Shown one piece after another: positions 1 to 64,000 of a stretch of DNA of 64,000 nt. The DNA lies in contig JAZDJQ010000004.1 in NCBI GenBank assembly GCA_043803765.1, forward strand, positions 14,893 to 78,892. The letters are read 5' to 3'. Source of the DNA: Candidatus Iainarchaeum sp. (GTDB taxonomy: Archaea; Iainarchaeota; Iainarchaeia; Iainarchaeales; VGJJ01). Each line of letters starts with the position of its first letter. Positions within the stretch are counted from its first letter, which is position 1. The notes under the pieces were generated by a model. That model was given only the letters and a program-made list of their open reading frames with translations, ran no database searches and was not told the origin of the DNA. A program made the translations under genes and the position numbers.

Positions 1-1
1 T

Positions 2-895
2 TTCTTGTTAGCCGAATTCGTATGGGCGTTATCCTGCGCATTCACTTCAGGAGCAGACGAGGCCATCCTGTACGACACGCTCAAGTCGGAAAAAAAAGAA
101 AATCAAGCCAAATCAGCTTTTTCATGGAAGGAGAGCATTGGACTCATTGCAATTGGAATTGGAAGCACGATTGGAAGCCTCACAATAATACCATTCGGAT
201 TAACATTTCCCTATTTTCTCACAGCAGGAGTATTATTCCTATCTGGACTCCTCGCCATCACAATTAAGGAACCCAAAATCATTTCCAAAAAACAAAAACC
301 CGCATTATTCACCATAATGAAAGAAGGATTAGGATACATCCGCGGACACAAAACCCTGCAAATACTAGCATTTGACATGATATCCCTGTCCGTTGTATCG
401 TATTTTATGATATGGTTATTCCAACCATTAATACAAAATGCAGGAGTCAGCATCGCCTACTTTGGACTCGTTCATACAGGAATTATCATTGCAGAAGTTG
501 GATTGCTCGCATTATACCCTCGAATAGAAAAAAAACTAGGAAAAAAAAGAAAATTATTATTCTACACGAGCATTCTCACGGGAGTATTTTTCATCATCGC
601 AGGCATAACCACCAATATCCCACTACTACTGCTCGCGATCTTCCTAGGAGGAGGAATCGGACTCACACGCAGACCTATCCTAATGGCATACATGCAACAT
701 TACATTCCTTCTGACAAACGCGCCACGATTGGATCAGGAATATCCATGCTACGAACACTATCCATCGCAGGAGCTAACCTAATCGTAGGAAAACTAGCCG
801 AATGGAACATACCCAACACCATGATAATACTAGGGGCAGCCGCCATCGCGTTTGCGATGATATCAAAAGTAGAAGAGGAGCAGCTCATCGGATGA
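2..895 (+). CDS. MFS transporter (5'-partial, open to window edge)
   Basis: Multiple hydrophobic helices, FTSGADEAILYDTLK motif and MFS-like GGGIGLTRRP..AYMQHYIPSDKRAT loop. Confidence 0.8.
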   Translation, partial: FLLAEFVWALSCAFTSGADEAILYDTLKSEKKENQAKSAFSWKESIGLIAIGIGSTIGSLTIIPFGLTFPYFLTAGVLFLSGLLAITIKEPKIISKKQKPALFTIMKEGLGYIRGHKTLQILAFDMISLSVVSYFMIWLFQPLIQNAGVSIAYFGLVHTGIIIAEVGLLALYPRIEKKLGKKRKLLFYTSILTGVFFIIAGITTNIPLLLLAIFLGGGIGLTRRPILMAYMQHYIPSDKRATIGSGISMLRTLSIAGANLIVGKLAEWNIPNTMIILGAAAIAFAMISKVEEEQLIG

Positions 896-973
896 AATAA
901 TAACATGTTGATTTACCACTGCTTGCCGGGTTTCTACCTTTGCTTATAAAAAGAATAGGCATCTAATCAGCAT

Positions 974-2236
974 ATGCAAATTGGAATTGGGATAAGTAAC
1001 CTTTCAGACCCAGTTTGTGCGACGCAAAAAGCAATTGAAAAATCGATAAATGGAATTGAGGGACCTCCAAAAGCAGTTATTTTCTTAACTACTATTCAAT
1101 ATAAATTTAATGACGGATTTTCAAAATCATTAAAAAAAATAGTTGAATACTTTCCAAATGCAGAAATAATTGGGGGAACGGTAGCTGGATTTGCTAGCCG
1201 GGAGGGTATTTTTACAAAAGGCGTTGCAATCGTGGTCATAAATGGCGAGGATGTTGATGTATCCATTGGTATCGGCCACAACACTAAAAAATCGCCAGAT
1301 ATAGCTGGAAAAAATTGTGCCAGAATGATAAAGAATGGATTAAAAAAGACAAAATTTCCTAATAAATTCTTTTTTATGATTCTTTCTAGTGCAATCGTGC
1401 CAGATTTACCAATAATACGTAGAAAGAGGATCATCGAAGGCTTCCCTTTTATTAATCAAGCAGTCAACATTTTTGATAGGGTTTCTAGTATTCTTCAGGT
1501 TGGTTCTGGAAAGGACGAATCAGTACTATCCTCTGTAAGTGAAGAGCTTGGTGATTTTTCTGGAATTGGAGGAGCGTCTAGTGACGATTTAAAATTAGAA
1601 GAAAATTACCAATTTTTTAAGAATCGGTTTTTTACGAATTCAGTAGTGTGTCTTGGGATAGCCACAAAGGTAAGTGGTGATGTTAAAACATCTTTTGGGT
1701 TAAAACCTACTGGGAAAAAGTTTGCGATTACAGAAACTTCAGTAAGCAAGTATATTGTGAAAAAAATAAATGGTCACAGTGCGGTTGGAGAATATTTAAA
1801 GATAATGGGATGGAATAAAAAAGTGTTGGATGACAGACTGTATAGGAAGGTTTTTTATTTTCCATTTGTTGAAAATGGAATTATTGAAAGAGAAATTCAA
1901 CCTCGAATGTTTGGACTCATATATGGGGAAAATTTTGTTTTCCCAATGAAAGCTAGTAGCGGGAATCTTGAGATTTATCAATCTTCTGGAAAAGATATTA
2001 TTGAATCAAATCGAAACGTTGTTGGGGTTGGAAAAAAATCTGGGTTAATAGTATCGTGCGCTACACGATTGGAAACTCTTGGTGGAAAAACTTATAAGAT
2101 TAAGGAGCAAGTTTATGACAAATTGTTAGATGATTATTTGATTGTTTATACAGCAGGGGAATATTCTAAACAAAAGGGAGAGAATGCGAGATGTCTTTAT
2201 CAAAGTGATAATGCGTTATTATTTGGACTGCATTAG
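974..2236 (+). CDS. FIST (FIST_N/FIST_C) sensory domain protein
   Basis: IIGGTVAGF, GGASSDDLKLEENYQF..NSVV, SCATRLETLG, YTAGE motifs typical of FIST proteins. Confidence 0.75.
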   Translation: MQIGIGISNLSDPVCATQKAIEKSINGIEGPPKAVIFLTTIQYKFNDGFSKSLKKIVEYFPNAEIIGGTVAGFASREGIFTKGVAIVVINGEDVDVSIGIGHNTKKSPDIAGKNCARMIKNGLKKTKFPNKFFFMILSSAIVPDLPIIRRKRIIEGFPFINQAVNIFDRVSSILQVGSGKDESVLSSVSEELGDFSGIGGASSDDLKLEENYQFFKNRFFTNSVVCLGIATKVSGDVKTSFGLKPTGKKFAITETSVSKYIVKKINGHSAVGEYLKIMGWNKKVLDDRLYRKVFYFPFVENGIIEREIQPRMFGLIYGENFVFPMKASSGNLEIYQSSGKDIIESNRNVVGVGKKSGLIVSCATRLETLGGKTYKIKEQVYDKLLDDYLIVYTAGEYSKQKGENARCLYQSDNALLFGLH

Positions 2237-3361
2237 TAATTTGCACAATTCGATTTGTTCATCTATTTTTCTATTTGAAAATTCTAAAATAGATTTCATG
2301 TTTAATAGGCCACTACACAAGGTAAACAAAGAAAGACTGTTGTCAATATTCTTCTCAAAAAGTTTTCCCATAATCTCATTAAGTTTAATATTTTCATTCC
2401 ATTGGGGAAGATTCGACTCAATATAATGACTATATGATTGAATGTCCCTATTTTCTGCAAAAAAAATTCCAGCAGCATTTCCAGCAATGATGGCAGGCAG
2501 AATCCCTTCAATGAGTGGTTTAAAATTGATATTTGCTGCATCTCCACAAAATGGAATGTCGCCGACTCTCATTATTTTGGGACCCCCCCCAAAACGAGCT
2601 GATTTTGATTGTTCAGCTATAAAATTTGCATGTTTAAACTGATTCAGAAATGGTTTTGATCTAATCATAGAAAAAAGTTTCTTCTTGAGTGACGCTAAAC
2701 TACAATTTACTTCACCAACTCCAATATTGGCGGATGAAGTAGTTTTAGGAAAAATGTAGCCGTACCCATTAGCAAAATTTTTTGAAAAAATAACTTGCTC
2801 GTAATCTGGCTCTTCTAAATCAATTTGGTTGACCTTCCAAGAACAGACATTTATGAGATCAGTCCCATCAAGCTTAAAATCTAACTCTTGAAGAAATTTT
2901 GAATCAGCCCCGTCACAAAATAGAATCTTTTTTGAATTAAAAAATATTTCTTTTCCACCCACTTTTGCTAAAACTTTATAGTTATTGTCATTTTTAAAAA
3001 AAGAAATTACCTCATGACCAAATAAGATGACCGCACCTGATTTAATTGCGCAATCGCATAGCCATTTTTCTAAGTCTATTCGATCAATAGTGAACCCTTC
3101 ATAGTAACTTCCTTTTTGTATAATATCGAAATTGTCATGCCAAAAATGAACCCCTTTTATTTCTCGTCGAAAAATATTTTTTGGAATTTTGTATGGTAGA
3201 AATGGTAAAAGAAATTTGCCTATCCCTTCTGCACATCGAACGGGATACCCTGGGCTCTCCTTTCTTTCAATACAAAGAACTTGCAACCCTCTTTTGGAAG
3301 CAGAAAGCGCCGCTGACAATCCGCACGGGCCCCCACCAACAATTAACAAATCATACTGCAT
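2219..3361 (-). CDS. FAD-dependent oxidoreductase, geranylgeranyl reductase family
   Basis: IVGGGPCG dinucleotide-binding motif, RCAEGI, GYGYIFPK, GDAA. Confidence 0.8.
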   Translation of the reverse strand: MQYDLLIVGGGPCGLSAALSASKRGLQVLCIERKESPGYPVRCAEGIGKFLLPFLPYKIPKNIFRREIKGVHFWHDNFDIIQKGSYYEGFTIDRIDLEKWLCDCAIKSGAVILFGHEVISFFKNDNNYKVLAKVGGKEIFFNSKKILFCDGADSKFLQELDFKLDGTDLINVCSWKVNQIDLEEPDYEQVIFSKNFANGYGYIFPKTTSSANIGVGEVNCSLASLKKKLFSMIRSKPFLNQFKHANFIAEQSKSARFGGGPKIMRVGDIPFCGDAANINFKPLIEGILPAIIAGNAAGIFFAENRDIQSYSHYIESNLPQWNENIKLNEIMGKLFEKNIDNSLSLFTLCSGLLNMKSILEFSNRKIDEQIELCKLLMQSK

Positions 3362-3395
3362 TCATATGATTAGTGTATTGACATTATATTTATTC

Positions 3396-4628
3396 CTAAA
3401 AAATAGCCATAGCAACAAGTCTGATGACGTCAATGGGTCTCTTTAAAAAAACTTTCAAAAAAACCACGACGAGTTTCACTTTATCGGATAAAAGACTATC
3501 AATTTTATGAAGTTTATTGATATCGATTAGAACTCTAAAAAGTGAATCAAAAGTCTTATTGTCCATTTTGTTCATAATTGAACGTAAAAAATGACTTTCT
3601 CTCTCATTCTTTAATAATCTGTACTTAAGTTCATGCTCATAGATTTCCAAGCAATGTGGGTTATCAATATTATCAGCAATTATACTTGCGGAAAGATAGC
3701 CTGAAATGATGGCTTGTCTAACACCATATCCAAAGATAGGATCCATTACTAGCCCAGCATCCCCTACAAGTGCAACATTCCCAATAACCCTTTTTTTTAT
3801 AATACCTGCTTTTCCGATACCAACAAAAGTATTCTGTATTTTTGAACCATTCAAAATGGATTTTAGTTCATAATTTTCTTCTTTGAATCTCTCAAAAAAA
3901 TATTTTAATGACTTGTTCGACTGTTTTGCCTTATCGATAACAATTGATGCCACACAAAAATTATTATTTGTTCGACCAAGATAAAAATAACCCCCTGGAG
4001 CTAAAATAGAATCAAAAAAAATATGAGTCTCACCGGATGGAATATTAATATCCGTAAACACGCCCCCATAACCAACTAAATCTACCCCTTTGCTCTCTAA
4101 AAAAAGAAATCCGAATTTTTCAAAAATTTTGAAATTAATTCCAACAGCCCCTATAATAAATCGGGTATTAACCAGAACGTGGTTGGAACCTTTTCTTACT
4201 TTTACTTTAGAAAAAAAACCATTTTTACCATATATATCAACTATTTCTGCGTCAGTCCAGAATTTTGCTCCAAGTCTTGATGCTTTCAAAGACACAATTG
4301 ACTCAAATGACTTTTTGCCTGGCCCGCGTAAAATATAATAGTCATGAACATTGGAATGTAATGTAAATGTACAAGATGGAGAGTGCCAAACAGATTTGTT
4401 GAATTTACCGATGTGTGGAAGATCAAGCTCATAAAAAATATCATCTAGTTCTAAATTTTCAGTTATATCAATTTTTTCATTATTATGGGATCCAATTTTA
4501 TTTAGTTTTTCAATTACTAAAACACTTCGACCATCTTTAGCGATTTTAAGAGCAGCGACTGTTCCAGCAATCCCTGCCCCAACCACTAGAACATCAACAA
4601 AAATTTCCTTCATTATTACCACAATCAT
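3396..4628 (-). CDS. FAD-dependent oxidoreductase, geranylgeranyl reductase family
   Basis: VVGAGIAG, PGGYFY, VGDAGLVMDPIFGYGVRQAIISG. Confidence 0.8.
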   Translation of the reverse strand: MIVVIMKEIFVDVLVVGAGIAGTVAALKIAKDGRSVLVIEKLNKIGSHNNEKIDITENLELDDIFYELDLPHIGKFNKSVWHSPSCTFTLHSNVHDYYILRGPGKKSFESIVSLKASRLGAKFWTDAEIVDIYGKNGFFSKVKVRKGSNHVLVNTRFIIGAVGINFKIFEKFGFLFLESKGVDLVGYGGVFTDINIPSGETHIFFDSILAPGGYFYLGRTNNNFCVASIVIDKAKQSNKSLKYFFERFKEENYELKSILNGSKIQNTFVGIGKAGIIKKRVIGNVALVGDAGLVMDPIFGYGVRQAIISGYLSASIIADNIDNPHCLEIYEHELKYRLLKNERESHFLRSIMNKMDNKTFDSLFRVLIDINKLHKIDSLLSDKVKLVVVFLKVFLKRPIDVIRLVAMAIF

Positions 4629-4651
4629 TATTCCTTTTTAGGGGTTGCTGA

Positions 4652-5032
4652 TTAAGGAGTTGAAAGGATAGCTGTGATTTTCCTTTTAGAATTTTCAATT
4701 TCAACATCTAGAAGTCCTTGATTTGCTAACGCAGGAACTACTGCAACTAAAGCAAATTCCCTCGACACGGGTGCAAGGATAATAGTGTATTCGGCCAGGT
4801 CCATGTTGAGTCTTTCGAGTTTGTAGTCGTAGAATTTTCCAATGGTGTCAAAGAGGTCGTTTGTTGTATCAAGGATGAGTTTGAATAATCCTGAATCCTT
4901 GATTTTCTGGTTGGCCGGGACAACACCCCCGAGTCCTTTCTTTGCGAGCATACAAGCCATAACATCGTCCAGCTTGAGGAGACTTTGAAGTTCCAGCGTT
5001 ATCAATTCTGTTTTAGTCGGCATAATTACCAT
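4652..5032 (-). CDS. Roadblock/LC7-like small protein
   Basis: 126 aa; helix, VMACMLAKKGLGGVV strand pair, helix, strands, C-terminal GLLDVEIENSKRKI helix match the roadblock layout. Confidence 0.55.
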   Translation of the reverse strand: MVIMPTKTELITLELQSLLKLDDVMACMLAKKGLGGVVPANQKIKDSGLFKLILDTTNDLFDTIGKFYDYKLERLNMDLAEYTIILAPVSREFALVAVVPALANQGLLDVEIENSKRKITAILSTP

Positions 5033-5034
5033 CC

Positions 5035-5649
5035 CTAAATAGGAAGACCCCGCACGTTATACTGATAGTGTTTTTTGAGTTTTTCGGAGTAGTCTCCTAC
5101 CGAGGCGTAGGCGATATCGAATCCTATGAAGGCAATAAAGTATTCTAATCCATAGAATCCAAAGTATACTCCTAGAAAAACGGCAATTTTCATGATGAAA
5201 CGATAGTGAAAAAAGAAAAGAAAGGGTTTTGCGATTTCGGGATGTTTATCCACATAGTCGTTTCCGATCTCGTCCAATACCCCTGCCACTGTGAGAAAAA
5301 CAAGTGGCCCCCACAGGAAATCTACAATTTTGTAGAAATATAATATAATTAGCCCCGAAATGATTGCCAACGCTCCTACGTGAAAACCAATATTATCTAC
5401 TTTGTTTCGAGATAATACCGCAAGGAAAATAGCCCCAAGGATAGTAGCAGATGGAACACTTAAGTACATCATAAATATCCAAAAAATAGCAATAACGGGT
5501 GCCACGAGCAGTGCTTTGGTTTTGCTGAATGTTTTTTCATCAAAAGCATCGTCAATATACTTAATGCCACCTCCCAACACCATGTAGGAGGCCAATAGAA
5601 AGGGGTAAAGAAAATAAGGGTCTGGAAAAAGGACATCTTGTGGGATCAT
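5035..5649 (-). CDS. Conserved-looking multi-pass membrane protein with acidic KYIDDAFDE and LDEIGNDYVD motifs
   Basis: About 6 hydrophobic segments in 204 aa; function not assignable. Confidence 0.6.
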   Translation of the reverse strand: MIPQDVLFPDPYFLYPFLLASYMVLGGGIKYIDDAFDEKTFSKTKALLVAPVIAIFWIFMMYLSVPSATILGAIFLAVLSRNKVDNIGFHVGALAIISGLIILYFYKIVDFLWGPLVFLTVAGVLDEIGNDYVDKHPEIAKPFLFFFHYRFIMKIAVFLGVYFGFYGLEYFIAFIGFDIAYASVGDYSEKLKKHYQYNVRGLPI

Positions 5650-5692
5650 ATATGCCTCAGCAGGAACACCAATTACATTTCATGCCATATTT

Positions 5693-6460
5693 CTATAAAC
5701 TAAGTCCGTCCGAAGGTTTGCTTTCTTCAAACGCTACACCTTTAGAGGTTAATTGATAGTTCAAACTTGTCTTTCCATGATCAGTATACCGCATTTTTCT
5801 AATACGGAGAGTACGAAAGGCGGATTGTCCTACAACCAAATTTTCCAACGTAACAACCCCATCCGTCACAAACTCTGTGACCCCATCGGCGGATAATCGT
5901 TGCATTCCTTCCGGTAGTTCGGATGTCATTATCACGGTTGCGCCGAATTCTTTTAGTTTGTTGATTAAATTATAGAGTATTATTTTTGTCATGATTTGTT
6001 CTGTTCGTTGCACGGGAGAAACGGTGTCGGCAATCTTGATTAGTGACACTCCTACATCTTTTTGTAATTCTGACATCATCATGGAATCGGTTAATGTTGT
6101 CAACGAATCAACTACGATGCGTTTAGGTTTAAACGTTTCAACGAACTCTTCCACTTTCTGAATAAAATGATCCTGTTCTAAAACTTTGAAATAGATAACC
6201 TTCAACAGATTCTTATTTTCTAAGTCAACTAAATTCCATCCAAACTGGGAAGCGGCCTTCTGTAATTCCTCTTCAGTCTGTTCGGTTGAAATATACAACC
6301 CTTTCTCACCAAATAAAGTAGCCCCGTTCACCAAAAACTGCATCCCCATAGTCGATTTTCCAGTTCCGGCTCCACCTGATAACAATACGAGATTTCCCTC
6401 AGGAAAACCCCCCATGAGCGCCTTATCTAGACCTTGAATGCCCGTCTTCGTTCGCTGCAT
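5693..6460 (-). CDS. KaiC-like RecA-superfamily ATPase (single domain)
   Basis: MQRTKTGIQGLD start (ATG 6460), Walker A GGAGTGKS, IVVDSLT Walker B, EFVTDGVV, IRKMRYT. Confidence 0.9.
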   Translation of the reverse strand: MQRTKTGIQGLDKALMGGFPEGNLVLLSGGAGTGKSTMGMQFLVNGATLFGEKGLYISTEQTEEELQKAASQFGWNLVDLENKNLLKVIYFKVLEQDHFIQKVEEFVETFKPKRIVVDSLTTLTDSMMMSELQKDVGVSLIKIADTVSPVQRTEQIMTKIILYNLINKLKEFGATVIMTSELPEGMQRLSADGVTEFVTDGVVTLENLVVGQSAFRTLRIRKMRYTDHGKTSLNYQLTSKGVAFEESKPSDGLSL

Positions 6461-6541
6461 GAGGGAAGAAGACTCTAGTCGTATAAAAAGAAGGTGGATT
6501 GGATTATTGTGAATGGGTTTTAAAAGAATCCTAAACGAGTT

Positions 6542-7410
6542 ATGTTTATGGACATCGGGCGGGAAGCGGTTCCTTTTACGGGTGGTAGTCAACGCGTGAG
6601 GGACTATGTATTGGTCATCCTCAGTGAAGAGTTTCCGCTAACAGTTAAGGAGATTTATAGACAAGTCTTGAAACAGGGAAATAATGTCACGTATCAGGCT
6701 GTGCATAAAGTCATCACTCAACTTCTAAGTGAAAACATTTTAGAGAAAAAAGGGAAAAATGTTCAACTTAGCTCGCAATGGATAGAACGTGTTAAAGATT
6801 ACGCGTTCACTGTGAATGTAGCATATTTCAAGGGAAAAGAATTCAACCTCCCACGTCATCTTGATCAATCTCACCGCGTGACGTTCGATGACTATTCTTC
6901 ATATGTCACTTGGCTAGCCGAGAATTTCCGTGATGGAAAATTCACTGGAAGAAAACCGTCTGCCGTATACGGGATGTTCCGTCATGCATTGTTTCCACTG
7001 CGGTTCAATTTTATGGATTTCAATCTTCTTCGGGCTGCTGCGTCCAGTTGTACTATCAGGGGTTCTCGACAGAAGATACTCCGTTCGACCGATGGGTAAC
7101 TCATAATTATATGCTGGGCGGAATCAAGGAATTCCAGACTGGAATCAAAGTGGATATTAATGACGATTATTTCTCGGTTGGAGATATGGTCATTCGTGCT
7201 CACTTTTCGGATGCTACCATTGCATTCTTAGATAATGCATTTGGCAAGATTGGCGACATGAAACAATTGTTCCAATTCTATTTTCAGACGATGGGGAAGA
7301 AGGAACCTACTCATATTGAGGTCACTATTGAAAAAAATCCCACTATGGCAAGGATAATCAAAAATCAAATCCTCACATATCTTGGTAAGAAAGAAGAAAT
7401 AATCAAATGA
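6542..7410 (+). pseudogene. Winged-helix DNA-binding protein split by a single-base frameshift near 7050-7062 (or sequencing error)
   Basis: N-terminal wHTH (ILSEEFPLTVKEIY..VTYQAVHKVI); ORFs 6542-7099 and 7048-7410 join if GGGG at 7059-7062 were G5 (..SCTIRGFSTEDTPFDRW..). Confidence 0.55.
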
Positions 7411-7494
7411 TGTAATTGAAAAATAGCATAATAACTACCCGTACAATTCATATTATATCAAGAATCGCTGTTCTAATAAGTGATTTTTTTCTAC

Positions 7495-7638
7495 TCACAC
7501 ATTCCTCTCAACCCATTTTTTCAATATGCGATTGAGCACCAATTCGGTTGTTTGTTCCCCTGGGCCATAACGTTTTTCCACTATTTTCCTGAATTTTTCT
7601 TCCACTTCCTTTTCAATATCCACAATCCACGTGCTCAT
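7495..7638 (-). CDS. 47-aa small protein, ribbon-helix-helix-like (not in ORF track)
   Basis: Own translation MSTWIVDIEKEVEEKFRKIVEKRYGPGEQTTELVLNRILKKWVERNV; GGGGGA RBS upstream. Confidence 0.5.
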   Translation of the reverse strand: MSTWIVDIEKEVEEKFRKIVEKRYGPGEQTTELVLNRILKKWVERNV

Positions 7639-7952
7639 TTTGGTATTCCCCCTTACTCTTTTCCTTTTTTTCGTTCATAGTCGTGAAGGAGCACTCCCTA
7701 TATCGCCAATAATGGGGAATAGGAAAATGCACCCATAGAATTATGTTGATGTTTTGGGTAATATAGATGTGGTTTAACCTCATTCAACTTTACCGTTGAT
7801 TTTCATACCAAAATTATTCCCCCTTTTTCATTGGCATCGTGTTATTTGGAATCACTCGCTGCATCGTTTTTCTCTCTTTTTTCGCTATATTTTTATACAA
7901 TACCCCGCATTTACCGTTTATCAACGAATGAATATTCGACACGGATGGGTGA

Positions 7953-9032
7953 ATGAGAATGAGTGAACAACCTATTGATATTAAGAAATTCCTATCCGAG
8001 GGGTCGGAGGAAATTAATACCGCCATCGAGAAGCTTGTTCCCCATACGATTGATGTAGAATGGTTGGAAAAAACATTTGGTAAACCATCCTATGGATACG
8101 ACGTTGAGAGTATTCAGAAAGGCATCATTGAACCCATGTGGGATTTGTTAGATCGGGGGGGAAAGCGATGGCGTCCTGCATTATTCTTGTTAAGTCTAGA
8201 AGCAGTGGGGGGAAATAAGGAAAAATATTTCCATTATACGGCATTGCCGGAGATTATTCATAATGGAACGCTTATTGCGGATGATGTAGAGGATAGTTCC
8301 GAATTACGAAGAGGAAAACCCTGCATTCACAAAATTTATGGAGTGGATGTGGCGGTGAATTTGTACCCAGCCATGTTCTTTTTTCCATTTGCTTTAGTGT
8401 GGCGCGATCCAACATTGGATGATAAAACCAAAATCAAGCTTGCAGAATTAATTACGTTTGAATTGTTGCGCTGCCACGCAGGGCAGGGATTAGATATCTG
8501 GTGGCACCGAGGAAACAAATACAATGTGAGTGAAAATGAATATTTGCAAATGTGCGCGTACAAAACAGGAACACTTGCGCGTTTGTCGGCTAAAATGGGG
8601 GCCGTGTTAGGAAAAGGGAGTGAGGAACAAATTGAAGCATTGGGAAAGTTTGCCGAAACAATAGGAGTAGCATTCCAGATACAAGATGATATTCTTAATT
8701 TAGTAGGAGAAGAATTTGGAAAAGGAAAAGGAGCAGGAGAAGACATTCATGAGGGAAAAAGAACCATTATGGTATTGCATACTCTTGAAAAGGCCACTCC
8801 AGAGGATAAACGGCGATTATTGGGTATTTTGAATGCCCACCCTGAAGATGAGAAAACGATACAAGAAGCCATTGAAATCATCAAAAAATACGGCGGAATC
8901 GAATACGGTGCGGGCAGAGCAAAAGAACTTGTTGAAAAAAGCTGGAAGATGGTAGAAAAAGTGCTTCCTTCATCGCACGCCAAAAACGTACTGCAGGCGT
9001 TCGCACATTATTTGATTAACAGAAAAATATGA
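7953..9032 (+). CDS. idsA: Polyprenyl (geranylgeranyl) diphosphate synthase
   Basis: GGKRWRP, DDVED..LRRGKP, GQGLDI, KTG, FQIQDDILN, DIHEGK. Confidence 0.92.
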   Translation: MRMSEQPIDIKKFLSEGSEEINTAIEKLVPHTIDVEWLEKTFGKPSYGYDVESIQKGIIEPMWDLLDRGGKRWRPALFLLSLEAVGGNKEKYFHYTALPEIIHNGTLIADDVEDSSELRRGKPCIHKIYGVDVAVNLYPAMFFFPFALVWRDPTLDDKTKIKLAELITFELLRCHAGQGLDIWWHRGNKYNVSENEYLQMCAYKTGTLARLSAKMGAVLGKGSEEQIEALGKFAETIGVAFQIQDDILNLVGEEFGKGKGAGEDIHEGKRTIMVLHTLEKATPEDKRRLLGILNAHPEDEKTIQEAIEIIKKYGGIEYGAGRAKELVEKSWKMVEKVLPSSHAKNVLQAFAHYLINRKI

Positions 9033-9047
9033 TAGCTGGATTTCGCA

Positions 9048-9611
9048 TTACGAATTCAAGCTCAACTGCCGCTGCGTCTGCTCTTTCGTGAAGTCAAATT
9101 CTTTTAGTGGTTTGAGAATAAAGGTGCAGTCTCCCGGACGTAAGGCGTGGCATTCACTCTCAACGCATTCAACGTTTGTTTCAAAATATTCGGAAAAAAT
9201 AGCAGCGAGAATGGCACGCGTGTAGTGGTCGGAAGGATGTTTTACTTTTCCCTGCACGGCATTTGCGAGAGGAGAAAAGGACAATACTACGATGGCGCGG
9301 TGATTCACTTCGTCCACTTCCACGTTTTTCATTAATCCCCAACCGGAAGCCATGAAGAATGCTTGGGCCAATTCTAAAAACTTGGGTTTGGTTGTTCCTG
9401 CTTTGAATTTTGGAATGAGTTTTTGTCTCGTTGATTTCTTGAATGCATAATATACGGCCTTATTGATAAGTGGTTCATCTAACTCAGCAAAGCCAAGCAA
9501 CATGTCCACTGGGACGATTACGAATGGAATATCAAGCACATAGAAATTATAGTCTTTAAACTTCAATTGCGAAGTAAAAATGAATTTATCAAAAAAATTA
9601 TTGAGAACCAT
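9048..9611 (-). CDS. V4R (4-vinyl reductase) domain protein
   Basis: SGWG, ECVESECHALRPGDCTF metal-binding motif. Confidence 0.75.
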   Translation of the reverse strand: MVLNNFFDKFIFTSQLKFKDYNFYVLDIPFVIVPVDMLLGFAELDEPLINKAVYYAFKKSTRQKLIPKFKAGTTKPKFLELAQAFFMASGWGLMKNVEVDEVNHRAIVVLSFSPLANAVQGKVKHPSDHYTRAILAAIFSEYFETNVECVESECHALRPGDCTFILKPLKEFDFTKEQTQRQLSLNS

Positions 9612-9617
9612 ATTGAA

Positions 9618-9935
9618 TCATCGACTCCTCTTTGGATGCAGTGAAAGGTATTTCGTTTCATGCATGATGCGAAGGGATTCCACTTCATACGGCCATACGA
9701 CTAATGCGTTTCCAAAACGCTTGGACATGAGGTGTTTTTTCTGAACGAGTTTTTTGATGTGATATACGATGCGCGAAGATAAGATGCGTTTTTCTTCCCG
9801 AGTAGAGAAAGAATGACCTAGGAATTCGGCGATTTCCAGTGAAGAGGTGGGCCAGCGATTTTTTACCACATGAAGAATACGGTCCTCTTCAGAGGAAAGG
9901 AAAGCAACATCGCCATCCTCTCTCATTTCAGGCAT
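9618..9935 (-). CDS. Winged-helix protein
   Basis: ILHVVKNRWPTSSLEIAEFL..RIVYHIKKLVQK; likely start ATG 9935. Confidence 0.6.
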   Translation of the reverse strand: MPEMREDGDVAFLSSEEDRILHVVKNRWPTSSLEIAEFLGHSFSTREEKRILSSRIVYHIKKLVQKKHLMSKRFGNALVVWPYEVESLRIMHETKYLSLHPKRSR

Positions 9936-10018
9936 GTTCGAATAGTAATCGATCAGATGCTGATTCACAATAGAATGGAAAGAGCGGCCCCGAGAATAAA
10001 AGGACATCTGGCATGCCA

Positions 10019-10050
10019 AAAAAGAAAAGGGGTAAGTAGCCCCCTTCTTT
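10019..10050. terminator. Hairpin flanked by A/T tracts downstream of the 10053-11470 operon
   Basis: aaaagaaaagggg-taagtag-ccccttctttt. Confidence 0.45.
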
Positions 10051-10052
10051 AC

Positions 10053-10352
10053 TTAAATATCGGATTCGGAAACTGCATCCACGTCCTCGGACAAATCATC
10101 CAAATCATTTTGAAGAGCATCCAAGTCATCCGTGGTAATGTCATTTGGACCTGTTCCGGTTCCTTCCGTTAGTATTCCTGCTAGCGTGCCACCGAAAGTC
10201 CCATCGTCCTTGATGTTCTCCCCATTTCCCGCAGAGGCATCATCCGCATCTCCTGTTGATTCTGGGTTGTTGATGCACCCCAAAAAGAGGAGCATCCCTG
10301 CGAATAGCACTAATCCCACGAATGGGATGCGGGGGGCAATACGTGTTGTCAT
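10053..10352 (-). CDS. Small acidic putative lipoprotein
   Basis: Signal peptide ending in lipobox-like LFLGC; D/G-rich mature part. Confidence 0.6.
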   Translation of the reverse strand: MTTRIAPRIPFVGLVLFAGMLLFLGCINNPESTGDADDASAGNGENIKDDGTFGGTLAGILTEGTGTGPNDITTDDLDALQNDLDDLSEDVDAVSESDI

Positions 10353-11470
10353 TCGTCATCCCCTCCATTATCATCCGATTCATCAGTAACTTCAGTAATT
10401 TCGGTCTCGGATAATACTTCTTCCACTTCTATGGAAACTTCTTCAGCCGATAAAGGAATGATTGCTGATTCAATGGCGGCTATCGCGTCTTCCGATACTG
10501 TTTGTCCATTCTGGTGGGCATTAATCCACCGTATGATAGCACGAATGGCGTTCACCGATTGGTTGGCATAGACTTTCATCTTTACCAGTTCCCTGTGAAG
10601 TTCCCTAATTTCCGCATGAGTAGCGGTATCGGATTGCACCAGTTCTTTAGATGATAATACCTTCGCAATAGATTCGTCTAATTGGTCATTCAATACCGTC
10701 AGCTTCTCGATTGCCAACCGCAATCGTGGCATGGCCGCTCCACTATCCTCCAATTCATCATCGTATTTGTTTGTCAAACGAAGAATGAAGGTTCCCAGTT
10801 TGTCGGAAATAGCATTGGCTTTCTCAACCGCGGATTCGGTTTTCTGCAAAATATGCCTTTGCCTTAATTCCAAGAGTTCCTGATCCACTTCTTCTTCATC
10901 CGCACTGTTGATGGTAGAAGCGTTCTCCAGCCTTGCGCGCAGTGCAGTCAAGGAAGGACGTGTTTCGCTATCCGCAATTTCTTCCGCTATGCGCAGTCGT
11001 GCAACGGCACGAGTCTTGGAATCTTCTATTTTTTTTGTCGCAAGGACGTTAAGGACAAAATCATTATGATTATGCAAATTAGCAACTCGTGTGCGAAATG
11101 CGGCCAGCTTTTCTGCATTAATCTGCTGGCGCAGCCGCTGCAGGAAAGCTTCCTTTTCCGTTGCATTCAATGACTCGAGCTCGCTCTTGGTGATGCCCAT
11201 GGCAATCAGCCGTTCCGCGTCCGAGTTGGAAACCATTAGTTTTTCCCGGATATTCGTTATGCTGCCTGAATTGAAACGAACCGCTTTACTATTTTGGTTT
11301 TGCGTGGCAATAGTCAACACGCTCGCTAGTTTGGTTTTCTGCACTTCCGCGGTATTGCCCTGTCCTTGATTCGTTGCCGAATTGGATTGTGCTACTACCA
11401 TGGAGGAGGCCACCATCATGGCCATGAGCAGGAAACCCAGAATGATTATTTTTCGATTCATGCGTTCCAC
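10349..11470 (-). CDS. Secreted alpha-helical/coiled-coil protein
   Basis: N-terminal signal peptide, heptad-rich body, acidic tail; ATGA overlap with 10053 gene. Confidence 0.65.
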   Translation of the reverse strand: MERMNRKIIILGFLLMAMMVASSMVVAQSNSATNQGQGNTAEVQKTKLASVLTIATQNQNSKAVRFNSGSITNIREKLMVSNSDAERLIAMGITKSELESLNATEKEAFLQRLRQQINAEKLAAFRTRVANLHNHNDFVLNVLATKKIEDSKTRAVARLRIAEEIADSETRPSLTALRARLENASTINSADEEEVDQELLELRQRHILQKTESAVEKANAISDKLGTFILRLTNKYDDELEDSGAAMPRLRLAIEKLTVLNDQLDESIAKVLSSKELVQSDTATHAEIRELHRELVKMKVYANQSVNAIRAIIRWINAHQNGQTVSEDAIAAIESAIIPLSAEEVSIEVEEVLSETEITEVTDESDDNGGDDE

Positions 11471-11571
11471 CTCTCCTGGAATTTTTTAATAGACTATTTT
11501 ATTGAACTACATGATGGGAAGACGAAGCCACATATATAAAGATACTTTATGAAAGGATTACACGAGGAGGA

Positions 11572-11988
11572 ATGGGTTTGTTTTATGCTATTCGGGAAGC
11601 AACACCGATATCCACCATACCGGTTGAATTAACACGGATTCATTTGGTTCGACCCATTTCAACTAAAAAATTGGGTGCTATTTTAGCTCATTGTCCTCAT
11701 CTAGTGGAAATTGGGGCATCCCCTTCTGTGGAAAAAAGACTTGCGCCCAAAGCAGTTGAACTGGTAAAAAAGCACAAAATAGTGTTGGTTCGCGCCCACC
11801 GTGCAGGGAGGGCATTGAATTTGGATTTGGAGACGATTCGAACGATTTCGGATTTGCGGAAGGATTTTTTGAGTGTCCGAAAAATAAGCGAGCGAGTACA
11901 CGTTCCAAAAAGCACCGTGCATTATTTAGTTAAAAAATCAAAACGAGAAAAAATAAAGAAAGGAAAACATGTTATTTATGTACAGTGA
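11572..11988 (+). CDS. DUF1699-like protein with C-terminal HTH
   Basis: IHLVRPIS..CPHL..SPSVEKRL..G and LSVRKISERVHVPKSTVHY HTH. Confidence 0.55.
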   Translation: MGLFYAIREATPISTIPVELTRIHLVRPISTKKLGAILAHCPHLVEIGASPSVEKRLAPKAVELVKKHKIVLVRAHRAGRALNLDLETIRTISDLRKDFLSVRKISERVHVPKSTVHYLVKKSKREKIKKGKHVIYVQ

Positions 11989-12010
11989 TTAAAGAAAGGA
12001 GAAAAAAGTG

Positions 12011-13033
12011 TTAGTGTATTTTAGGAAAAGCTTTTTTGTTTTTCTTGCGGGCACGCGAGTATATTTCCCTCATCAATGCATCCAAAATAATATTTTCTGA
12101 AATGTAGGGTGGAAGATTTAATTGAGCAGCGCGAGCATGCCCCCCGCTTGTTCCATTATGCTGTTGTGCAAGCGAGCGAAAGATGGATGTTGCATCTAGT
12201 TTCAATTTGGAATAAATACGATTCGAGAGGCGGATGGAAGAATACACTCCATCAGGAGAGGGGGAAACACTCAAACCAATATCACATCCTATTTGAACCA
12301 ATATGGATGCTATCCAGCTCGTTTGATGAGGATGAATAACGGCTCCAATCAAAAAATCGTCCACGGAAACAAGTTTTGCCTGTTTGAGCGAATGAATAAT
12401 GCCTACCCGCTCATGAATAGAAGGGGTCGGAACGGCACGGGCAAAAATAGTATCATATGAGACACCGCTTCGAGTAAGGAGAAAATCAAACAATGAAAAT
12501 GTTTGAGGGTTTGCCACCATAAAACGAGCGGAATCTGAAATTATTCCTATTGCCAATGCTCGGGCTATTTTGGGTGGAAAGGAAAAATGTTTTTCAATCA
12601 TCATTTCAGTAACCATTTGAGCGGTGGCAATGCTGTGAGGTTTGATGAGTGATACTGTTTTTTTTGGAAACTCGTGTGGAGACAGGGAATGATGATCGAG
12701 GAGAATAATTTTTCCATTGAACGATTGAAGGGCGCGGGATAATTCCCCTGCTTGGGAAGGAGAACGGAAATCGACGCATACAATGACATCAAATGAGCGG
12801 AATGACGTGATAACGCGAGGTTGAATAGGAAAAAAAAGGATTTGTGATTGATAATGTTGGGTGAGGGGTTTGGTTATTCCGAATGTTGAATCGCATCGTG
12901 AGCGGGAAAAATGAGTGAGGGCAAGAGCGGAGGACAACGTGTCCATGTCCGGCCTTTCATGCGTGAGAAAAAGGACTTTTTTGTTTGATAGCGCATTCCA
13001 AAAATCATGATAGGATAATGAATGACTTGGCAT
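12011..13033 (-). CDS. DHH/DHHA1 family phosphoesterase
   Basis: THERPDMD, VD, DHH, SDSARF, GGHARAA motifs; usual position after pfdB. Confidence 0.85.
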   Translation of the reverse strand: MPSHSLSYHDFWNALSNKKVLFLTHERPDMDTLSSALALTHFSRSRCDSTFGITKPLTQHYQSQILFFPIQPRVITSFRSFDVIVCVDFRSPSQAGELSRALQSFNGKIILLDHHSLSPHEFPKKTVSLIKPHSIATAQMVTEMMIEKHFSFPPKIARALAIGIISDSARFMVANPQTFSLFDFLLTRSGVSYDTIFARAVPTPSIHERVGIIHSLKQAKLVSVDDFLIGAVIHPHQTSWIASILVQIGCDIGLSVSPSPDGVYSSIRLSNRIYSKLKLDATSIFRSLAQQHNGTSGGHARAAQLNLPPYISENIILDALMREIYSRARKKNKKAFPKIH

Positions 13034-13039
13034 GCGGGG

Positions 13040-13429
13040 TTATTCTTTTTTGGAGGATATAACGGTTGTGTCGTTTTCCTTCATTGGAGAAGAGGCGGTA
13101 GGAGGAGTGGATGCCTCTGATTCTATTTCCGTGCGAAGGGCATTCAGCTTATCCAGAAGGGACTTTTCCTGCTTATCAAGCGTTTTGATTCGGAGAGACT
13201 GTGTTTCTTTCATTTCCTCAATCTCTTTTTTTACTTCTTTTTTTTCCCGCAATACTAGAATAGGGCCGGCGGCCTTGTATACTTTTTCCTCGGTTGTCTT
13301 ATCCAACTCTTCTAATGATTTGGTCAAACCGGCAACGTTGGCTTCGAGCTGTTGTTTTTGCATGGAAATCCCCATGAGCATCTGCCTCTGCCTCTCAAAT
13401 TCCATTACTTTTTCTCGAATATCCGTCAT
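13040..13429 (-). CDS. pfdB: Prefoldin beta subunit
   Basis: Coiled coil-VYKAAGPILV-coiled coil; AGGAG RBS favours ATG 13429. Confidence 0.9.
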   Translation of the reverse strand: MTDIREKVMEFERQRQMLMGISMQKQQLEANVAGLTKSLEELDKTTEEKVYKAAGPILVLREKKEVKKEIEEMKETQSLRIKTLDKQEKSLLDKLNALRTEIESEASTPPTASSPMKENDTTVISSKKE

Positions 13430-13685
13430 GTGTATCATTCTCCTTATAGTTGATTAAATGTTTAAGATAAAGAGCCAGTTTTTCATACTGGTCGGCAGAA
13501 GCATGAGCCGTATGCGCATCTTTTCCAACAATAGAAAAAAGAAGTGCATTCTTTTCAACGTTCACGATTGTTTTTGATCTTTTTTCAAACGCTTGACCCG
13601 TTTCAATATTTAATGATTGGAATGCGGCACGAGCGGCTTTACGGGAATGAAAATCCACTACTATTTTCTGAGAAGACATGAACAT
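13395..13685 (-). CDS. pcc1: KEOPS complex subunit Pcc1
   Basis: AFQSLNIE..EKRSKTIVNVEKNALLFSIVGKD pattern; superoperon position; TGATG coupling to rpoP. Confidence 0.7.
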   Translation of the reverse strand: MFMSSQKIVVDFHSRKAARAAFQSLNIETGQAFEKRSKTIVNVEKNALLFSIVGKDAHTAHASADQYEKLALYLKHLINYKENDTHDGYSRKSNGI

Positions 13686-13816
13686 CAACGCGCGAGCACT
13701 CTTTTTTCAATAGGAGCACGGGTTTTGTAGAAAATCTTGTTCCCGCAATTAGGACAGCGCACTAATCCAATGGGAAGAGCATCAAATTCCTGCAGACACT
13801 TATTGCATTTGTACAT
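13685..13816 (-). CDS. rpoP: DNA-directed RNA polymerase subunit Rpo12/P (43 aa, not in ORF track)
   Basis: Own translation MYKCNKCLQEFDALPIGLVRCPNCGNKIFYKTRAPIEKRVLAR; two CxxC; follows rpl37ae. Confidence 0.92.
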   Translation of the reverse strand: MYKCNKCLQEFDALPIGLVRCPNCGNKIFYKTRAPIEKRVLAR

Positions 13817-14305
13817 CTAGTTTTCCTCCGCTTGGTTTTCATCTTTAATTGTACTCGAGAAAGTTTTTTTTATTTCATTACTATTCTCTGCCTTCGCTTT
13901 CTTTCGGGATTGTTTTTTCCCTACCGCGCGGGTCAACCGTTCAATCTTTTCATCATCCGTGCTTTCATCCGAAGGGGTTTTCATTTCTTCCCCTTCTCCA
14001 TGAATTGCTTCTTCAACGAGTTCCATCGCATGAGGAGTAAAGGCACGCTGTGCTACCATCTTGGAAATAATTCCGCCGGTAAGGGTTTGAGGAAAATAGG
14101 CTCCTCCTGCGTATGTGCGGTTGCACTTCCTACAATTAAAAATACCGGTTGAAATACGCTGAACTTTAGTAAAACCACAGGTGGGACAGGTGTGCTTGCG
14201 TCGCTGCTTGGTTTCAATTCCGGCATACCGTTTCTTAATCGAAACACCGTATCGTGCCCCAAAATGGCCGCCAAAATGGAACTTTTCTTTTCGGGTTGCC
14301 GGCAT
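13817..14305 (-). CDS. rpl37ae: 50S ribosomal protein eL43 (L37Ae) with charged C-terminal extension
   Basis: GARYG, CPTCG..R.STGIFNCRKC..AGGAYFP. Confidence 0.95.
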   Translation of the reverse strand: MPATRKEKFHFGGHFGARYGVSIKKRYAGIETKQRRKHTCPTCGFTKVQRISTGIFNCRKCNRTYAGGAYFPQTLTGGIISKMVAQRAFTPHAMELVEEAIHGEGEEMKTPSDESTDDEKIERLTRAVGKKQSRKKAKAENSNEIKKTFSSTIKDENQAEEN

Positions 14306-14384
14306 CGTATCACACTATCGCTAAGGTTGTCCTTAGTAAGACCCCCCCGCCAAATCCTTTTAAATATGGGGGTGAATTCCTGCA

Positions 14385-14417
14385 AGAAAGAAGGGAAAAG
14401 AATTCCCTCTTCTTTCT
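14385..14417 (-). terminator. Long hairpin between rrp42 and rpl37ae, followed by a TATA-like TATTTAAAAG (minus strand, about 14357-14366)
   Basis: agaaagaagggaa / ttccctcttctttct inverted repeat. Confidence 0.45.
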
Positions 14418-14441
14418 AAAGGACTAACTACTAATACCTAA

Positions 14442-15233
14442 TCACGTTTTGAGTATTTTCCTAATAGACTTGGCATTCTTGAGTCCGGTGCTAATGACTT
14501 GTTCTAGTTCGGTTACACTAAAGGAACCGGCTCCTCCTTTCTGAAAGGCCGTGAGAATTCCTTTCTCGGTACTTCCAAAAGAAAAGCGGGCAAACTGTGC
14601 TTTTTCTTCCCCATAATCAGGGTCGGATAAGAGCGTGTTTCCTGTTTTTACTGTGGTGATGAGCAGAGGTTGATTGGCAAGGGAAAGCATTCCATTGTAT
14701 TCCCCATTTACCAGCTTATCATCCTCTATTTTTGGAAAACGAGTCTGATTGAGTGCAACTAATGCCGCCATCGAAGCAGCATCAAACATGTTTCCATCAT
14801 CATTCAACGCGTAAATGTCGATGAACAGGGAGAGAACTTTTTCTCCCGGAACAAGACAGAGTTTAGAGAAATCCACGCAATGACTTTCCCTAATCGCCCG
14901 GTCAACAACGCGAGACAGTTCTACTTCAGTAGGAGAAGGAGGACCTACTTCGTACAATGGAGATGCAAGAGGAGTAAGCTCTGCTCCCACCGCAATGCTT
15001 CCTTCATCTGGAGAATCGGGATAGGGAATTCCAATAGCAAATTTTGTTCCTGCAATAACATCCGTTTTTCCCAAACGAATACGGGCGGAACCATTGGCAT
15101 TCTCACTCACGTTGGTTAGTACTTCAATGTTCCGGTATTCATCTATTTTCCTTCCGGATACACGTTTTCCTGTTTTGAGCGCATCCATTACTTTGGTGCG
15201 CTGTAATTCTGTCAAAATATCGAGTTGTACCAT
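14442..15233 (-). CDS. rrp42: Exosome complex component Rrp42
   Basis: RVSGRKIDEYR, GSARIRLGKT, ELSRVVDRAIRES, DDGNMFDAA. Confidence 0.95.
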   Translation of the reverse strand: MVQLDILTELQRTKVMDALKTGKRVSGRKIDEYRNIEVLTNVSENANGSARIRLGKTDVIAGTKFAIGIPYPDSPDEGSIAVGAELTPLASPLYEVGPPSPTEVELSRVVDRAIRESHCVDFSKLCLVPGEKVLSLFIDIYALNDDGNMFDAASMAALVALNQTRFPKIEDDKLVNGEYNGMLSLANQPLLITTVKTGNTLLSDPDYGEEKAQFARFSFGSTEKGILTAFQKGGAGSFSVTELEQVISTGLKNAKSIRKILKT

Positions 15234-15247
15234 GTTACATCAGTCTC

Positions 15248-16195
15248 CTATTCCTTTCCAGCATCAAACGCGTCATGCTTTGCATCGGCATCATCTGCTT
15301 CAAGTTCGTTTTCAGTATAGTCCGTTTCCCCAAAAGAAAAAGGGTCTTTTGCTTTGAGCGGAGGCGTATCGTCATGCCCTTCCATTCTACGCTCTTCAGT
15401 AGTTGCGTTTAGGAATTCATCCATTCCGGGGATGGGTTCCAATTTTTTCTTCGCTACCGAATCCTTGAGTGCTTTTTTTTGGAGCTCATAAACTTTATCG
15501 ATGTTTTCCACAGCCGTCTTCATAAGAGAAGAGAAATCGTCCGTTGAAATTTCGCCATCCATTTGAAGCAACACTACTTCCTTTGAATTGGGAAGGAACG
15601 CTACGGCCATATCGACTGCATCCGGGGCATCCTCTTCATGCTTATTCAAATCCACGATATGATGCGTGTCCGCTCTTCCAACCGTAATACCCGTTACGAG
15701 GTCTCGCATGGGAATGCCGGCATCTGCCACTGCAACCGCTGCTGCAGTCAAACAGGCAATACGCGTTCCAGCATTGGAGTCTAACACTTCCACGAAAACG
15801 TCAATCGCGGTGTTAGGAAACCGTTCAAGGAAAATAGCACGCTCTAATGCTTCACCTGAAACCTTGGATATTTCCATTTCCCTTCTCCCGGGACGGGGAT
15901 TCTTTCTCTCGGATACGGAGAATGATGCCATCCGGTAAGTGTATCGGACAATTGCCCGATAGGGATTGGCATGATGCTTGGGAAGCACTTCTCTCGGTCC
16001 ATTCACTGAAACGAGAACTTTGTTTTGCCCCCATTCTAAGTAGCAGGAACCATCCGCATTGGGAAGAACACCTGCTTGTATTTTGATGTCGCGCAATCCA
16101 TTCGCTGAGCGTCCATCTACTCTTTTTCCTTTTGCATCCACCCAGAATTCTTTTTCTCCGGATGCACCCTTTTTGTTTTTTGTTTCTTTTGCCAT
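15248..16195 (-). CDS. rrp41: Exosome complex exonuclease Rrp41
   Basis: RVDGR, RYTYRMASFSVSERK, RREMEIS, DSNAGTR, LLQMDG; GGTGA RBS before ATG 16195. Confidence 0.95.
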   Translation of the reverse strand: MAKETKNKKGASGEKEFWVDAKGKRVDGRSANGLRDIKIQAGVLPNADGSCYLEWGQNKVLVSVNGPREVLPKHHANPYRAIVRYTYRMASFSVSERKNPRPGRREMEISKVSGEALERAIFLERFPNTAIDVFVEVLDSNAGTRIACLTAAAVAVADAGIPMRDLVTGITVGRADTHHIVDLNKHEEDAPDAVDMAVAFLPNSKEVVLLQMDGEISTDDFSSLMKTAVENIDKVYELQKKALKDSVAKKKLEPIPGMDEFLNATTEERRMEGHDDTPPLKAKDPFSFGETDYTENELEADDADAKHDAFDAGKE

Positions 16196-16244
16196 GTGTT
16201 TTTTCACCTTTGATTAGTGTTTTTTTTCCCTCACAACGTGTATC

Positions 16245-17234
16245 TTACTCGAAGGAGGGGTCCTCGTCTCCTCTCACGCGATCATCGCGTGGAAATCGCT
16301 TGCGCCGGTCAAAAGAGGGTTGATTGTTTCCCTCATACTGCGGCCTGAACCTTGAACTGGGGCGAAAAGTATCTCTTCCTTGCGAACGGTTTCCACTAAA
16401 TCCCCCACTACGAAAATTTCCTCTGGAGGAATGATTAAAAGAGGACATTCCTCCACTATTCCGCGCAGGAGGTCTTCCCCCACTGCGAAAATTGCTATAA
16501 GGACGTGAATTGAATCCTCCTCGACTTCGGTCGTTGCGACGAAAACCTCGGTCGCCTCCATGAAAGTCTCCACTACCAAATGCCTCTTCATTACTTGGTC
16601 CTCTTGTATCCGGAATACCTTGTCCTGTTTTAACCGCAAGAAAACATTGAATGTCGTGCGTTAGATTTTCCGCATGAGCAAAATCCTCAATACGCTTAAT
16701 GGCATCCATTGCCGCGACCGTATTTCCTCCATTAATCCAAATCAATCCATTTCGTCCCACCATGATTGTGGAACCTGTACCATTCTTGATTGCGTTAAGC
16801 ATTGACGCGTTTTTTCCAATAATACGGGGAACTTTTACCGGTGTTACGTTTACTATTTCTCCTCCCCGAATAGAACGAACCATTCCAATGTCTGCTTCAT
16901 TCATTTCATTTACTTTCACAATGCGCGCTGAAATAATCGAACCAATACTAAGCGGTTCGCGCAAATCCTGCTTGTTGACAAAGCTGGGATAGAACGAATT
17001 GATTTCAACATCATATCCTGCAAATTTCTCATTCTTAACAATGCCAATAATGACATCGTTCTCTACTGGAATATACCTCCCGCGAAGAGGAACAACCGAA
17101 ATGCGGTTATCCTTCTCATTCTTAATTCCCAAACAGTCCGCGAATATGTTCTCTCCCACCCCAAATGTGTGGGAACCTAATTCCTTGTTTTCGGTACTCA
17201 GCAATTCGCCGGGCACCACAATATCTTTACTCAT
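16245..17234 (-). CDS. rrp4: Exosome RNA-binding protein Rrp4 with long RGG-rich tail
   Basis: VVPGELL, YIPVENDVIIG, S1 plus KH (KVPRIIGKNASM, GRNGLIWI). Confidence 0.95.
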   Translation of the reverse strand: MSKDIVVPGELLSTENKELGSHTFGVGENIFADCLGIKNEKDNRISVVPLRGRYIPVENDVIIGIVKNEKFAGYDVEINSFYPSFVNKQDLREPLSIGSIISARIVKVNEMNEADIGMVRSIRGGEIVNVTPVKVPRIIGKNASMLNAIKNGTGSTIMVGRNGLIWINGGNTVAAMDAIKRIEDFAHAENLTHDIQCFLAVKTGQGIPDTRGPSNEEAFGSGDFHGGDRGFRRNDRSRGGFNSRPYSNFRSGGRPPARNSGGMSSFNHSSRGNFRSGGFSGNRSQGRDTFRPSSRFRPQYEGNNQPSFDRRKRFPRDDRVRGDEDPSFE

Positions 17235-17261
17235 TGTTTTTCTCACTTCCTTGTGCCGATG

Positions 17262-17969
17262 TTAATGTAACGAGGGGCTCTCCAATAGTTTAGTAGTGGC
17301 CTCTCCATGGGTCAAATGGTTTATCTTCTCGAATAGTTCCTGCTTCATCCCGCCGGGAACCTCAACAATGGCGATGAGGGACCCGTCACCCTGCCATTCC
17401 TGTTTCTTTACCTCATACCGATGCAAAAGGTTTAAGGCAGTAGAGGCATAAGTGGGGGGAATTTTGAATGCAATTTGGACTTTTTCCATTGAAATGGGCA
17501 ATAAACGCCTCAGTTTAGGCAGAATCTCATTCACCTGAGATGAGACGTCTTTCCACTCATCTACTTGAATTTTCAACTCGGCAAGGGCATTTTCAATCCG
17601 CACGGGAGGATGAGGAGAATGCGTTTGAGGGTTGAACGCATTACGAGAAATAAAATCGACAATCGCCTTCCTCTTCTCTTCTCGTAATAAGCGGCGCTGT
17701 TCCGTTGTAAGGTGGACTTCTCCCTCCTTCACAATTTTAGGGGCAATTTCCTTAATATCAAGGGTGTGAAAAACATTCTGAATATCCCCTTCTTTTGCTT
17801 CTTCTCCTTTCTTAGCGTCCGTGTAAATCGTATCGGTTACAAGCAAATCATCCAAACGAATGGATTGATTACGTTTCAATTTGAGTGCAAGATCCGGGTC
17901 AACGAATATCTCAAAGTGTTTTCCTTCTTTTGTGTAGCGGGCAATCACCGCGTCTTCTAGTTTCACCAT
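17262..17969 (-). CDS. Ribosome maturation factor SBDS/Sdo1
   Basis: HFEIFVDPD, IYTDAKKG, LTTEQRR, NPQTHSPHPPVRIENA. Confidence 0.95.
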   Translation of the reverse strand: MVKLEDAVIARYTKEGKHFEIFVDPDLALKLKRNQSIRLDDLLVTDTIYTDAKKGEEAKEGDIQNVFHTLDIKEIAPKIVKEGEVHLTTEQRRLLREEKRKAIVDFISRNAFNPQTHSPHPPVRIENALAELKIQVDEWKDVSSQVNEILPKLRRLLPISMEKVQIAFKIPPTYASTALNLLHRYEVKKQEWQGDGSLIAIVEVPGGMKQELFEKINHLTHGEATTKLLESPSLH

Positions 17970-18042
17970 ATTACATCACTCCACCCACGCAAGGGGGAAT
18001 AAATCATGTTGGGTTTGATACATGACTAATCAACTGAACCAT

Positions 18043-18795
18043 TTACTTGCTATCGCTTCCACCACTCGAAGATGATTTAGAAAGAATAGACTTTAGTGTT
18101 GCTTTGTCAATACGATTGAAAGGAGAATCCCTATCAATATACCCAAAATCTACTCGGTCTAATCCAAGCTTTTGACCTTTCTGAAGACCATGTTCTAATG
18201 CACCAAACACTATCTTCACCGCTTGTTCACGCGAAAGATTAGATTGATAGTTTTCCTCAAAAAAATCCATTGCCTCCTTCCTTCCCTGTCCTACTGCCAC
18301 TGCTAAATATTCAGCAAGTGCACCGGATGGTTCTGTTTCAAACAAACGAGGACCGGTTTCATCAAAACCGCCAATAATAAATGAAACACCAAAAGGACGC
18401 ATTCCTCCATACTGAGTAACAATCTGCATATTACCCGAAATATCCTTCGCTAATGTTTCCACGTGAATGGGCTCATCATAATACATCACATTTTCCTGTG
18501 CCTTAATCCGAGCACCCTGCACGAGACGACGGGCATCTCCCACTAATCCAGCAGAAACCGCCGCAATATGGTCATCAATTTTGAATAATTTCTCAATCGA
18601 ATCGGGAAGCATCAGCTTGCTGGTTACATTCTTATCCGCACCTAACACTACCCCTGACTTATAGATACAAGCAGCCCCTGTTGTTCCCTGCTGGACAATC
18701 TTAGAGGCGTATTCTACCTGATATAATCTCCCGTCCGGGCTGAACATGGTAGCCGAACGATCGTATGCCGCACTTCTTGCTGAACCGGGGTACAT
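18043..18795 (-). CDS. psmA: Proteasome alpha subunit
   Basis: YDRSATMFSPDGRLYQVEYA, GGMRPFGVS, FETEPSG. Confidence 0.97.
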   Translation of the reverse strand: MYPGSARSAAYDRSATMFSPDGRLYQVEYASKIVQQGTTGAACIYKSGVVLGADKNVTSKLMLPDSIEKLFKIDDHIAAVSAGLVGDARRLVQGARIKAQENVMYYDEPIHVETLAKDISGNMQIVTQYGGMRPFGVSFIIGGFDETGPRLFETEPSGALAEYLAVAVGQGRKEAMDFFEENYQSNLSREQAVKIVFGALEHGLQKGQKLGLDRVDFGYIDRDSPFNRIDKATLKSILSKSSSSGGSDSK

Positions 18796-18912
18796 TTTCC
18801 CATCACCCTATCCCACGGAGTAATTAACCATTTCAATTGATTCCGTGAGAAAATGAGGCAAGAATACTTTAAAAAAGAGCAGGCAGAAACCCCGTCGTTT
18901 CCCCTCATCCCA

Positions 18913-19275
18913 TTAGGGGGATTGGTTCAATCTAGGTTTAAGCGTGTGAAGCGTACCACTCGTTTGAAGAGCATGAACCTCAACCGAATCATTGTGAATA
19001 ATCGTAAGAAAAAGAAGAGAAGCAATCAAAGCATCCTTCCCAATATGAGAACAACGAAAAATACCAATACCATTTTGAGCGTTATAGGAAATGAAACGAT
19101 AACGAAAAGTAGGAAAACCCAATATTCCAAAAGAATGCACCAAATGAGAATAAAATGATTTTTCAACTAATGATTTTTCAATAGGAGAAGGAGAAAATAC
19201 ACGAAAAAGAATATAGCGTTTCTTCCCACGCAAACTTAGTGGAATCGTCGCAATACGCACTTTTTTTTGCTTCAT
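18913..19275 (-). CDS. rnp2: RNase P protein Pop5/Rpp14
   Basis: LRGKKRYILF, GIFRCSH, TSGTL. Confidence 0.85.
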   Translation of the reverse strand: MKQKKVRIATIPLSLRGKKRYILFRVFSPSPIEKSLVEKSFYSHLVHSFGILGFPTFRYRFISYNAQNGIGIFRCSHIGKDALIASLLFLTIIHNDSVEVHALQTSGTLHTLKPRLNQSP

Positions 19276-19859
19276 TTCACTACCCCGCGAGATAAAACAT
19301 ACCCTAAGTAATGCAGAAGGGAAGCCTGCTCAACAGGGGAAATACACTCTTCCTCTTTCCGGGCAAAACTTCCAACATGCAAGGGAATCTTTTCCTTGCT
19401 CAACAAAAAGGCTATTTTCCTAAACTCCATAAGAGAATTAGTATTTTTTTGTGCGAATGCTTCCCGCAAATCACGCAGAGAAAAAACCACTTCTAATGAA
19501 TTATTTTTTGCCCCCGTCATCCACGCATAATCAATAATAGGAGGACCATTCATGTTAACGTGAACAAACGATAAGCCGGATAATTTCAATGCGTCAACTG
19601 CATTCTGTAAAGAGTGAAGCGTCACCATGCAGGGAATCTTTTGAGAGGCACAGCGCTGCAATTCGGCACGATCCAAAACAGGAAGAAAAACCATTTTAGT
19701 ATGAAAAGGAAGCGTGTCCATTTGCAACTCATGAACAGAAGAATACAATACTATTTTCCTACTGCGTGTAACGAGTGCTGATGGAAAAATGAAATCCATG
19801 CAGAAAAAATGAGAAAAGAGTTTAATTGCCTGACTATTTTCCCTGCCGAGCATGTGCAC
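19272..19859 (-). CDS. rnp3: RNase P protein Rpp30 (divergent)
   Basis: Position between eL15 and Pop5; IDYAWMTGAKNNSLEVVFSL pattern. Confidence 0.6.
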   Translation of the reverse strand: MHMLGRENSQAIKLFSHFFCMDFIFPSALVTRSRKIVLYSSVHELQMDTLPFHTKMVFLPVLDRAELQRCASQKIPCMVTLHSLQNAVDALKLSGLSFVHVNMNGPPIIDYAWMTGAKNNSLEVVFSLRDLREAFAQKNTNSLMEFRKIAFLLSKEKIPLHVGSFARKEEECISPVEQASLLHYLGYVLSRGVVK

Positions 19860-20445
19860 GCAAAGAAGGACGAATCTTTTCCGTACCGCGGGAACCTGCC
19901 GGTTTTCCTAAACCACGATTCTTCTGCCCGGCGGATGTCTTACCTCGAAAAACGCGACCGCCGTGCTGGGGTTCCATAATCCAATTCAAATCCTTGTCTT
20001 TCATCACTCTTGGATTGCGAGGGTCTACCAAAATAACTTCAAAATAGTGTGCACGACCGTCCACTCCCACTTTGTAACTGTTCAACACTTCCATATTAGG
20101 ATAATGCGTTTGCGCACGCTCCTCCGCCATGACTTGAATACTTTTCTTCCGGGTCATGGAAGCAATACCCATACGCTTAGGCTTGCGTGCACGACGAGGA
20201 CGCAAAAACAATCCTCCCCCCCTGCGGACACGAACACGTGCAACCGTAACGCCTTGAATCGCCTTGTATCCTAACGCACGGGCACGCGTAATATTGAATG
20301 GCTTATCCACTTTTACTACGGCACCAAGAGCACGACGATATTCCATCATACGGGAACGATAAATAAGACCGTAATCCGTCTCCCCGGATTGGTCGTGTTT
20401 CCACTCACGCTGAATAGTCTGTTGAACGTGCTTGGTAAAAGTCAT
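19834..20445 (-). CDS. rpl15e: 50S ribosomal protein eL15
   Basis: RARALGYKAIQG, RRARKPKRMG, AEERA, NSYKVGVDG..YFEVILVDP, RVFRGKTSAG. Confidence 0.97.
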   Translation of the reverse strand: MTFTKHVQQTIQREWKHDQSGETDYGLIYRSRMMEYRRALGAVVKVDKPFNITRARALGYKAIQGVTVARVRVRRGGGLFLRPRRARKPKRMGIASMTRKKSIQVMAEERAQTHYPNMEVLNSYKVGVDGRAHYFEVILVDPRNPRVMKDKDLNWIMEPQHGGRVFRGKTSAGQKNRGLGKPAGSRGTEKIRPSLRAHARQGK

Positions 20446-20628
20446 ACAAAGTCTTCTCTAAGCAAAAGGCTCCTGGAAACGCTTTTAAATTGACTTCATG
20501 GAAAAGACCATTCCCCTAGAAGAAATAAGAAAGAATAGAATAAAGCCCCGCTCGCTTGGAAATAGTGTTGTTTTTAGTGATGCATCTTTCCAGGATGGTT
20601 TTTAAGGAGTTGAAAGGGAAAAACAATC

Positions 20629-21651
20629 ATGCACTGCCAACGATGCACACGAGAAGGAGTTATCATCTTGCCCTACGGCCCTCATTTCCTGTGCGAGGAA
20701 CACTTCCTCTATTTCTTTGAACACCGCATCCGAAACGTGACCCGAACGAATGCTTTTTTCAAAAAAGAAGATCGAATCGCTGTTGCCGTATCGGGGGGAA
20801 AAGACTCGGTAGTAGCACTCAATCTTATCAAAAAAATAATGCCACGAAACGAAATAATAGGAATAAGCATTGATGAAGGAATTGAGGGTTATCGAAACAA
20901 GGCGATTGAAGAAGCAATAAAAAATTACAAAAAACTAGACATTCCCTACAAAATTGTCCAACTCAAAAAAGAAATAGGAAACACCATGCAGGAAATCGTG
21001 CAAAAAACAAACGAAAACAAATGGAAGGAAAACAGTTGCACTTTCTGTGGAGTATTCAGGAGAAAATACATCAACAAAACTGCACGTGAAATAGAAGCGG
21101 ACAAATTGGTAACAGGACACAACCTGGATGATGAAGCGCAGAGCATATTGATGAATATCACCACGAATCGGATGGAAAGACTATCCCGAATGGGGCCCAA
21201 AGTGAAAACCATGGAGTTAAAGGAATGGGTTCCCCGAGTAAAACCATTGTACGACAGCCCTGAAGAAGAAGTAGAACTGTTTGCACGAATGATGAGGTAT
21301 CCTTTCTATGGGGACGCATGCTGTCCATTCTCACACGGAGCAGACCGAAATATTTATCGAATGATGATTGACCAAATGGAAATGAAAAAACCGGGAAGCA
21401 AACAGGGAATCATCAAAAGCTTTTTACAAATGAAACCATTCATCGAAAAAATGGACTCCGCTCAACAATTACAATCCTGCAGCACGTGCGGAGATTTAAG
21501 CTCCCAACAAAAATGCCAAGCATGCCAATTCGAAAAACGCATACGTGAAACGGTTATCCGCTCGCCCAGTACAAACCCGCATTCCGACTCTCTGGAAAAG
21601 AAAAAAAAACAAAATGAATTAGTGAGTCCTGCGACCGGTCACTGCGGGTGA
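20629..21651 (+). CDS. tRNA 2-thiolation protein, TtuA/Ncs6 (TIGR00269) family
   Basis: SGGKDS PP-loop, CTFCGVFRR, TGHNLDD, N- and C-terminal zinc fingers. Confidence 0.9.
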   Translation: MHCQRCTREGVIILPYGPHFLCEEHFLYFFEHRIRNVTRTNAFFKKEDRIAVAVSGGKDSVVALNLIKKIMPRNEIIGISIDEGIEGYRNKAIEEAIKNYKKLDIPYKIVQLKKEIGNTMQEIVQKTNENKWKENSCTFCGVFRRKYINKTAREIEADKLVTGHNLDDEAQSILMNITTNRMERLSRMGPKVKTMELKEWVPRVKPLYDSPEEEVELFARMMRYPFYGDACCPFSHGADRNIYRMMIDQMEMKKPGSKQGIIKSFLQMKPFIEKMDSAQQLQSCSTCGDLSSQQKCQACQFEKRIRETVIRSPSTNPHSDSLEKKKKQNELVSPATGHCG

Positions 21652-22301
21652 AGTTGTGTTTTTTTCCCTAATGACTTTATAATATCCTTTAGCCTCGGAT
21701 CCCTGCTGAGTTTTCCTCGAATGAGATAAAACAGACTCCGCACCTGCTGCGGGGTGAGCCCCATCTCACTGATCTCCTTTTTCGTCGGAAAATAACCTTT
21801 CAACATGACATGAACAAAGAAATTGTGTTGTTTAGAGCTTAGGATTTTCTTGGCTACCTTCTTGACAAAATCGAGGGAATCCTTCCATTCCCCCACACGC
21901 GAAGGATTAGTAACCGGGCGAGCCCAAAGAGAACGAATACCTTCTCCCGTTATCTCTCTCGAGGCTGTTCTCTGTTTTTTCATCCTCTTGAGCCACTTGG
22001 GAAGCTCCGAATTCAGAACGATATCGATAAATGTGGTAACCGCCCCACGCGAGGGGTCATACTTTCCAATATATCGCAAAAGCATATTCAACGCTTCCTG
22101 TTCCAATTCCCTGCCTTTAATACCCACTCCTTTCGCACGAGAGTAATAATCATTTTTCTTGCAAAAAGACCTAACATATGAAACATGCTCGGGCAACGTT
22201 TCACGAGTCAGGATTCTTACCCCTCCCCCGCTGGGACGTGGAACCACAGGTCCTCTTTTTCCACTCTTTCCCCGCACAACCCGTTGACGTCGAGGAATCA
22301 T
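21639..22301 (-). CDS. Sigma70-like protein (region 2 plus region 4) with Arg/Pro-rich leader
   Basis: ELEQEALNMLLRYIGKYDPSRGAVTTF and LSSKQ..TKKEISEMGLTPQQVRS..GKL; GGTGG RBS before ATG 22301; TTTAAG TATA-like box upstream. Confidence 0.65.
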   Translation of the reverse strand: MIPRRQRVVRGKSGKRGPVVPRPSGGGVRILTRETLPEHVSYVRSFCKKNDYYSRAKGVGIKGRELEQEALNMLLRYIGKYDPSRGAVTTFIDIVLNSELPKWLKRMKKQRTASREITGEGIRSLWARPVTNPSRVGEWKDSLDFVKKVAKKILSSKQHNFFVHVMLKGYFPTKKEISEMGLTPQQVRSLFYLIRGKLSRDPRLKDIIKSLGKKTQLHPQ

Positions 22302-22387
22302 ATCCAATCCACCTGATGAAATACCATCCGTCCGTTAGATGGACAATTGACCTTAAATGCTTTCCTTGCCACCCTCATTAGGAAGAG

Positions 22388-22459
22388 AGCCCCGTAGTCT
22401 ATCGGCTAGGATGCCACCTTGACATGGTGGAGGGGGCAGTTCGATTCTGCCCGGGGCTA
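22388..22459 (+). tRNA. tRNA-Val(GAC)
   Basis: Acceptor AGCCCCG/CGGGGCT, anticodon arm CCACC-TTGACAT-GGTGG, T loop TTCGATT. Confidence 0.93.
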
Positions 22460-22595
22460 TCTTGTTTTGGCTCATCATCACCTTTTACCCAAAAATGCGT
22501 TCGGATTCTTCCCGGGGTGTTTACAGGCAACCTTTTTATCATTCAAATGGAAGGATTTCCATTCCCCTTTTATTCCACTTATTTCCAATCAACGT

Positions 22596-24053
22596 ATGCC
22601 CAACCAGGAAGCTATCGTAGAGAACATCCGAAAACTCAAGGAAATGGGATTAGAGGACGAAGACCTTGTTCATGAATTGGAGAATAGTGGCATCCCCAAA
22701 ATCCAAGCGGAACGATGGGTAAGGGAATCAAAAAACCTCACAACCAATGAAAGACCACACGAAGAAAACATTACTCCCAAACTCATTCCACCCAAACAAG
22801 AAACCATTCCAACCTATTCCGCACCGCGCCCGCAAGAATCAATTGAAAAATTATGGGAAAAAGGAATTTTGGCAACAGTCGATTCAAAACTATCCCAAAT
22901 GGAGAAATTGAAAAAAGAATTAGACGACGTGATAGAAAAGCGAGTAAATGCACACTACGAGGTTATGGAAAAAAAACTCGAAACATTATTTCAAGCACAA
23001 CGAGAACTTTTTCGCTTTAAGATGGACGCACAGATGGACGCCAAAGTAAAAGACGTGGAAGAAATACTCAACCAAAAAATAGACGAAATACGAAACATCA
23101 ACACGGCAACACAAGAAGACTTGCAACGGATTAAAGGACAGAAAATGATCATCACCGAACTAGTAGCTGACTTAAGCACCAAAACAAAACAATTGGAAGA
23201 AACACGAAGAGAAATAATGGATGAAACGGCAAAAAAACTAGAAGAACTACAAGAAAAAATAGACGCTTTACTTGATGAGACGGATGAACGCATCCGAGGA
23301 GTAGAACACCGGGCAACCAAAACACTAGAATTAGAAGAAAAAATCACCATCGGATTAACCGAACAGGTAGAAACACAAGCAAACCGAATACTCGAAGACC
23401 GAGTAAAAGACTTGAGACAAGAAATAAAGGACGAAATCATTCAACTCAAAAAAATGGGAGCAGACCTATCATCCAAAGATATTCAAGCAACACTGCAGGA
23501 GTTTGCCAATATCAATCTAGAAATGAAAAAAACAAAACAGGATATCGAAGGGATGGTATTACGCAAAAGTACGGATATTGATGCTGCGTTAGAAAAGAAA
23601 ATGATGGACGTAGACAAAATAGTAAACACAAAAATGGAAACCATTGTCACTATGAAAGAAAAAGATTTCTTCAAACGCATCGAAGAACAAGCAGGAGAAA
23701 TGGCTACCGCCCAAAGGGAATTAGGACAAAAACTATTAGAAGGAGAAACAAAAATACAGAATCTAGACACGTATACAAAACAATTCCTTGAAACGCTCAA
23801 AAAAGCAAACCTAGAAAGAGAAGACCAGCTCACCGATTTTAGGAAAAAACTAGAAGAATTCGAATCACGCGCAGGAGAAAAAATGGCACTTCTAGAATCA
23901 CGAACCAAACAACTCGATATTATTGTAAGCCAATTATCCCAACTCATGATTCAATGGAAAACACAAATGGATACAACAAAAGAAACAAATAAAAAACAAG
24001 AAAATCCAGCAACACAAGAAAAGAAAACAGGATTCGGAATATTCGGAAAATAA
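22596..24053 (+). CDS. Long coiled-coil protein
   Basis: E/K-rich heptads over about 400 aa; start ATG 22596 (track start overlaps tRNA-Val). Confidence 0.75.
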   Translation: MPNQEAIVENIRKLKEMGLEDEDLVHELENSGIPKIQAERWVRESKNLTTNERPHEENITPKLIPPKQETIPTYSAPRPQESIEKLWEKGILATVDSKLSQMEKLKKELDDVIEKRVNAHYEVMEKKLETLFQAQRELFRFKMDAQMDAKVKDVEEILNQKIDEIRNINTATQEDLQRIKGQKMIITELVADLSTKTKQLEETRREIMDETAKKLEELQEKIDALLDETDERIRGVEHRATKTLELEEKITIGLTEQVETQANRILEDRVKDLRQEIKDEIIQLKKMGADLSSKDIQATLQEFANINLEMKKTKQDIEGMVLRKSTDIDAALEKKMMDVDKIVNTKMETIVTMKEKDFFKRIEEQAGEMATAQRELGQKLLEGETKIQNLDTYTKQFLETLKKANLEREDQLTDFRKKLEEFESRAGEKMALLESRTKQLDIIVSQLSQLMIQWKTQMDTTKETNKKQENPATQEKKTGFGIFGK

Positions 24054-24182
24054 AAGAAAAGGAGTTTATAGGGCAAAAGGGCAATTTTTAATGGTTTCTC
24101 ACAACTCTTGAAAGGATTGAGCCGATCGGTCTATCAAACGCAAGCAAAGATAGTCTGTTAGCCTCAACCAATAAACGCAGTT

Positions 24183-24254
24183 GGGCGCTTGGCGCAACGG
24201 TAGCGCGCTTCCATGGCATGGAAGAGGTTGGGGGTTCAAATCCCCCAGCGTCCA
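24183..24254 (+). tRNA. tRNA-Ala(GGC)
   Basis: Acceptor GGGCGCT/AGCGTCC with G3:U70, anticodon arm CTTCC-ATGGCAT-GGAAG, T arm GGGGG-TTCAAAT-CCCCC. Confidence 0.95.
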
Positions 24255-24308
24255 TCATATATTTGGATATCGCATCATGATGAATTCTGACAAGCATTTC
24301 TTTTGACC

Positions 24309-24365
24309 GGGCGCGACTTTTCTTTTCTAAAGAAAAGGGGTGCGTTCCGAATCCCCCAGCGTCCA
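24309..24365 (+). repeat. Degenerate partial duplicate of tRNA-Ala (16-bp direct repeat of its 3' end plus GGGCGC 5' end)
   Basis: aatcccccagcgtcca at 24239-24254 and 24350-24365; GGGCGC at 24309-24314. Confidence 0.75.
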
Positions 24366-24366
24366 C

Positions 24367-24705
24367 TTACTCTTTTTTTGAAAAACACGCGCAGGGCTTT
24401 CCACGGAGCCGACGCTTTTGTTCAGCAAGTGAATCAATCAACTCATCCTGGAAAGCAAGCCCTTTGGCGTGGCGCTTTTCCAAAGGAGATTTGTGCGCGC
24501 AGCCCCGTTTCTCCATTTCCACAACCAACGCATCATGACGCTTAAATAAGGCACGCAGTTTCCCCGCCCAGCGCTTTGTTTCGGGATGATGCAAATAACC
24601 TTTCTTTTTGTTCACATAAATTGACCAGATGGCATGCAGTTCGCGGTGCTCCCCAAGCAAGTGGACGCGACAAAGCCGACTAGGTGGAATATCCCAGATA
24701 CGCAC
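24367..24705 (-). CDS. Pyrimidine dimer DNA glycosylase / T4 endonuclease V family
   Basis: MRIWDIPPSRLCRVHLLGEHRELH, HPETKRW, RHDALVVEMEKRG. Confidence 0.85.
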   Translation of the reverse strand: MRIWDIPPSRLCRVHLLGEHRELHAIWSIYVNKKKGYLHHPETKRWAGKLRALFKRHDALVVEMEKRGCAHKSPLEKRHAKGLAFQDELIDSLAEQKRRLRGKPCACFSKKE

Positions 24706-24717
24706 AGATGTATCCGG

Positions 24718-24957
24718 CTACGGAGAAATTAAAAGAATATTATCTCCGCGCAACACGACTTTCCCGTATTTTGTCTTGGGCTGGCCGTTCTCGAGCGATT
24801 CTGCATCCTCAAGCACGAGGTTCATGTGTACATCGAATGCTTTCAACACACCCCGAACGGACATGTTTCCTTTCAATTCAACTAATACGTTTTTTCCAAT
24901 GCTGTCACTCAACCAATCAAATGGACGCGAAACAGAATTGCTTGCGGTATTATTCAT
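24718..24957 (-). CDS. Sm-like archaeal protein SmAP1
   Basis: RPFDWL, LKAFDVHMNLVL (Sm1), VVLRGDNILLISP (Sm2). Confidence 0.95.
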   Translation of the reverse strand: MNNTASNSVSRPFDWLSDSIGKNVLVELKGNMSVRGVLKAFDVHMNLVLEDAESLENGQPKTKYGKVVLRGDNILLISP

Positions 24958-25003
24958 TATTTTTTCCTCCTTTTATCTTGGAAAAGATTCCAAAAAGATG
25001 ATA

Positions 25004-25834
25004 CTATACTTTGACTTCCTCGACACCCGCTGTTTTAGAATGATGCCCACCAAACAACTTAGAAAAGAAACGAATGATTCCAGCAAAAATACCCGGAGAG
25101 CTCTTTGCTTCTGCCTGCACGGGCAATCCTGCCAAACGAGCAGCCAATCGCTGAATCTCAACCGATGACTTGGCTTGAGGATTGCGCAACATCACCGGAT
25201 CCGTCTTGTCACGCTGGAAAGAATGACGCATCTCATCATCATACGGAATGGTGGCATACACTGGAAGTTCCATCATACGCGATACTTCATCCTTTGAAAT
25301 TTCCCCTTTCTCAAAATGAACCATGTTCAACACAACCCCTAATGGTTTACTCCCTAAACGCTGCGCCACAATCTTTGTCTTCAACACATCCGCAATAGAA
25401 GGAGAATCAGGAGTAGCAATAAGCAGGCATTCCTCTGTTGCCGCAATCGACGCAAGAACACTTTTTTCTATGCCCGCAGGACCATCCAACAAAACAAAAT
25501 CAAACTTGTGCTGTATCGCCTTGATAACGCTTGCCAGCCTATCCGCATCCACACGACGATAATTTTCAAGACTCAAACCAGAAGGAATAAGCTTCACACC
25601 CGCAGGACCATCATAAATAGCATCCTGCACCCCCGCTTCGCCTAACAACACATCATGCAACGTAATAGGAGAAGACTGCATTCCTAACAACAAGGAAAGA
25701 TTCGCCATGGCAATATCCGCATCGACTAAACAAACATTCATCCCCCTCTTAGAAAGAGCAATCCCCAAATTGGCGGCGATGCTCGTCTTCCCAACGCCCC
25801 CTTTCCCTGAAACAATCGTGATACTTCTACCCAT
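25004..25834 (-). CDS. minD: MinD-family ATPase
   Basis: SGKGGVGKT, DADIAMANL, LLDGPAGI, C-terminal amphipathic GIIRFFSKLFGG. Confidence 0.9.
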   Translation of the reverse strand: MGRSITIVSGKGGVGKTSIAANLGIALSKRGMNVCLVDADIAMANLSLLLGMQSSPITLHDVLLGEAGVQDAIYDGPAGVKLIPSGLSLENYRRVDADRLASVIKAIQHKFDFVLLDGPAGIEKSVLASIAATEECLLIATPDSPSIADVLKTKIVAQRLGSKPLGVVLNMVHFEKGEISKDEVSRMMELPVYATIPYDDEMRHSFQRDKTDPVMLRNPQAKSSVEIQRLAARLAGLPVQAEAKSSPGIFAGIIRFFSKLFGGHHSKTAGVEEVKV

Positions 25835-25910
25835 ACTCGTTCACCGAACAACGGACGGAATACACTCATAACATACACGGGTCATTTTAAATCATCCCAC
25901 TCAAAGGGGG

Positions 25911-26384
25911 TTATTCCCCATGCGCCTTCAAAAAGGACTCTATTTCCTTCGCCAATGCCTGCAACTCTACTCTCGTCATATCACTCGCTGCCCGAATAAT
26001 GTAGACTTTACCATTGTAGGGGAAAACCATGAACCAGTTTTCCTTATCCTTTATCAAAATAGTCTCGCTTTCCGGGAGCTCGGTTTTAATATAATTAAAC
26101 ATGGCACTCCCAATAATCGCCTCAGAAAAATCATTCCCGTCCGTTGAAATAACAATGCTCCCATTGGGAGAACAAATACAAATGCTATCCACCAAATGCT
26201 TTTTCTTCATACTCTGAATCAAGTCCTGCATGGAAGTCGTGTTCAACTCGAACTTATGACGAGAAAGAAAATGATTAAGCAAATGCATCTGATCTTGAGA
26301 AGGGCCCTCTTCTTCCACATCCAATACTTTGCGTGTTATTCCCCGAACCAATGAACGAACCCTGTGCATCACCATCAATACCAC
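25911..26384 (-). CDS. Hypothetical protein with roadblock/profilin-like C-terminal domain
   Basis: VDSICICSPNGSIVISTD..SAMFNYI..strand-strand-helix pattern. Confidence 0.45.
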   Translation of the reverse strand: MVLMVMHRVRSLVRGITRKVLDVEEEGPSQDQMHLLNHFLSRHKFELNTTSMQDLIQSMKKKHLVDSICICSPNGSIVISTDGNDFSEAIIGSAMFNYIKTELPESETILIKDKENWFMVFPYNGKVYIIRAASDMTRVELQALAKEIESFLKAHGE

Positions 26385-26402
26385 AACCTTTTCCTCACAT
26401 TA

Positions 26403-26903
26403 TTACTTCCCATCAATTCCTGATAAACCAAACTTTTGAAACAATGATTCTTTCGTCTGCGGTAAAGCCGTTTTAGCACTAGAAGAAATTTTTTCCCCAA
26501 GAGTGGAATCATATTCCTCCTTCACAAGAGACTTGAGTTGGCTTTTAGCAAGCGGTTTGGAAAACTTGATTGACGCATTAAACGCAGTAACCAAATCCAC
26601 TTGCTGCACCGACAAATCCATCACATCAATCACACCACTCTTAGAAGCAAAAGCATTGAACACATGAACAAGAGAATCATCCCCATTCAACGTAGCATGA
26701 GAACCATAATACTCATACGATGCACCAATTCCCTGACCATTCCTAAACAATAAAGCAGATTCCTCAATACCATTCAAGCCCAGCAACGTTTCAATCGTGT
26801 AACCGGAAAAATTATTCAATGAAAGATTTTCCAACTCCTGCCTCGCAGGAAAAGAAACAATCGACTTCCCTGCCGTCCGCAATACGCCCGTGGGTAGATT
26901 CAT
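26403..26903 (-). CDS. DUF2226-like protein
   Basis: MNLPTG, FSGY..LLFRNG..GASYEY, GVIDVMDLSVQQVDL..FN pattern; upstream of minD. Confidence 0.5.
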   Translation of the reverse strand: MNLPTGVLRTAGKSIVSFPARQELENLSLNNFSGYTIETLLGLNGIEESALLFRNGQGIGASYEYYGSHATLNGDDSLVHVFNAFASKSGVIDVMDLSVQQVDLVTAFNASIKFSKPLAKSQLKSLVKEEYDSTLGEKISSSAKTALPQTKESLFQKFGLSGIDGK

Positions 26904-27042
26904 AGATGGTTAACCCTCAAATAGGGCTAACGATTACTAGATTATTAAGCATAAGGGGTCTATTTATCCCAATAAAGAAGGCGGAACCCGCATTCCTTAA
27001 AAATAAACCGCACCCGTCCTCTATCACCCAAGTGAACAACGC

Positions 27043-27432
27043 ATGAGCGAAATCAAATTTGTGAACGTAGGGCATTTACGCGAAGGAGGATATGTCATGA
27101 TTGACGGATTCGTCTGCCAAATCAAAGACATGGAAAAATCCAAACCCGGAAAACATGGAAGCGCAAAAGCACGCATCACCGCCATCGGCGTATTTGACAA
27201 TCAAAAAAGAAACCTCATGGCGCCCGTACACGCGGACGCAGAAGTACCCGTAGTTGAAAGAGGAAACGCCCAAGTGGTTGCCGTCATGGGAGGACAAATC
27301 CAAATAATGGACGTGACAACATACGAAACACACAACGTGGCAAAACCCGCTGAACTAAAAGACCTAAAATCAGGAGACGAAGTAGAATACCTACGATACG
27401 ACCTGAACTTTAAGATATTACGAAAGAGATAA
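27043..27432 (+). CDS. eif5A: Translation factor aIF5A
   Basis: SKPGKHGSAKARI hypusine loop. Confidence 0.97.
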   Translation: MSEIKFVNVGHLREGGYVMIDGFVCQIKDMEKSKPGKHGSAKARITAIGVFDNQKRNLMAPVHADAEVPVVERGNAQVVAVMGGQIQIMDVTTYETHNVAKPAELKDLKSGDEVEYLRYDLNFKILRKR

Positions 27433-27512
27433 AAAAAAATTGCGTCGCTATTCCAGGCAAGGAAGCGAAAAAGGTATATAAAGAAAGGGCGGCTCTTTCC
27501 CAACGATTCAGC

Positions 27513-29204
27513 ATGAGGGCACCTTTGATTCTATTCACGTTGCTGTTACTTGTTATTCTACCCGGATTGGTATCTGCAAAAATTGTGTGTAAGACGTCTG
27601 ACTCGATATCAGATGGAATCGTAGTCGTCAAGTTATCTGCCCCTACTAATGCTCATGCGGAAACGTATAATTATTCGGGCGGAATATATCCCATTAAGAT
27701 TCGGTGTAAGGAAGACACGGGAGTTAGTCTCGATAATGGAATAGCTGGATCCGTGACATTGATGCAGTTGAGCACTATCACAAACGCACACGCACAAACT
27801 AACGGGTCTGGGGGAACGTATACCATCAATGTAAATGTTGGGGAGAGTGAGGGGGGAAATTTGGAAGTGCAGACAGTAACTGCCCCATTGAACTGCAGTA
27901 ATCTTGGAACAGAATGGGATGATGTAGTCCACTTATCTGGAACTACCAATGCCCACCTCGAGGCACCGGAACAATCAAACTACTCTATCTACCTATGTTT
28001 GCGATATGATAGTGGTGGAGTGCCCGTTGAGCCAACGGAAAACATTGTTTCTGTCAAGATTCCTAATAAAACGGGAATCCTAACTTCAATCAATGATAAT
28101 GAAGAACTTAGTATTCCAATTAACCTAAAAAAAGAAGCCATTAATTCCTTAAATATAAACACGAGGGAAATAATTATAGCAAGTGTTTGTAATTTAGATA
28201 TATCATCGTGCCAAACTGCAACCGACTTTCAGAAATATCTTGTAGGCATCATAAATGATGGGACTTCTCCAACATGGAGTGGAACTGTTTTTACCAATAG
28301 AAAAGGAACAGCATATGGAATTTACACTCTAATATCCCCGCTTACAAATATACCAATAAACTTAAACGATATAATACGAATTGAATCATCTCCGGGTGTT
28401 TATGCCGCAAATATCGAGGCATTAGGAGGAATATACAATTATTTCTATATTGTGAATCCAACTACTATGAGTCTTTCCCCCGGAAATTATCGTTTCCATG
28501 CAGTAGGATTATGGGGGGAATATGATTATTCGGGTGGAACCAGTAATAAAGCAGAAACACAAGCGTATGCTAATTCAGATAACTTTGACTATTTTGATTT
28601 TGAAATAAAAGACTCGAGCGGTCCCGGCCCGGGCGGTCCCGATGGAACCGGCGGTGACATCTTCTCCATTAAGGATATTTCGTTTGTCCCCAATCCACCA
28701 ATCGAGGGAGGGAATATTGTAGCCAATATTACCATTTTGAATAAGCAAACGGATATCACTGCCACCAACGCGACAATATTAAATGTGGTCATCCGGGATG
28801 GAGATGGAAATCCTATTCCGGGAACCCCAAATGATTATTTCACGCAACAACAAATTACATTTGACTCTGTTTTCCCCGAAAAAACCATCCCCATCCAAAT
28901 CTCCACCGCCGGCATTGCTGATGCGTTCGCCCCCGGGGAAACGTTTACGTTGTATGCGAGCATCGACCCGTATGTGGAATCCCCGCCCGTTGGAGAAAAA
29001 GATGACAGTGAAACCATTACCGGCAACAATTCGGCTTTCCGTACGTTTACGGTGGTGAATCCACAGAGAGCAATCAGTGTTCCGGATGCACCGTGGTGGA
29101 TGGCGTTGGTGGTGGTGGGAATAGTGTTAGGATGGATGTTCGTATCCACTCGCTCAACGAAAACATTACGAGGAAGAAGGGGAAAATTCGCGTTTGACAA
29201 ATAA
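27513..29204 (+). CDS. Cell-surface protein: signal peptide, three LSxxTNAH repeats, Ig/CARDB-like domain, VPD-TM-basic C-terminus
   Basis: LSAPTNAH, LSTITNAH, LSGTTNAH; ISVPDAPWWMALVVVGIVLGWMFV-RSTKTLRGRR. Confidence 0.75.
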   Translation: MRAPLILFTLLLLVILPGLVSAKIVCKTSDSISDGIVVVKLSAPTNAHAETYNYSGGIYPIKIRCKEDTGVSLDNGIAGSVTLMQLSTITNAHAQTNGSGGTYTINVNVGESEGGNLEVQTVTAPLNCSNLGTEWDDVVHLSGTTNAHLEAPEQSNYSIYLCLRYDSGGVPVEPTENIVSVKIPNKTGILTSINDNEELSIPINLKKEAINSLNINTREIIIASVCNLDISSCQTATDFQKYLVGIINDGTSPTWSGTVFTNRKGTAYGIYTLISPLTNIPINLNDIIRIESSPGVYAANIEALGGIYNYFYIVNPTTMSLSPGNYRFHAVGLWGEYDYSGGTSNKAETQAYANSDNFDYFDFEIKDSSGPGPGGPDGTGGDIFSIKDISFVPNPPIEGGNIVANITILNKQTDITATNATILNVVIRDGDGNPIPGTPNDYFTQQQITFDSVFPEKTIPIQISTAGIADAFAPGETFTLYASIDPYVESPPVGEKDDSETITGNNSAFRTFTVVNPQRAISVPDAPWWMALVVVGIVLGWMFVSTRSTKTLRGRRGKFAFDK

Positions 29205-30698
29205 TACGTTTCCTTTCCTTATTTTTTTCTCCCCCATTTTGGCAGGATGCTGAAGAACAGTATAGTGCGGCTCATCCAGCCCGAACTGCGTGCGGATTTC
29301 TACGCTGGATTTGGGAAGAACCGGATAGATAAGAATGGATAGTTGCCTCAACAATTCTACTTCCGTTGCAAGAAGTTTCTCTACCTCGGCACGCTTCCCT
29401 TCCTTCATTAGTTTCCATGGTTCCTTATCCGCAATATACTTGTTTCCCAATGCGACTATTTTCCACGCATACTGTAAACCATTCTGAATGTCATGCGAGA
29501 GAAAAGAAAGATAGGATTGCTGCGCATGCTCATTGGACTGAGAAAGAATTTCCATATCTAAATCAATGAGAGGAATAACACTATTACAATACTTTTCAAT
29601 CATCGACAACACGCGGTAAACAAGATTACCCAAACCATCCGCTAATTCCGTATTATTCCGCTCGATGAGATTTTTTTCACTGAATGACATGTCGTTTCCC
29701 AAAGGGGACTCGCGCAATAAATAGTAACGCAATGGTTCAACACCGTATTTTTCCATTATGAGTAATGGATCCACCACATTCCCCTTCGATTTAGACATTT
29801 TTTCCCCATGCTCATCATTCACAAAACCGTGCACGAGAATCTGTTTAGGCAATGCAATCCCCACACTCATAAGCATGGCCGGCCAAAGCAAAGAATGAAA
29901 GCGGCTAATGTCCATCCCAATCACGTGAACATCGGCAGGCCAATAATCCGTATAGGACTTATCAGGATAACCGCAAACCGTGAGATAATTCACAAGAGCA
30001 TCTCCCCAAACATAAATCGTATGATCCTTGTTTATGGGAGTGGGAACACCCCATGAAACAGATTTGCGGGAAAAAGAAATATCATTCAATCCCTTTTTCA
30101 TGAACTGCTCCATCTCGTTTTTCCTAAACGGAGGAAAAATGTTGTGTGAATGCTGGGCATACCACTGCTCCAATTTCTCTTGATACGCACTCCACTTGAA
30201 AAAATAACTTTCCTCTTTTACTTTCTCTACTTCCTTTCCGCAATGGGGATTGGGACAAAACTTTTTACCATCACGATCAACTAGGTCTTTTTCCGTCCAA
30301 AAAGTCTCATCACTCACGCAATACCAGCCCTCATACATATCGGGATAGATGTCATCCGCATCAAACAATGATTGGAAAAAAAACTGGGCCGCTTTCACAT
30401 GCTCTGAATTAGTAGTTCGAATAAACGTATCATAGGAAATAGAAGCCATATCAAAAAGACGCTGAAACTCAACCGCCATTTGGTCAACATACTGCTGGGT
30501 TTCCATCCCAGCACCCTTTGCCGCCTTCTGGACTTTCTCCCCGTGCTCGTCCACCCCTACACTAAAAAGAACTTTTTCTCCATTCAAGCGGTGGATGCGC
30601 GCAATAACATCCGCAATGGTTTTCTCATAAATATGCCCCATGTGAAGCTTCGCATTAGGATAATCGATGGCACAGGAAACGAAAAAAACCTTGGACAT
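29166..30698 (-). CDS. metG: Methionine--tRNA ligase
   Basis: YPNAKLHMGH, EESYFF, YVWGDALVNY, KMSKSKGN; start ATG 30698. Confidence 0.95.
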   Translation of the reverse strand: MSKVFFVSCAIDYPNAKLHMGHIYEKTIADVIARIHRLNGEKVLFSVGVDEHGEKVQKAAKGAGMETQQYVDQMAVEFQRLFDMASISYDTFIRTTNSEHVKAAQFFFQSLFDADDIYPDMYEGWYCVSDETFWTEKDLVDRDGKKFCPNPHCGKEVEKVKEESYFFKWSAYQEKLEQWYAQHSHNIFPPFRKNEMEQFMKKGLNDISFSRKSVSWGVPTPINKDHTIYVWGDALVNYLTVCGYPDKSYTDYWPADVHVIGMDISRFHSLLWPAMLMSVGIALPKQILVHGFVNDEHGEKMSKSKGNVVDPLLIMEKYGVEPLRYYLLRESPLGNDMSFSEKNLIERNNTELADGLGNLVYRVLSMIEKYCNSVIPLIDLDMEILSQSNEHAQQSYLSFLSHDIQNGLQYAWKIVALGNKYIADKEPWKLMKEGKRAEVEKLLATEVELLRQLSILIYPVLPKSSVEIRTQFGLDEPHYTVLQHPAKMGEKKIRKGNVLFVKREFSPSSS

Positions 30699-30884
30699 AG
30701 AACGGAAGGATAAGGAGGGGCTTTTAATAATGACCCTTGTCCTGCCGGTTTTCATCGAAGTTGATAAAAAAGGATTAATACTGCTCTATCTCCCAAATGG
30801 ATACGATACATTTGCCTCCCGAATAATCTTATCCAATACTTCCGAGTGAAACCAACCAATTTTTCGAAGCTTGAAAGAGTGGAT

Positions 30885-31361
30885 TCATTGTTCGAGCAAC
30901 TTTTTTCCCGCAGTCAGTCTTCTGTGTAATATTTCTCGTTGACGCTTTAACCTAACCAGAAAATCCGATGCTCTCCCCCCGCTGTTTGGAACTCGGGACG
31001 CACTTAGAAGATACTTCCGTATTTCACGCAGTCCACCATCGATTTGGTCGATGCGTGCTTGTAGAAAACCAAGCGCTCGAATTAATTTTTGGTAATCAAA
31101 CTTTTTTGTTCTGATTGCTTCCTTCACATAGTTAATAGTCTCCCTTTCTTTGGGATTGATATATGGTCTTCGCGGTGAAGAAAAACTTTGCATTAATTTG
31201 ATTACTCTTAGCAATCCTTCCTGCCTTTCATTGAAAATATCAAGTCGTGCAGTATGCCTTACATCCTCTTCTTGGGCTTTGTAAAAAGGATCCCCTTTTT
31301 GTGCCCGGTGCCGTGGAAAACGAGTCCACTGCCCATTTCTGCGTTTCGAAAACGAACTCAT
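30885..31361 (-). CDS. Basic orphan protein
   Basis: 158-aa ORF filling an otherwise empty gap; R/K-rich; TATA-like GTTAAAAAG upstream. Confidence 0.6.
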   Translation of the reverse strand: MSSFSKRRNGQWTRFPRHRAQKGDPFYKAQEEDVRHTARLDIFNERQEGLLRVIKLMQSFSSPRRPYINPKERETINYVKEAIRTKKFDYQKLIRALGFLQARIDQIDGGLREIRKYLLSASRVPNSGGRASDFLVRLKRQREILHRRLTAGKKLLEQ

Positions 31362-31474
31362 TCTAGCTTGTCGTTATTCATCTTTTTAACTTTAGAGGAG
31401 GCTTGCGCATCGTCGAGAATAGTTTAATCGACCAAAGTTAGCCTTTTATATAACTTTGGTAGATTTATCTTATT

Positions 31475-32122
31475 ATGAACCTGCCATTGGACAAACGCCT
31501 CAAACGCCAATCCCACCGAGATATCGCCCGTTTGCAGGATGTATTGGTTCAGATAGTCTATGACCTCGAACCCGGAGCCGTCATGCATGGCGGAACCGCC
31601 ATCTGGAGATGCTTCCATGGAAAAAGATTTTCCGAAGACGTTGATTTCTATCTATCACCCAAACCCAATTTTCAAGAGAAGTTCACCCAACAACTGGAAA
31701 AGGAGGGAGCGGTTCTTATCAAATATAGGAAAACGGCGAATGCCATCTATTCGGTGATACGAAGAGAACGGACGGATGTTTCATTCGAAACCACGTTCCG
31801 ATCATCCAAAAACCCCGTGGCATCCAATTACGAAAAAAGCGATGGAACATTCCTTACGGTACTCACGCCAAGCCCGGAAGAACTACTCATAGAAAAAATC
31901 ACCGCATTCCAAAACAGGAAACTCATCCGAGATATTTACGATGTCTATCACTTGAGTGTTATTGCTAATCTCCCAACAACCGAACGAAAAATACTGTCCA
32001 AAAAATTATCTACTCTCCCGAGACCGATTGACGAAGAAAATCTCCAAAACATCCTCCTCGAAGGAGCCGTTCCCACATTCAACCAAATGATTGATGCCCT
32101 CCAACGGAGGCTCCACGCATGA
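31475..32122 (+). CDS. AbiEii/AbiGii-family nucleotidyltransferase toxin (type IV TA)
   Basis: HGGTAIWRCF..RFSEDVDF, EKITAF..RKLIRDIYDV. Confidence 0.85.
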   Translation: MNLPLDKRLKRQSHRDIARLQDVLVQIVYDLEPGAVMHGGTAIWRCFHGKRFSEDVDFYLSPKPNFQEKFTQQLEKEGAVLIKYRKTANAIYSVIRRERTDVSFETTFRSSKNPVASNYEKSDGTFLTVLTPSPEELLIEKITAFQNRKLIRDIYDVYHLSVIANLPTTERKILSKKLSTLPRPIDEENLQNILLEGAVPTFNQMIDALQRRLHA

Positions 32123-32725
32123 CTATTCCTCACGAGATCATTGAACATTTCAAGGAATGGCCTTGCTTCACGACTCGTGACGTGCAGCTCTGGCTCAAAA
32201 CCAAAAAAAAAATCCAAGGAATACGTCAAACTGCTCCTGCATACTCTCATCCAAAAAAAGAAAATCCAATCCATCAGAAAGGGAAATTATACGATGCAGG
32301 AGGACCCCATCGTGGCAGGATTCATCTTCCAGCCATTCTACTATGGACTTCATTATGCCCTATCCTACCACCGGCTATGGACACAAGCAACCAATCCGGT
32401 CATCCTCACCACCAAGAACGTCCGACGAGGAGTGCGCGAAATGATGGGAACCCGTTTCGTCCTGAGGCACATTTCACGAAAACTCTTTTTCGGCTATGAA
32501 ACTATTCAGCAATACGATTACTGGATACCCGTATCTACCGTTGAAAAAACGTTGATTGATTTCGTCTATTTCAGACAAAAAATACCAGCGGAAGCCATGG
32601 AAAACATCCTGCGAAAAACGGACACGGAAAAACTGAAAAAATTATTGAAAAACGTTCCTGCGTGGACACGGAAAAGAGTAATGAAAATAGTGAAAACCGA
32701 CCACGAAATTATTCCAAAGAAATAA
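32119..32725 (+). pseudogene. AbiEi-family antitoxin, frameshifted at A10 (32203-32212)
   Basis: wHTH start in 32119 frame, remainder (YYGLHYALSYH..VSTVEKTLID) in +1 frame; A9 restores frame; ATGA overlap with toxin. Confidence 0.75.
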
Positions 32726-32762
32726 AGTGGCGATCAGAATTGTTAACATTTCTCTGGAGGCA

Positions 32763-33152
32763 TTACATTTTTTCCAAGTATTTTTTGAACGCCTGACGAT
32801 CTACTTCTTCGTCAAGTTTTTCAATTTCTTTTTGAGATATCCAAATGAGTTCTGCTGCTTCTTTTTTCTTTATTTTTCCCTTCCATTTTGTGCAAACAAA
32901 GTATTGTACGGTGTATTGTTTTTTATCTTTCTCCCAAGGGAACGAGCACAAAGCATAATAGTTCAAAGGTTCAATGTCAAGTTCTTCTTTTGTTTCTCTT
33001 AGAAATGCTCGTTCTTCTGTTTCATTAGGTTCAACATGCCCTCCCGGAATCCAAGTGCACCCCGCCCCAAATGGGTCGTTCGATTTTCTAACCTCTGCTA
33101 AAACACACTTATCTTTTACGATGAGTATTGCCACCAATGATTTTATGGACAT
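32763..33152 (-). CDS. NUDIX hydrolase
   Basis: GGHVEPNETEERAFLRETKEELDI Nudix box. Confidence 0.9.
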   Translation of the reverse strand: MSIKSLVAILIVKDKCVLAEVRKSNDPFGAGCTWIPGGHVEPNETEERAFLRETKEELDIEPLNYYALCSFPWEKDKKQYTVQYFVCTKWKGKIKKKEAAELIWISQKEIEKLDEEVDRQAFKKYLEKM

Positions 33153-33320
33153 CTTATTTTCACCTCGTTCTCAAGTGATTTATTTTATTTTTTAGCTTTT
33201 CTACTGCTTGATCGAGCCCCCACACGTCCTAAATTCCTAGAGAGAACCTTATTTCGGGATAATACACACACCCCAGCAATCACCCCAAAGAAATAAATAG
33301 TCCCCCCCCCTAGGGAAGAC

Positions 33321-33905
33321 ATGCCAGTAACCATACGAGGAAAAATAGCCAAGGGAATCTTAAGAAAAACAAGATATGAGGAAGCCCCCTTCAGGGGAGT
33401 ACGACCCCCATTATCCCGAAGAATTATGGGGCGCAAGGCCATGCTCAGATGGCACCGAGAAGTGGACAACCGAATAAGAGAAATGGAACACTATTTGCAC
33501 CAGAATAGAGAGACGTTGATTGATGGGAACATCCGATTGCCCCCTGGTTTGAAACGGATTAAGAAAAGTCATCGAATTGATATTGTCTGTGCGAGTGCAA
33601 TAATGGGCTCAATGGGTTCACTTATAGGAGGAGCAACGGATAGAAAAACCGCTGTATCAGCGGCAATTATTGGTGCAGGGATTGGGGCTTTTTGGGCGAG
33701 AGGCCATTGGTATCGCACGATGATAAAGGATTACAAAGGGTTAATACGGATGCTCAAAACCAGCCATTTGTTTGTCTCCCGCGAAGGGAAGCCATTGAAT
33801 AGGAATCAGGTGGAACAAAATACTATGATCGTTGAGGGGATTCTGCGTGCACTACTGAACATGTCCTCCCACAACTCCAAGGCCATTGAAGGACTCCAAG
33901 CCTGA
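33321..33905 (+). CDS. Basic orphan protein with two small-residue-rich hydrophobic helices
   Basis: R/P-rich N-terminus; SAIMGSMGSLIGGA and AVSAAIIGAGIGAFW; AAATAAAT TATA-like box upstream. Confidence 0.6.
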   Translation: MPVTIRGKIAKGILRKTRYEEAPFRGVRPPLSRRIMGRKAMLRWHREVDNRIREMEHYLHQNRETLIDGNIRLPPGLKRIKKSHRIDIVCASAIMGSMGSLIGGATDRKTAVSAAIIGAGIGAFWARGHWYRTMIKDYKGLIRMLKTSHLFVSREGKPLNRNQVEQNTMIVEGILRALLNMSSHNSKAIEGLQA

Positions 33906-34146
33906 ATCGGCCACTTATTTCCAACCTGCTGTCGTCGGGCGACTCCTGTATTCCGTTTCAAGCCAATGGACAGTTCAGAACCCAAAGAAGGGATTGCTGG
34001 GGATGTTCGAAAAACCAATCCACCCGCATTAAGTAGAAGGAAAACGTTGGAGATTGACTCCCCAAAAAATTAGATGAATACGTATCCCAATCCGTTGGCG
34101 AAAAGCCGCCAAAAGCGCTTTATATAAGGAACCAGCGTGAGCCATT

Positions 34147-37100
34147 ATGGATGGGAATGAATACAAAGAAGCACGGTTTGAACGACCTGAGGAGACGGAG
34201 ATTGCCTTCACTACGGGAAAAGGAGAAGCCAATCCATTCATCCCAAAATTCGAGGAATTCTTTTCTACGTTAGAGTATAAGAAAAAAATAGAAAAACTCG
34301 CGCACGAATACCCGCAGGAGCGTTCCCTCATTGTAGATTTCAACGATTTGGATTCGTTTGATTACCAACTAGCAGAAGAATTAATGGAGCACCCGGACTT
34401 GCTCATGGAAGCAGCCAAACTCGCTGTACAAAAAATAGAAGTATCCGTATTGCAGTTGGATTCATTCACTCCAAACGTGCGCTTTCGTAACTTACCCAAA
34501 GATAAACAATCACTCGTACGGGATGTGAGCGCTGCACAATTGGGAAAACTCATTTCAGTAGAAGGAGTCATCCGCCAAGTAACAGAAGTCATGCCCAAAC
34601 TCAAAAATGCCACATGGCGATGCAGAAGATGCGGAAACACATACCTTATTGCACAAGACGGACATCAACAAAGAAAACCGGTATTGTGCAGCTGCAAGAA
34701 CAGGGACTTTGAACTCGTTCCTGAAGAATCGCGATTCGTGGATTATCAAAAAATACAAATACAGGAACCATTGGAAATGCTGAAAGGAAGCGAACAAGCA
34801 GTAAATCTAGATGTATACATCGAAGACGACTTCGTGAACAAAGTGTACCCGGGAAACCGAACTCAAATTACCGGAATCCTACGATTGTATCCACCCAACA
34901 AGGATAAGAAAAACGTGTACGGACGATATTTAGAAGCCATTCACTTAGAAGAAACAGAAAAAGAATTCGAGGACATTATCATTGAGGAAGAGGAAGAACA
35001 AAAAATAAAAGAATTAGCCAAAGACCCAGCCATTTACCAAATGCTCGCGCAGAGTATCGCACCCGCTATTCACGGGCATGATATTGTAAAAGAAAGCATC
35101 GCATTGCAATTATTCGGAGGAGTAAAAAAGAACATCCCGGGAAGCACCACAATAAGGGGAAACGTACACGTGCTATTAGTAGGAGATCCGGGGACGGGAA
35201 AATCGCAGCTGTTGGTCGCCGCGGACCGAATCGCTCCCAAATCGGTGTACGTGGCGGGAAAAACAAGCTCAGGAGTTGGACTCACGGCAAGTGCAGTTAA
35301 GGACGATTTTGGAGAAGGAGGATGGACGCTCAAAGCAGGAGCACTCGTGCTTGCGAGCGGAGGAATGGTGATGGTGGACGAATTTGATAAAATGGAGTGT
35401 TTGACCGGAGATTCCCTCGTGTGCACTGAAAATGGAAAACTTGCCCCCATCCAAACCATTTTCGAAGAATCCAAGAAACATGGAAGGATTGAGACAACTG
35501 CAAAGGGAACAAGCGTCCGGGATATCCAAAACCAATTCGTTTTATCCATGAATGCACAACTGAATATTATCAAACGCCGAGTGGTGGCCGCGCACGAATA
35601 CCCACATGATGGAAGAATATTGCAAATACGGTTGCAGAGCGGGGAAAAAATCAACGTGTCCCCCAACCACCCGTTCTTTACTACAACGGATAAAGAAGTA
35701 AGAACGATTAAAGCAGGTTATTTGCAAAAAGGGAGTTTTATTCTCGTTCCAGCAGCACTTCCAAACGAAGAATCCGAGGACTCCAATACATCATTAGCAC
35801 GACTATACGGATACTTGGCAGGAGATGGGAATGTCACCTACAATCCTCCCGAAAACTATATGATCCGGTTCACCAACAAGGACCCGGATCTCCTAGAAGA
35901 CTTCAACCGTTGCTGTACGGACGTGTTCAGCAAACCGACCATTTACCCGAGTGAAATCAGGGAAGGCGGACTCTCTTCTACTCGCGTAAACGGTCAATCT
36001 CACGTAGACCACATTGCTCAACACGCCCCGGGACTGATGGAAAAATACAGTGACAAGTATTCACCCAATATTCCATTCCTATCAGAAGATAATGCCATTC
36101 ACTACCTGCGCGGACTCTTTGACTCAGAAGGAAACGTGGACATCGTGCACCAACAAGTATCTTTCTCCTCGACGAGTGAGCGAATCACCATGGAAGTCAA
36201 AACCCTCCTGTTGAAGTTAGGAATTCTTTCCCAGATACAATACAAGAAACCACACGAAAAACGCCGAGCATCCTACAGCCTGCGAATCACCGATTCGGAG
36301 TCCATTGCCAAATTTTCAGCAAAAATAGGATTTACCAGCACACGAAAACAAGGCGCACTCATGAAATTCACTCCATCATCACGAGAGCACAGCGTTCTAA
36401 ATATCATCCCGCACATCGGCCCTCTCCTAAAAGACATCCGGACAGGACTTGGTCTGTATCAAAAAGAATGCGGATTGAACGCAGCCACTTACCATAATTT
36501 TGAGAGCGGACAGGCAAATATCACCCTGAAAAAGGCCCGCAAGGTACTGGAAGTATTCAAGGCCCACCACCAAACAAACCTTTCTCCAAAAATTCAGCAA
36601 AAAATACAGTATTTTGAGATGTTGGTAAATGGCAACGTTCTCTGGCGAAAGGTGAGCGAGGTTAAAGAAGTAACCCACTCTCCTGCGCACCGGATAAGCT
36701 ACCAGCAGACCCACCAGATTAATCACCTCCTTTCCACCATTGGTTTTCCAAAAATAGCACAAAAAAATATGAAGAAACAAATCCCATTGATTATGGAAAA
36801 ACTGAAAACAAAACAGTCACGCATTCATTCACTATTTATGAAAATAGAATGGAAAGAGGAAAATATTCGAGATGCAATCGCAAACGAGTCCATCCCCCAC
36901 TCCATGATTGCCAGCGACTTAGGGATACACCAATCCACCATCTCACGGTGGATTGGAAGACAGACCACGCCCCACACCTTTACCCCATATGATACAATCC
37001 CAATACTAAAAAAACACCTGTGCAAACAAAATGAACAGATTAAGGAAGTTATCCCATTACTGGAAAATGCCATTGCCACTCCAAAAACTAGGATATATGA

Positions 37101-38052
37101 TTTAACGATTGAGGGCGACCACAACTTCATCGCCAACAATATCATCGTACATAATTCCGAAGACCGAAGCGCGATGCACGAAGCAATGGAACAAGGACAA
37201 GTAAGCGTAGCAAAAGCAGGAATCGTAACACGATTCAAAACCGACACGAGCGTTCTAGCGGCCGCCAACCCCAAACTATCACGATTTGACACGTACAAAC
37301 CATTTTTCGAACAAATTGATTTACCCGCATCCCTCATCTCACGATTCGACTTGTTCTTCATGATGCGCGACACATTAGACAGAGGAAGAGATGAGACGAT
37401 TGCCCACCACATTCTCGCCACGCATCGAGCAGGAGAACAACTATTACAATATCAACGAGGAATAAAGCAACGAATATCAAAAGAAGTGGAAGACCTCAAA
37501 CAAAGCGTATTACCCATCATTAATACGGAATTATTACAAAAATACATTTCATACGCACGACAAAAAGTATTCCCCATGCTCACCGAAGAAGCCTCACTAG
37601 CACTGCAAAACTTTTACGTAGGACTGCGAGACCAAGGAAGGCAGGCAGGAAGCTATTCCGCAACCGCACGACAACTCGAAGGACTCGTACGATTAGCGGA
37701 AGCATCCGCACGCGTACGACTAAGCGAGGATGTAACGATTGATGACGCTGAACGCGCCATCCGATTAGTAAGAACATCATTAGAAGATGTGGTAAAAGAC
37801 CCCGAGACGGGAAGAATTGATATTGACATTGTAACAAGCGGACAAACCCAATCCTCACGCGACCACATGCGCGTTATCACCGACATTATCAAGAGCAAGA
37901 GCAAAGAAATGGACAAGGTCCCCATACAAGATGTTATTGCGGAAGCCCTCTCAAGAGGAATTGATGAAGAGAAAGTAAGGGAATTCATCCAAAAATTGAA
38001 AAAAGCAGGAGAAATATACGAACCCAATCACGGGTTCCTAAAAAGCGCATGA
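34147..38052 (+). CDS. mcm: MCM replicative helicase containing one intein (about 715 aa mature)
   Basis: Zn finger, GDPGTGKS Walker A, VDEFDK Walker B, AAANP, SRFD, ATARQLE. Confidence 0.97.
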   Translation: MDGNEYKEARFERPEETEIAFTTGKGEANPFIPKFEEFFSTLEYKKKIEKLAHEYPQERSLIVDFNDLDSFDYQLAEELMEHPDLLMEAAKLAVQKIEVSVLQLDSFTPNVRFRNLPKDKQSLVRDVSAAQLGKLISVEGVIRQVTEVMPKLKNATWRCRRCGNTYLIAQDGHQQRKPVLCSCKNRDFELVPEESRFVDYQKIQIQEPLEMLKGSEQAVNLDVYIEDDFVNKVYPGNRTQITGILRLYPPNKDKKNVYGRYLEAIHLEETEKEFEDIIIEEEEEQKIKELAKDPAIYQMLAQSIAPAIHGHDIVKESIALQLFGGVKKNIPGSTTIRGNVHVLLVGDPGTGKSQLLVAADRIAPKSVYVAGKTSSGVGLTASAVKDDFGEGGWTLKAGALVLASGGMVMVDEFDKMECLTGDSLVCTENGKLAPIQTIFEESKKHGRIETTAKGTSVRDIQNQFVLSMNAQLNIIKRRVVAAHEYPHDGRILQIRLQSGEKINVSPNHPFFTTTDKEVRTIKAGYLQKGSFILVPAALPNEESEDSNTSLARLYGYLAGDGNVTYNPPENYMIRFTNKDPDLLEDFNRCCTDVFSKPTIYPSEIREGGLSSTRVNGQSHVDHIAQHAPGLMEKYSDKYSPNIPFLSEDNAIHYLRGLFDSEGNVDIVHQQVSFSSTSERITMEVKTLLLKLGILSQIQYKKPHEKRRASYSLRITDSESIAKFSAKIGFTSTRKQGALMKFTPSSREHSVLNIIPHIGPLLKDIRTGLGLYQKECGLNAATYHNFESGQANITLKKARKVLEVFKAHHQTNLSPKIQQKIQYFEMLVNGNVLWRKVSEVKEVTHSPAHRISYQQTHQINHLLSTIGFPKIAQKNMKKQIPLIMEKLKTKQSRIHSLFMKIEWKEENIRDAIANESIPHSMIASDLGIHQSTISRWIGRQTTPHTFTPYDTIPILKKHLCKQNEQIKEVIPLLENAIATPKTRIYDLTIEGDHNFIANNIIVHNSEDRSAMHEAMEQGQVSVAKAGIVTRFKTDTSVLAAANPKLSRFDTYKPFFEQIDLPASLISRFDLFFMMRDTLDRGRDETIAHHILATHRAGEQLLQYQRGIKQRISKEVEDLKQSVLPIINTELLQKYISYARQKVFPMLTEEASLALQNFYVGLRDQGRQAGSYSATARQLEGLVRLAEASARVRLSEDVTIDDAERAIRLVRTSLEDVVKDPETGRIDIDIVTSGQTQSSRDHMRVITDIIKSKSKEMDKVPIQDVIAEALSRGIDEEKVREFIQKLKKAGEIYEPNHGFLKSA
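35398..37155 (+). mobile_element. 586-aa intein with LAGLIDADG homing endonuclease in MCM
   Basis: Starts CLTGDS after DEFDKME, ends IIVHN before +1 Ser (SEDRSAMHEAMEQ); YLAGDG and YLRGLFDSEG motifs; NHPF block B. Confidence 0.95.
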
Positions 38053-38104
38053 TTTTTACCCAAAAGAGTGGTTGGATTAAAAGCACCAGCCTCATTCTTC
38101 AAAT

Positions 38105-38941
38105 ATGGAGAAAGATTTACTAATCCAGCTAGCCGGATTTTTCCTCATCGTCAACATCCTGGGATTATGGGTGGGATATAACATTATTCAACAAGACATT
38201 CAACCCACCATTGTAAATGACAATCCGGAAGACCCAATTAATTCATTCGGATTGATTGGATACATGCTAGTTGGAACTATTTTCATCCTACTCGCCATCA
38301 AATTCTTCCCCGATAATGTATTATATTGGGTACTAAAAGCAACGGAAGTGCTCGCATTAGTGATAACGGCATTCATCACATTCTGGGCATTTGTTCCAGA
38401 GGAGTTTGCTATTCTCCTCGCGGTTGCACTCATTACCACCCGCGTCTTTCTACCCCAATACTTAATTTTACGCAATGTTTCATCCATTATCGCAACAGTA
38501 GGAGTGGGAAGCATGCTCGGTTCGAGTATTGGCGTTTTCCCCGTGATTATTTTCCTTGTATTATTAGGAATATATGACTATATCGCAGTATTCAAAACAA
38601 AACACATGGTAACAATGGCAAAAGCAGTAGCAAAAAAGAATTTGAGTTTTACATTCGCACTCCCAACAAAAAAACACCAATTTGAATTAGGAACAGGAGA
38701 TTTAGTCATGCCCCTCGTTTTCAGCGTAAGCGTGCTGAATGATTCCATCATGAGAGGACTACTATGGCCGTATGCAACACTGCCCTCATTACTCATCCTT
38801 ATTGCATCCTTCATTGGACTAGCATTCACCATGGATTATGGAAGCAAAAATATAGGAAAAGCCCTTCCCGCACTCCCACTCCAAGTGGGATTAATGATTC
38901 TAACCTATGGAGCAATTTCAGTATCGGGCATATTCCCATAA
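38105..38941 (+). CDS. Presenilin/SPP-like GxGD intramembrane aspartyl protease
   Basis: YDYIAVFKTKHM, LGTGD, PALP. Confidence 0.92.
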   Translation: MEKDLLIQLAGFFLIVNILGLWVGYNIIQQDIQPTIVNDNPEDPINSFGLIGYMLVGTIFILLAIKFFPDNVLYWVLKATEVLALVITAFITFWAFVPEEFAILLAVALITTRVFLPQYLILRNVSSIIATVGVGSMLGSSIGVFPVIIFLVLLGIYDYIAVFKTKHMVTMAKAVAKKNLSFTFALPTKKHQFELGTGDLVMPLVFSVSVLNDSIMRGLLWPYATLPSLLILIASFIGLAFTMDYGSKNIGKALPALPLQVGLMILTYGAISVSGIFP

Positions 38942-38966
38942 AAGAGAGACCGCTTCATTATCTAGA

Positions 38967-39467
38967 ATGACATTACCTTCCACACGATTTGTTTTTTCAA
39001 TCGGACTCTATCCTAAAACTCCGTTTGAAGGAAACATGGTGTGGGTGCATGGAATAGTTGAAGACATACGAAACAAAGTAGGAGAAACTATTTTCCATGT
39101 AAAAGATGAAAAAGGAAAATGGAGTGCGTATGGTGATGCAGTTGAAACAATCAAAATAGGAGATCGAGTACGCGCATACGGAATGATTGTCAACCAACCC
39201 GATGGAAACATGCTATTAGCCGCAAAATGGGTAAAAAAAATAGAAAAAGAAGAATACGCGTTTTGTGAGAAACAAACGCACGCAGCATGGGAAAATATCC
39301 TCAAACAGTATCACGAAATAATACAACTTGTTCCATTTGTTCCACCAATTTCCAGAAAAAACAATATCGAAAAAACCCCCCTTGCAAACACGCCTGAAAA
39401 AAAAGAAAGAGAAGAAAACGATTTTATCCCAGCAACTGAACTAAAAGTAGAACAGGATTACCTCTAA
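38967..39467 (+). CDS. OB-fold protein, RPA32-like
   Basis: VWVHGIVED..IFHVKDEKG..IKIGDRVRAYG OB pattern. Confidence 0.55.
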   Translation: MTLPSTRFVFSIGLYPKTPFEGNMVWVHGIVEDIRNKVGETIFHVKDEKGKWSAYGDAVETIKIGDRVRAYGMIVNQPDGNMLLAAKWVKKIEKEEYAFCEKQTHAAWENILKQYHEIIQLVPFVPPISRKNNIEKTPLANTPEKKEREENDFIPATELKVEQDYL

Positions 39468-39517
39468 CGACGGCAAAGATTATAGATACTTATAAAAACG
39501 ATAAACCTGCACATGAA

Positions 39518-39769
39518 GTGTCTATGGATCTTATTTCACTAAAACAGGTCCCGATCGATGTCAAGAGGGAGTTGCTTAAGGAACTTGGATTTGGGGTCGA
39601 TGGCAGTCTCTTTGTCATAGATGAGAATGGACAAAGGATCATTGACAAGTACATAGACAAACCCGTTAACATCAGCAATATGCTTGTTCTCCACGGAAGC
39701 ACGCTTATACTGGATGATAACCCATTGAGCCTCACAGCATACCTTGAGGAGTATGGGGATGTCATCTGA
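39518..39769 (+). CDS. Hypothetical 83-aa protein
   Basis: TATA-like TTATAAAA upstream; overlaps next gene. Confidence 0.6.
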   Translation: MSMDLISLKQVPIDVKRELLKELGFGVDGSLFVIDENGQRIIDKYIDKPVNISNMLVLHGSTLILDDNPLSLTAYLEEYGDVI

Positions 39770-40451
39770 AATACCAACCCCTGAAGAATGTACTAGAGCT
39801 GCTGCTGAAGGGGCTACCAAGGCAACGTTGGAGTTCACTGCAGACAAAGTAAAATCGTTCGTCCAGCGATTCAGAAACAGGGAATTGGCATTCATTGGCA
39901 AATTGGAAGACATTGAATTGGTAAAAGAGCAGCGAAATAGTGCGGAGTGGAAAAGATACACTAAACTCGTAAAGAATAAGGAGTTTCGCATCCTCATCCA
40001 AATGGGTATCACGTTGAGAAAACTGGAAAACAATAAAGACAGGTTAATCAGTTTACGCAATTCGATTGTACGAAAATATGGACCCCGAGGTCTGCACATC
40101 GCCCAATTCATCCAGAACAGAATAATCGGCAAATATATGGACTCTGTTTTATCATCCGCAATGAGTGAAGAAGAGCTTGGAAAAATGCTTGAGGAGTTTT
40201 TAGGAAATCTGGAACGTCTATGTGTCTATATCAAAGCAGAGGACGATGCGGAATATAAGGTGAAAGAGATCAGTACAAGAATATTCAGTATGGTTCCGGA
40301 AGTATTCATCATCTACGGTGCCGGAGAAGCACGGGAAACACTCGACCTGGTGCAGAAAAGATTGCTCACCCTTCTCCTCGACTACACATCTGAAGAATAT
40401 AGCGACAAAGAGAGAAAGATCGTATTTTTTAATCGAAACCCCCCAACTTAG
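39759..40451 (+). CDS. Hypothetical helical protein
   Basis: GAGGAG RBS before ATG 39759; about 230-aa ORF. Confidence 0.65.
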   Translation: MSSEIPTPEECTRAAAEGATKATLEFTADKVKSFVQRFRNRELAFIGKLEDIELVKEQRNSAEWKRYTKLVKNKEFRILIQMGITLRKLENNKDRLISLRNSIVRKYGPRGLHIAQFIQNRIIGKYMDSVLSSAMSEEELGKMLEEFLGNLERLCVYIKAEDDAEYKVKEISTRIFSMVPEVFIIYGAGEARETLDLVQKRLLTLLLDYTSEEYSDKERKIVFFNRNPPT

Positions 40452-40500
40452 AATGACTGAAATAATCCTTATTATAAGCCTTTTTAGATAAGTTGAGCGT

Positions 40501-40911
40501 ATGGATCTAACCTATGAACAGATGCTCGACCGCGCATACGCCCAACTGCCTAAGCGCTCGCTCGACAAAGAACGATTCGAGTTCCCTCCAGTAGACAGCT
40601 TTATCCAAGGACCTAAAACATTCGTGAAAAACTTTGTGCAATTATGCAAAGTTATGCGACGCGAGGATCCAAAAGACTTGATTAAGTTTCTAACGAAAGA
40701 GAGTGCATCTCCTGTAAAACCAGAAGGAGACCGACTCGTGCTGGGAGGAAAATTCCCAATGAAACAAGTGAACGACTGGTTCGTACGATTCTTGGAAGAA
40801 TATGTCATCTGCGGAACATGCGGAAAACCGGACACGCATTACGTTGAACACAATGGGGTAAGACAATTGAAATGCGAAGCATGCGGCGCCATCTCCCCAA
40901 TTCGGAGATGA
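40501..40911 (+). CDS. eif2B: Translation initiation factor aIF2 beta
   Basis: YEQMLDRAY, ERFEFP, YVICGTCGKPDT..CEACGA. Confidence 0.95.
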   Translation: MDLTYEQMLDRAYAQLPKRSLDKERFEFPPVDSFIQGPKTFVKNFVQLCKVMRREDPKDLIKFLTKESASPVKPEGDRLVLGGKFPMKQVNDWFVRFLEEYVICGTCGKPDTHYVEHNGVRQLKCEACGAISPIRR

Positions 40912-40917
40912 AAATAA

Positions 40918-41232
40918 ATGCCAAGTAATGGAATTTGGCACAGAATTCACACACATGAAAAACAACACGTGCTGGCAGCAGCAGATGAAGAAATAGTAGG
41001 AAAGACTCTCCGCGAAGGAAAAATAGTATTCCATGTGAGCAAAGAATTCTACGCAAAAAAGGCCATCACCATGAAAAAACTAAAAGAACTATTAGAGGAA
41101 TACGATAACATCAACCTAGTAGGAGAACGATGCATCCACGCCGCACGGGAAAAAGGAATCATCGAAAAAGAAGGGGGAATCATTCTTCTATCCGGGGTGC
41201 CCCACGCACAGGTCTATAAATTAAACCCATAA
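40918..41232 (+). CDS. DUF424 family protein
   Basis: LAAADEEIVGK..EFY..INLVGERCI..GVPHAQ. Confidence 0.8.
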   Translation: MPSNGIWHRIHTHEKQHVLAAADEEIVGKTLREGKIVFHVSKEFYAKKAITMKKLKELLEEYDNINLVGERCIHAAREKGIIEKEGGIILLSGVPHAQVYKLNP

Positions 41233-41245
41233 TGAGGATATCTGA

Positions 41246-41563
41246 ATGGTAGAAGAAAACACGAATGAACAGGAAACCCAATACCGGCTACGCTTACCCT
41301 TCCGCGAGCACGGAGAAATGTTTGGGATTATCACCAAAATGCACGGAACGAATCAAGTAGCGGTGATGTGCGAAGATGGAAAAGACCGGATGTGCCGTAT
41401 TCCAGGAAAACTAAAAAAAAGAGTATGGATGAGAGAAGGAGACGTGGTGATTATACGATTATGGGAATTTCAACCAATCAAAGCAGATGTCGTATGGCGC
41501 TATCTACCCATCCAAACAGAAAAATTAAGACGACAAGGACTACTGGAAAAACTGTCCATCTAA
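41246..41563 (+). CDS. eif1A: Translation initiation factor aIF1A
   Basis: RLP..EMFG..CEDGKDRMCRIPGKLKKRVWMREGDVVI. Confidence 0.95.
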   Translation: MVEENTNEQETQYRLRLPFREHGEMFGIITKMHGTNQVAVMCEDGKDRMCRIPGKLKKRVWMREGDVVIIRLWEFQPIKADVVWRYLPIQTEKLRRQGLLEKLSI

Positions 41564-41690
41564 TTATAGCAAAAAGCCTAATTATTTGAACATTTGATGG
41601 GCTTTTTGCATCTAGCAAACCGTCCGGAAAAAGGTCAAAAATCAAAACGGTTTGCTATATTAAGGAAAAGACGCTCAACGGAAGCAACGT

Positions 41691-42455
41691 ATGATTCCAA
41701 GAGAATATGATTATTCAAAACTTTTTCCGGAAGAAGATTTGCGGAAAACATTCCAAAAAATATTCGACCAAAATGTTATCCGAGTCATTCACGGAATGGC
41801 ATCACAAGGACACATCGACCACTTAGAATACACAATTGCAACAGGAAAAGAAGCCCATGTTTTTAGAGCAGTTGATATAGCAGGACATTTCCGAGCAGTA
41901 AAAATATACAAATTAGAAACAAGCGACTTCAAAAGAATGGAAGATTATTTACGATTCGAACCACGATTCCAAAAAGTACGAAATGACCGAAGACAAATCG
42001 TTTTTGCATGGACACAAAAAGAATTCTCCTCACTACAAAAACTACGAAACAAAAACGTCCCCGTTCCCATGCCCCTTGCGGCAAAAGAAAACGTATTAGT
42101 GATGGAATTCATTGGAGAAAAAGGAAAAGCATCCCCCCAATTGAAAGACGCGCAAGTAAAAAACAAAAAAGCATTTTACGAAAAAACATGCGATGCCATC
42201 GCCAAAATGCTGGACGCCCAACTTATTCATGGGGATCTAAGCGAGTACAATATTCTAGTAAAAAAGGACAAACCTGTTATCATCGACTGCGGACAAGTCA
42301 TTCCTACTATCCATCCAAACGCCAAAATGTATTACGAAAGGGATTTGAAAAACATGCTCAAAGTCTTTCATCGAGAAGGAATGAAAGAATTAACCTATGA
42401 AAAGCTGTATGAGGATGTGAAAAAGAAAGTGAAAAGGAAAAATGGAGGAGAATAG
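41691..42455 (+). CDS. rio1: RIO1 family serine kinase
   Basis: ATGKEAHVF, AVKIYK, WTQKEF, IHGDLSEYNIL, IIDCGQ. Confidence 0.95.
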   Translation: MIPREYDYSKLFPEEDLRKTFQKIFDQNVIRVIHGMASQGHIDHLEYTIATGKEAHVFRAVDIAGHFRAVKIYKLETSDFKRMEDYLRFEPRFQKVRNDRRQIVFAWTQKEFSSLQKLRNKNVPVPMPLAAKENVLVMEFIGEKGKASPQLKDAQVKNKKAFYEKTCDAIAKMLDAQLIHGDLSEYNILVKKDKPVIIDCGQVIPTIHPNAKMYYERDLKNMLKVFHREGMKELTYEKLYEDVKKKVKRKNGGE

Positions 42456-42551
42456 TGTTTTCCGCTGAAAAGAAGGAGACACCCTTTTAACCCATTCGAA
42501 CCCATTTTTAGTAGAAAACAGCCCGCAAAAGGGCGTGGAGCACCTCCCAGT

Positions 42552-43091
42552 ATGCACACCAGTATTGACGAATTCTCCATACCCAAAGAAAGGGTTGCCG
42601 TGATTATTGGACCCAATGGGAAGACCAAAAAAGCAATTGAAACAAAAACAGGAACCAAAATACACATCGATAGCAAGAATGGAGACGTGACGATTGAAGC
42701 AGAGGACGCAGCCAAAACACTCAAAGCAAGCAACATGGTACGGGCAATAGGAAGAGGTTTTTCACCCGAACATGCCATGAAACTGCTTGATGATGAATAC
42801 TATTTGGAATTCATTCACTTAACCGAACTATTAGGAAAAAACTGGAAGCAGATTCAAAGCAAAAAAGGACGAGTCATTGGAAAAGACGGGAGCATACGAG
42901 AAAAGATTGAAGTAGACACGAAGACGCATATTTCAGTATATGGAAAAACAATTGGGATTATAGGAAAGGCGGAAGGGGTGGAAAAAGCAAAGGAAGCAGT
43001 CACCATGCTCATAAAAGGAGCCGAGCATGCCAGCGTATTAAATTACTTACGGCAATCCCATACCCAAGAGGAAGAGTTCGAATTCAGGTGA
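42552..43091 (+). CDS. KH-domain rRNA processing protein Dim2/Pno1
   Basis: VIIGPNG, RAIGRGFSPE, GRVIGKDG. Confidence 0.92.
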   Translation: MHTSIDEFSIPKERVAVIIGPNGKTKKAIETKTGTKIHIDSKNGDVTIEAEDAAKTLKASNMVRAIGRGFSPEHAMKLLDDEYYLEFIHLTELLGKNWKQIQSKKGRVIGKDGSIREKIEVDTKTHISVYGKTIGIIGKAEGVEKAKEAVTMLIKGAEHASVLNYLRQSHTQEEEFEFR

Positions 43092-43097
43092 AACGTT

Positions 43098-44831
43098 ATG
43101 ACGAAAACAAACGGGGTGCGTGAAAAGGAAATAGAAGATGACGAAGAAGACGTTACGGCTGACAGCCTAGCAAAAGAATTCAGGGAACATTCAGTAGCAG
43201 AATTCTTTAAAAAAAACAAACAAATGCTGGGATTAAGCGGAAAAACAAAAGCCCTCACCACGATTGTCCACGAATACGTGACCAATTCACTCGATGCATG
43301 CGAGAATGCAGACGTATTGCCTGATATTGATGTAGAAATCAAAGAATTGGGAAGCGAATATTATGAAGTCACCAGCATGGACAATGGACCCGGACTAACC
43401 GAAGAAACAGTAGGAAAAGCATTTGGACAATTGCTAGCGGGAACAAAATTCCACCGCCTCATGCAAATGCGCGGACAACAAGGAATCGGGGCAGCAGGAT
43501 GCACCATGCTATCCCAAATGACCACCGGAAAGGAAGCAAAGGTAATTACAGGAAACACAAATGAAGTATTTTCGTGCGACGTGAGCATCGACACAAAGCA
43601 TAACCAGCCGAAAGTAACCAACGTACAAAAACTAAACAGAAAATTCAAAGGAACCATCGTCAAAGCACAATTCAAAGAAATGAAATACGTGAACAACGAA
43701 CAAGGACCATTAGAATACCTACGAAGAACAGCCATTGCCAACCCCCACGCCAAAATAACATTTACGGACCCAGCAGGACAAACAATAATATTCGAACGAA
43801 CAATCAAAAAAATACCCGAACGACCGGAAGAAGTACAACCCCACCCGCGCGGGGTTACGGTAGATGAACTGCTCAACATGGCTAAGGCAACGGGAACAAA
43901 AAAAACAAACTCATTCCTCAAAGCCGAACTAGACAGAATGGGAGATACCGCAATTAAGGAAATCGAAAAACAAGTATCGTTTGATTTAAACAAGGACCCG
44001 CATCAGTTATCATGGAAAGAAATTGAAGAACTCGTCAAAGCATTCAAAAGCGTCAACTTCATTGCCCCACGAACTGACGTGTTGCGGCCAATTGGAGAAG
44101 AACAAATAGACAAATCACTACGCAGTATTGTGGAACCGGAATTCTTATCCGTGGTTACACGAAAACCGACAGTACGAGAAGGAGGATTCCCATTCCAAGT
44201 AGAGGCAGCAGTAGCCTATGGAGGAAACGCCGGACGAAGAGTAAATGAAGAAATGAGAATGGAAGCCATGCGCTTCGCCAACCGCGTACCACTATTATTC
44301 GATACAGGAGGATGCGGAATTACCGAAGCAATTAAAACAATTGATTGGAAAAGATACGGCATTAGGGAAGCGGAAACATCTCCCCTCACCATTTTTGTCA
44401 ACCTTATATCGGTACATATTCCATACACCGGAGCAGGAAAACAAGCCGTTTCAAACGAAACCGAAATCGTAGAAGAAATCAGACTAGCATTAATGGATGC
44501 GGGAAGGAGAACAGCACGATACATTATTGGAAAAGAAAGAGAAAAATTGAAACAAGAAAAGAAACGAATTTACATGAAATACGCAGTCGAAGTGGCTATT
44601 GCATTAGGAGAATTAACCGAACAACCACCCAAACCCATTGAACACAAACTACTTGATACGGTAGCCAAACGATTAAAGTTAGATGATGAACAGGAAAAGA
44701 AAATGGAAGAACAAAGCGACGAAGACTTGGAAGAAGAAATCAAACGACTGGAAAAAAAAGGTGAAAAAACAAAAGAGAAAAAAGAAAAGAAAGGAAAAAA
44801 TGATGAAAATGAAGAAACAGGTGACGAATAA
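43098..44831 (+). CDS. top6B: DNA topoisomerase VI subunit B
   Basis: SVAEFFKKN, HEYVTNSLDA, DNGPG, RGQQGIG, RFANRVPL. Confidence 0.97.
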   Translation: MTKTNGVREKEIEDDEEDVTADSLAKEFREHSVAEFFKKNKQMLGLSGKTKALTTIVHEYVTNSLDACENADVLPDIDVEIKELGSEYYEVTSMDNGPGLTEETVGKAFGQLLAGTKFHRLMQMRGQQGIGAAGCTMLSQMTTGKEAKVITGNTNEVFSCDVSIDTKHNQPKVTNVQKLNRKFKGTIVKAQFKEMKYVNNEQGPLEYLRRTAIANPHAKITFTDPAGQTIIFERTIKKIPERPEEVQPHPRGVTVDELLNMAKATGTKKTNSFLKAELDRMGDTAIKEIEKQVSFDLNKDPHQLSWKEIEELVKAFKSVNFIAPRTDVLRPIGEEQIDKSLRSIVEPEFLSVVTRKPTVREGGFPFQVEAAVAYGGNAGRRVNEEMRMEAMRFANRVPLLFDTGGCGITEAIKTIDWKRYGIREAETSPLTIFVNLISVHIPYTGAGKQAVSNETEIVEEIRLALMDAGRRTARYIIGKEREKLKQEKKRIYMKYAVEVAIALGELTEQPPKPIEHKLLDTVAKRLKLDDEQEKKMEEQSDEDLEEEIKRLEKKGEKTKEKKEKKGKNDENEETGDE

Positions 44832-45934
44832 TGGTAGACACAAAAACAAAAGATAAAGAAGTCATCAAAAAGCTCGAAACGATGGGAAAACAACTCGTAA
44901 AACAAATCAATCAAGGAGACAATCCCACGATTGAACTGCCGGTGCGCTCGCTTGGAAACATATACTACGATCAAAAATCACGCACCATTAAATTAGGGGA
45001 CAAAATGTCCGAAAGACAATTCCTCAACATTGCCCACACACGCAAATTTATGCAAACCGCATTGGTTGCGAATGAAATAAAAAAAGTAATCCACGAAAAT
45101 GCCACCGTATCCATCCGTGACCTCTATTATGCACTAAAACATACTATCGAAGGAACACAAGAAAACACATTTGAGGACCAGGGCGAGAGCGACCCCCTCA
45201 TTGAAGACCTAGAAGCAAGCCTCAACCTGCTACGAGAAGAACTGCACCTCGCAGCATCCGCAAAAGGAATCATCGCGGGAAACATGGTTGTAAAGGATGG
45301 AAATGACATTATTGACTTGCAAAAAATGGGGAGCGGAGGGTGGTCCGTTCCCTCCAATGTGGAAGAAGATAGGATTGAAATCAAAAAAATTGATGCATCG
45401 TATGTATTATTCATCGAAAAAGATGCCGTATGGAGACGATTCAATGAAGACAAATTCTGGGAGAAAAATGACTGCATCATTATCACGGGAAGGGGACAGG
45501 CCGCACGAGGAGAAAGACGATTAGTGCAACGATTAAACAAGGAACATGGACTCCCTATCTACTCATTAATGGATGCCGATCCATGGGGAATGTACATCTA
45601 CTCGGTTATCAAGCAGGGAAGCATCTCCCTCTCATACTCGGAAGAAAAACTCGCAACGCCAGAAACAAAATACATCGGATTAAGCGTAGGAGACGTTGAA
45701 AAGTTCAAAATACCAAAAGAGGTCACCATCAAACTAAACCAATTAGACCTCAAAAGACTATCTGAATTACAAAACTATGAATGGTTCAAACACAAAAAAT
45801 GGCAACAAGAATTCCAGCTCATGAAAGACAAAAACATCAAAATGGAACTTGAAGCCCTATCCAAAAAAGGAATACGATTCATCACGCAAGAATACTTGCC
45901 CAAAAAAATCAAAGACGAAGACTTTTTACCGTGA
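44831..45934 (+). CDS. top6A: DNA topoisomerase VI subunit A
   Basis: SIRDLYY, IEKDA, TGRGQ, MDADPWG, ELEAL. Confidence 0.97.
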   Translation: MVDTKTKDKEVIKKLETMGKQLVKQINQGDNPTIELPVRSLGNIYYDQKSRTIKLGDKMSERQFLNIAHTRKFMQTALVANEIKKVIHENATVSIRDLYYALKHTIEGTQENTFEDQGESDPLIEDLEASLNLLREELHLAASAKGIIAGNMVVKDGNDIIDLQKMGSGGWSVPSNVEEDRIEIKKIDASYVLFIEKDAVWRRFNEDKFWEKNDCIIITGRGQAARGERRLVQRLNKEHGLPIYSLMDADPWGMYIYSVIKQGSISLSYSEEKLATPETKYIGLSVGDVEKFKIPKEVTIKLNQLDLKRLSELQNYEWFKHKKWQQEFQLMKDKNIKMELEALSKKGIRFITQEYLPKKIKDEDFLP

Positions 45935-45976
45935 AGCAGGAAATAGCTTTTTAATAGCCAAAATTATGAATGGGGC

Positions 45977-47347
45977 ATGCCCTCCAACATTCAATACGCT
46001 TTTTCCCCCAAGTCCGTGGCTATCATTGGAGCGTCCCGCAACCCGGGAAAAATAGGATACGTGGTGTTAGAGAATTTCGTGAAAGGAGTGTTTAGGGGAA
46101 AAGTGTTTCCCGTCAATCCCAATGCCGAAAAAATTTTGAATCTGAAAACATACCCAAGCGTTTCCTCAATCAAAGAAAAAATCGATTTGGCCATTATTGC
46201 CGTCCCCGGAGCATTCGTCCCAAACGTTATCGAGGAATGCGGAAAGAAAAAAGTCAAATCCGCAGTAATAATCTCTGCCGGGTTTTCAGAAATAGGAAAC
46301 AAAGAACTCACAACCAAATTAGAGAAAGCACTCAAAAAGTTTCCCGACATGCCCTGCATCGGGCCCAATTGCTTAGGAATACTTGATACCCGTTCGGGCG
46401 TTGACACGTTGTTTTTACCACGGTATCGATTAATGCGACCGCAGAAGGGAAAAATATCATTCATCTCCCAATCAGGAGCACTCGGAAGCGCCGTATTAGA
46501 TTGGGCAGGCAGTAAAGAATACGGAATCAACAAATTCATCTCATATGGAAACGCCATGAGCGTGAATGAAGCCGATTTATTAGAATATTTAGCAAACGAC
46601 AATGGAACAAAAGTAATCTGCGTTTATTTAGAAGGCGTACGGAATGGAAAACAATTCTTCCAAACAGCCAAAAAATATGCAAAAAAGAAGCCCATTATTA
46701 TCATCAAAGGAGGAATGAGTGAAGCGGGAGGAAAAGCAACCGCATCCCACACAGGAAGTTTAGCAGGAAACACTAAAGTATTTGAAGGAGTCGTCCGGCA
46801 GACTGGATTATTGTATGCAAGCAGTATGAGAGAAGTATTTGATTACGCACGCGTGCTCGAAACAGAACCAAAACCAAAAGGAAACAAAGTGCAAATCATC
46901 ACGAATGGAGGGGGATATGGCGTGCTTACTGCCGATGCCATCTCCGAAGCAGGAATGACACTTGCCAAAATGCAGGAACAATACAAAAAAAACATTGAGA
47001 AGGCATCACCGTCCTATGCAGTCATCAAAAACCCAATGGACTTGACAGGAGATGCGGATAATGCACGATTTTTAGTTGCCATTGAGAATGCAATGAAGGA
47101 CACACAAGTGGATGCACTTATCGTGATATTATTATTCCAAGTCCCAACTCTCGATTCGGATATTATTGAAGAATTAAGCGAACAATTGACCAAAAGAAAG
47201 AAACCTGTATTAGTTGTGAGCGCAGGAGGAGAATTTGCCAAAATGCACATGCGATTATTAGAAAAAGAAGGCATTCACACGTTTGAAGAGCCTATTGATG
47301 CAACAAAAGCATTGCATGCACTCACACAATTCCATACGAAAAAATAA
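45977..47347 (+). CDS. acdA: Acetate--CoA ligase (ADP-forming) alpha subunit
   Basis: SVAIIGAS, GPNCLG, SQSGALG, ASHTGSLAG, TNGGG.G, NPMDL. Confidence 0.9.
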   Translation: MPSNIQYAFSPKSVAIIGASRNPGKIGYVVLENFVKGVFRGKVFPVNPNAEKILNLKTYPSVSSIKEKIDLAIIAVPGAFVPNVIEECGKKKVKSAVIISAGFSEIGNKELTTKLEKALKKFPDMPCIGPNCLGILDTRSGVDTLFLPRYRLMRPQKGKISFISQSGALGSAVLDWAGSKEYGINKFISYGNAMSVNEADLLEYLANDNGTKVICVYLEGVRNGKQFFQTAKKYAKKKPIIIIKGGMSEAGGKATASHTGSLAGNTKVFEGVVRQTGLLYASSMREVFDYARVLETEPKPKGNKVQIITNGGGYGVLTADAISEAGMTLAKMQEQYKKNIEKASPSYAVIKNPMDLTGDADNARFLVAIENAMKDTQVDALIVILLFQVPTLDSDIIEELSEQLTKRKKPVLVVSAGGEFAKMHMRLLEKEGIHTFEEPIDATKALHALTQFHTKK

Positions 47348-48631
47348 TCATACTTTTTTAGAAGCAGACGATTCCTCAGGAGAAGAAAAAATCAGTTCTC
47401 CTTTCTCCAATAATTGAATCGCTTTCTCCATATTCTCCTTGTCCTCAAGAAGAGCAAACAAACGCTTGGCATCCAACCGCTCCGAAAAGGAGGTTTGAGA
47501 AAGATTTTTTTCCAATAACGAAATGCCCATCTGAGCCATGGACACATTGCTACGGTGAAGAGAACGCAACTCATCTAATCGCACGGAAAATTCTCCAGAG
47601 TCAAACGATTTAGCAGTAGAAAAAAGAGCCTGGTGGGAAAAACCATCCAAAATACGAGCAAAATCAACATCCGCTTGCGTGTACCCTTTTTCAAGAGTTC
47701 CCTTCAACTTTAAACGATAAAGCGGAAGCAATTCATTTTCCGAATGACGCAAATCCTTTTCGACTAATGCGCGGGCAGACTTCATCACCTGCTTGGGAGT
47801 CGCATGCTTGAACTTCATGCAATGATAAAAAAGTTTGCGCTGTTTTGGAATAATATGAATCACCAATTCTTTTGTCTGCGTGTCATAAACATACCATCCT
47901 TTCTTTTTTTCGCCTTCCAATCGCTTCATTTGAGTAAAAACGGTAGAGCCGGGAATCAACAATTTTTTATCCTCCCATTCCGTGATGGAAGACCAGTGAA
48001 GATGACCATTTACAAGCAAATCAAAACCCGCTGGAAGATCCGATAAGCCAATAGTAGCCGCCATATCATCCTTGCTCGGAAGGAATTCTTTGATGGATTG
48101 ATGTAAAACAAGCAAATTATGCACGCCGGGAATTGGTATTGGATTGTAAAGTTTCAATGCATCCAACGCCCTCTTTTCTGGAATACCGCTCATTCCGTGA
48201 ATGGCTACTTTTTCACCATCCTTTTCAATTAATACATGGGAAGCATGCAAGCATGCGAGAAAATTCCCCGTTTCTAATACCTGCAATGCATTCTTCAAAT
48301 CCTTAGAACGATATTCATGCGTTCCGGCAATGGCAATGACAGGAATTCCATGATAGTGAAAAGGAATCGTTTTTCCATCACGAGAAAAATGAGTAATTTT
48401 GACGGAAGAATTTTTACCATTTTGAATCAACCCAAATAATTCAAAACACTCATGCCAAACTTCCTGAGAAGGAATTTTATGGTCAAACAAATCACCAGGG
48501 AAAATAATCACATCGGGAGATTGAGAAACAATTCCAACCAATGCCTGTTTAAGATTGAAAAACGCATCCTCTTCCCGGGGAGTGCCGCGAGCAAAACCAA
48601 GATGGGTATCGGAGACAATAGCAAGACGCAT
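47348..48631 (-). CDS. mre11: DNA double-strand break repair nuclease Mre11
   Basis: SDTHLG, GDLFD, GTHE, LHQ, NGHLH, PGS metallophosphoesterase motifs. Confidence 0.85.
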   Translation of the reverse strand: MRLAIVSDTHLGFARGTPREEDAFFNLKQALVGIVSQSPDVIIFPGDLFDHKIPSQEVWHECFELFGLIQNGKNSSVKITHFSRDGKTIPFHYHGIPVIAIAGTHEYRSKDLKNALQVLETGNFLACLHASHVLIEKDGEKVAIHGMSGIPEKRALDALKLYNPIPIPGVHNLLVLHQSIKEFLPSKDDMAATIGLSDLPAGFDLLVNGHLHWSSITEWEDKKLLIPGSTVFTQMKRLEGEKKKGWYVYDTQTKELVIHIIPKQRKLFYHCMKFKHATPKQVMKSARALVEKDLRHSENELLPLYRLKLKGTLEKGYTQADVDFARILDGFSHQALFSTAKSFDSGEFSVRLDELRSLHRSNVSMAQMGISLLEKNLSQTSFSERLDAKRLFALLEDKENMEKAIQLLEKGELIFSSPEESSASKKV

Positions 48632-48716
48632 GGAAAGAATAAAGGGAAACAAGGGATTTAAGGGTTAAGGAAGCAAGTGCCAAACCAATATATACAAGGT
48701 TTGGTGAAAGAGTAGC

Positions 48717-49145
48717 GTGAAGTACTATACTGTAGGGTTTGTCTTTGACCCTGGATTAGAGAATGTGTTATTGATTCATAAGAATCGGCCCGACTGGCAG
48801 AAAGGAAAATTGAATGGACCGGGAGGAAAAGTGTATGACAATGAAAGCCCATTCGTAGGAATTGCACGTGAAATTAGAGAAGAAACAGGATTAGATATCC
48901 CGCCAGAAAAATGGATGCCTGTTGCGGAAATCGTTGAGCGCACTTATCGATGCCAATTCTTTGGATGCGTAGATGAAAAAGCAAAAGAATATGCACATAC
49001 AACAACGGATGAAATAGTAGAGTGGTGCCAAATTGATAAACTGCCGACAAATATTTTACCAAGCCTCACGTGGCTGATACCATTATGCAAAGACAAAATA
49101 AAAAATGATGATATCGAATTTGTTTCCGTACGATACAAAGACTAA
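48717..49145 (+). CDS. NUDIX hydrolase
   Basis: GGKVYDNESPFVGIAREIREETGL. Confidence 0.88.
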   Translation: MKYYTVGFVFDPGLENVLLIHKNRPDWQKGKLNGPGGKVYDNESPFVGIAREIREETGLDIPPEKWMPVAEIVERTYRCQFFGCVDEKAKEYAHTTTDEIVEWCQIDKLPTNILPSLTWLIPLCKDKIKNDDIEFVSVRYKD

Positions 49146-49825
49146 AACCCTTTACCATGAGCCTGTTTCAAATAATGATGCTCAATCAACCAATCAGGAA
49201 GATATTTTACTGAAGGAATAAGATGATTTGAATCCAAACCAACCTTCTGGAATTTTCGGGAGGAATGAAAACCACTCAACACACCGCAAAAATCAATCCC
49301 TGCACCACGCGCAGCAAAATAATCCACAATCAAATCCCCCACAAATAACATTTCATGCTTACGAATATTGTGTTTCCTGAAATGAAACAACACCTCATCA
49401 AACACTCTTGAGTCCGGCTTCTGATATTGAGTAGATTGCTCCCCAAAAATAAAAGAAAAAATTTTAGGATTCAACGCAGTATGAGAAATACGCTCATGCA
49501 ACTGCTCAATAGGCTTGTTGGAAAGAATACCCAACTCAATATGATGCTCATGCAAAAAATTAATCGTGTCTAATGCGCCTGGAATTACAGGATAACGAGA
49601 ATTTGCACGCGTTTTCTGATATACCCGAATGAACTCATTAACATCGTGATAGGGAAAAAGAGCCATAATCATAGCATGCCAGGGCTTTCCCCAGAATTTG
49701 AGAAAGGTAGGAAAAGATGGAGCAGGCCAACCCAATTTTACCGCGGCACGGCAATGAGCAACAAAGGAAATCCTCCCACTCCTAACGAGGGTATCATCAA
49801 AATCAAAGATAACGGCTTTGAGCAC
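49142..49825 (-). CDS. HAD-superfamily hydrolase
   Basis: AVIFDFDDTL, LSNK, KPD, VGD; likely GTG start 49825. Confidence 0.9.
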   Translation of the reverse strand: MLKAVIFDFDDTLVRSGRISFVAHCRAAVKLGWPAPSFPTFLKFWGKPWHAMIMALFPYHDVNEFIRVYQKTRANSRYPVIPGALDTINFLHEHHIELGILSNKPIEQLHERISHTALNPKIFSFIFGEQSTQYQKPDSRVFDEVLFHFRKHNIRKHEMLFVGDLIVDYFAARGAGIDFCGVLSGFHSSRKFQKVGLDSNHLIPSVKYLPDWLIEHHYLKQAHGKGF

Positions 49826-49888
49826 GCACAACAGAGAAAAATAGGGATTATAACCCTTGCCCAACACGTTAAATGAACAGCACCACTC

Positions 49889-49959
49889 GCGGGAGTGGCA
49901 GAACGGTCATGCGCCGGCCTGCAGAGCCGGAAAACCGAGTTCGACTCTCGGCTCCCGCT
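49889..49959 (+). tRNA. tRNA-Cys(GCA)
   Basis: Acceptor GCGGGAG/CTCCCGC with U73, anticodon arm CCGGC-CTGCAGA-GCCGG, T loop TTCGACT. Confidence 0.93.
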
Positions 49960-49971
49960 TAGGGTTCCAAG

Positions 49972-50949
49972 TTAAAACGCGGTGAAAACGGCACTTGGTA
50001 AACGGTGTGAAGTCACCTCCTCCAGAACGGTAAATACATCCTTAACATCAATCTCATTAGGAAAACGCCCGCGGAGTTCATTTAGAAAATTGCGCAATAC
50101 AGCTGAGTCGTCCACCATTATTCCAATATCAAGCGAGTGCAAATTTTTACTTTCATATTTGTAAAAGAAAATAACGTCTTTATGGGAATACAAAAAATTA
50201 TTGATTTCTTTGTCAATAATTTTGTTGTTGATCTTTTGTTTTACTTGTATGCCAAACCAATTCTTCTTCCAAAAACGATAGTCTACTGCAATTGTGAAGC
50301 GTTCAATTACTTGTTGTTTTCTGAGGTAACGTAATCTCTTCATTACAGCAGTGGGGGATAGATTAGTGCACTTTGAGAGTTCAACCAGCCTAATTCTTGC
50401 GTTACTGTTGAGAAGCTGCAGGAGTTTACAATTAATTGAATCCAGGACAACTGGATTTGAACCTTTTTCATTGCTTTTTTTTGGAAAAATACCTAATAGT
50501 TTTTCAAACCAAAAGTTTTGTTCGATTAAGTGAAAAACAGAATAATCCGTTACAAGATTTTTTGTGGAGTCAAATAGTTTCGAAATAATATTATCTCTTT
50601 CTTTTTCATCTCGTGCATAAACGTCAAACGTTAAGCTCCATTTCCCAGCGAGCAGACCAAACCAACTAATGCTTGGGTGGTGACGAAGTTTTTCAATTAA
50701 ATTATGTTCTTCGATCTTTGTCCACTTATTATATGTTGCAAACACGGCGTATTGCTTTTTCCCAAACGAAACAGGATTGACTGTAAGCAAATAATTACAA
50801 ATAACTTTCTTTTCTTCGAGAACTTTAATTCGATAATGCAATCGCTCACGTGAAATGTGAAGTTTTCTACTCAATACGGTAAGAGGTTGACGTGAGTCCT
50901 CAAAAAGCGCCCCTAAAATCTTTTGATCCAATGAGTCTAATTTCTCCAT
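49972..50949 (-). CDS. Lrp/AsnC family regulator with two tandem HTH-effector units
   Basis: LDSLDQKILGALFEDSR and LDSINCKLLQLLNSNARIRLVEL. Confidence 0.85.
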   Translation of the reverse strand: MEKLDSLDQKILGALFEDSRQPLTVLSRKLHISRERLHYRIKVLEEKKVICNYLLTVNPVSFGKKQYAVFATYNKWTKIEEHNLIEKLRHHPSISWFGLLAGKWSLTFDVYARDEKERDNIISKLFDSTKNLVTDYSVFHLIEQNFWFEKLLGIFPKKSNEKGSNPVVLDSINCKLLQLLNSNARIRLVELSKCTNLSPTAVMKRLRYLRKQQVIERFTIAVDYRFWKKNWFGIQVKQKINNKIIDKEINNFLYSHKDVIFFYKYESKNLHSLDIGIMVDDSAVLRNFLNELRGRFPNEIDVKDVFTVLEEVTSHRLPSAVFTAF

Positions 50950-51044
50950 ACTTTCTTCACGCTGCAGGAGTTTAAAAACGTAAAAAATAACCCCAATTCT
51001 TATTATATATCTAAATCACCGCCATTTAGATTAGTGGTGATTAA

Positions 51045-51215
51045 ATGCCCCCATCGGGTTTCAGTCAAAAAGCAATTAATGGATTGTTAACCTTTGTAGA
51101 GTCCTGCTATGAGGATTTACTGTCTGAAATAAAAAGTGGAAAAAAGACTGAAGGACAAGTGATTCAGGCTGAGCTTGAAAATATTAGAGAGTATTTGAAA
51201 CACTTCAAGCTTTGA
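51045..51215 (+). CDS. 56-aa small protein (not in ORF track)
   Basis: Own translation MPPSGFSQKAINGLLTFVESCYEDLLSEIKSGKKTEGQVIQAELENIREYLKHFKL; GGTGA RBS. Confidence 0.6.
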   Translation: MPPSGFSQKAINGLLTFVESCYEDLLSEIKSGKKTEGQVIQAELENIREYLKHFKL

Positions 51216-51341
51216 TTGATTGGCTTACTTTTATTTTTTTCAATATGCCATTGTAATCCAAAAGGCCACGCTTCGACACGAAGTTGTAAGAACGGCTCCC
51301 GCTTTTTCATTCCTTTATTCCAAGGGATTTCAAACGCTTGC

Positions 51342-51462
51342 TAAACTACGGCGGCTGAAGCCCGCCGGGTTCACTTCCCGCGAACGACTTGCCGAGAACC
51401 AATCAACAAACACCGATTCATCCACCCGCTAAAAGCAGGCAGGGTTCTCGGCAAGGGGTTCT
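51342..51462 (-). mobile_element. IS200/IS605-like end hairpins, non-autonomous remnant
   Basis: Minus strand GAACCCTGCCTGCTTTTAGCGGGTGGATGAA and GAACCCGGCGGGCTTCAGCCGCCGTAGTTTA; 13-bp inverted repeat 51388-51400 / 51443-51455. Confidence 0.45.
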
Positions 51463-51633
51463 GAAACATGTGGAAACTTTTTTCGCGTGGCGGGATTTTT
51501 CAACCATTTTATCAAAAACGGCTTCTCTCCGTTCATCCGATTCACTCCGGTCGCGCCTGATTGACTGAACGATTTCTTCCATGAAAACGGGATGATGTTT
51601 TTCTGGATATTTATCAAATGGGAATTTTTTCAT
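51418..51633 (-). CDS. Possible small protein coupled to vapC, 3' end runs into the hairpin element
   Basis: ATGA overlap with the PIN gene stop; charged helical N-terminal half. Confidence 0.3.
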   Translation of the reverse strand: MKKFPFDKYPEKHHPVFMEEIVQSIRRDRSESDERREAVFDKMVEKSRHAKKVSTCFRTPCREPCLLLAGG

Positions 51634-52016
51634 ACTTTCACCACATACGCTTTTGCAAGACCAATAAAATCATTATCTGCTGTAATAAATAATGCATCTG
51701 AAACAAGAGCTGATTGATAGAGAATGCTGTCCACGGCATGAAGATCGTTTTTCATCCTCCATTGGACGGCATCCACCACAATATCCTCGTTCACCTGTAC
51801 AACCGTGCTATTTTCTCGCATGAAACGCAAAACATCTTTTACAAACGCAGGATTTTTTCCGCAGTTAAGAAGAACCTTTGCTACTTCGTGAAAGGATAAA
51901 ATGGAAGTAAAAATTTTTCCTTGAGGCGAATCGACCATCTGACCTAGTTTAACATTTTTCTCCAGAAAGTAATCCAACCAAATATTGGAGTCAAAAAATA
52001 ATTTATTCTCGGTCAC
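51630..52016 (-). CDS. vapC: PIN-domain VapC toxin
   Basis: FFDSNIW, SFHEV, LHAVDSI, ITADNDF. Confidence 0.9.
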   Translation of the reverse strand: MTENKLFFDSNIWLDYFLEKNVKLGQMVDSPQGKIFTSILSFHEVAKVLLNCGKNPAFVKDVLRFMRENSTVVQVNEDIVVDAVQWRMKNDLHAVDSILYQSALVSDALFITADNDFIGLAKAYVVKV

Positions 52017-52218
52017 GATCTGCCCTCAGCTCTTTCAAAATATCATCCATTGAAATTGGATTATTGACATCGGCTAGATACCCATGCATCGACTTGCCCT
52101 TCTTCTGAATCAGCTTGTTAATCACTTGATCATAGGTTTTCACACCATACGCCTCCTTGAGCGAGTCTAAGAATTTCTTTGTGTCCGTTTGAATCTGAAT
52201 GGTGGTAGTATTACCCAT
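52003..52218 (-). CDS. vapB: VapB-type antitoxin
   Basis: TTIQIQTDTKKFLDSLK..TYDQVINKL RHH-like; overlaps vapC start. Confidence 0.75.
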   Translation of the reverse strand: MGNTTTIQIQTDTKKFLDSLKEAYGVKTYDQVINKLIQKKGKSMHGYLADVNNPISMDDILKELRADRDRE

Positions 52219-52287
52219 TTTTTCACCCAACACTATAGCACTATAGTATTTAATAAATTCGATAGTGAATCGCCATGAAAAGAGGCA

Positions 52288-53205
52288 TTATTTCTCTATT
52301 ACTGAAATCGTATCACGCGTCCCCGGGTTTAGTCCGGGAATGGATAATTGGGAGAAATGGAAACGAGAATCCTTTTTGAGAAGGGTAAAAAATGGAGGAG
52401 TCGACGCAAGGGGAATCGCATTGCTTATCTTATTAGGATAAGCGAGCATGCTATAGGAGTAATAAATTATTTTTCCAAATGGAGAAAGGCACTTTATTAG
52501 TGAAAGAAGAACTTTATTCGAAAATGAGTGATACCAATCCTTTTTTTTCAACGTTGGACTGATGTAATTGGGAACATTCGATAGATTAATCAAATCCCAT
52601 TTTTTCCTTTTAATGAATGGATTGCGTGCAATAGAATGCACATCTCCTTGAATAAACGCAAAATGCGCGGCAAGAAGTTTTTTTCTCATTATACGATAAT
52701 TTGTATCATTCTTCAAATAGAGATTAATCCTCCAGATAGGAGAATTACCCAAAACGGCACGCCGACGAAAATAAACAGATTCGGCTAATGCTTTCCCATT
52801 ATACTCATTTTCAGCATAACAACGATCAAAAAATGACTGGCATTTTCTTTTCAATTTAGGTCGAATCTGACGGTAAATGGAATAATCTAATTGAATACTC
52901 TTTTGGCTTTTCCCAAAAAAAGAAAGGAACGACTCCCTAGAAAGAGTCCTAATGGCCGCAATCTTTAAGCGAAGAATATTCTCAGAATAATAATTAAGGT
53001 CAAAACCAATCACCTCGCGCGCACCCAAAAAAATAGCATTAAGCACCTGATCACCTGAACCCGAAATGGTTAATACTTTCTTGCCGGACAAATGCATTAT
53101 TGCAAAATAGGAACCGACCATTTCGGTTGCATAAACATACATTGGGGAAAATTTCCCCATTTTGGCTTCCTTGTTATTTTCTATAAATAAACTATTTTTT
53201 GGCAT
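52288..53205 (-). CDS. DUF3419/BtaA-like SAM-dependent transferase
   Basis: YVYATE, VLTISGSGDQVLN, GFDLN..LKIAAI, INLSNV. Confidence 0.65.
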   Translation of the reverse strand: MPKNSLFIENNKEAKMGKFSPMYVYATEMVGSYFAIMHLSGKKVLTISGSGDQVLNAIFLGAREVIGFDLNYYSENILRLKIAAIRTLSRESFLSFFGKSQKSIQLDYSIYRQIRPKLKRKCQSFFDRCYAENEYNGKALAESVYFRRRAVLGNSPIWRINLYLKNDTNYRIMRKKLLAAHFAFIQGDVHSIARNPFIKRKKWDLINLSNVPNYISPTLKKKDWYHSFSNKVLLSLIKCLSPFGKIIYYSYSMLAYPNKISNAIPLASTPPFFTLLKKDSRFHFSQLSIPGLNPGTRDTISVIEK

Positions 53206-53272
53206 TACAAAAAAAAGAGTCGAGATGATTTAAAAATATACAATACTCAAAAAATAGTAAAAAAGACTCGTT

Positions 53273-54490
53273 TTATACGCTTCCACTCATCAATAGTTTG
53301 AGCACGCTCCATGGATGAGAAAGCTGTTTACGCGATTGGGAAGAAAACCAAATAGAAGCAGAGGAAGATTGTTGAATGGAATTATTTTTTCCAGCCATTG
53401 AAAGCATTCGCTTCATAACAAAAGGATGCTGCCACCATCCGCAAATACGCCGCGAGTCACACTGAAATGAGCCGATCATGCGAAGGGATTCTTTTTCATA
53501 TTCGGATAGTATTTCGTGAGAAAATCCATTTTCGCCTGCACGAACAATTACATCACATGCAAGAGAGGCAGAAAGAATATCATTCTGAAATGTTTCGCCA
53601 AGAAAAAAACCACCAAAACCAGCCGCTTGACCGATTAACAAAACGTTTTCTTTCACACGATGAGCAGGAGAAATATGCACGCGGACAGTCGATTCAATAA
53701 TAGGAGCGTGATTCGCATAAGAGGAAGAAAAAGAATGAAAAATAGATGAAAAATACGATAACAAGTCAACAGAAGAAGAATGGGCATACGCATAGGGAAC
53801 TGCCAGTCCAATGCTCCATTTTTCTTGAGGAAGAGGAGACTGCCATGCATAAGCAGGAGAATGAGAAAACAATGGATAGATTCTCACCCACGCATCATCC
53901 GGAACTCTTCCAGGAATAGTTGTTTGAGCAAACAACCAGGAAGCGTTAGCATCAAATGTAGGAATACCCATCCACGACGAAATAGAAGAAAAAGAACCAT
54001 CGGCTCCTACAATTACATCGGCGGTAACCTCTTTCACTTCTTTGGTAGAAAGGTTTGCCAGACGCAAACCGATTACTTTTCCATCTCCCCCCCGAACTAA
54101 TCCAACCACTTGGGTGTTTTCCCTAAATTCCACGACCTTCGATGCATGCTCAAAAAGAAGGGAATCCAATTCTTCCCTAAGAATACCTATTCCATCCAAC
54201 GAAATAGAAGAAGAAAAGGAAGATAGAGAATTCCCATTTGAAGAAGGATGTTCCCCTATTCGCAAGCCGAATAAAGGAATAACCTTTTGAGAGGAAGCAA
54301 GACGAGAAGAAATATGCTCATTCTTCAATAAACCACGTTGCGCGTCCAATAGAATGTCATGCCCCCCACGAGGGTGAGGGAATGTGCCCTTCTCTACTAG
54401 TAGGGTGCGAAGGTGCTTTTCCCCAAGAAGACGGGCACACATGCTCCCGGAAGAACCACCCCCCACGATTATTACGTCATAATCACGCAT
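53273..54490 (-). CDS. Divergent geranylgeranyl reductase-like FAD protein
   Basis: DVIIVGGGSSG, REELDSLL, VGADG, AYAWQSP; GDAAG motif reads GQAAG. Confidence 0.75.
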   Translation of the reverse strand: MRDYDVIIVGGGSSGSMCARLLGEKHLRTLLVEKGTFPHPRGGHDILLDAQRGLLKNEHISSRLASSQKVIPLFGLRIGEHPSSNGNSLSSFSSSISLDGIGILREELDSLLFEHASKVVEFRENTQVVGLVRGGDGKVIGLRLANLSTKEVKEVTADVIVGADGSFSSISSWMGIPTFDANASWLFAQTTIPGRVPDDAWVRIYPLFSHSPAYAWQSPLPQEKWSIGLAVPYAYAHSSSVDLLSYFSSIFHSFSSSYANHAPIIESTVRVHISPAHRVKENVLLIGQAAGFGGFFLGETFQNDILSASLACDVIVRAGENGFSHEILSEYEKESLRMIGSFQCDSRRICGWWQHPFVMKRMLSMAGKNNSIQQSSSASIWFSSQSRKQLSHPWSVLKLLMSGSV

Positions 54491-54602
54491 AACGTGGAAA
54501 AAAGGCCTTTTAGGGCTATAAATTCGGGGGATGGGGAGCAAGCGCTTTAAAAGGATTCGTCAGGGGAATTTTGATTAGGAAAAGCGTGGAATGGGATAAA
54601 AA

Positions 54603-55358
54603 ATGGGATTACGACCCGCACATTGTTACCGTGGCACCGACAAGCCAGCCTATACCCGAATTGCGGTTACAAAACACGACCGGAATTATATCGGAACGAA
54701 CCCCAGTCTTAGGACAAGGCAATTTAACATGGGAAACCCGTTGAAAAAATACGATACGATTGTAGACTTGATATGCGAACAACCCGGAGTACAATTACGA
54801 GATAATGCCATTGAGGCAACACGGCTCATGGCAAACCGTAGATTAGCGGAAGTAGTAGGAAAAGAAAACTTTTTCATGCGACTACGCGTATACCCGTTCC
54901 ATATTATGAGGGAAAACAAACTCGCCCAAGGAGCAGGAGCAGACCGTGTATCCAGCGGAATGAAACACGCATTTGGAAAACCAATTGGAAAAGCAGTACG
55001 ATTGAGACAATCGCAAAAAATATTCTCCGTTTTATGCGACGCACCCCAAGCAGAAAATGTGAAAAAATCGCTTTTACGAACGGCACCAAAACTAGGAATA
55101 CTCGTTAGCGCCAAAATTCATTACGATGTAGCAAGCATTGGAACATTGCCCAAAAAGATAAGGGAAGAAAAAGTAGAAGTCAAAGAAGAAAAAGTAGAAG
55201 TCGAAGGAGCCGAAACAGCACCCGCTGGAGACAAGACCGCAGTGCCTGCCGGAAAAGATACCAAAACAGCACTCCCAAAAGAAACCAAAGGGGCGGCAAC
55301 CAAAGAAACAAAGGGAGCTGCTGCCAAAGCACCCGCAAAAGACGCAAAAAAGAAATAG
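54603..55358 (+). CDS. rpl10e: 50S ribosomal protein uL16 (L10e) with low-complexity tail
   Basis: LRPAHCYR, AIEATR, RVYPFHIMRENK..GAGADRVSSGMKHAFGKP. Confidence 0.97.
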   Translation: MGLRPAHCYRGTDKPAYTRIAVTKHDRNYIGTNPSLRTRQFNMGNPLKKYDTIVDLICEQPGVQLRDNAIEATRLMANRRLAEVVGKENFFMRLRVYPFHIMRENKLAQGAGADRVSSGMKHAFGKPIGKAVRLRQSQKIFSVLCDAPQAENVKKSLLRTAPKLGILVSAKIHYDVASIGTLPKKIREEKVEVKEEKVEVEGAETAPAGDKTAVPAGKDTKTALPKETKGAATKETKGAAAKAPAKDAKKK

Positions 55359-55403
55359 TTTTTTCGCGCTCTGAATTGGTTTATGCAGTAGGGGAAAAAG
55401 AAA

Positions 55404-56423
55404 ATGGATACGCAACTGCATCTGGATGAGTTACTAAATGAAGTCATGCAACGCAAACCCAAAATGGTTTTGCTGCAAGTACCGGAAGGACTAAAGAACA
55501 ACATCGTAGCATTGGAAGAAGCATTCAGGGAAAAAAAAATTCAAACCATTAGCGTGTTAGACCCTTCTTTTGGAGCATGCGACATTGCCGATTACAAAGC
55601 ACAATTGTTAGGGTGTGATTTGCTCATACACTTTGGACATAGCAAAATGCTCCACACCGGAATGAATGTAATCTATTGGCCAGTAGAATACGCATTAGAT
55701 GAAAAAATGATTCACGGATGCGTGGAAGCATTAGAAAAAGAGCCCTTTTTCAATAAACATAAACGAATAGGAGTATACACCACGATTCAATTTCATCGGC
55801 ACCTTCCAAGAATAAAAGAAGAAATGGAAAAGAAAGGATTTCACGCATTTATAGGAAAGGGAGATTTGAAAGACGGGCAAATACTGGGATGCGATGTCTC
55901 TGCAAGAAGGGAAATTGAAGAGAAAGTGGATGCAAATATGTATTTTGGAGACGGGTATTTCCACGCACTCGCCATCGCATTTGCAACCAATAAACCAACC
56001 TACCAATACAATCCGTTCACGCTTAAAATAGAGAATTTGGAGAAACACAAAGAAAACTATTTACGCCAGCGATTTGGAATGATTGCCAAAGCAAAAGATG
56101 CGAAAACATTTGCTATTATTTTATGCACCAAAAAAGGACAACTGCGGAAAGCGCTTGCAATGAAAATGAAAGACATGCTGGAAAAAGAAGGAAAAAAAGC
56201 AATTTTAGTAAGCATGGAATACGTAAACCCAAACGGATTAATGGGAATAAAAGTGGATGCGTATGTGAATACAGCATGCACGCGAATCGCAACGGATGAA
56301 TTTGAATTGTACACGAAACCCATTCTTACACCTGTTGAAGTGGAAATACTTCTAGGAAAACGGGGTGCGGAAAATTATGTGTTTGATGAGATTAAACACA
56401 CAGGAAATACGCACGTAGAGTAA
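55404..56423 (+). CDS. dph2: Diphthamide biosynthesis enzyme Dph2
   Basis: LQVPEGLK, FGACD, HFGHS, GQILGC, KKGQ, NTACTRI. Confidence 0.95.
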   Translation: MDTQLHLDELLNEVMQRKPKMVLLQVPEGLKNNIVALEEAFREKKIQTISVLDPSFGACDIADYKAQLLGCDLLIHFGHSKMLHTGMNVIYWPVEYALDEKMIHGCVEALEKEPFFNKHKRIGVYTTIQFHRHLPRIKEEMEKKGFHAFIGKGDLKDGQILGCDVSARREIEEKVDANMYFGDGYFHALAIAFATNKPTYQYNPFTLKIENLEKHKENYLRQRFGMIAKAKDAKTFAIILCTKKGQLRKALAMKMKDMLEKEGKKAILVSMEYVNPNGLMGIKVDAYVNTACTRIATDEFELYTKPILTPVEVEILLGKRGAENYVFDEIKHTGNTHVE

Positions 56424-56428
56424 GAGAA

Positions 56429-57316
56429 CTATTCCTCTTTTTCAGAATCAGAAGGAACATCCTTTTCTTCCAATGAGGGGAATTTCTTTTCAGGAGTAGA
56501 AATAAAAGTTCCTATTTCAGAAGGATTCACCAGTACATCTACCAATTTTCCAACGGTTCTTTCAGGAAGAAGGAATGACTCCACGCGAGAGCGGTGCAAA
56601 ATCATCGCGGTGAGCGGATCCACGATAAAAGACTGATTATTTTTGAAAGCAGCATCTCCGGCCATACGAGAAAAACGAGAATGAGTAATCGTATTCGTAG
56701 GAATATCCAAATCGGTAAAAAGAACATATTTAGCACTCAAATTTTCAGCCAGCATCGCGGCCCGCGCTTCCGTGGAAACTGTATCCTTGCTTCCAAGCAT
56801 CACCGGAACTTTTCCCTGATGAAGAAGAGAAACGGTTTCATCCAAAGAATGACAAACCGAAGGATGAGCCTGGGCGAGCAGACGCAAAACAAGAGAGGCA
56901 TACAAGTGAGACGAGGCACGAGTGGCATCCTCGATATCCATGGATGAAACACCCAATTGCCTTGCCGCATGGGCCGCCGAACGAATATCATGGGATTCTC
57001 CTATCACTAATGCTACGGAATGCCCCTTTTCCCTCAACTGTTCTACTGAATGAGATAGTTGGGTCAGCCAGGACAATTGAAAAGCATGCTTCTTGAATAT
57101 TAACATGCCTGGAATGCATAATACGACGGCATTCGCAAGAGGCGTTTTAGCAGAAGGAGCAAGGGTAGAAGTAGGAGGAGAAAAAGAATCAAGCAGAGGG
57201 GAATGATCGGCATCCGATTCCTCGTTTTGAGAAGATGGAATTGGCGGACTATCCTGTTGGGGGGCTTCGGGGTCGTTTTTTTCATCGGATTCCCGGAATA
57301 AATCAAACATGTCCAT
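56429..57316 (-). CDS. Degenerate UMP-kinase (amino-acid kinase fold) paralogue
   Basis: Layout matches archaeal PyrH (VALVIG, AARQLG, STEARAAMLAE, IVDPLTAMILHRS) but GGS/GGG motifs are lost; acidic N-terminal extension. Confidence 0.6.
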   Translation of the reverse strand: MDMFDLFRESDEKNDPEAPQQDSPPIPSSQNEESDADHSPLLDSFSPPTSTLAPSAKTPLANAVVLCIPGMLIFKKHAFQLSWLTQLSHSVEQLREKGHSVALVIGESHDIRSAAHAARQLGVSSMDIEDATRASSHLYASLVLRLLAQAHPSVCHSLDETVSLLHQGKVPVMLGSKDTVSTEARAAMLAENLSAKYVLFTDLDIPTNTITHSRFSRMAGDAAFKNNQSFIVDPLTAMILHRSRVESFLLPERTVGKLVDVLVNPSEIGTFISTPEKKFPSLEEKDVPSDSEKEE

Positions 57317-57403
57317 GGTGGACCCACCCAAAATGACAGCTGCTACACCGCCCATTCTTGATAATGCACCCCGATATAAAAACCTGCCCTCCCCATCCAT
57401 AGT

Positions 57404-58655
57404 ATGGCCAAAGAGACCATTATAGAAGCCGATTCGGCAGAACACGCATTGTTCAAAAAGAAACTGAAAGAGCTGTCCGGCTACAAAGGAAGAGGAACTG
57501 AACTGATTTCAGTGTATATTCCTCATGGAACAGACAGGGGAAGCGTGATGAACCAGCTTGCTACGGAAATGGGGCAATCGGGAAACATCAAATCCCCGCA
57601 AACAAGGAAAAACGTCCAAAGCGCACTCAAAAAAATATCCAATTATCTCAAGCAGATTAATTTTAGTATTCCCGAAACAGGAATGGCCGTGTTTGCAGGA
57701 AATATTTCCCCACAAGAAGGAAGAACGGACTTGCGACTTTTCACGATTAAAGCACTCAAACCACTACGAACAAAACTCTATTGGTGCGATTCGTCTTTTC
57801 ATTTAGACCCGTTGCAGGAAATGATGGTGCCAAATGATGTGTATGCATTTATTGTAATGGACAAAAGAGAAGCAACCATTGCACTGCTCGTGGGAAAAAG
57901 ATATGAAGTGATTGGACACTTCACAAGCAATGTGGCGGGAAAATTCAGGGCAGGGGGACAAAGTGCACAACGATTTGAACATTTGAGGGAAGAAGCAGCG
58001 AATGATTTTTACAAAAGCGTTTCAGGCAAGATTAATTCAGCATTGGAAGGGAAATGGGACAAACTGCGCGGAGTGATAGTAGGGGGACCTGGACAAACGA
58101 AGAAGGACTTTTTAGAAATGGAGGCACTCGATTATAGGATTAGAGAAAAAGTATTAGGAACGATTGATTTGTCGTATACGGACGAATCGGGAATAAGGGA
58201 AATTATTCAAAGAAGCGATGACTTATTACGAAACACGTCGCTCATGCAGGAAAAAAAAAATCATTGAAAAATTCATGTTTGAAATAGCCAAAGACGGATT
58301 GGCAGCCTATGGACAAATCGAAGTAGAGGATGCATTAGAACGAGGGCAGATTAGCCTATTACTTATTTCAGAAGGAATCAATTGGCGAATCATCAAAGTA
58401 AAATGCACGAGTTGCGAAAAAGAAAAAGTCTTTACGATTAAGGATTCCAAACAAGAATTCGACGATACGAAAATAAAATGCGAAAAATGCCAATCCCCCG
58501 TGGAAGAAGTAGAGGAAACAGACTACTTGGATCATTTGCTCGAAAAGGCCCATGCGGCAGGAACGGAAACAGTCGTTATTTCAATGGATTCGGAAGAAGG
58601 AAGCCAGTTTTTCCACTCATTCGGGGGAATAGGAGCAATGCTGCGATATAAATAA
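57404..58655 (+). CDS. prf1: Peptide chain release factor aRF1, interrupted by a +1 frameshift at A10 (58251-58260)
   Basis: NIKS, YWCDSSF and GGQ in the first frame; C domain (FHSFGGIGAMLRYK) in the second; A9 gives MQEKKIIEKF. Confidence 0.93.
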
Positions 58656-58674
58656 CAGTATCAGCAACTAGATA

Positions 58675-59082
58675 GTGCTTATGAACAATAATTCGGCAAA
58701 AGATCCGGCTGGACATCTTAAGCTGTCCGTGAGCGATCTTGAAAGAAGCAAAGCATTCTATTCCCGATTATTTGAATTATTGAAATTTATCCAAATAGCC
58801 AATAAAGAAAAAAGTGCGGGATGGGTAACGACTGAAGGATTTGGCATTTGGATAACGCAAGCCGAATTCATGACGCACCAACACGTGTTCAAGGCAACCG
58901 GTTTTCACCACCTTTGCCTTAAAGCGAATTCGGAAAAAGAGGTGGATGCAATTTATGAGGGAATAAAAAATGAAGCAAGGATCTTTGCACCACCTGCAAA
59001 GCACCCAAAATATACGGAAAAATACTATGCATTCACCTTCGCTGACCTCGACGGAATGAAACTAGAAGTGGCATATTACTAG
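58675..59082 (+). CDS. VOC/glyoxalase family protein
   Basis: GHLKLSVSDLERSKAFY, HHLCL, FADLDGMKLEV. Confidence 0.85.
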   Translation: MLMNNNSAKDPAGHLKLSVSDLERSKAFYSRLFELLKFIQIANKEKSAGWVTTEGFGIWITQAEFMTHQHVFKATGFHHLCLKANSEKEVDAIYEGIKNEARIFAPPAKHPKYTEKYYAFTFADLDGMKLEVAYY

Positions 59083-59144
59083 GTTTCGAATCGACCAAAA
59101 ATTCAACATAGTTTTTTATTCGTGAATGCAGATAGTAAAAAACG

Positions 59145-59547
59145 ATGAACCGACTTCAAGAGATAGTAGCAACAGGAGTGACCGTTTTCGGAATTTCTAT
59201 TAGTCAGTCACCTCTCTTGATTTTCTCAAACGTCACCGTTGGAATGGTGGGCATCGTTCTGTTTGTTTTCGGCGTCATCGGGATGATCTTTGATGACATT
59301 AAGCAATTCTTTGACCTTGCGGCATAATAAATACGTTGCGTACGTCCAGATATGGGCAGCGTTTTGCTTGGCAATTCTAGCAAGCGAGTTCTTCAACTTT
59401 CTTGAAATTCGAACAAACATCGCCCAATTTTTCATCTTGAACAATTTTCTTGCGGCAATGATACTGGGCATCATAGGATACATGTACTTCCGCTCGCAAC
59501 TCCACACCATCGAACGATTAGCACGCTCACCCCATGTTCGAATTTGA
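59145..59547 (+). CDS. Small membrane protein(s): two overlapping ORFs, possibly one frameshifted gene
   Basis: Hydrophobic ORFs 59145-59327 and 59290-59547 join if one C is removed at gacc (about 59315). Confidence 0.35.
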
Positions 59548-59588
59548 ACATAGTAGGGGACTAAAAACAAACCCCTCCCTTTTGATGT

Positions 59589-60833
59589 ATGGGAACCCCC
59601 TATTTCACGAAAACAAGCCCATTAGGAGGAGAAATAAAACGAAGAATCGAAGACTTTCAAGTGGAAGAAATCATTGAAAATGGGACTGTTTGTTCGATTG
59701 AACAATTAAACCAAAATCCTCCCCCACGCATAACGATGGACGTTCCAACGAATCCTAATCCAATCAAAATGGATCAACTGCATGTACGAATGGAAAAATT
59801 CAATGTGGAAACAACGTTTGCCATCCGCATGCTCACAAGAGGAATATCCACGAGCGTAAAACGAATCGGATATGCAGGATTGAAGGATAAGCGAGGAGTA
59901 ACCTGCCAACGCATCTCATTATGGAAACCGGACGTAGAGAAACTAAAACGATTCAGCGTGCGGGGAATCGCATTCCATCATGCGGAATGGTCAGATAAAC
60001 GAATTGATTTAGGCGATCTGCGAGGAAACAAGTTTACGATTGTGATACGAAATATTGATTTGCCTGAGGAGGAAATTCGTGAAATTATCCAAGAGTTTGG
60101 AAGAGAATTAGTACAAGGAATACCTAATTATTATGGAGAACAACGATTCGGTGGATTCAGGAATGTAACGCATGTAGTGGGAAAACTATTATTGGAAGGA
60201 AAAATAGAAGAAGCCGTGATAACGTATTTGGGAAAAGCAAGCGAGGGAGAAGAGGAAGAAATTGCACGTGAACGGAAAAATGTATTTGAAACGAGAGATT
60301 TTGGGAGAGCGTTGAAGGAATTCCCAGACAAAATGCATTTTGAGAAAGCCATGCTCAATCACCTCGTAAGAGAACCCGCTGATTTTGCAGGAGCATTCCA
60401 ACAATTGCCAAAAAAAACAAGGTATTTGTTCACGCACGCATACCAGAGCCACGTGTTCAACCAAATCATTGCTGCGCGCGTAGCGAGAGGATTGTTTTAC
60501 CCCATGGAAGGAGACATTCTAGAGAAAGGCATTCCTACGGCATTGCTCCCGGGAAGCGAGGCGAAAAAAGCTAAAGGAATACCGGGAGAAATAGAGGAAG
60601 AAATACTCAAAAAAGAAGGAGTGGACGCCCGTTTTTTCACGAATCAAAAATTGGGGGAATTATCTAGTTGGGGAGCACGAAAACCTATTGTATTGCATGT
60701 GCATGACTTTCGATTGGAAAAAATAGAAGACGATGCGTTTTTTGAAGGAAAAAAATGCGCAAAAGTCTCTTTTTGGTTAGACAAGGGAGCATACGCTACC
60801 ACCGTAATGCGGGAATTGATGAAGGAAAAATAA
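59589..60833 (+). CDS. truD: tRNA pseudouridine(13) synthase
   Basis: EDFQVEE, YAGLKDKRGVT.Q, GNKF, PNYYGEQRFG, AYQS, GAYAT. Confidence 0.97.
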   Translation: MGTPYFTKTSPLGGEIKRRIEDFQVEEIIENGTVCSIEQLNQNPPPRITMDVPTNPNPIKMDQLHVRMEKFNVETTFAIRMLTRGISTSVKRIGYAGLKDKRGVTCQRISLWKPDVEKLKRFSVRGIAFHHAEWSDKRIDLGDLRGNKFTIVIRNIDLPEEEIREIIQEFGRELVQGIPNYYGEQRFGGFRNVTHVVGKLLLEGKIEEAVITYLGKASEGEEEEIARERKNVFETRDFGRALKEFPDKMHFEKAMLNHLVREPADFAGAFQQLPKKTRYLFTHAYQSHVFNQIIAARVARGLFYPMEGDILEKGIPTALLPGSEAKKAKGIPGEIEEEILKKEGVDARFFTNQKLGELSSWGARKPIVLHVHDFRLEKIEDDAFFEGKKCAKVSFWLDKGAYATTVMRELMKEK

Positions 60834-60871
60834 AAAAAATAATGGGTGGAGAAAAAAGGAAAACATTCCAT

Positions 60872-61525
60872 TTATTTTTGAATCGAACCAGCGGTTTGAT
60901 TAACTAATCCAATAAGATCAGGAGCATCCGCATAGAGGGAGCGCATCAAAAGAAAATTAACCCCCGGAATATCGGACTCAAGAACGGGAAAAATGGTAAT
61001 AGTAGTAGGAGTAACCTCCACTAATGGTTGCTTCCGTTCAGCATCGGGAAAAGCAATACGAATCGTTATCGCGTTTGTAGTATGAAGAAGCGCATTGCAT
61101 TCTTCTAAAGAAATAAATTCACTCTCTTTGCCCGTACCAAAATCGGTTTGACAACCTATCCAATTTCCATCAACGGTATCATACACACGCAGAATAGTTT
61201 GAGTCAGTTTCTGATGCCCGCCTAAAACGATTTGCTGCTGAATCAACGCATCGGCTACTTCCTTATTGAGCGAAGCAGAACCCTTTAATCCAACAGGAGA
61301 AAGAACAAAACTATTTTTCTGTGCGATCGTAGCAAGGATAACGGATGGAATGGCATCATTGGAAGCAAAAATAATTCCCTGCTGTGACTCGGTATGGGAA
61401 TACGAATTCTCAAAAAAAGAATCCCACAAATCGGAAGGACTCGTCTGAGTAACAGAAAAATAAAACGCCAGAGCGAAAAGAAGAACAAAAAGAAAATAGA
61501 GAGGAGCATTACGCATACTAGTCAA
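60872..61525 (-). CDS. Hypothetical membrane-anchored protein
   Basis: N-terminal hydrophobic helix YFLFVLLFALAFYF. Confidence 0.6.
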   Translation of the reverse strand: MTSMRNAPLYFLFVLLFALAFYFSVTQTSPSDLWDSFFENSYSHTESQQGIIFASNDAIPSVILATIAQKNSFVLSPVGLKGSASLNKEVADALIQQQIVLGGHQKLTQTILRVYDTVDGNWIGCQTDFGTGKESEFISLEECNALLHTTNAITIRIAFPDAERKQPLVEVTPTTITIFPVLESDIPGVNFLLMRSLYADAPDLIGLVNQTAGSIQK

Positions 61526-61600
61526 CTAATAAGAAAAAAGCATTAAAAGCGTCCTGTTAGGAAAGGAAAAGAAAAATCGAAAACCAAAAAAAAGGAAAAG

Positions 61601-61621
61601 GGGGGAGGAAAAACCTCCCCC
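61601..61621 (-). terminator. Hairpin plus U-tract terminator after the S-layer gene
   Basis: gggggagg-aaaaa-cctccccc; the minus strand continues cttttcctttttttt. Confidence 0.65.
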
Positions 61622-61648
61622 TTCCATAATTGTTTCCAGGCTTAGCCG

Positions 61649-64000
61649 TTACATGCCGTCCAAGGCCGAGATAAGGTCTTGGGCTGCAGCACCGGTGTCC
61701 GTTGCAGTGTATCCGGCTACAATGATGTTGCCGCTGTACACTCCCGATACCATGTCACCCGATTGATTCAATTCGTCCGCCACTTCGCTGGCAAGCGAGT
61801 TAACCAATGGTCCGCCCACAATAATCTTGGGGCCGGGAACAGAAGAGTCCGTCGTATAGATTTGTGCTTTCCCGTTCAAGGGAGCCATCGTCGTATACGT
61901 GAACGCCGTTCCGTTCGTGACAACCGTGGAACCGTCTGAGATTCCAGCCGTGTAGGTGATATCCTTCACCGCTACGGAAGTACCTGTTGAGAACGTTCCT
62001 GTTTCTCCTTCAGCTACCGTTAGCTCTTCTCCGCCTTCTACTGTCGTGGTTGAGCTGGCGCCCGTCACGATGAACTCGACTTGAGGTCGGTTCTCGGGAA
62101 TCCATAATTCAACCGTTTTGTGATCGGCGATCGAAATCTTCGTACCGAAGTCCGTGAAGGCCTTCTCGATGTCGTCGCTATCCTCAAACTTCAAGGACAA
62201 CGTCGTACCACCGATACCACTACCGTTCCAACCGTAGTTCACATCCGAAGTAGGAACGGCGATATCGTCGTCAATCGTGTCGGAAATGTCGAACGTCTGG
62301 TTGTCGATGTAGAATCGAATCGGATACTCCGTTCCACCGTTCTCGTCGACCTGGAAGGTTGAAGCGTAGACTGTCGTGCTACCGTCATCCTGTCCGAGTT
62401 CGTCGATCTGCGGGAAGAAAAAGTTCTTATCGACCGTTCCGTCTTCTGCCGTGTCCGTTCCAACAAACGATAACCGCTTGCTGTTCTGGAGCGTGGAGTT
62501 GTACGGGATGGTGACTCCATTACCTGTCGTGTCGGGGTTGGTAATATCTCCGGCCAACATGAAGTACAGTCCCTCATCCGCGGTCTCTTCCACGAAGTAG
62601 GAATAGGCGACCGTGTAGTTGTCTCCGCTCAAGGGAAGCAACATAGGGGCCATGGATACTCCAATCGTGGTTCCGCTGTGATTGGCGTCGTCGTAGAAGA
62701 AGACACCTGCCAAGTTGGCTGTTGTGGTTCCTCCAGTAACACCTGTCACATTGGACAATCCGCCCAATCCTTGAACCAAGTCAGACGTAGACACTGAGCT
62801 GGTCAATTCTGCGTCCGCGATTCGAACATATCCGTCGGCTGTCAACGTGACACCGCTCGCACCGTTGCCATCATCATCGGCAATCGAATAGGTGACTCCG
62901 CTGATGGTGACTGTGCTGGCTCCGGCATTCACATCACGCGTACCGTTGTCGGTCCAGATTCGTCCGCTTCCTAATACAACTGCAACACCGTTCAACAGCG
63001 TTCCATTGACAACGTTGAAGTCCTGGCTGGTCGTGTTAATATCCCACCACAAACTCTGCGACTCGTCGAACGTGAAGTCCGAACCATCACTGGTAGCGGT
63101 CTTTGCAGCTTGGTCGACATCCTCGCGAACGAACCACATGGGGATCGTGTGCGTGGAATCCTGCACGTCGCGAAACGTGATTTCATTGTTCCCGACTTGA
63201 ACGTAGGTCATCTCTTCGTCGTTCTCGAACCCATTGAAGGTGATCTTGAAGAAGTCTTCACCCAAGGCTCCGGTTCCATCCAAAAAGCTGAACTCGTAGG
63301 GGCCGTCTTCTCCGGCTTCCGTCAAGACGCTGTTATTGGAATACAAGGGGTTGTCGTCGTCGAAAATCGAGTCGCCGTATGTCGCGATCAATTCTCCAGC
63401 AGCCGAATCCTCATCGTCGTCCATGGCCTGATTAGAGATAACCACCGAAGTCAAGCGGTTCGTTGTGGCTGTCTCATTCAACGTCACCACGTAGGGCCCG
63501 TCGATGTTCTCTTCGTCTGCGTCTTCGCTATACGGATAATTCTGTCCGTCCAACAATCGCACCGAGGAGGTTCCGACTAATACATCAACCGTTCCTTCGT
63601 TGGTTCCCGTGTTCACCGAGGCGGAATCCACGTAAATGTCTCCATTCACCACTTCGTCGCCATTGTCATCTTCGAAGTCAATGAAGGCACCTGCTGCCGT
63701 CGTCTGTGTGTCGACCATGTTTCCGGCTTCGTCGGTCAAGTTGAACTTGGCCTGGTACGAAGTGGTAGCGGGTCCGGTCGCGACAATTGAAACAACCGTC
63801 ACCGTGAGGGTCTGTCCGGTATAGGCTCCCTTTCCTGCCATCGTGAAGGACTCTCCCGCCACGAATGTCTGCTTGGCCTTATCTTCGATCAATCGCAGTT
63901 CGGTCACCGAATTAGTGTCCGTCTGGTCAACCGTCTGGACCAAGAAGGTCTTTCCGAAGAAAGGAATACGGATATTATCATCGGAGTCATCGGAAAAGTC
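61649..64000 (-). CDS. S-layer protein (5'-partial)
   Basis: Frame open to window edge; D/T/G-rich; C-terminal IIVGGPLVNSLA..IIVAGYTATDT S-layer motif; GC-richer codon usage. Confidence 0.8.
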   Translation of the reverse strand, partial: DFSDDSDDNIRIPFFGKTFLVQTVDQTDTNSVTELRLIEDKAKQTFVAGESFTMAGKGAYTGQTLTVTVVSIVATGPATTSYQAKFNLTDEAGNMVDTQTTAAGAFIDFEDDNGDEVVNGDIYVDSASVNTGTNEGTVDVLVGTSSVRLLDGQNYPYSEDADEENIDGPYVVTLNETATTNRLTSVVISNQAMDDDEDSAAGELIATYGDSIFDDDNPLYSNNSVLTEAGEDGPYEFSFLDGTGALGEDFFKITFNGFENDEEMTYVQVGNNEITFRDVQDSTHTIPMWFVREDVDQAAKTATSDGSDFTFDESQSLWWDINTTSQDFNVVNGTLLNGVAVVLGSGRIWTDNGTRDVNAGASTVTISGVTYSIADDDGNGASGVTLTADGYVRIADAELTSSVSTSDLVQGLGGLSNVTGVTGGTTTANLAGVFFYDDANHSGTTIGVSMAPMLLPLSGDNYTVAYSYFVEETADEGLYFMLAGDITNPDTTGNGVTIPYNSTLQNSKRLSFVGTDTAEDGTVDKNFFFPQIDELGQDDGSTTVYASTFQVDENGGTEYPIRFYIDNQTFDISDTIDDDIAVPTSDVNYGWNGSGIGGTTLSLKFEDSDDIEKAFTDFGTKISIADHKTVELWIPENRPQVEFIVTGASSTTTVEGGEELTVAEGETGTFSTGTSVAVKDITYTAGISDGSTVVTNGTAFTYTTMAPLNGKAQIYTTDSSVPGPKIIVGGPLVNSLASEVADELNQSGDMVSGVYSGNIIVAGYTATDTGAAAQDLISALDGM

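Follow-up and report, generated by a model that had tools for sequence, protein, structure and literature searches.

What is a gene that resembles a bacterial sigma factor doing on an archaeal chromosome? In the current view, archaea start transcription with TBP, TFB and TFE alone. The question is raised by a 220-aa open reading frame in the 64-kb stretch of DNA analysed here, which we call the window. A preliminary description of this DNA had read regions 2 and 4 of a sigma factor in the protein, and had proposed that the gene could mark an undescribed system for hijacking transcription across domains.

A sigma fold below the annotation thresholds

The protein belongs to the sigma-70 superfamily, from whose other members it has strongly diverged, and is of the two-domain (sigma2 + sigma4), ECF-like type; on this assignment the sequence profiles, the profile-profile comparison and the predicted structure agree. 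Residues 42-199 were aligned with positions 13-162, out of 165, of the NCBIfam profile TIGR02937 (sigma70-ECF), with an E-value of 1e-5 and a score of 25.2 bits for a cut-off of 42.9. The orthologue P0002, found in a second archaeon, scored 38.8 bits against the same cut-off (E 6.7e-10). With Pfam Sigma70_r2, to which the preliminary description had pointed, a match was indeed obtained (E 0.077), but its 13.2 bits fall short of the cut-off of 24, and the window protein remains under all curated sigma family thresholds of Pfam and NCBIfam. An HMM named A6 was made of 45 ECF-like sigmas whose contigs are bacterial, viral or metagenomic, the window protein being left out. Of all ORFs in the six frames of the window, it matched the sigma-like one only (E 1.3e-6), and hhalign aligned the archaeal pair with A6 over residues 62-208, with a probability of 95.2% and an E-value of 2.6e-8. 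Sigma factors made up 12 of the 14 PDB profile matches, mostly aligned via region 2, while neither the profile, the PDB-profile nor the Foldseek searches of the window protein returned a match to the TFB or TFE families.

The domain map is given in Table 1. In the AlphaFold model, residues 31-110 are predicted at pLDDT >95, and a helix is seen at residues 202-217, in the C-terminal segment DPRLKDIIKSLGKK, which hhalign aligned with the FEDKGLREYL tail of a 207-aa ECF-like family. When the full-length model was compared with the PDB by Foldseek, the 50 best matches were all sigma factors, at a weak E-value (0.036), and the alignments to sigmaA, sigma32 and sigmaE extended over ~230 columns. A model of sigma2 only (pLDDT 94.8) likewise found sigma domain 2 in 50 of its 50 best PDB matches, the best being 3ugp_A (TM 0.63, rmsd 2.1 Å, 73 columns); the E-value of ~1 is due to the shortness of the domain. 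Support for sigma4 comes from the TIGR02937 alignment, which reaches nearly the end of the profile, and from hhalign over residues 136-208. The two-domain homology claimed in the preliminary description is thus borne out by TIGR02937 and hhalign, and the fold was recovered by AlphaFold and Foldseek, for sigma2 also with the domain by itself and for sigma4 within the full-length model.

Table 1. Features of the sigma-like locus, in window coordinates (L007, L020 and L021 are the loci in the three other assemblies)
Feature	Position	Strand	Details
Sigma-70-family-like CDS	21639..22301	-	220 aa + stop; ORF list, TIGR02937, hhalign, AF2, Foldseek
N-terminal basic Gly/Pro-rich tail, residues 1-30	22212..22301	-	pLDDT 51-66; predicted disordered
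Sigma2-like domain, residues 31-117	21951..22211	-	pLDDT >95; Foldseek; PDB profiles; ELEQE...KYDPSRGAVTTF...KWLKR block
Linker, residues 118-135	21897..21950	-	poorly conserved, low-confidence; pLDDT <50 for residues 118-125
Sigma4-like helix-turn-helix, residues 136-200	21702..21896	-	pLDDT 81-90; TIGR02937; hhalign
C-terminal extra helix DPRLKDIIKSLGKK, residues 201-220	21642..21701	-	more conserved between the orthologues than any other segment
Convergent PP-loop (TtuA/NcsA-like) tRNA thiolation gene	20629..21651	+	Pfam ATP_bind_3; other slot boundary
tRNA-Val(GAC)	22388..22459	+	ARAGORN, Rfam; divergent neighbour, bounds the variable slot
Shine-Dalgarno-like GGTGGA	22308..22313	-	6 nt upstream of the ATG; direct sequence reading
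CCTTAAATGC TATA/BRE element	22351..22360	+	tRNA-Val promoter; invariant in window, L007, L020 and L021
Oligo-T tract TTTTGTTTTTTTTT (minus strand letters)	21601..21614	-	25-38 nt past the stop; direct sequence reading

An archaeal chromosome with a variable slot

Archaeal markers are found on both sides of the gene: proteasome alpha, L15e, SBDS, RNase P Pop5, LSm, Rrp4/41/42 of the exosome, topo VI A/B and an MCM whose WH domain is archaeal. Rfam detected no rRNA in the 64 kb. That the gene would be an artefact, i. e. a bacterial gene on a chimeric or misbinned contig, has a negligible probability: on either flank an archaeal gene is no more than 1.5 kb away, the gene overlaps the archaeal ttuA-like PP-loop gene by 13 nt, an orthologue occupies the matching slot of an independent JGI assembly (L007), and the neighbourhood is collinear in two more assemblies, of 288 and 325 kb (L020 and L021). 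Since the gene order is the same in three independent assemblies, a chimera is excluded. The concern about contig integrity voiced in the preliminary description is thereby answered by synteny, and its placement of the gene on a bona fide archaeal chromosome holds.

The divergent orientation relative to tRNA-Val was correctly described as well. The same ORF can be opened at an alternative TTG (21639..22307, minus strand), the ATG being at 22301; the Shine-Dalgarno-like sequence in front of the latter does not keep its position in L007. The archaeal TATA-like box that had been attributed to the sigma-like gene belongs to the tRNA instead. The element CCTTAAATGC lies ~27-30 nt upstream of tRNA-Val in 4 of 4 genomes, with or without the sigma-like gene, and because this fixed distance is also kept where the gene is missing, we read it as the tRNA-Val promoter. 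At most, it is possibly bidirectional and used by both genes. On the other side, the oligo-T tract TTTTGTTTTTTTTT falls within the 3′ end of the convergent PP-loop gene; we infer that it likely serves as the archaeal terminator of the sigma-like gene.

The slot itself is variable. Its two boundaries are shared, as an orthologue of the PP-loop gene was found in both L020 and L021, and tRNA-Val closes the slot in L007, L020 and L021. The L007 slot contains the orthologue, with the same tRNA-Val and the same coiled-coil neighbour, the L020 slot measures 44 nt and has no sigma-like gene, and the L021 slot holds an unrelated 221-aa gene in its place. The boundary of the variable part is sharp, ~55 nt upstream of tRNA-Val. 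L020 and L021 are closer relatives of the second archaeon (L007): their coiled-coil neighbours are 89-94% identical to one another, and 67% identical to that of the window. As the sigma-like gene is missing in one genome and replaced in the other, where its neighbours persist, we consider it as dispensable accessory cargo. No co-encoded anti-sigma factor or conserved partner was found in the flanks, which consist of the PP-loop gene, tRNA-Val and the coiled-coil gene, and no paralogue was detected, either elsewhere in the 64 kb or at the syntenic loci of the relatives. What had been presented as a system thus comes down to one gene: its slot is variable, two related genomes do not have it, and no partner is conserved with it.

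A recent integration at tRNA-Val was also considered and ruled out: no att-like repeat of a tRNA-Val fragment was found around the gene, and its composition is not anomalous (GC 46.5%, in a local 600-nt range of 37-49%).

Relatives, divergence and charge

An exhaustive HMMER search over 1.84 billion representatives returned only two relatives, P0002 and P0003. P0002 is the orthologue of the L007 slot, 221 aa long and 42% identical; an intact homologue, on which the preliminary description had made its proposal depend, thus exists. P0003 is a remote relative (E 6e-4) encoded on contigs of tailed viruses, where it is the first gene of an early/replication module and adjoins terminase, portal and SNF2 helicase genes. 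Among isolated viruses, haloarchaeal tailed viruses have the closest portal, and Methanoculleus viruses a ~51% identical terminase. This tailed virus may be archaeal. Next in proximity came ECF-like sigmas on viral and mobile-element contigs, including the 207-aa family (P0005-P0123), which at locus L015 lies beside a serine recombinase, a PDDEXK nuclease, AAA_24 and a primase-polymerase.

Other searches added little. A word-index homologue search returned the query itself only, and one extra match, a 194-aa sigma, when it was run with a three-sequence profile. ECF-like sigmas were present only on bacterial MAG contigs in the GTDB genome scan, which gave no archaeal relative. Metagenomes scanned with the sigma pair yielded the L007 contig only, and nothing when scanned with the coiled-coil neighbour. 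Among 50,697 phage genomes, tblastn found nothing that matched the window protein, and only marginal matches to cyanophage sigmas for P0003.

The two archaeal orthologues have diverged considerably, with a pS of 0.80 (saturated) and a pN of 0.43, to be compared with a pN of 0.22 for the neighbour. Because synonymous sites are saturated, the dN/dS estimate was dropped. Overall the sigma-like gene evolves ~2.5 fold faster than its neighbours. Both ORFs are nonetheless intact (220 and 221 aa) despite this saturation, and identity is unevenly distributed: 45% in sigma2, 42% in sigma4, 71% in the C-tail (aligned codons), 20% in the linker and 25% in the N-tail, the latter keeping its basic character in P0002. 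The window organism and the second clade probably inherited the gene from a shared ancestor, and two members of that clade would then have lost it or had it replaced; the alternative to such vertical descent is the independent insertion of related cassettes at one hot spot.

The whole protein has a net charge of +30 and a pI of 10.7, and ranks second of the 64 window ORFs for charge density, behind ribosomal protein L15e, whereas its relatives are near-neutral (+1 to +2). The first 32 residues carry a charge of +9 and no hydrophobic stretch. Neither a Sec nor a Tat signal was detected by Kyte-Doolittle and charge analysis of the N-terminal 45 residues, in which the highest 11-residue mean is 0.15. 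The Arg/Pro-rich leader, as far as its letters tell, is a basic tail and not a Sec or Tat signal.

Possible functions, and place among known sigma factors

To the reading we prefer we give an even chance: the gene would encode a mobilome-derived, diverged, minimal ECF-type sigma, working as a stand-alone DNA-binding transcription regulator. The succession sigma2, linker, sigma4 is the minimal ECF architecture. The gene would have been gained horizontally by the archaeal lineage, most likely from the gene pool of viruses and mobile elements, because the only detectable outside relatives head replication modules of tailed viruses or integrative elements; the similarity that points to a viral origin as the most likely one is weak (that of P0003). 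It would then have been kept as single-gene cargo between the ttuA-like gene and the tRNA-Val promoter. In the protein, the helix-turn-helix of sigma4 would read duplex DNA, and the conserved sigma2 loop KYDPSR..TTF, a putative counterpart of the ECF sigma loop that holds the flipped -10 base, may keep a contact with nucleic acid. The net charge, the basic N-tail and the conserved C-terminal helix would supply the affinity, or the partner contacts, that bacterial sigmas get from core RNAP. DNA binding and a regulatory role would be the most likely functions. Bacterial sigmas generally bind no promoters without core RNAP, and stand-alone activity is here an assumption.

A true sigma-type factor for archaeal RNAP, redirecting or modulating initiation as phage sigmas do in bacteria, is a possible but distinctly less probable function. 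Sigma2 would dock on the clamp coiled-coil of Rpo1 (A′), a universally conserved site used by bacterial sigma2, Spt5/NusG and TFE, and sigma4 on the flap or wall; the source would be an archaeal virus using the gene to take over host transcription. The complete sigma2-linker-sigma4 architecture, modelled with high confidence, is consistent with it, and so is the E-L-x-Q-E motif of the window protein (E65-L66-E67-Q68-E69), at the positions that we take to be equivalent to D403, Q406 and E407 of sigma70, i. e. the core-binding residues of region 2.2. It also agrees with the place of P0003 at the head of an early/replication module, in a virus with a portal and a terminase similar to archaeal virus proteins, and with the rpoS-like genes of published DPANN viruses (PMC12647753). 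Against it, the Q-E pair kept in the window protein is missing from the orthologue (ELLTAA) and from P0003 (ELEGRA), the strong basicity sets the protein apart from its near-neutral relatives, and close relatives dispense with the gene. To our knowledge, RNAP-bound sigmas are not highly basic as the window protein is. A broader mechanism of archaeal sigma type, in which both the window protein and P0003 would dock via sigma2 on the RNAP clamp coiled-coil and reprogramme initiation, having spread with the archaeal mobilome before its domestication in the present lineage, we hold to be improbable.

It is also unlikely that a mobile element or virus left the gene beside the tRNA-Val promoter as a remnant without function that is on its way out. 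The sharp boundary of the variable slot, the loss and replacement in L020 and L021, the faster evolution compared to the neighbours and the relatives in mobile elements would all suit a remnant. They are opposed by the fact that both copies remained intact, at equal length, although their synonymous divergence is saturated, by conservation that is uneven and strongest in the folded domains and the C-tail, by a GC content inside the local range, and by the absence of an att-like tRNA-Val repeat flanking the gene. That the protein is sent out into bacteria, as hosts or as prey, and there binds and hijacks their core RNAP is most improbable: the one support for this proposal is the sigma fold itself, whereas the leader thought to fit delivery has no hydrophobic core, a +9 charge and predicted disorder, signal peptide and hydrophobic segment are both absent, the window shows no secretion or delivery genes near this single accessory gene, and the core-binding motif differs between orthologues.

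How does the preferred regulator compare with known sigma factors? With ECF (group 4) sigmas (TIGR02937; Sigma70_r2 + Sigma70_r4_2; structures such as 6jbq, E. coli sigmaE, and 6jcx, M. tuberculosis sigmaH), it shares the sigma2-linker-sigma4 organisation in ~200 aa, the motif (D/E)L.QE...L....(K)(F/Y)DP.(R/K)...TF and a C-terminal HTH. It differs from them by scores under curated thresholds, its +30 charge, basic N-tail and extra conserved C-terminal helix, the lack of an adjacent anti-sigma gene, a host in which no bacterial-type RNAP is expected, and a region 2.2 Q-E pair that is not conserved within the archaeal pair. The nearest relatives, in sequence and in structure, are the ECF-like sigmas of viruses and mobile elements (P0003, the 207-aa family and BFVD phage sigmas); P0003 and the 207-aa family are small sigma2+sigma4 proteins that open replication or early modules. 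Unlike the window protein, these are near-neutral, reside on viral or integrative elements and mostly reach the Pfam Sigma70_r2 threshold, whereas the window gene is chromosomal, has no surrounding element and is much more diverged.

In DPANN archaea, especially Woesearchaeota, sigma-70 family genes without anti-sigma factors have already been reported (Castelle et al. 2021, PMC8204110). Compared by description, their family fam00359 resembles our case in being sigma-70-like, in an archaeal genome, with mis-binning excluded and no anti-sigma; the window protein differs in that it escapes standard sigma-70 annotation and has one orthologue in 1.84 billion representatives. Similarly, rpoS-like genes are known in DPANN viruses and one prophage (Nat Commun 2025, PMC12647753). 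These, too, are sigma-like genes carried by the mobilome of small archaea, far removed from known rpoS, but by their description they are auxiliary genes on viral genomes, whereas the window gene is in a host chromosome. With both sets of genes published, the word undescribed cannot be retained. As to archaeal factors, TFE and sigma2 use one site, the clamp coiled-coil of RNAP, and in function sigma corresponds to TBP/TFB (PMC7289017); for the window protein, which has no detectable homology to TFB or TFE, the analogy is functional only, and possible. We conclude that the locus is a well-documented case of a known curiosity, and not a new system or a demonstrated cross-domain hijacking.

Its value lies in being a compact test case: the sigma2+sigma4 protein is minimal, it has one orthologue and a remote cousin in viruses, and close relatives differ naturally in whether they carry the gene. 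If the protein binds archaeal RNAP, the interface between sigma and the clamp would be portable across domains; if it acts by DNA binding alone, a sigma scaffold would have been turned into an ordinary regulator.

An archaeal gene with a sigma-70 fold

The surroundings of the sigma-like gene are unmistakably archaeal, as the preliminary description had held: around the ORF lie the genes for ribosomal protein L15e, RNase P Pop5, proteasome alpha, SBDS, exosome Rrp4/41/42 and LSm, and the window also carries an intein-containing MCM with an archaeal WH domain, topoisomerase VI A/B and geranylgeranyl reductase. The gene converges on a PP-loop (TtuA/NcsA-like) gene, overlapping it by 13 nt, and a Shine-Dalgarno-like GGTGGA motif lies 6 nt 5′ of its ATG.

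The proposed resemblance to sigma regions 2 and 4 was recovered by independent methods. Profile searches gave a mixed outcome: with the single sequence, Pfam Sigma70_r2 yielded a sub-threshold match only (E 0.077), but residues 42-199 matched NCBIfam TIGR02937 (sigma70-ECF) nearly end to end (profile positions 13-162 of 165, E 1e-5), with a score of 25 bits for a cut-off of 42.9. The orthologue from a second archaeon, P0002, matched the same family at E 6.7e-10. With hhalign, the archaeal pair aligned to 45 ECF-like sigmas drawn from bacterial, viral and metagenomic contigs with 95.2% probability (E 2.6e-8, residues 62-208), and an HMM of these 45 sequences, the query being left out, had this ORF as its sole match when all ORFs in the six frames of the window were searched (E 1.3e-6). 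When all PDB sequences were searched with a three-sequence profile, 12 of the 14 matches were sigma factors (RpoS, SigI, SigH, SigK, SigE; best E 0.0065).

The full-length AlphaFold2 model had a mean pLDDT of 80 (above 95 for residues 31-110, 81-90 in the C-terminal domain), and the top 50 Foldseek matches in the PDB were all sigma factors (best E 0.036, probability 0.95). Foldseek TM-scores were low because the two domains differ in relative orientation; a model of sigma2 alone (pLDDT 94.8) superposed on sigma domain 2 structures with TM 0.58-0.66 and an rmsd of about 2.1 A over 70-73 columns. In a viral structure library, most matches were phage sigma factors (best E 7.5e-4). Sequence profiles and predicted structure together confirm the protein as a diverged sigma2+sigma4 member of the sigma-70 superfamily, lying under curated family thresholds.

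Coordinates of the features discussed (window positions unless a contig is named)
Feature	Position	Strand	Remarks
Sigma-like ORF	21639..22307	-	220 aa counted from ATG at 22301
C-terminal helix DPRLKDIIKSLGKK	21642-21701	-	residues 201-220, past canonical sigma4 domain
CCTTAAATGC element	22351-22360
tRNA-Val(GAC)	22388-22459		divergent from sigma-like gene
Coiled-coil gene	22596-24053; L007 2-868; L020 17912-19420; L021 18003-19505	+ (window)	485-502 aa
AlaX-like (tRNA_SAD) gene	L020 19469-20197; L021 19555-20304
tRNA-Ala(GGC) 3′ end	24221-24254		partial repeat at 24332-24365
Pyrimidine-dimer DNA glycosylase gene	24367-24705	-	directly adjoins repeat copy
AbiEii toxin gene, then probable AbiEi partner	31475-32122, 32141-32725	+	between MetRS and MCM; AbiEii Pfam E 5.9e-20
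MCM helicase gene	34147-38052	+	1301 aa
207-aa family sigma	L015 9860-10516

Relatives and probable origin

The family is very small: an exhaustive HMMER search of 1.84 billion cluster representatives returned just P0002 (221 aa, 42% identity, E 7.6e-34) and P0003 (168 aa, E 6e-4), and no further archaeal member came from scanning contig collections or from word-index searches. P0003 is encoded on tailed-virus contigs, just after a divergent packaging module (terminase, portal, Mu F) and ahead of an SNF2 helicase. Among isolated viruses compared, those of haloarchaea have the closest portal (Hardycor1, 38.5%), and the terminase resembles those of Rhizobium phages and of Methanoculleus viruses to about the same degree (about 51% identity to the latter), which hints that this virus may have an archaeal host.

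Next in closeness comes a family of 207-aa ECF-like sigmas, which occurs in MAGs of many phyla and on IMG/VR contigs. At the one locus examined, L015, its gene adjoins a serine recombinase, a PDDEXK nuclease, AAA_24, a helicase and a primase-polymerase. This sigma is nearly unchanged between MAGs of very different bacterial phyla and IMG/VR contigs (L008-L015), suggesting that it is carried by a mobile element or virus of wide distribution, or that the contigs were mis-binned. Given the viral or element setting of these nearest relatives, the archaeal gene was most likely drawn from the mobilome.

A variable slot beside tRNA-Val

P0002 is encoded on JGI contig L007 in the same layout: its gene diverges from tRNA-Val(GAC), and after the tRNA comes the gene for the coiled-coil protein, as in the window. 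By contig walking the syntenic region was also recovered from L020 (a 325-kb Logan contig) and L021 (GCA_964427715.1, 288 kb). Both retain ParA, LSm, tRNA-Ala, the coiled-coil gene, tRNA-Val and the PP-loop gene, and no sigma-like gene was found in this region of either: in L020 only 44 nt separate the PP-loop stop from tRNA-Val, and in L021 the interval holds an unrelated 221-aa gene. The coiled-coil protein, which has no Pfam family and a highly conserved core (FRFKMDAQMDAKVKD...), adjoins tRNA-Val in all four genomes; its identity is 89-94% among L007, L020 and L021 and 67-68% from any of these to the window, which makes the window organism the outgroup. Most simply, the common ancestor carried the gene, and the L020/L021 branch lost it or had it replaced; a renewed insertion at a hot spot is a conceivable alternative. 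Homology among the three relatives ends sharply about 55 nt upstream of tRNA-Val, which marks the slot as recombination-prone, and the AlaX-like gene between the coiled-coil gene and tRNA-Val in L020 and L021, absent at that position in the window and L007, indicates further rearrangement.

The element CCTTAAATGC, previously taken for an archaeal TATA-like box of the sigma-like gene, turned out to be invariant. It lies upstream of tRNA-Val at a constant distance in each of the four genomes, even in the two that lack the gene. This conservation identifies it as the tRNA-Val promoter, perhaps used bidirectionally.

Other sites in the window vary as well. The 3′ end of tRNA-Ala is partly repeated 111 nt downstream (17 nt exact, GAATCCCCCAGCGTCCA), which looks like an att-type scar, and the genes that follow tRNA-Ala differ in relatives. 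Between MetRS and MCM, locus L018 has the same AbiEii/AbiEi pair as the window, L021 a PIN-domain pair and L020 nothing, making this another variable slot. The window MCM contains an intein with a LAGLIDADG homing endonuclease; the syntenic MCM of L016, L020 and L021 is intein-free (716 aa).

Possible function

The window protein as a whole is extremely basic (net charge +30, pI 10.7), a feature absent from the preliminary description, its charge density being second among 64 window ORFs, after ribosomal protein L15e. P0002 has a net charge of +28, and the viral and bacterial relatives +1 to +2. In sigma70, the region 2.2 Q-E pair touches the beta′ clamp helices; this pair is present in the window protein and absent from P0002. 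Because of this difference, the extreme charge, the lack of a conserved partner gene and the dispensability of the gene, we favour, at about even chances, a stand-alone regulator that would bind nucleic acid by itself and control transcription. True docking onto RNA polymerase, for which the universal clamp coiled-coil and the full sigma architecture kept in the protein both speak, is unlikely.

Omega is not estimable between the orthologues, since synonymous sites are saturated (pN 0.43, pS 0.80). Both ORFs are intact, and identity is concentrated in the domains: it is 45% in sigma2 and 42% in sigma4 but 20-25% in the linker and N-terminal tail, the best-kept segment being the extra C-terminal helix (71%). 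Compared with a neighbouring gene (pN 0.22), the sigma-like gene is estimated to evolve about 2.5 times faster while still constrained. A decaying remnant is improbable, as conservation is intact and centred on the domains.

The Arg/Pro-rich leader had been thought to fit delivery into a bacterium. It proved to be a basic tail (+9 in the first 32 residues), predicted disordered and devoid of any hydrophobic stretch, and a Sec- or Tat-type signal was rejected on these grounds; an exported effector, for which no support was found, is very improbable. A chimeric contig, examined as a further possibility, is excluded for practical purposes by synteny in independent assemblies.

Archaeal transcription reviews treat sigma only as a functional analogue of TBP/TFB (PMC7289017). 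Sigma-70 family genes (fam00359) without anti-sigma factors have been reported in DPANN genomes, especially Woesearchaeota, with mis-binning ruled out (Castelle et al. 2021, PMC8204110), and divergent rpoS-like genes in DPANN viruses and a prophage (2025 study, PMC12647753). Sigma-like genes in archaea are thus a known phenomenon, so that of the cross-domain hijacking system once proposed here the sigma-like and archaeal parts stand, but not the claim of a new system, the phenomenon being published and the effector without support. Whereas fam00359 was described from DPANN genomes, the host is known here as archaeal from its gene content. The locus adds to these genes a very divergent, highly basic and lineage-restricted sigma-like member with a documented pattern of gain and loss.

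Follow-up and report, generated by a model that had tools for sequence, protein, structure and literature searches.

A gene-free sequence behind an archaeal tRNA-Ala gene is probably a decayed copy of an insertion-element family of tRNA-gene 3' ends in Iainarchaeota

The window analysed here is a stretch of 64,000 nucleotides from the genome of a Candidatus Iainarchaeum species, and the sequence of interest lies in it immediately downstream of a tRNA gene. This gene, at 24183-24254 on the plus strand, was called by ARAGORN as an intact tRNA-Ala(GGC) and matched the Rfam family RF00005 with 65.4 bits. It possesses the G3:U70 pair, has its discriminator A73 at 24254 and does not encode CCA, and it is the single Ala-GGC gene among the 46 tRNA genes found by ARAGORN in this genome. 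The last 16 nt of the gene, AATCCCCCAGCGTCCA, which extend from A58 in the T loop to the discriminator A73, have just two exact occurrences in the 64-kb window, one within the working tRNA (24239-24254) and the other, on the same strand, at 24350-24365, where they form a displaced or duplicated 3' end of the tRNA. An exact repeat of this length is far beyond what chance could account for. Neither a third repeat nor a larger island was found within the window. The distal copy is followed by CTT and not by CCA, which matches the flanks of the empty tRNA-Ala sites in relatives; these flanks start with CTT or CTG at the loci L005, L008 and L010-L015.

Outside the element, a convergent gene on the minus strand at 24367-24705 encodes a T4 endonuclease V-like pyrimidine-dimer glycosylase (Pfam Pyr_excise, E = 4.6e-26), and has its stop codon 2 nt away from the distal repeat. 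The gene is missing at the corresponding position in the relatives, and in two of them (G006 and G010) an Sm gene is located directly after tRNA-Ala. The neighbourhood consists of archaeal housekeeping genes, the glycosylase gene being followed by those for an Sm protein and a MinD/ParA ATPase.

The sequence between the tRNA and the distal repeat can be divided into four parts, all read on the plus strand. The left part, at 24255-24296, was recognised by comparison with intact copies elsewhere as the decayed remnant of a GC-rich hairpin, which we call hp1; the strand GGATATCGC is kept and its partner strand is lost, and the local fold of the region reaches merely -2.6 kcal/mol. An intact hp1 of another copy has the form GGAGGTATCGC-nnn-GCGATACCTC. 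A C/D-box reading of the ATGATGA..CTGA motif at 24278-24291 was rejected, as the two motifs are much too closely spaced and Rfam gave no match. The second part is a T-rich flank, TTTCTTTTGAC, at 24297-24307, which forms the start of the conserved arm in the 20 copies of the long-variant alignment A3 and may terminate the tRNA transcript, a role suggested by the oligo-T termination of archaea. The arm hairpin itself occupies 24308-24343 and was defined by covariation in A3 and by a match of the covariance model R2 at 24300-24353 (E = 5e-13). Its lower helix pairs 24311-24314 (GCGC) with 24340-24343 (GTGC), and its upper T/A stem, separated from the lower helix by an internal loop, pairs 24317-24325 with 24329-24337 around a TCT loop. 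The last part is a junction motif, GTTCCG, at 24344-24349 (family consensus GTTCYG), which in all the copies read stands immediately 5' of the distal repeat. This motif resembles the 5' half of the T loop plus one extra base, and it is retained even at a locus where the internal module is inverted (L138). The 57 nt at 24309-24365 are therefore composed of the arm hairpin, the junction motif and the displaced 3' end of tRNA-Ala. The two repeats of the window copy are identical, yet its hp1 is broken and hardly folds, so the copy is an older and partly decayed one. Its arm is 95% identical over 59 nt to that of a copy behind tRNA-Trp in another genome of the genus (L016 in G002).

BLAST comparison of the locus with relatives showed that 24297-24355 is present in multiple copies across the genus; many of them are located at the ends of contigs, and some form tandems downstream of a tRNA gene. 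Reading of about 45 copies revealed a common layout: the tRNA discriminator is followed by an optional GC hairpin (hp0), the GC hairpin hp1, a T run, the long arm hairpin with its GC base and T/A upper stem, GTTCYG and a second copy of the host tRNA's segment from A58 to N73. The hp1 hairpins carry many compensatory changes between copies. The arm exists in two variants. The long one, to which the window copy belongs, reads TTGAC-CGGGCGCGAC, then T4-5C..GA4-5G, then GGGTGCG; the short one reads TTTTCG-CCGGCC-T5..A5-GGCCGG, and its sub-variants, for example CCAACC/GGTTGG, retain the pairing. When pairing was scored on separate alignments of the two variants with hand-set structures, 96.8% of the cells were paired in the long-variant arm (A3), against 55-84% with the partner strand slid, and five pairs had changed on both sides; in the short-variant arm 87.6% were paired, against 27-69% in the slid controls. 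These compensatory changes keep the arm paired, which indicates that its structure is under selection. RNAalifold found no structure in the mixed alignment A1, because the long and short variants misalign there. No open reading frame was found between the repeats in any copy examined. The inserts range from 45 to 250 nt in length, and the 55-60-nt arm recurs with the same junction and without cargo behind about 27 tRNA isoacceptors. Palindromic units occur in many copies and in both orientations; the orientation is constant within a subfamily, and an internal module is inverted between the repeats in G015 and G008. When the two ends of full copies were compared by eye, no terminal inverted repeats were seen.

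In about 40 copies checked, at about 27 isoacceptors, the distal copy corresponds to the segment of the local tRNA from A58 to the discriminator, whichever tRNA that is; the families concerned are Ala, Arg, Asn, Gln, Ile, Leu, Lys, Phe, Pro, Ser, Trp and Val. The repeat begins within the T loop, most often at A58, and mostly has a length of 16-18 nt. Longer duplications of 24-33 nt were seen in three cases, namely L016, L042 and the Lys-CTT copy of the window's own genome, and some duplications extend into the tRNA trailer (L016, L038 and the same Lys-CTT copy). A retro-copy of a mature tRNA, for which a boundary at the modified position 57/58 would fit, was excluded, since CCA follows none of the distal copies checked. 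We concluded that the duplication took place at the DNA level, from the gene and not from the mature tRNA.

To census the family, we built two covariance models, one for each arm variant. All 17 genomes of the genus were positive, with 0-44 matches per genome for the short variant, 0-22 for the long variant and a total ranging from a handful to more than 50. In the window's genome (G000), 12 of the 13 model matches lie within 200 nt downstream of a tRNA gene, although such 200-nt stretches make up only about 0.5% of both strands; they belong to 11 of the 46 tRNA genes (Lys-CTT, Lys-TTT, Gln-CTG, Ala-GGC, Ala-TGC, Arg-TCT, Arg-GCG, Arg-CCG, Leu-CAG, Leu-CAA and Pro-CGG). The thirteenth match is an array of four hairpin units away from any tRNA gene, near position 54986 of contig C18, an example of the hairpin units in the family that lack a tRNA copy or are distant from any tRNA. 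A general terminator hairpin was ruled out as an explanation, since hairpins of this type hardly occur outside tRNA trailers. In a set of 215 genomes from the phylum, the strict right-end motif was practically limited to this genus. Searches of IMG/VR with two arm patterns gave chance matches or none, and a scan of JGI metagenomes gave 41 matches, of which four are true copies, all of them short and with arm variants and tRNA-end copies already present among the genus loci; no cargo-bearing or extrachromosomal parent was found in either collection.

The tRNA-Ala(GGC) gene is 97-100% identical across most of the genus, and its 3' flank could be compared directly. In ten relatives the site is empty, the tRNA being joined directly to the flank that is found after the distal repeat in filled sites. 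Six of the 17 genus genomes carry an element there, drawn from different subfamilies: besides the window copy, the site is filled in G009, G005 and G016 with elements of 105, 194 and 242 nt, respectively, again of different subfamilies, and it appears to be filled in G015 and G008. No relative has a larger island between the tRNA-Ala repeats. Elsewhere in the genus, Lys-CTT, Trp and Pro-CGG are occupied by different subfamilies in different species; in G002 the sub-variant CCAACC/GGTTGG occupies six places, downstream of four or more tRNAs; and non-identical elements stand in tandem at a single tRNA at L023 and L038. These empty and filled sites, the exchange of subfamilies, the tandem stacking and the inversion point to turnover by insertion and precise loss, which is not the behaviour of a fixed functional gene. 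The wide range of copy numbers between sister species, together with the precisely empty or filled sites, further suggests that the elements are dispensable. Since the same short architecture recurs at about 27 isoacceptors, we regard the copies as a discrete family of mini-elements and not as the remnant of one deleted island.

Taken together, these results lead us to interpret 24255-24365 (111 nt) as one old, partly decayed copy of a non-coding, cargo-less family of insertion elements that, in this Iainarchaeota genus, are specific for tRNA-gene 3' ends, a reading to which we assign a probability of roughly 70%. A literature search returned no description of such elements, and the family seems to be undescribed.

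The original prediction had described the 57 nt as a miniature tRNA-Ala-like element, either a functional tRNA mimic or the att-site scar of an almost fully deleted integrated element. The sequence facts behind it, namely the repeat, the GGGCGC box and the hairpin, are all present at the locus. GGGCGC at 24309-24314 can indeed pair with GCGTCC at 24359-24364, with G:U as the third pair and an unpaired A after it, and the fold proposed for 24309-24365, an acceptor stem with a hairpin and a loose T arm, is the minimum-energy structure (-19.5 kcal/mol). The T/A-rich hairpin exists as well, at 24317-24337, but both ViennaRNA and the family alignment place it in a register shifted from the proposed CTTTTC-TAAA-GAAAAG. 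A mimic in the functional sense, that is, a 57-nt transcript whose G3:U70/A73 minihelix is charged or bound by alanyl-tRNA synthetase (AlaRS) or another tRNA-binding enzyme, could draw on this formally possible fold with its 6-bp acceptor-like stem and discriminator A, and also on the observation that the three long-variant copies linked to tRNA-Ala(GGC) all reach 6-7 of the 7 acceptor-like pairs. We nevertheless consider it very improbable. GGGCGC remains unchanged when the 3' copy comes from Pro, Arg, Lys, Trp, Ser, Leu or other tRNAs, and the 20 long-variant copies show no covariation between the 5' box and the 3' strand, which varies with the tRNA; among the 17 non-Ala copies, 16 reach only 2-5 of the 7 pairs and one, at tRNA-Pro(TGG) (L029), reaches 6. 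A 5' strand that follows the 3' strand under G3:U70 and A73, as an AlaRS minihelix would demand, was thus not observed in the family, and the tRNA-Ala copy of G009 has no GGGCGC at all and would have A:U at position 3:70. The family structure pairs 24311-24314 with 24340-24343, which makes GGGCGC the base of the arm hairpin and commits its GCGC to that hairpin, and the T stem of the tRNA-like fold forms only because tRNA-Ala happens to have CCCCC. The fold is itself unexceptional (z = -1.77; 9 of 200 shuffled sequences fold equally well or better), and at 24309-24365 there is no tRNA or tmRNA call from ARAGORN or Rfam, the sole call being the true tRNA at 24183-24254; ARAGORN calls no tmRNA gene in the window either. 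In addition, the element is missing at tRNA-Ala in ten relatives, T runs stand both upstream of it and inside it, and a promoter-like box of the archaeal type at the right distance was not seen by eye. The 6-nt GGGCGC match is not a product of chance; it is a constant box of a repeat family. With the 5' box constant and the 3' copy specific for the tRNA, the likeness to tRNA-Ala is partly a coincidence: it consists of a real tRNA-Ala fragment, the last 16 nt, and a coincidental complementarity of the constant boxes GGGCGC and GGGG to the acceptor and T-stem strands. A tRNA-like function is neither needed nor indicated for the element.

The other half of the original prediction fared better, in that the precise empty sites in relatives agree with an insertion; the deleted larger element that it assumed found no counterpart, for no relative has a larger island and the short architecture recurs at about 27 isoacceptors. 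In its strict form, as the scar of a single once-large virus, plasmid or island that had integrated at tRNA-Ala, lost its interior and is unrelated to the repeat family, this explanation appears rather unlikely to us. Integration by an integrase classically leaves direct repeats of a tRNA 3' end, the same genome has classical cassettes at tRNA-Tyr, tRNA-Phe and tRNA-Met, and the neighbouring glycosylase gene is itself an accessory insertion; yet those cassettes lack the arm, the arm of 55-60 nt and its junction recur at about 27 isoacceptors and are always free of cargo, and random deletions would not yield identical ends each time. Somewhat less unlikely, but still doubtful, is the possibility that the hairpins and T runs are resident trailer modules which serve tRNA 3' processing or act as terminator or promoter punctuation and do not move. 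The tRNA-end copy would then be secondary, produced through microhomology of the T loop (GGTTCRAATCC) with the arm tail (GGTTCYGAATCC), and gene conversion would homogenise the arms. The covariation of the hairpin, which shows that the structure is selected, is consistent with such a role, as are the hairpins like hp0 and hp1 in 'empty' tRNA-Ala trailers between tandem tRNA genes, the duplications that reach into the trailer (L016, L038 and the Lys-CTT copy of the window's genome) and the G:T pairs, which lie mostly on the tRNA-sense strand; T-run hairpins of a similar kind also immediately precede tRNA 5' ends in another family (G029), and G033 and G039 have them within tRNA introns. Resident modules do not readily explain why copy number varies so widely between sister species, why single sites are precisely empty or filled, why the same tRNA is occupied by different subfamilies in different species, or why the internal module is found in both orientations; moreover, duplication through microhomology would not be expected at about one quarter of the tRNA genes with such similar edges.

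If 24255-24365 is a copy of an insertion element, as we favour, the element would enter the T loop between positions 57 and 58, and the insertion would bring or regenerate the 16-nt 3' end, so that the tRNA is preserved whole and the remaining copy ends up downstream of the arm. The reaction would be carried out by a trans-acting enzyme encoded elsewhere, for which tyrosine integrases of 430-500 aa (0-5 copies per genome) are candidates. We slightly favour an oriented site-specific recombination over a transposition with a 16-bp staggered cut. In line with recombination, the junction GTTCYG-AATCC mimics the T loop GTTCR-AATCC, the orientation is constant in each subfamily, and some duplications run into the trailer; a XerA-like recombinase is present in all 17 genomes, and the 430-500-aa integrases come in addition to it. 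The difficulty of this route is that each element must carry the correct tRNA-specific 16 nt, which is hard to reconcile with one arm subfamily at many tRNAs. A staggered-cut transposition anchored on the T arm explains how one arm serves many tRNAs, but a fixed stagger is strained by the duplications of 24-33 nt and by the constant orientation within subfamilies. Gene conversion within a genome could homogenise arms without any movement.

As to the enzymes, none of the genus integrases examined adjoins an arm. Cas1 (PF01867) was found in one of the 17 genomes, which is not that of the window, and the casposon idea was excluded on the ground that Cas1 is absent in the other 16. An IS200-type Y1 transposase (PF01797) is encoded in three of the 17 genomes; the copy in the window's genome adjoins a tRNA gene, and its flanking hairpins are unlike those of the element. 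An IS200/IS605-derived PATE, which inserts on the 3' side of a short target motif and makes no target duplication, was excluded as well, a duplication of 16-18 nt being the rule in this family. TnpB gave no match above the curated cut-off, and an arrangement in the manner of TnpB and omega RNA with the flank as guide was dismissed on this account and also because the intact proximal tRNA would be self-targeted. One possibility, which we put forward tentatively, is that the family represents a new class of non-autonomous mobile DNA which recognises the universal T arm of any tRNA gene, integrates at 57/58 and duplicates exactly the segment from A58 to the discriminator so that the tRNA remains functional. 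The enzyme behind such elements might be one that its sequence does not yet reveal, or else a host recombinase (XerA-like or one of the 430-500-aa integrases) guided, unusually, by structure, much as in the recombination of integron attC sites.

After insertion, the T runs together with the symmetric T/A hairpin probably stop transcription arriving from either side, from the tRNA as well as from the convergent glycosylase gene. This expectation is based on the known termination of archaeal RNA polymerase at oligo-T.

The findings bear on annotation, as tRNA-like fragments behind tRNA genes in this genus should not be taken as mimics, pseudogenes or split tRNAs. About one quarter of the tRNA genes in a 1-Mb genome of the symbiont type bear a structured, gene-free insert that turns over fast and spares the tRNA, and one hairpin arm serves about 27 isoacceptors, unlike ordinary attP sites, which are tRNA-specific. 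Should the elements prove mobile, they would point to recombination or transposition directed at the universal T loop, an activity of interest to the study of mobile elements; if they are not, they would constitute a lineage-specific tRNA terminator or trailer system. In either case the family offers a clean and testable small system.

Several known systems share features with this family. Minihelices with a G3:U70 pair are AlaRS substrates, as in the tRNA-like domain of tmRNA, and the window copy has a G:U as the third pair of a 6-bp terminal stem followed by an unpaired A; in contrast to those minihelices, the pairing is not conserved in the element family, and a proper T arm and CCA are lacking. 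Integron attC sites resemble the elements in having a folded hairpin that is conserved in structure and not in sequence, a short motif starting with GTT beside it at the end of the unit, and stacking in arrays. The motif in this family, however, is GTTCYG and not GTTRRRY and is not part of the stem; the units carry no cargo, target a tRNA T loop and come with a 16-nt repeat. MITEs and casposons are likewise non-autonomous, non-coding and multi-copy, with the target duplicated on both sides. Casposons target tRNA 3' ends, as the present elements do, and generate duplications of 14-15 bp, and to our knowledge the 16-18-nt duplication exceeds that of any DDE transposon. The family differs from both in having no terminal inverted repeats and a fixed orientation within each subfamily, and Cas1 is lacking in nearly all the genomes (16 of 17).

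In appearance the family resembles the REP, BIME and REPIN sequences of bacteria, which RAYT (Y1 HUH) transposases mobilise. They too are short, multi-copy, extragenic imperfect palindromes arranged in mosaics or tandems and in both orientations, with compensatory changes in their stems and a likely side role as terminators, and some genomes of the genus have a single-copy IS200-type Y1 transposase. The present family, however, is archaeal, stands almost exclusively behind tRNA genes, has a 16-nt duplication of the tRNA end unlike REPs and is without a GTAG or CGTC tag; moreover, the Y1 transposase is missing in 14 of the 17 genomes, including the closed genome G015.

With the integrative elements that target tRNA genes, and with their integrase-less derivatives (CIMEs, tandem accretion at att sites), the family shares the insertion at the 3' end of a tRNA gene that stays intact, the closing direct repeat, the empty sites, the tandem stacking and the lack of an internal recombinase. 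As is typical of att elements, the bracketing repeats are identical to the tRNA 3' end and precisely empty sites occur in ten relatives; no recombinase was found in the element, and no partner with the same arm in IMG/VR or the metagenomes. The differences are that the inserts of 45-250 nt contain no genes, that one covarying arm is used at about 27 isoacceptors, an attP being normally specific for one tRNA, that the repeats start in the T loop, mostly at A58, and that the classical cassettes of the same genome (tRNA-Tyr, tRNA-Phe and tRNA-Met) are without the arm. In its working the family is closest to integrase-less derivatives of tRNA-integrating elements, and the reading of the locus as an att scar was right in spirit.

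The distal tRNA-Ala repeat, which is the second copy of the 16-nt tRNA-Ala 3' end at 24350-24365, is followed in the window by a gene on the minus strand (24367-24705) that lies between this repeat and the Sm gene and encodes a pyrimidine-dimer glycosylase similar to T4 endonuclease V (Pfam Pyr_excise, E = 4.6e-26). The gene order marks the glycosylase gene as an accessory insertion, because in two relatives (G006 and G010) the Sm gene is located directly 3' of tRNA-Ala, with no glycosylase gene between them. No repeat belonging to the glycosylase gene itself is visible. On the other side of the tRNA, an open frame of 544 aa without Pfam match (22419-24053, plus strand) ends 130 nt upstream of tRNA-Ala and is situated in strongly A-rich DNA, the AT skew being 0.49 at 23001-24000. 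Since the listed TTG start of this frame overlaps with tRNA-Val, the true start is probably further downstream. Within the element's decayed left part, ATGATGA and, 3 nt further on, CTGA resemble C and D boxes (24278-24291); a reading as C/D sRNA was rejected, as the box spacing is wrong and Rfam gave no match.

In the window's own genome, but outside the window, four hairpin units of the element's short variant are arranged in tandem on contig C18 (about 54850-55020), every one of them followed by a GAAGCGAAGCA-like spacer; this array has no tRNA in its vicinity and lacks a tRNA-end copy. In the relative G007, a hairpin arm followed by AATCTCCCCCGAGACA (C144:2980-3500, minus strand) lies directly 3' of what appears to be only the 5' two-thirds of a tRNA with CAT anticodon, for which ARAGORN made no call; the locus could represent a tRNA gene whose T arm has been interrupted, or else a degenerate copy.

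Hairpins of this type are found in other Iainarchaeota families as well. In G029, a very similar T-run hairpin, reading TTTCTTTTG-CCGGC-TTTTCTTT..AAAGAAAAG-CCG, precedes the 5' ends of tRNA-Pro and tRNA-Asn by 1-6 nt (loci L084 and L085). In G039 (C1:260500-261000) and G033 (C1:1186800-1187300), similar hairpins lie inside what, as judged by eye, seem to be tRNA introns on the opposite strand; ARAGORN called no tRNA at either locus. One of these hairpins is identical to the window hairpin over 22 nt.

Contig C4 of the window's own genome carries, on the minus strand (202-693) and about 14 kb upstream of the window start, a gene for a Y1 transposase of the IS200 type (Pfam Y1_Tnp, E = 4e-29). 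This gene, which is flanked by hairpins of its own, lies some 190 nt 3' of tRNA-Arg(CCT), and no more than 3 of the 17 genomes of the genus possess it.

Inserts lacking the hairpin arm occur at tRNA genes elsewhere in the same genome, outside the window. The 755-nt insert at tRNA-Phe (C1, 55758-55832) ends with a 29-nt copy of the entire T arm and 3' end of this tRNA, and its long, non-coding-looking stretch may contain a minus-strand ORF. For tRNA-Tyr (C12, 135801-135874, minus strand), five additional copies of the 3' end, with the T loop changed from TGCAAG to TTGCGAG or GTGCGAG, occur 2.2, 4.7, 5.6, 6.4 and 10.0 kb downstream; this arm-less arrangement is a classical gene-cassette array.
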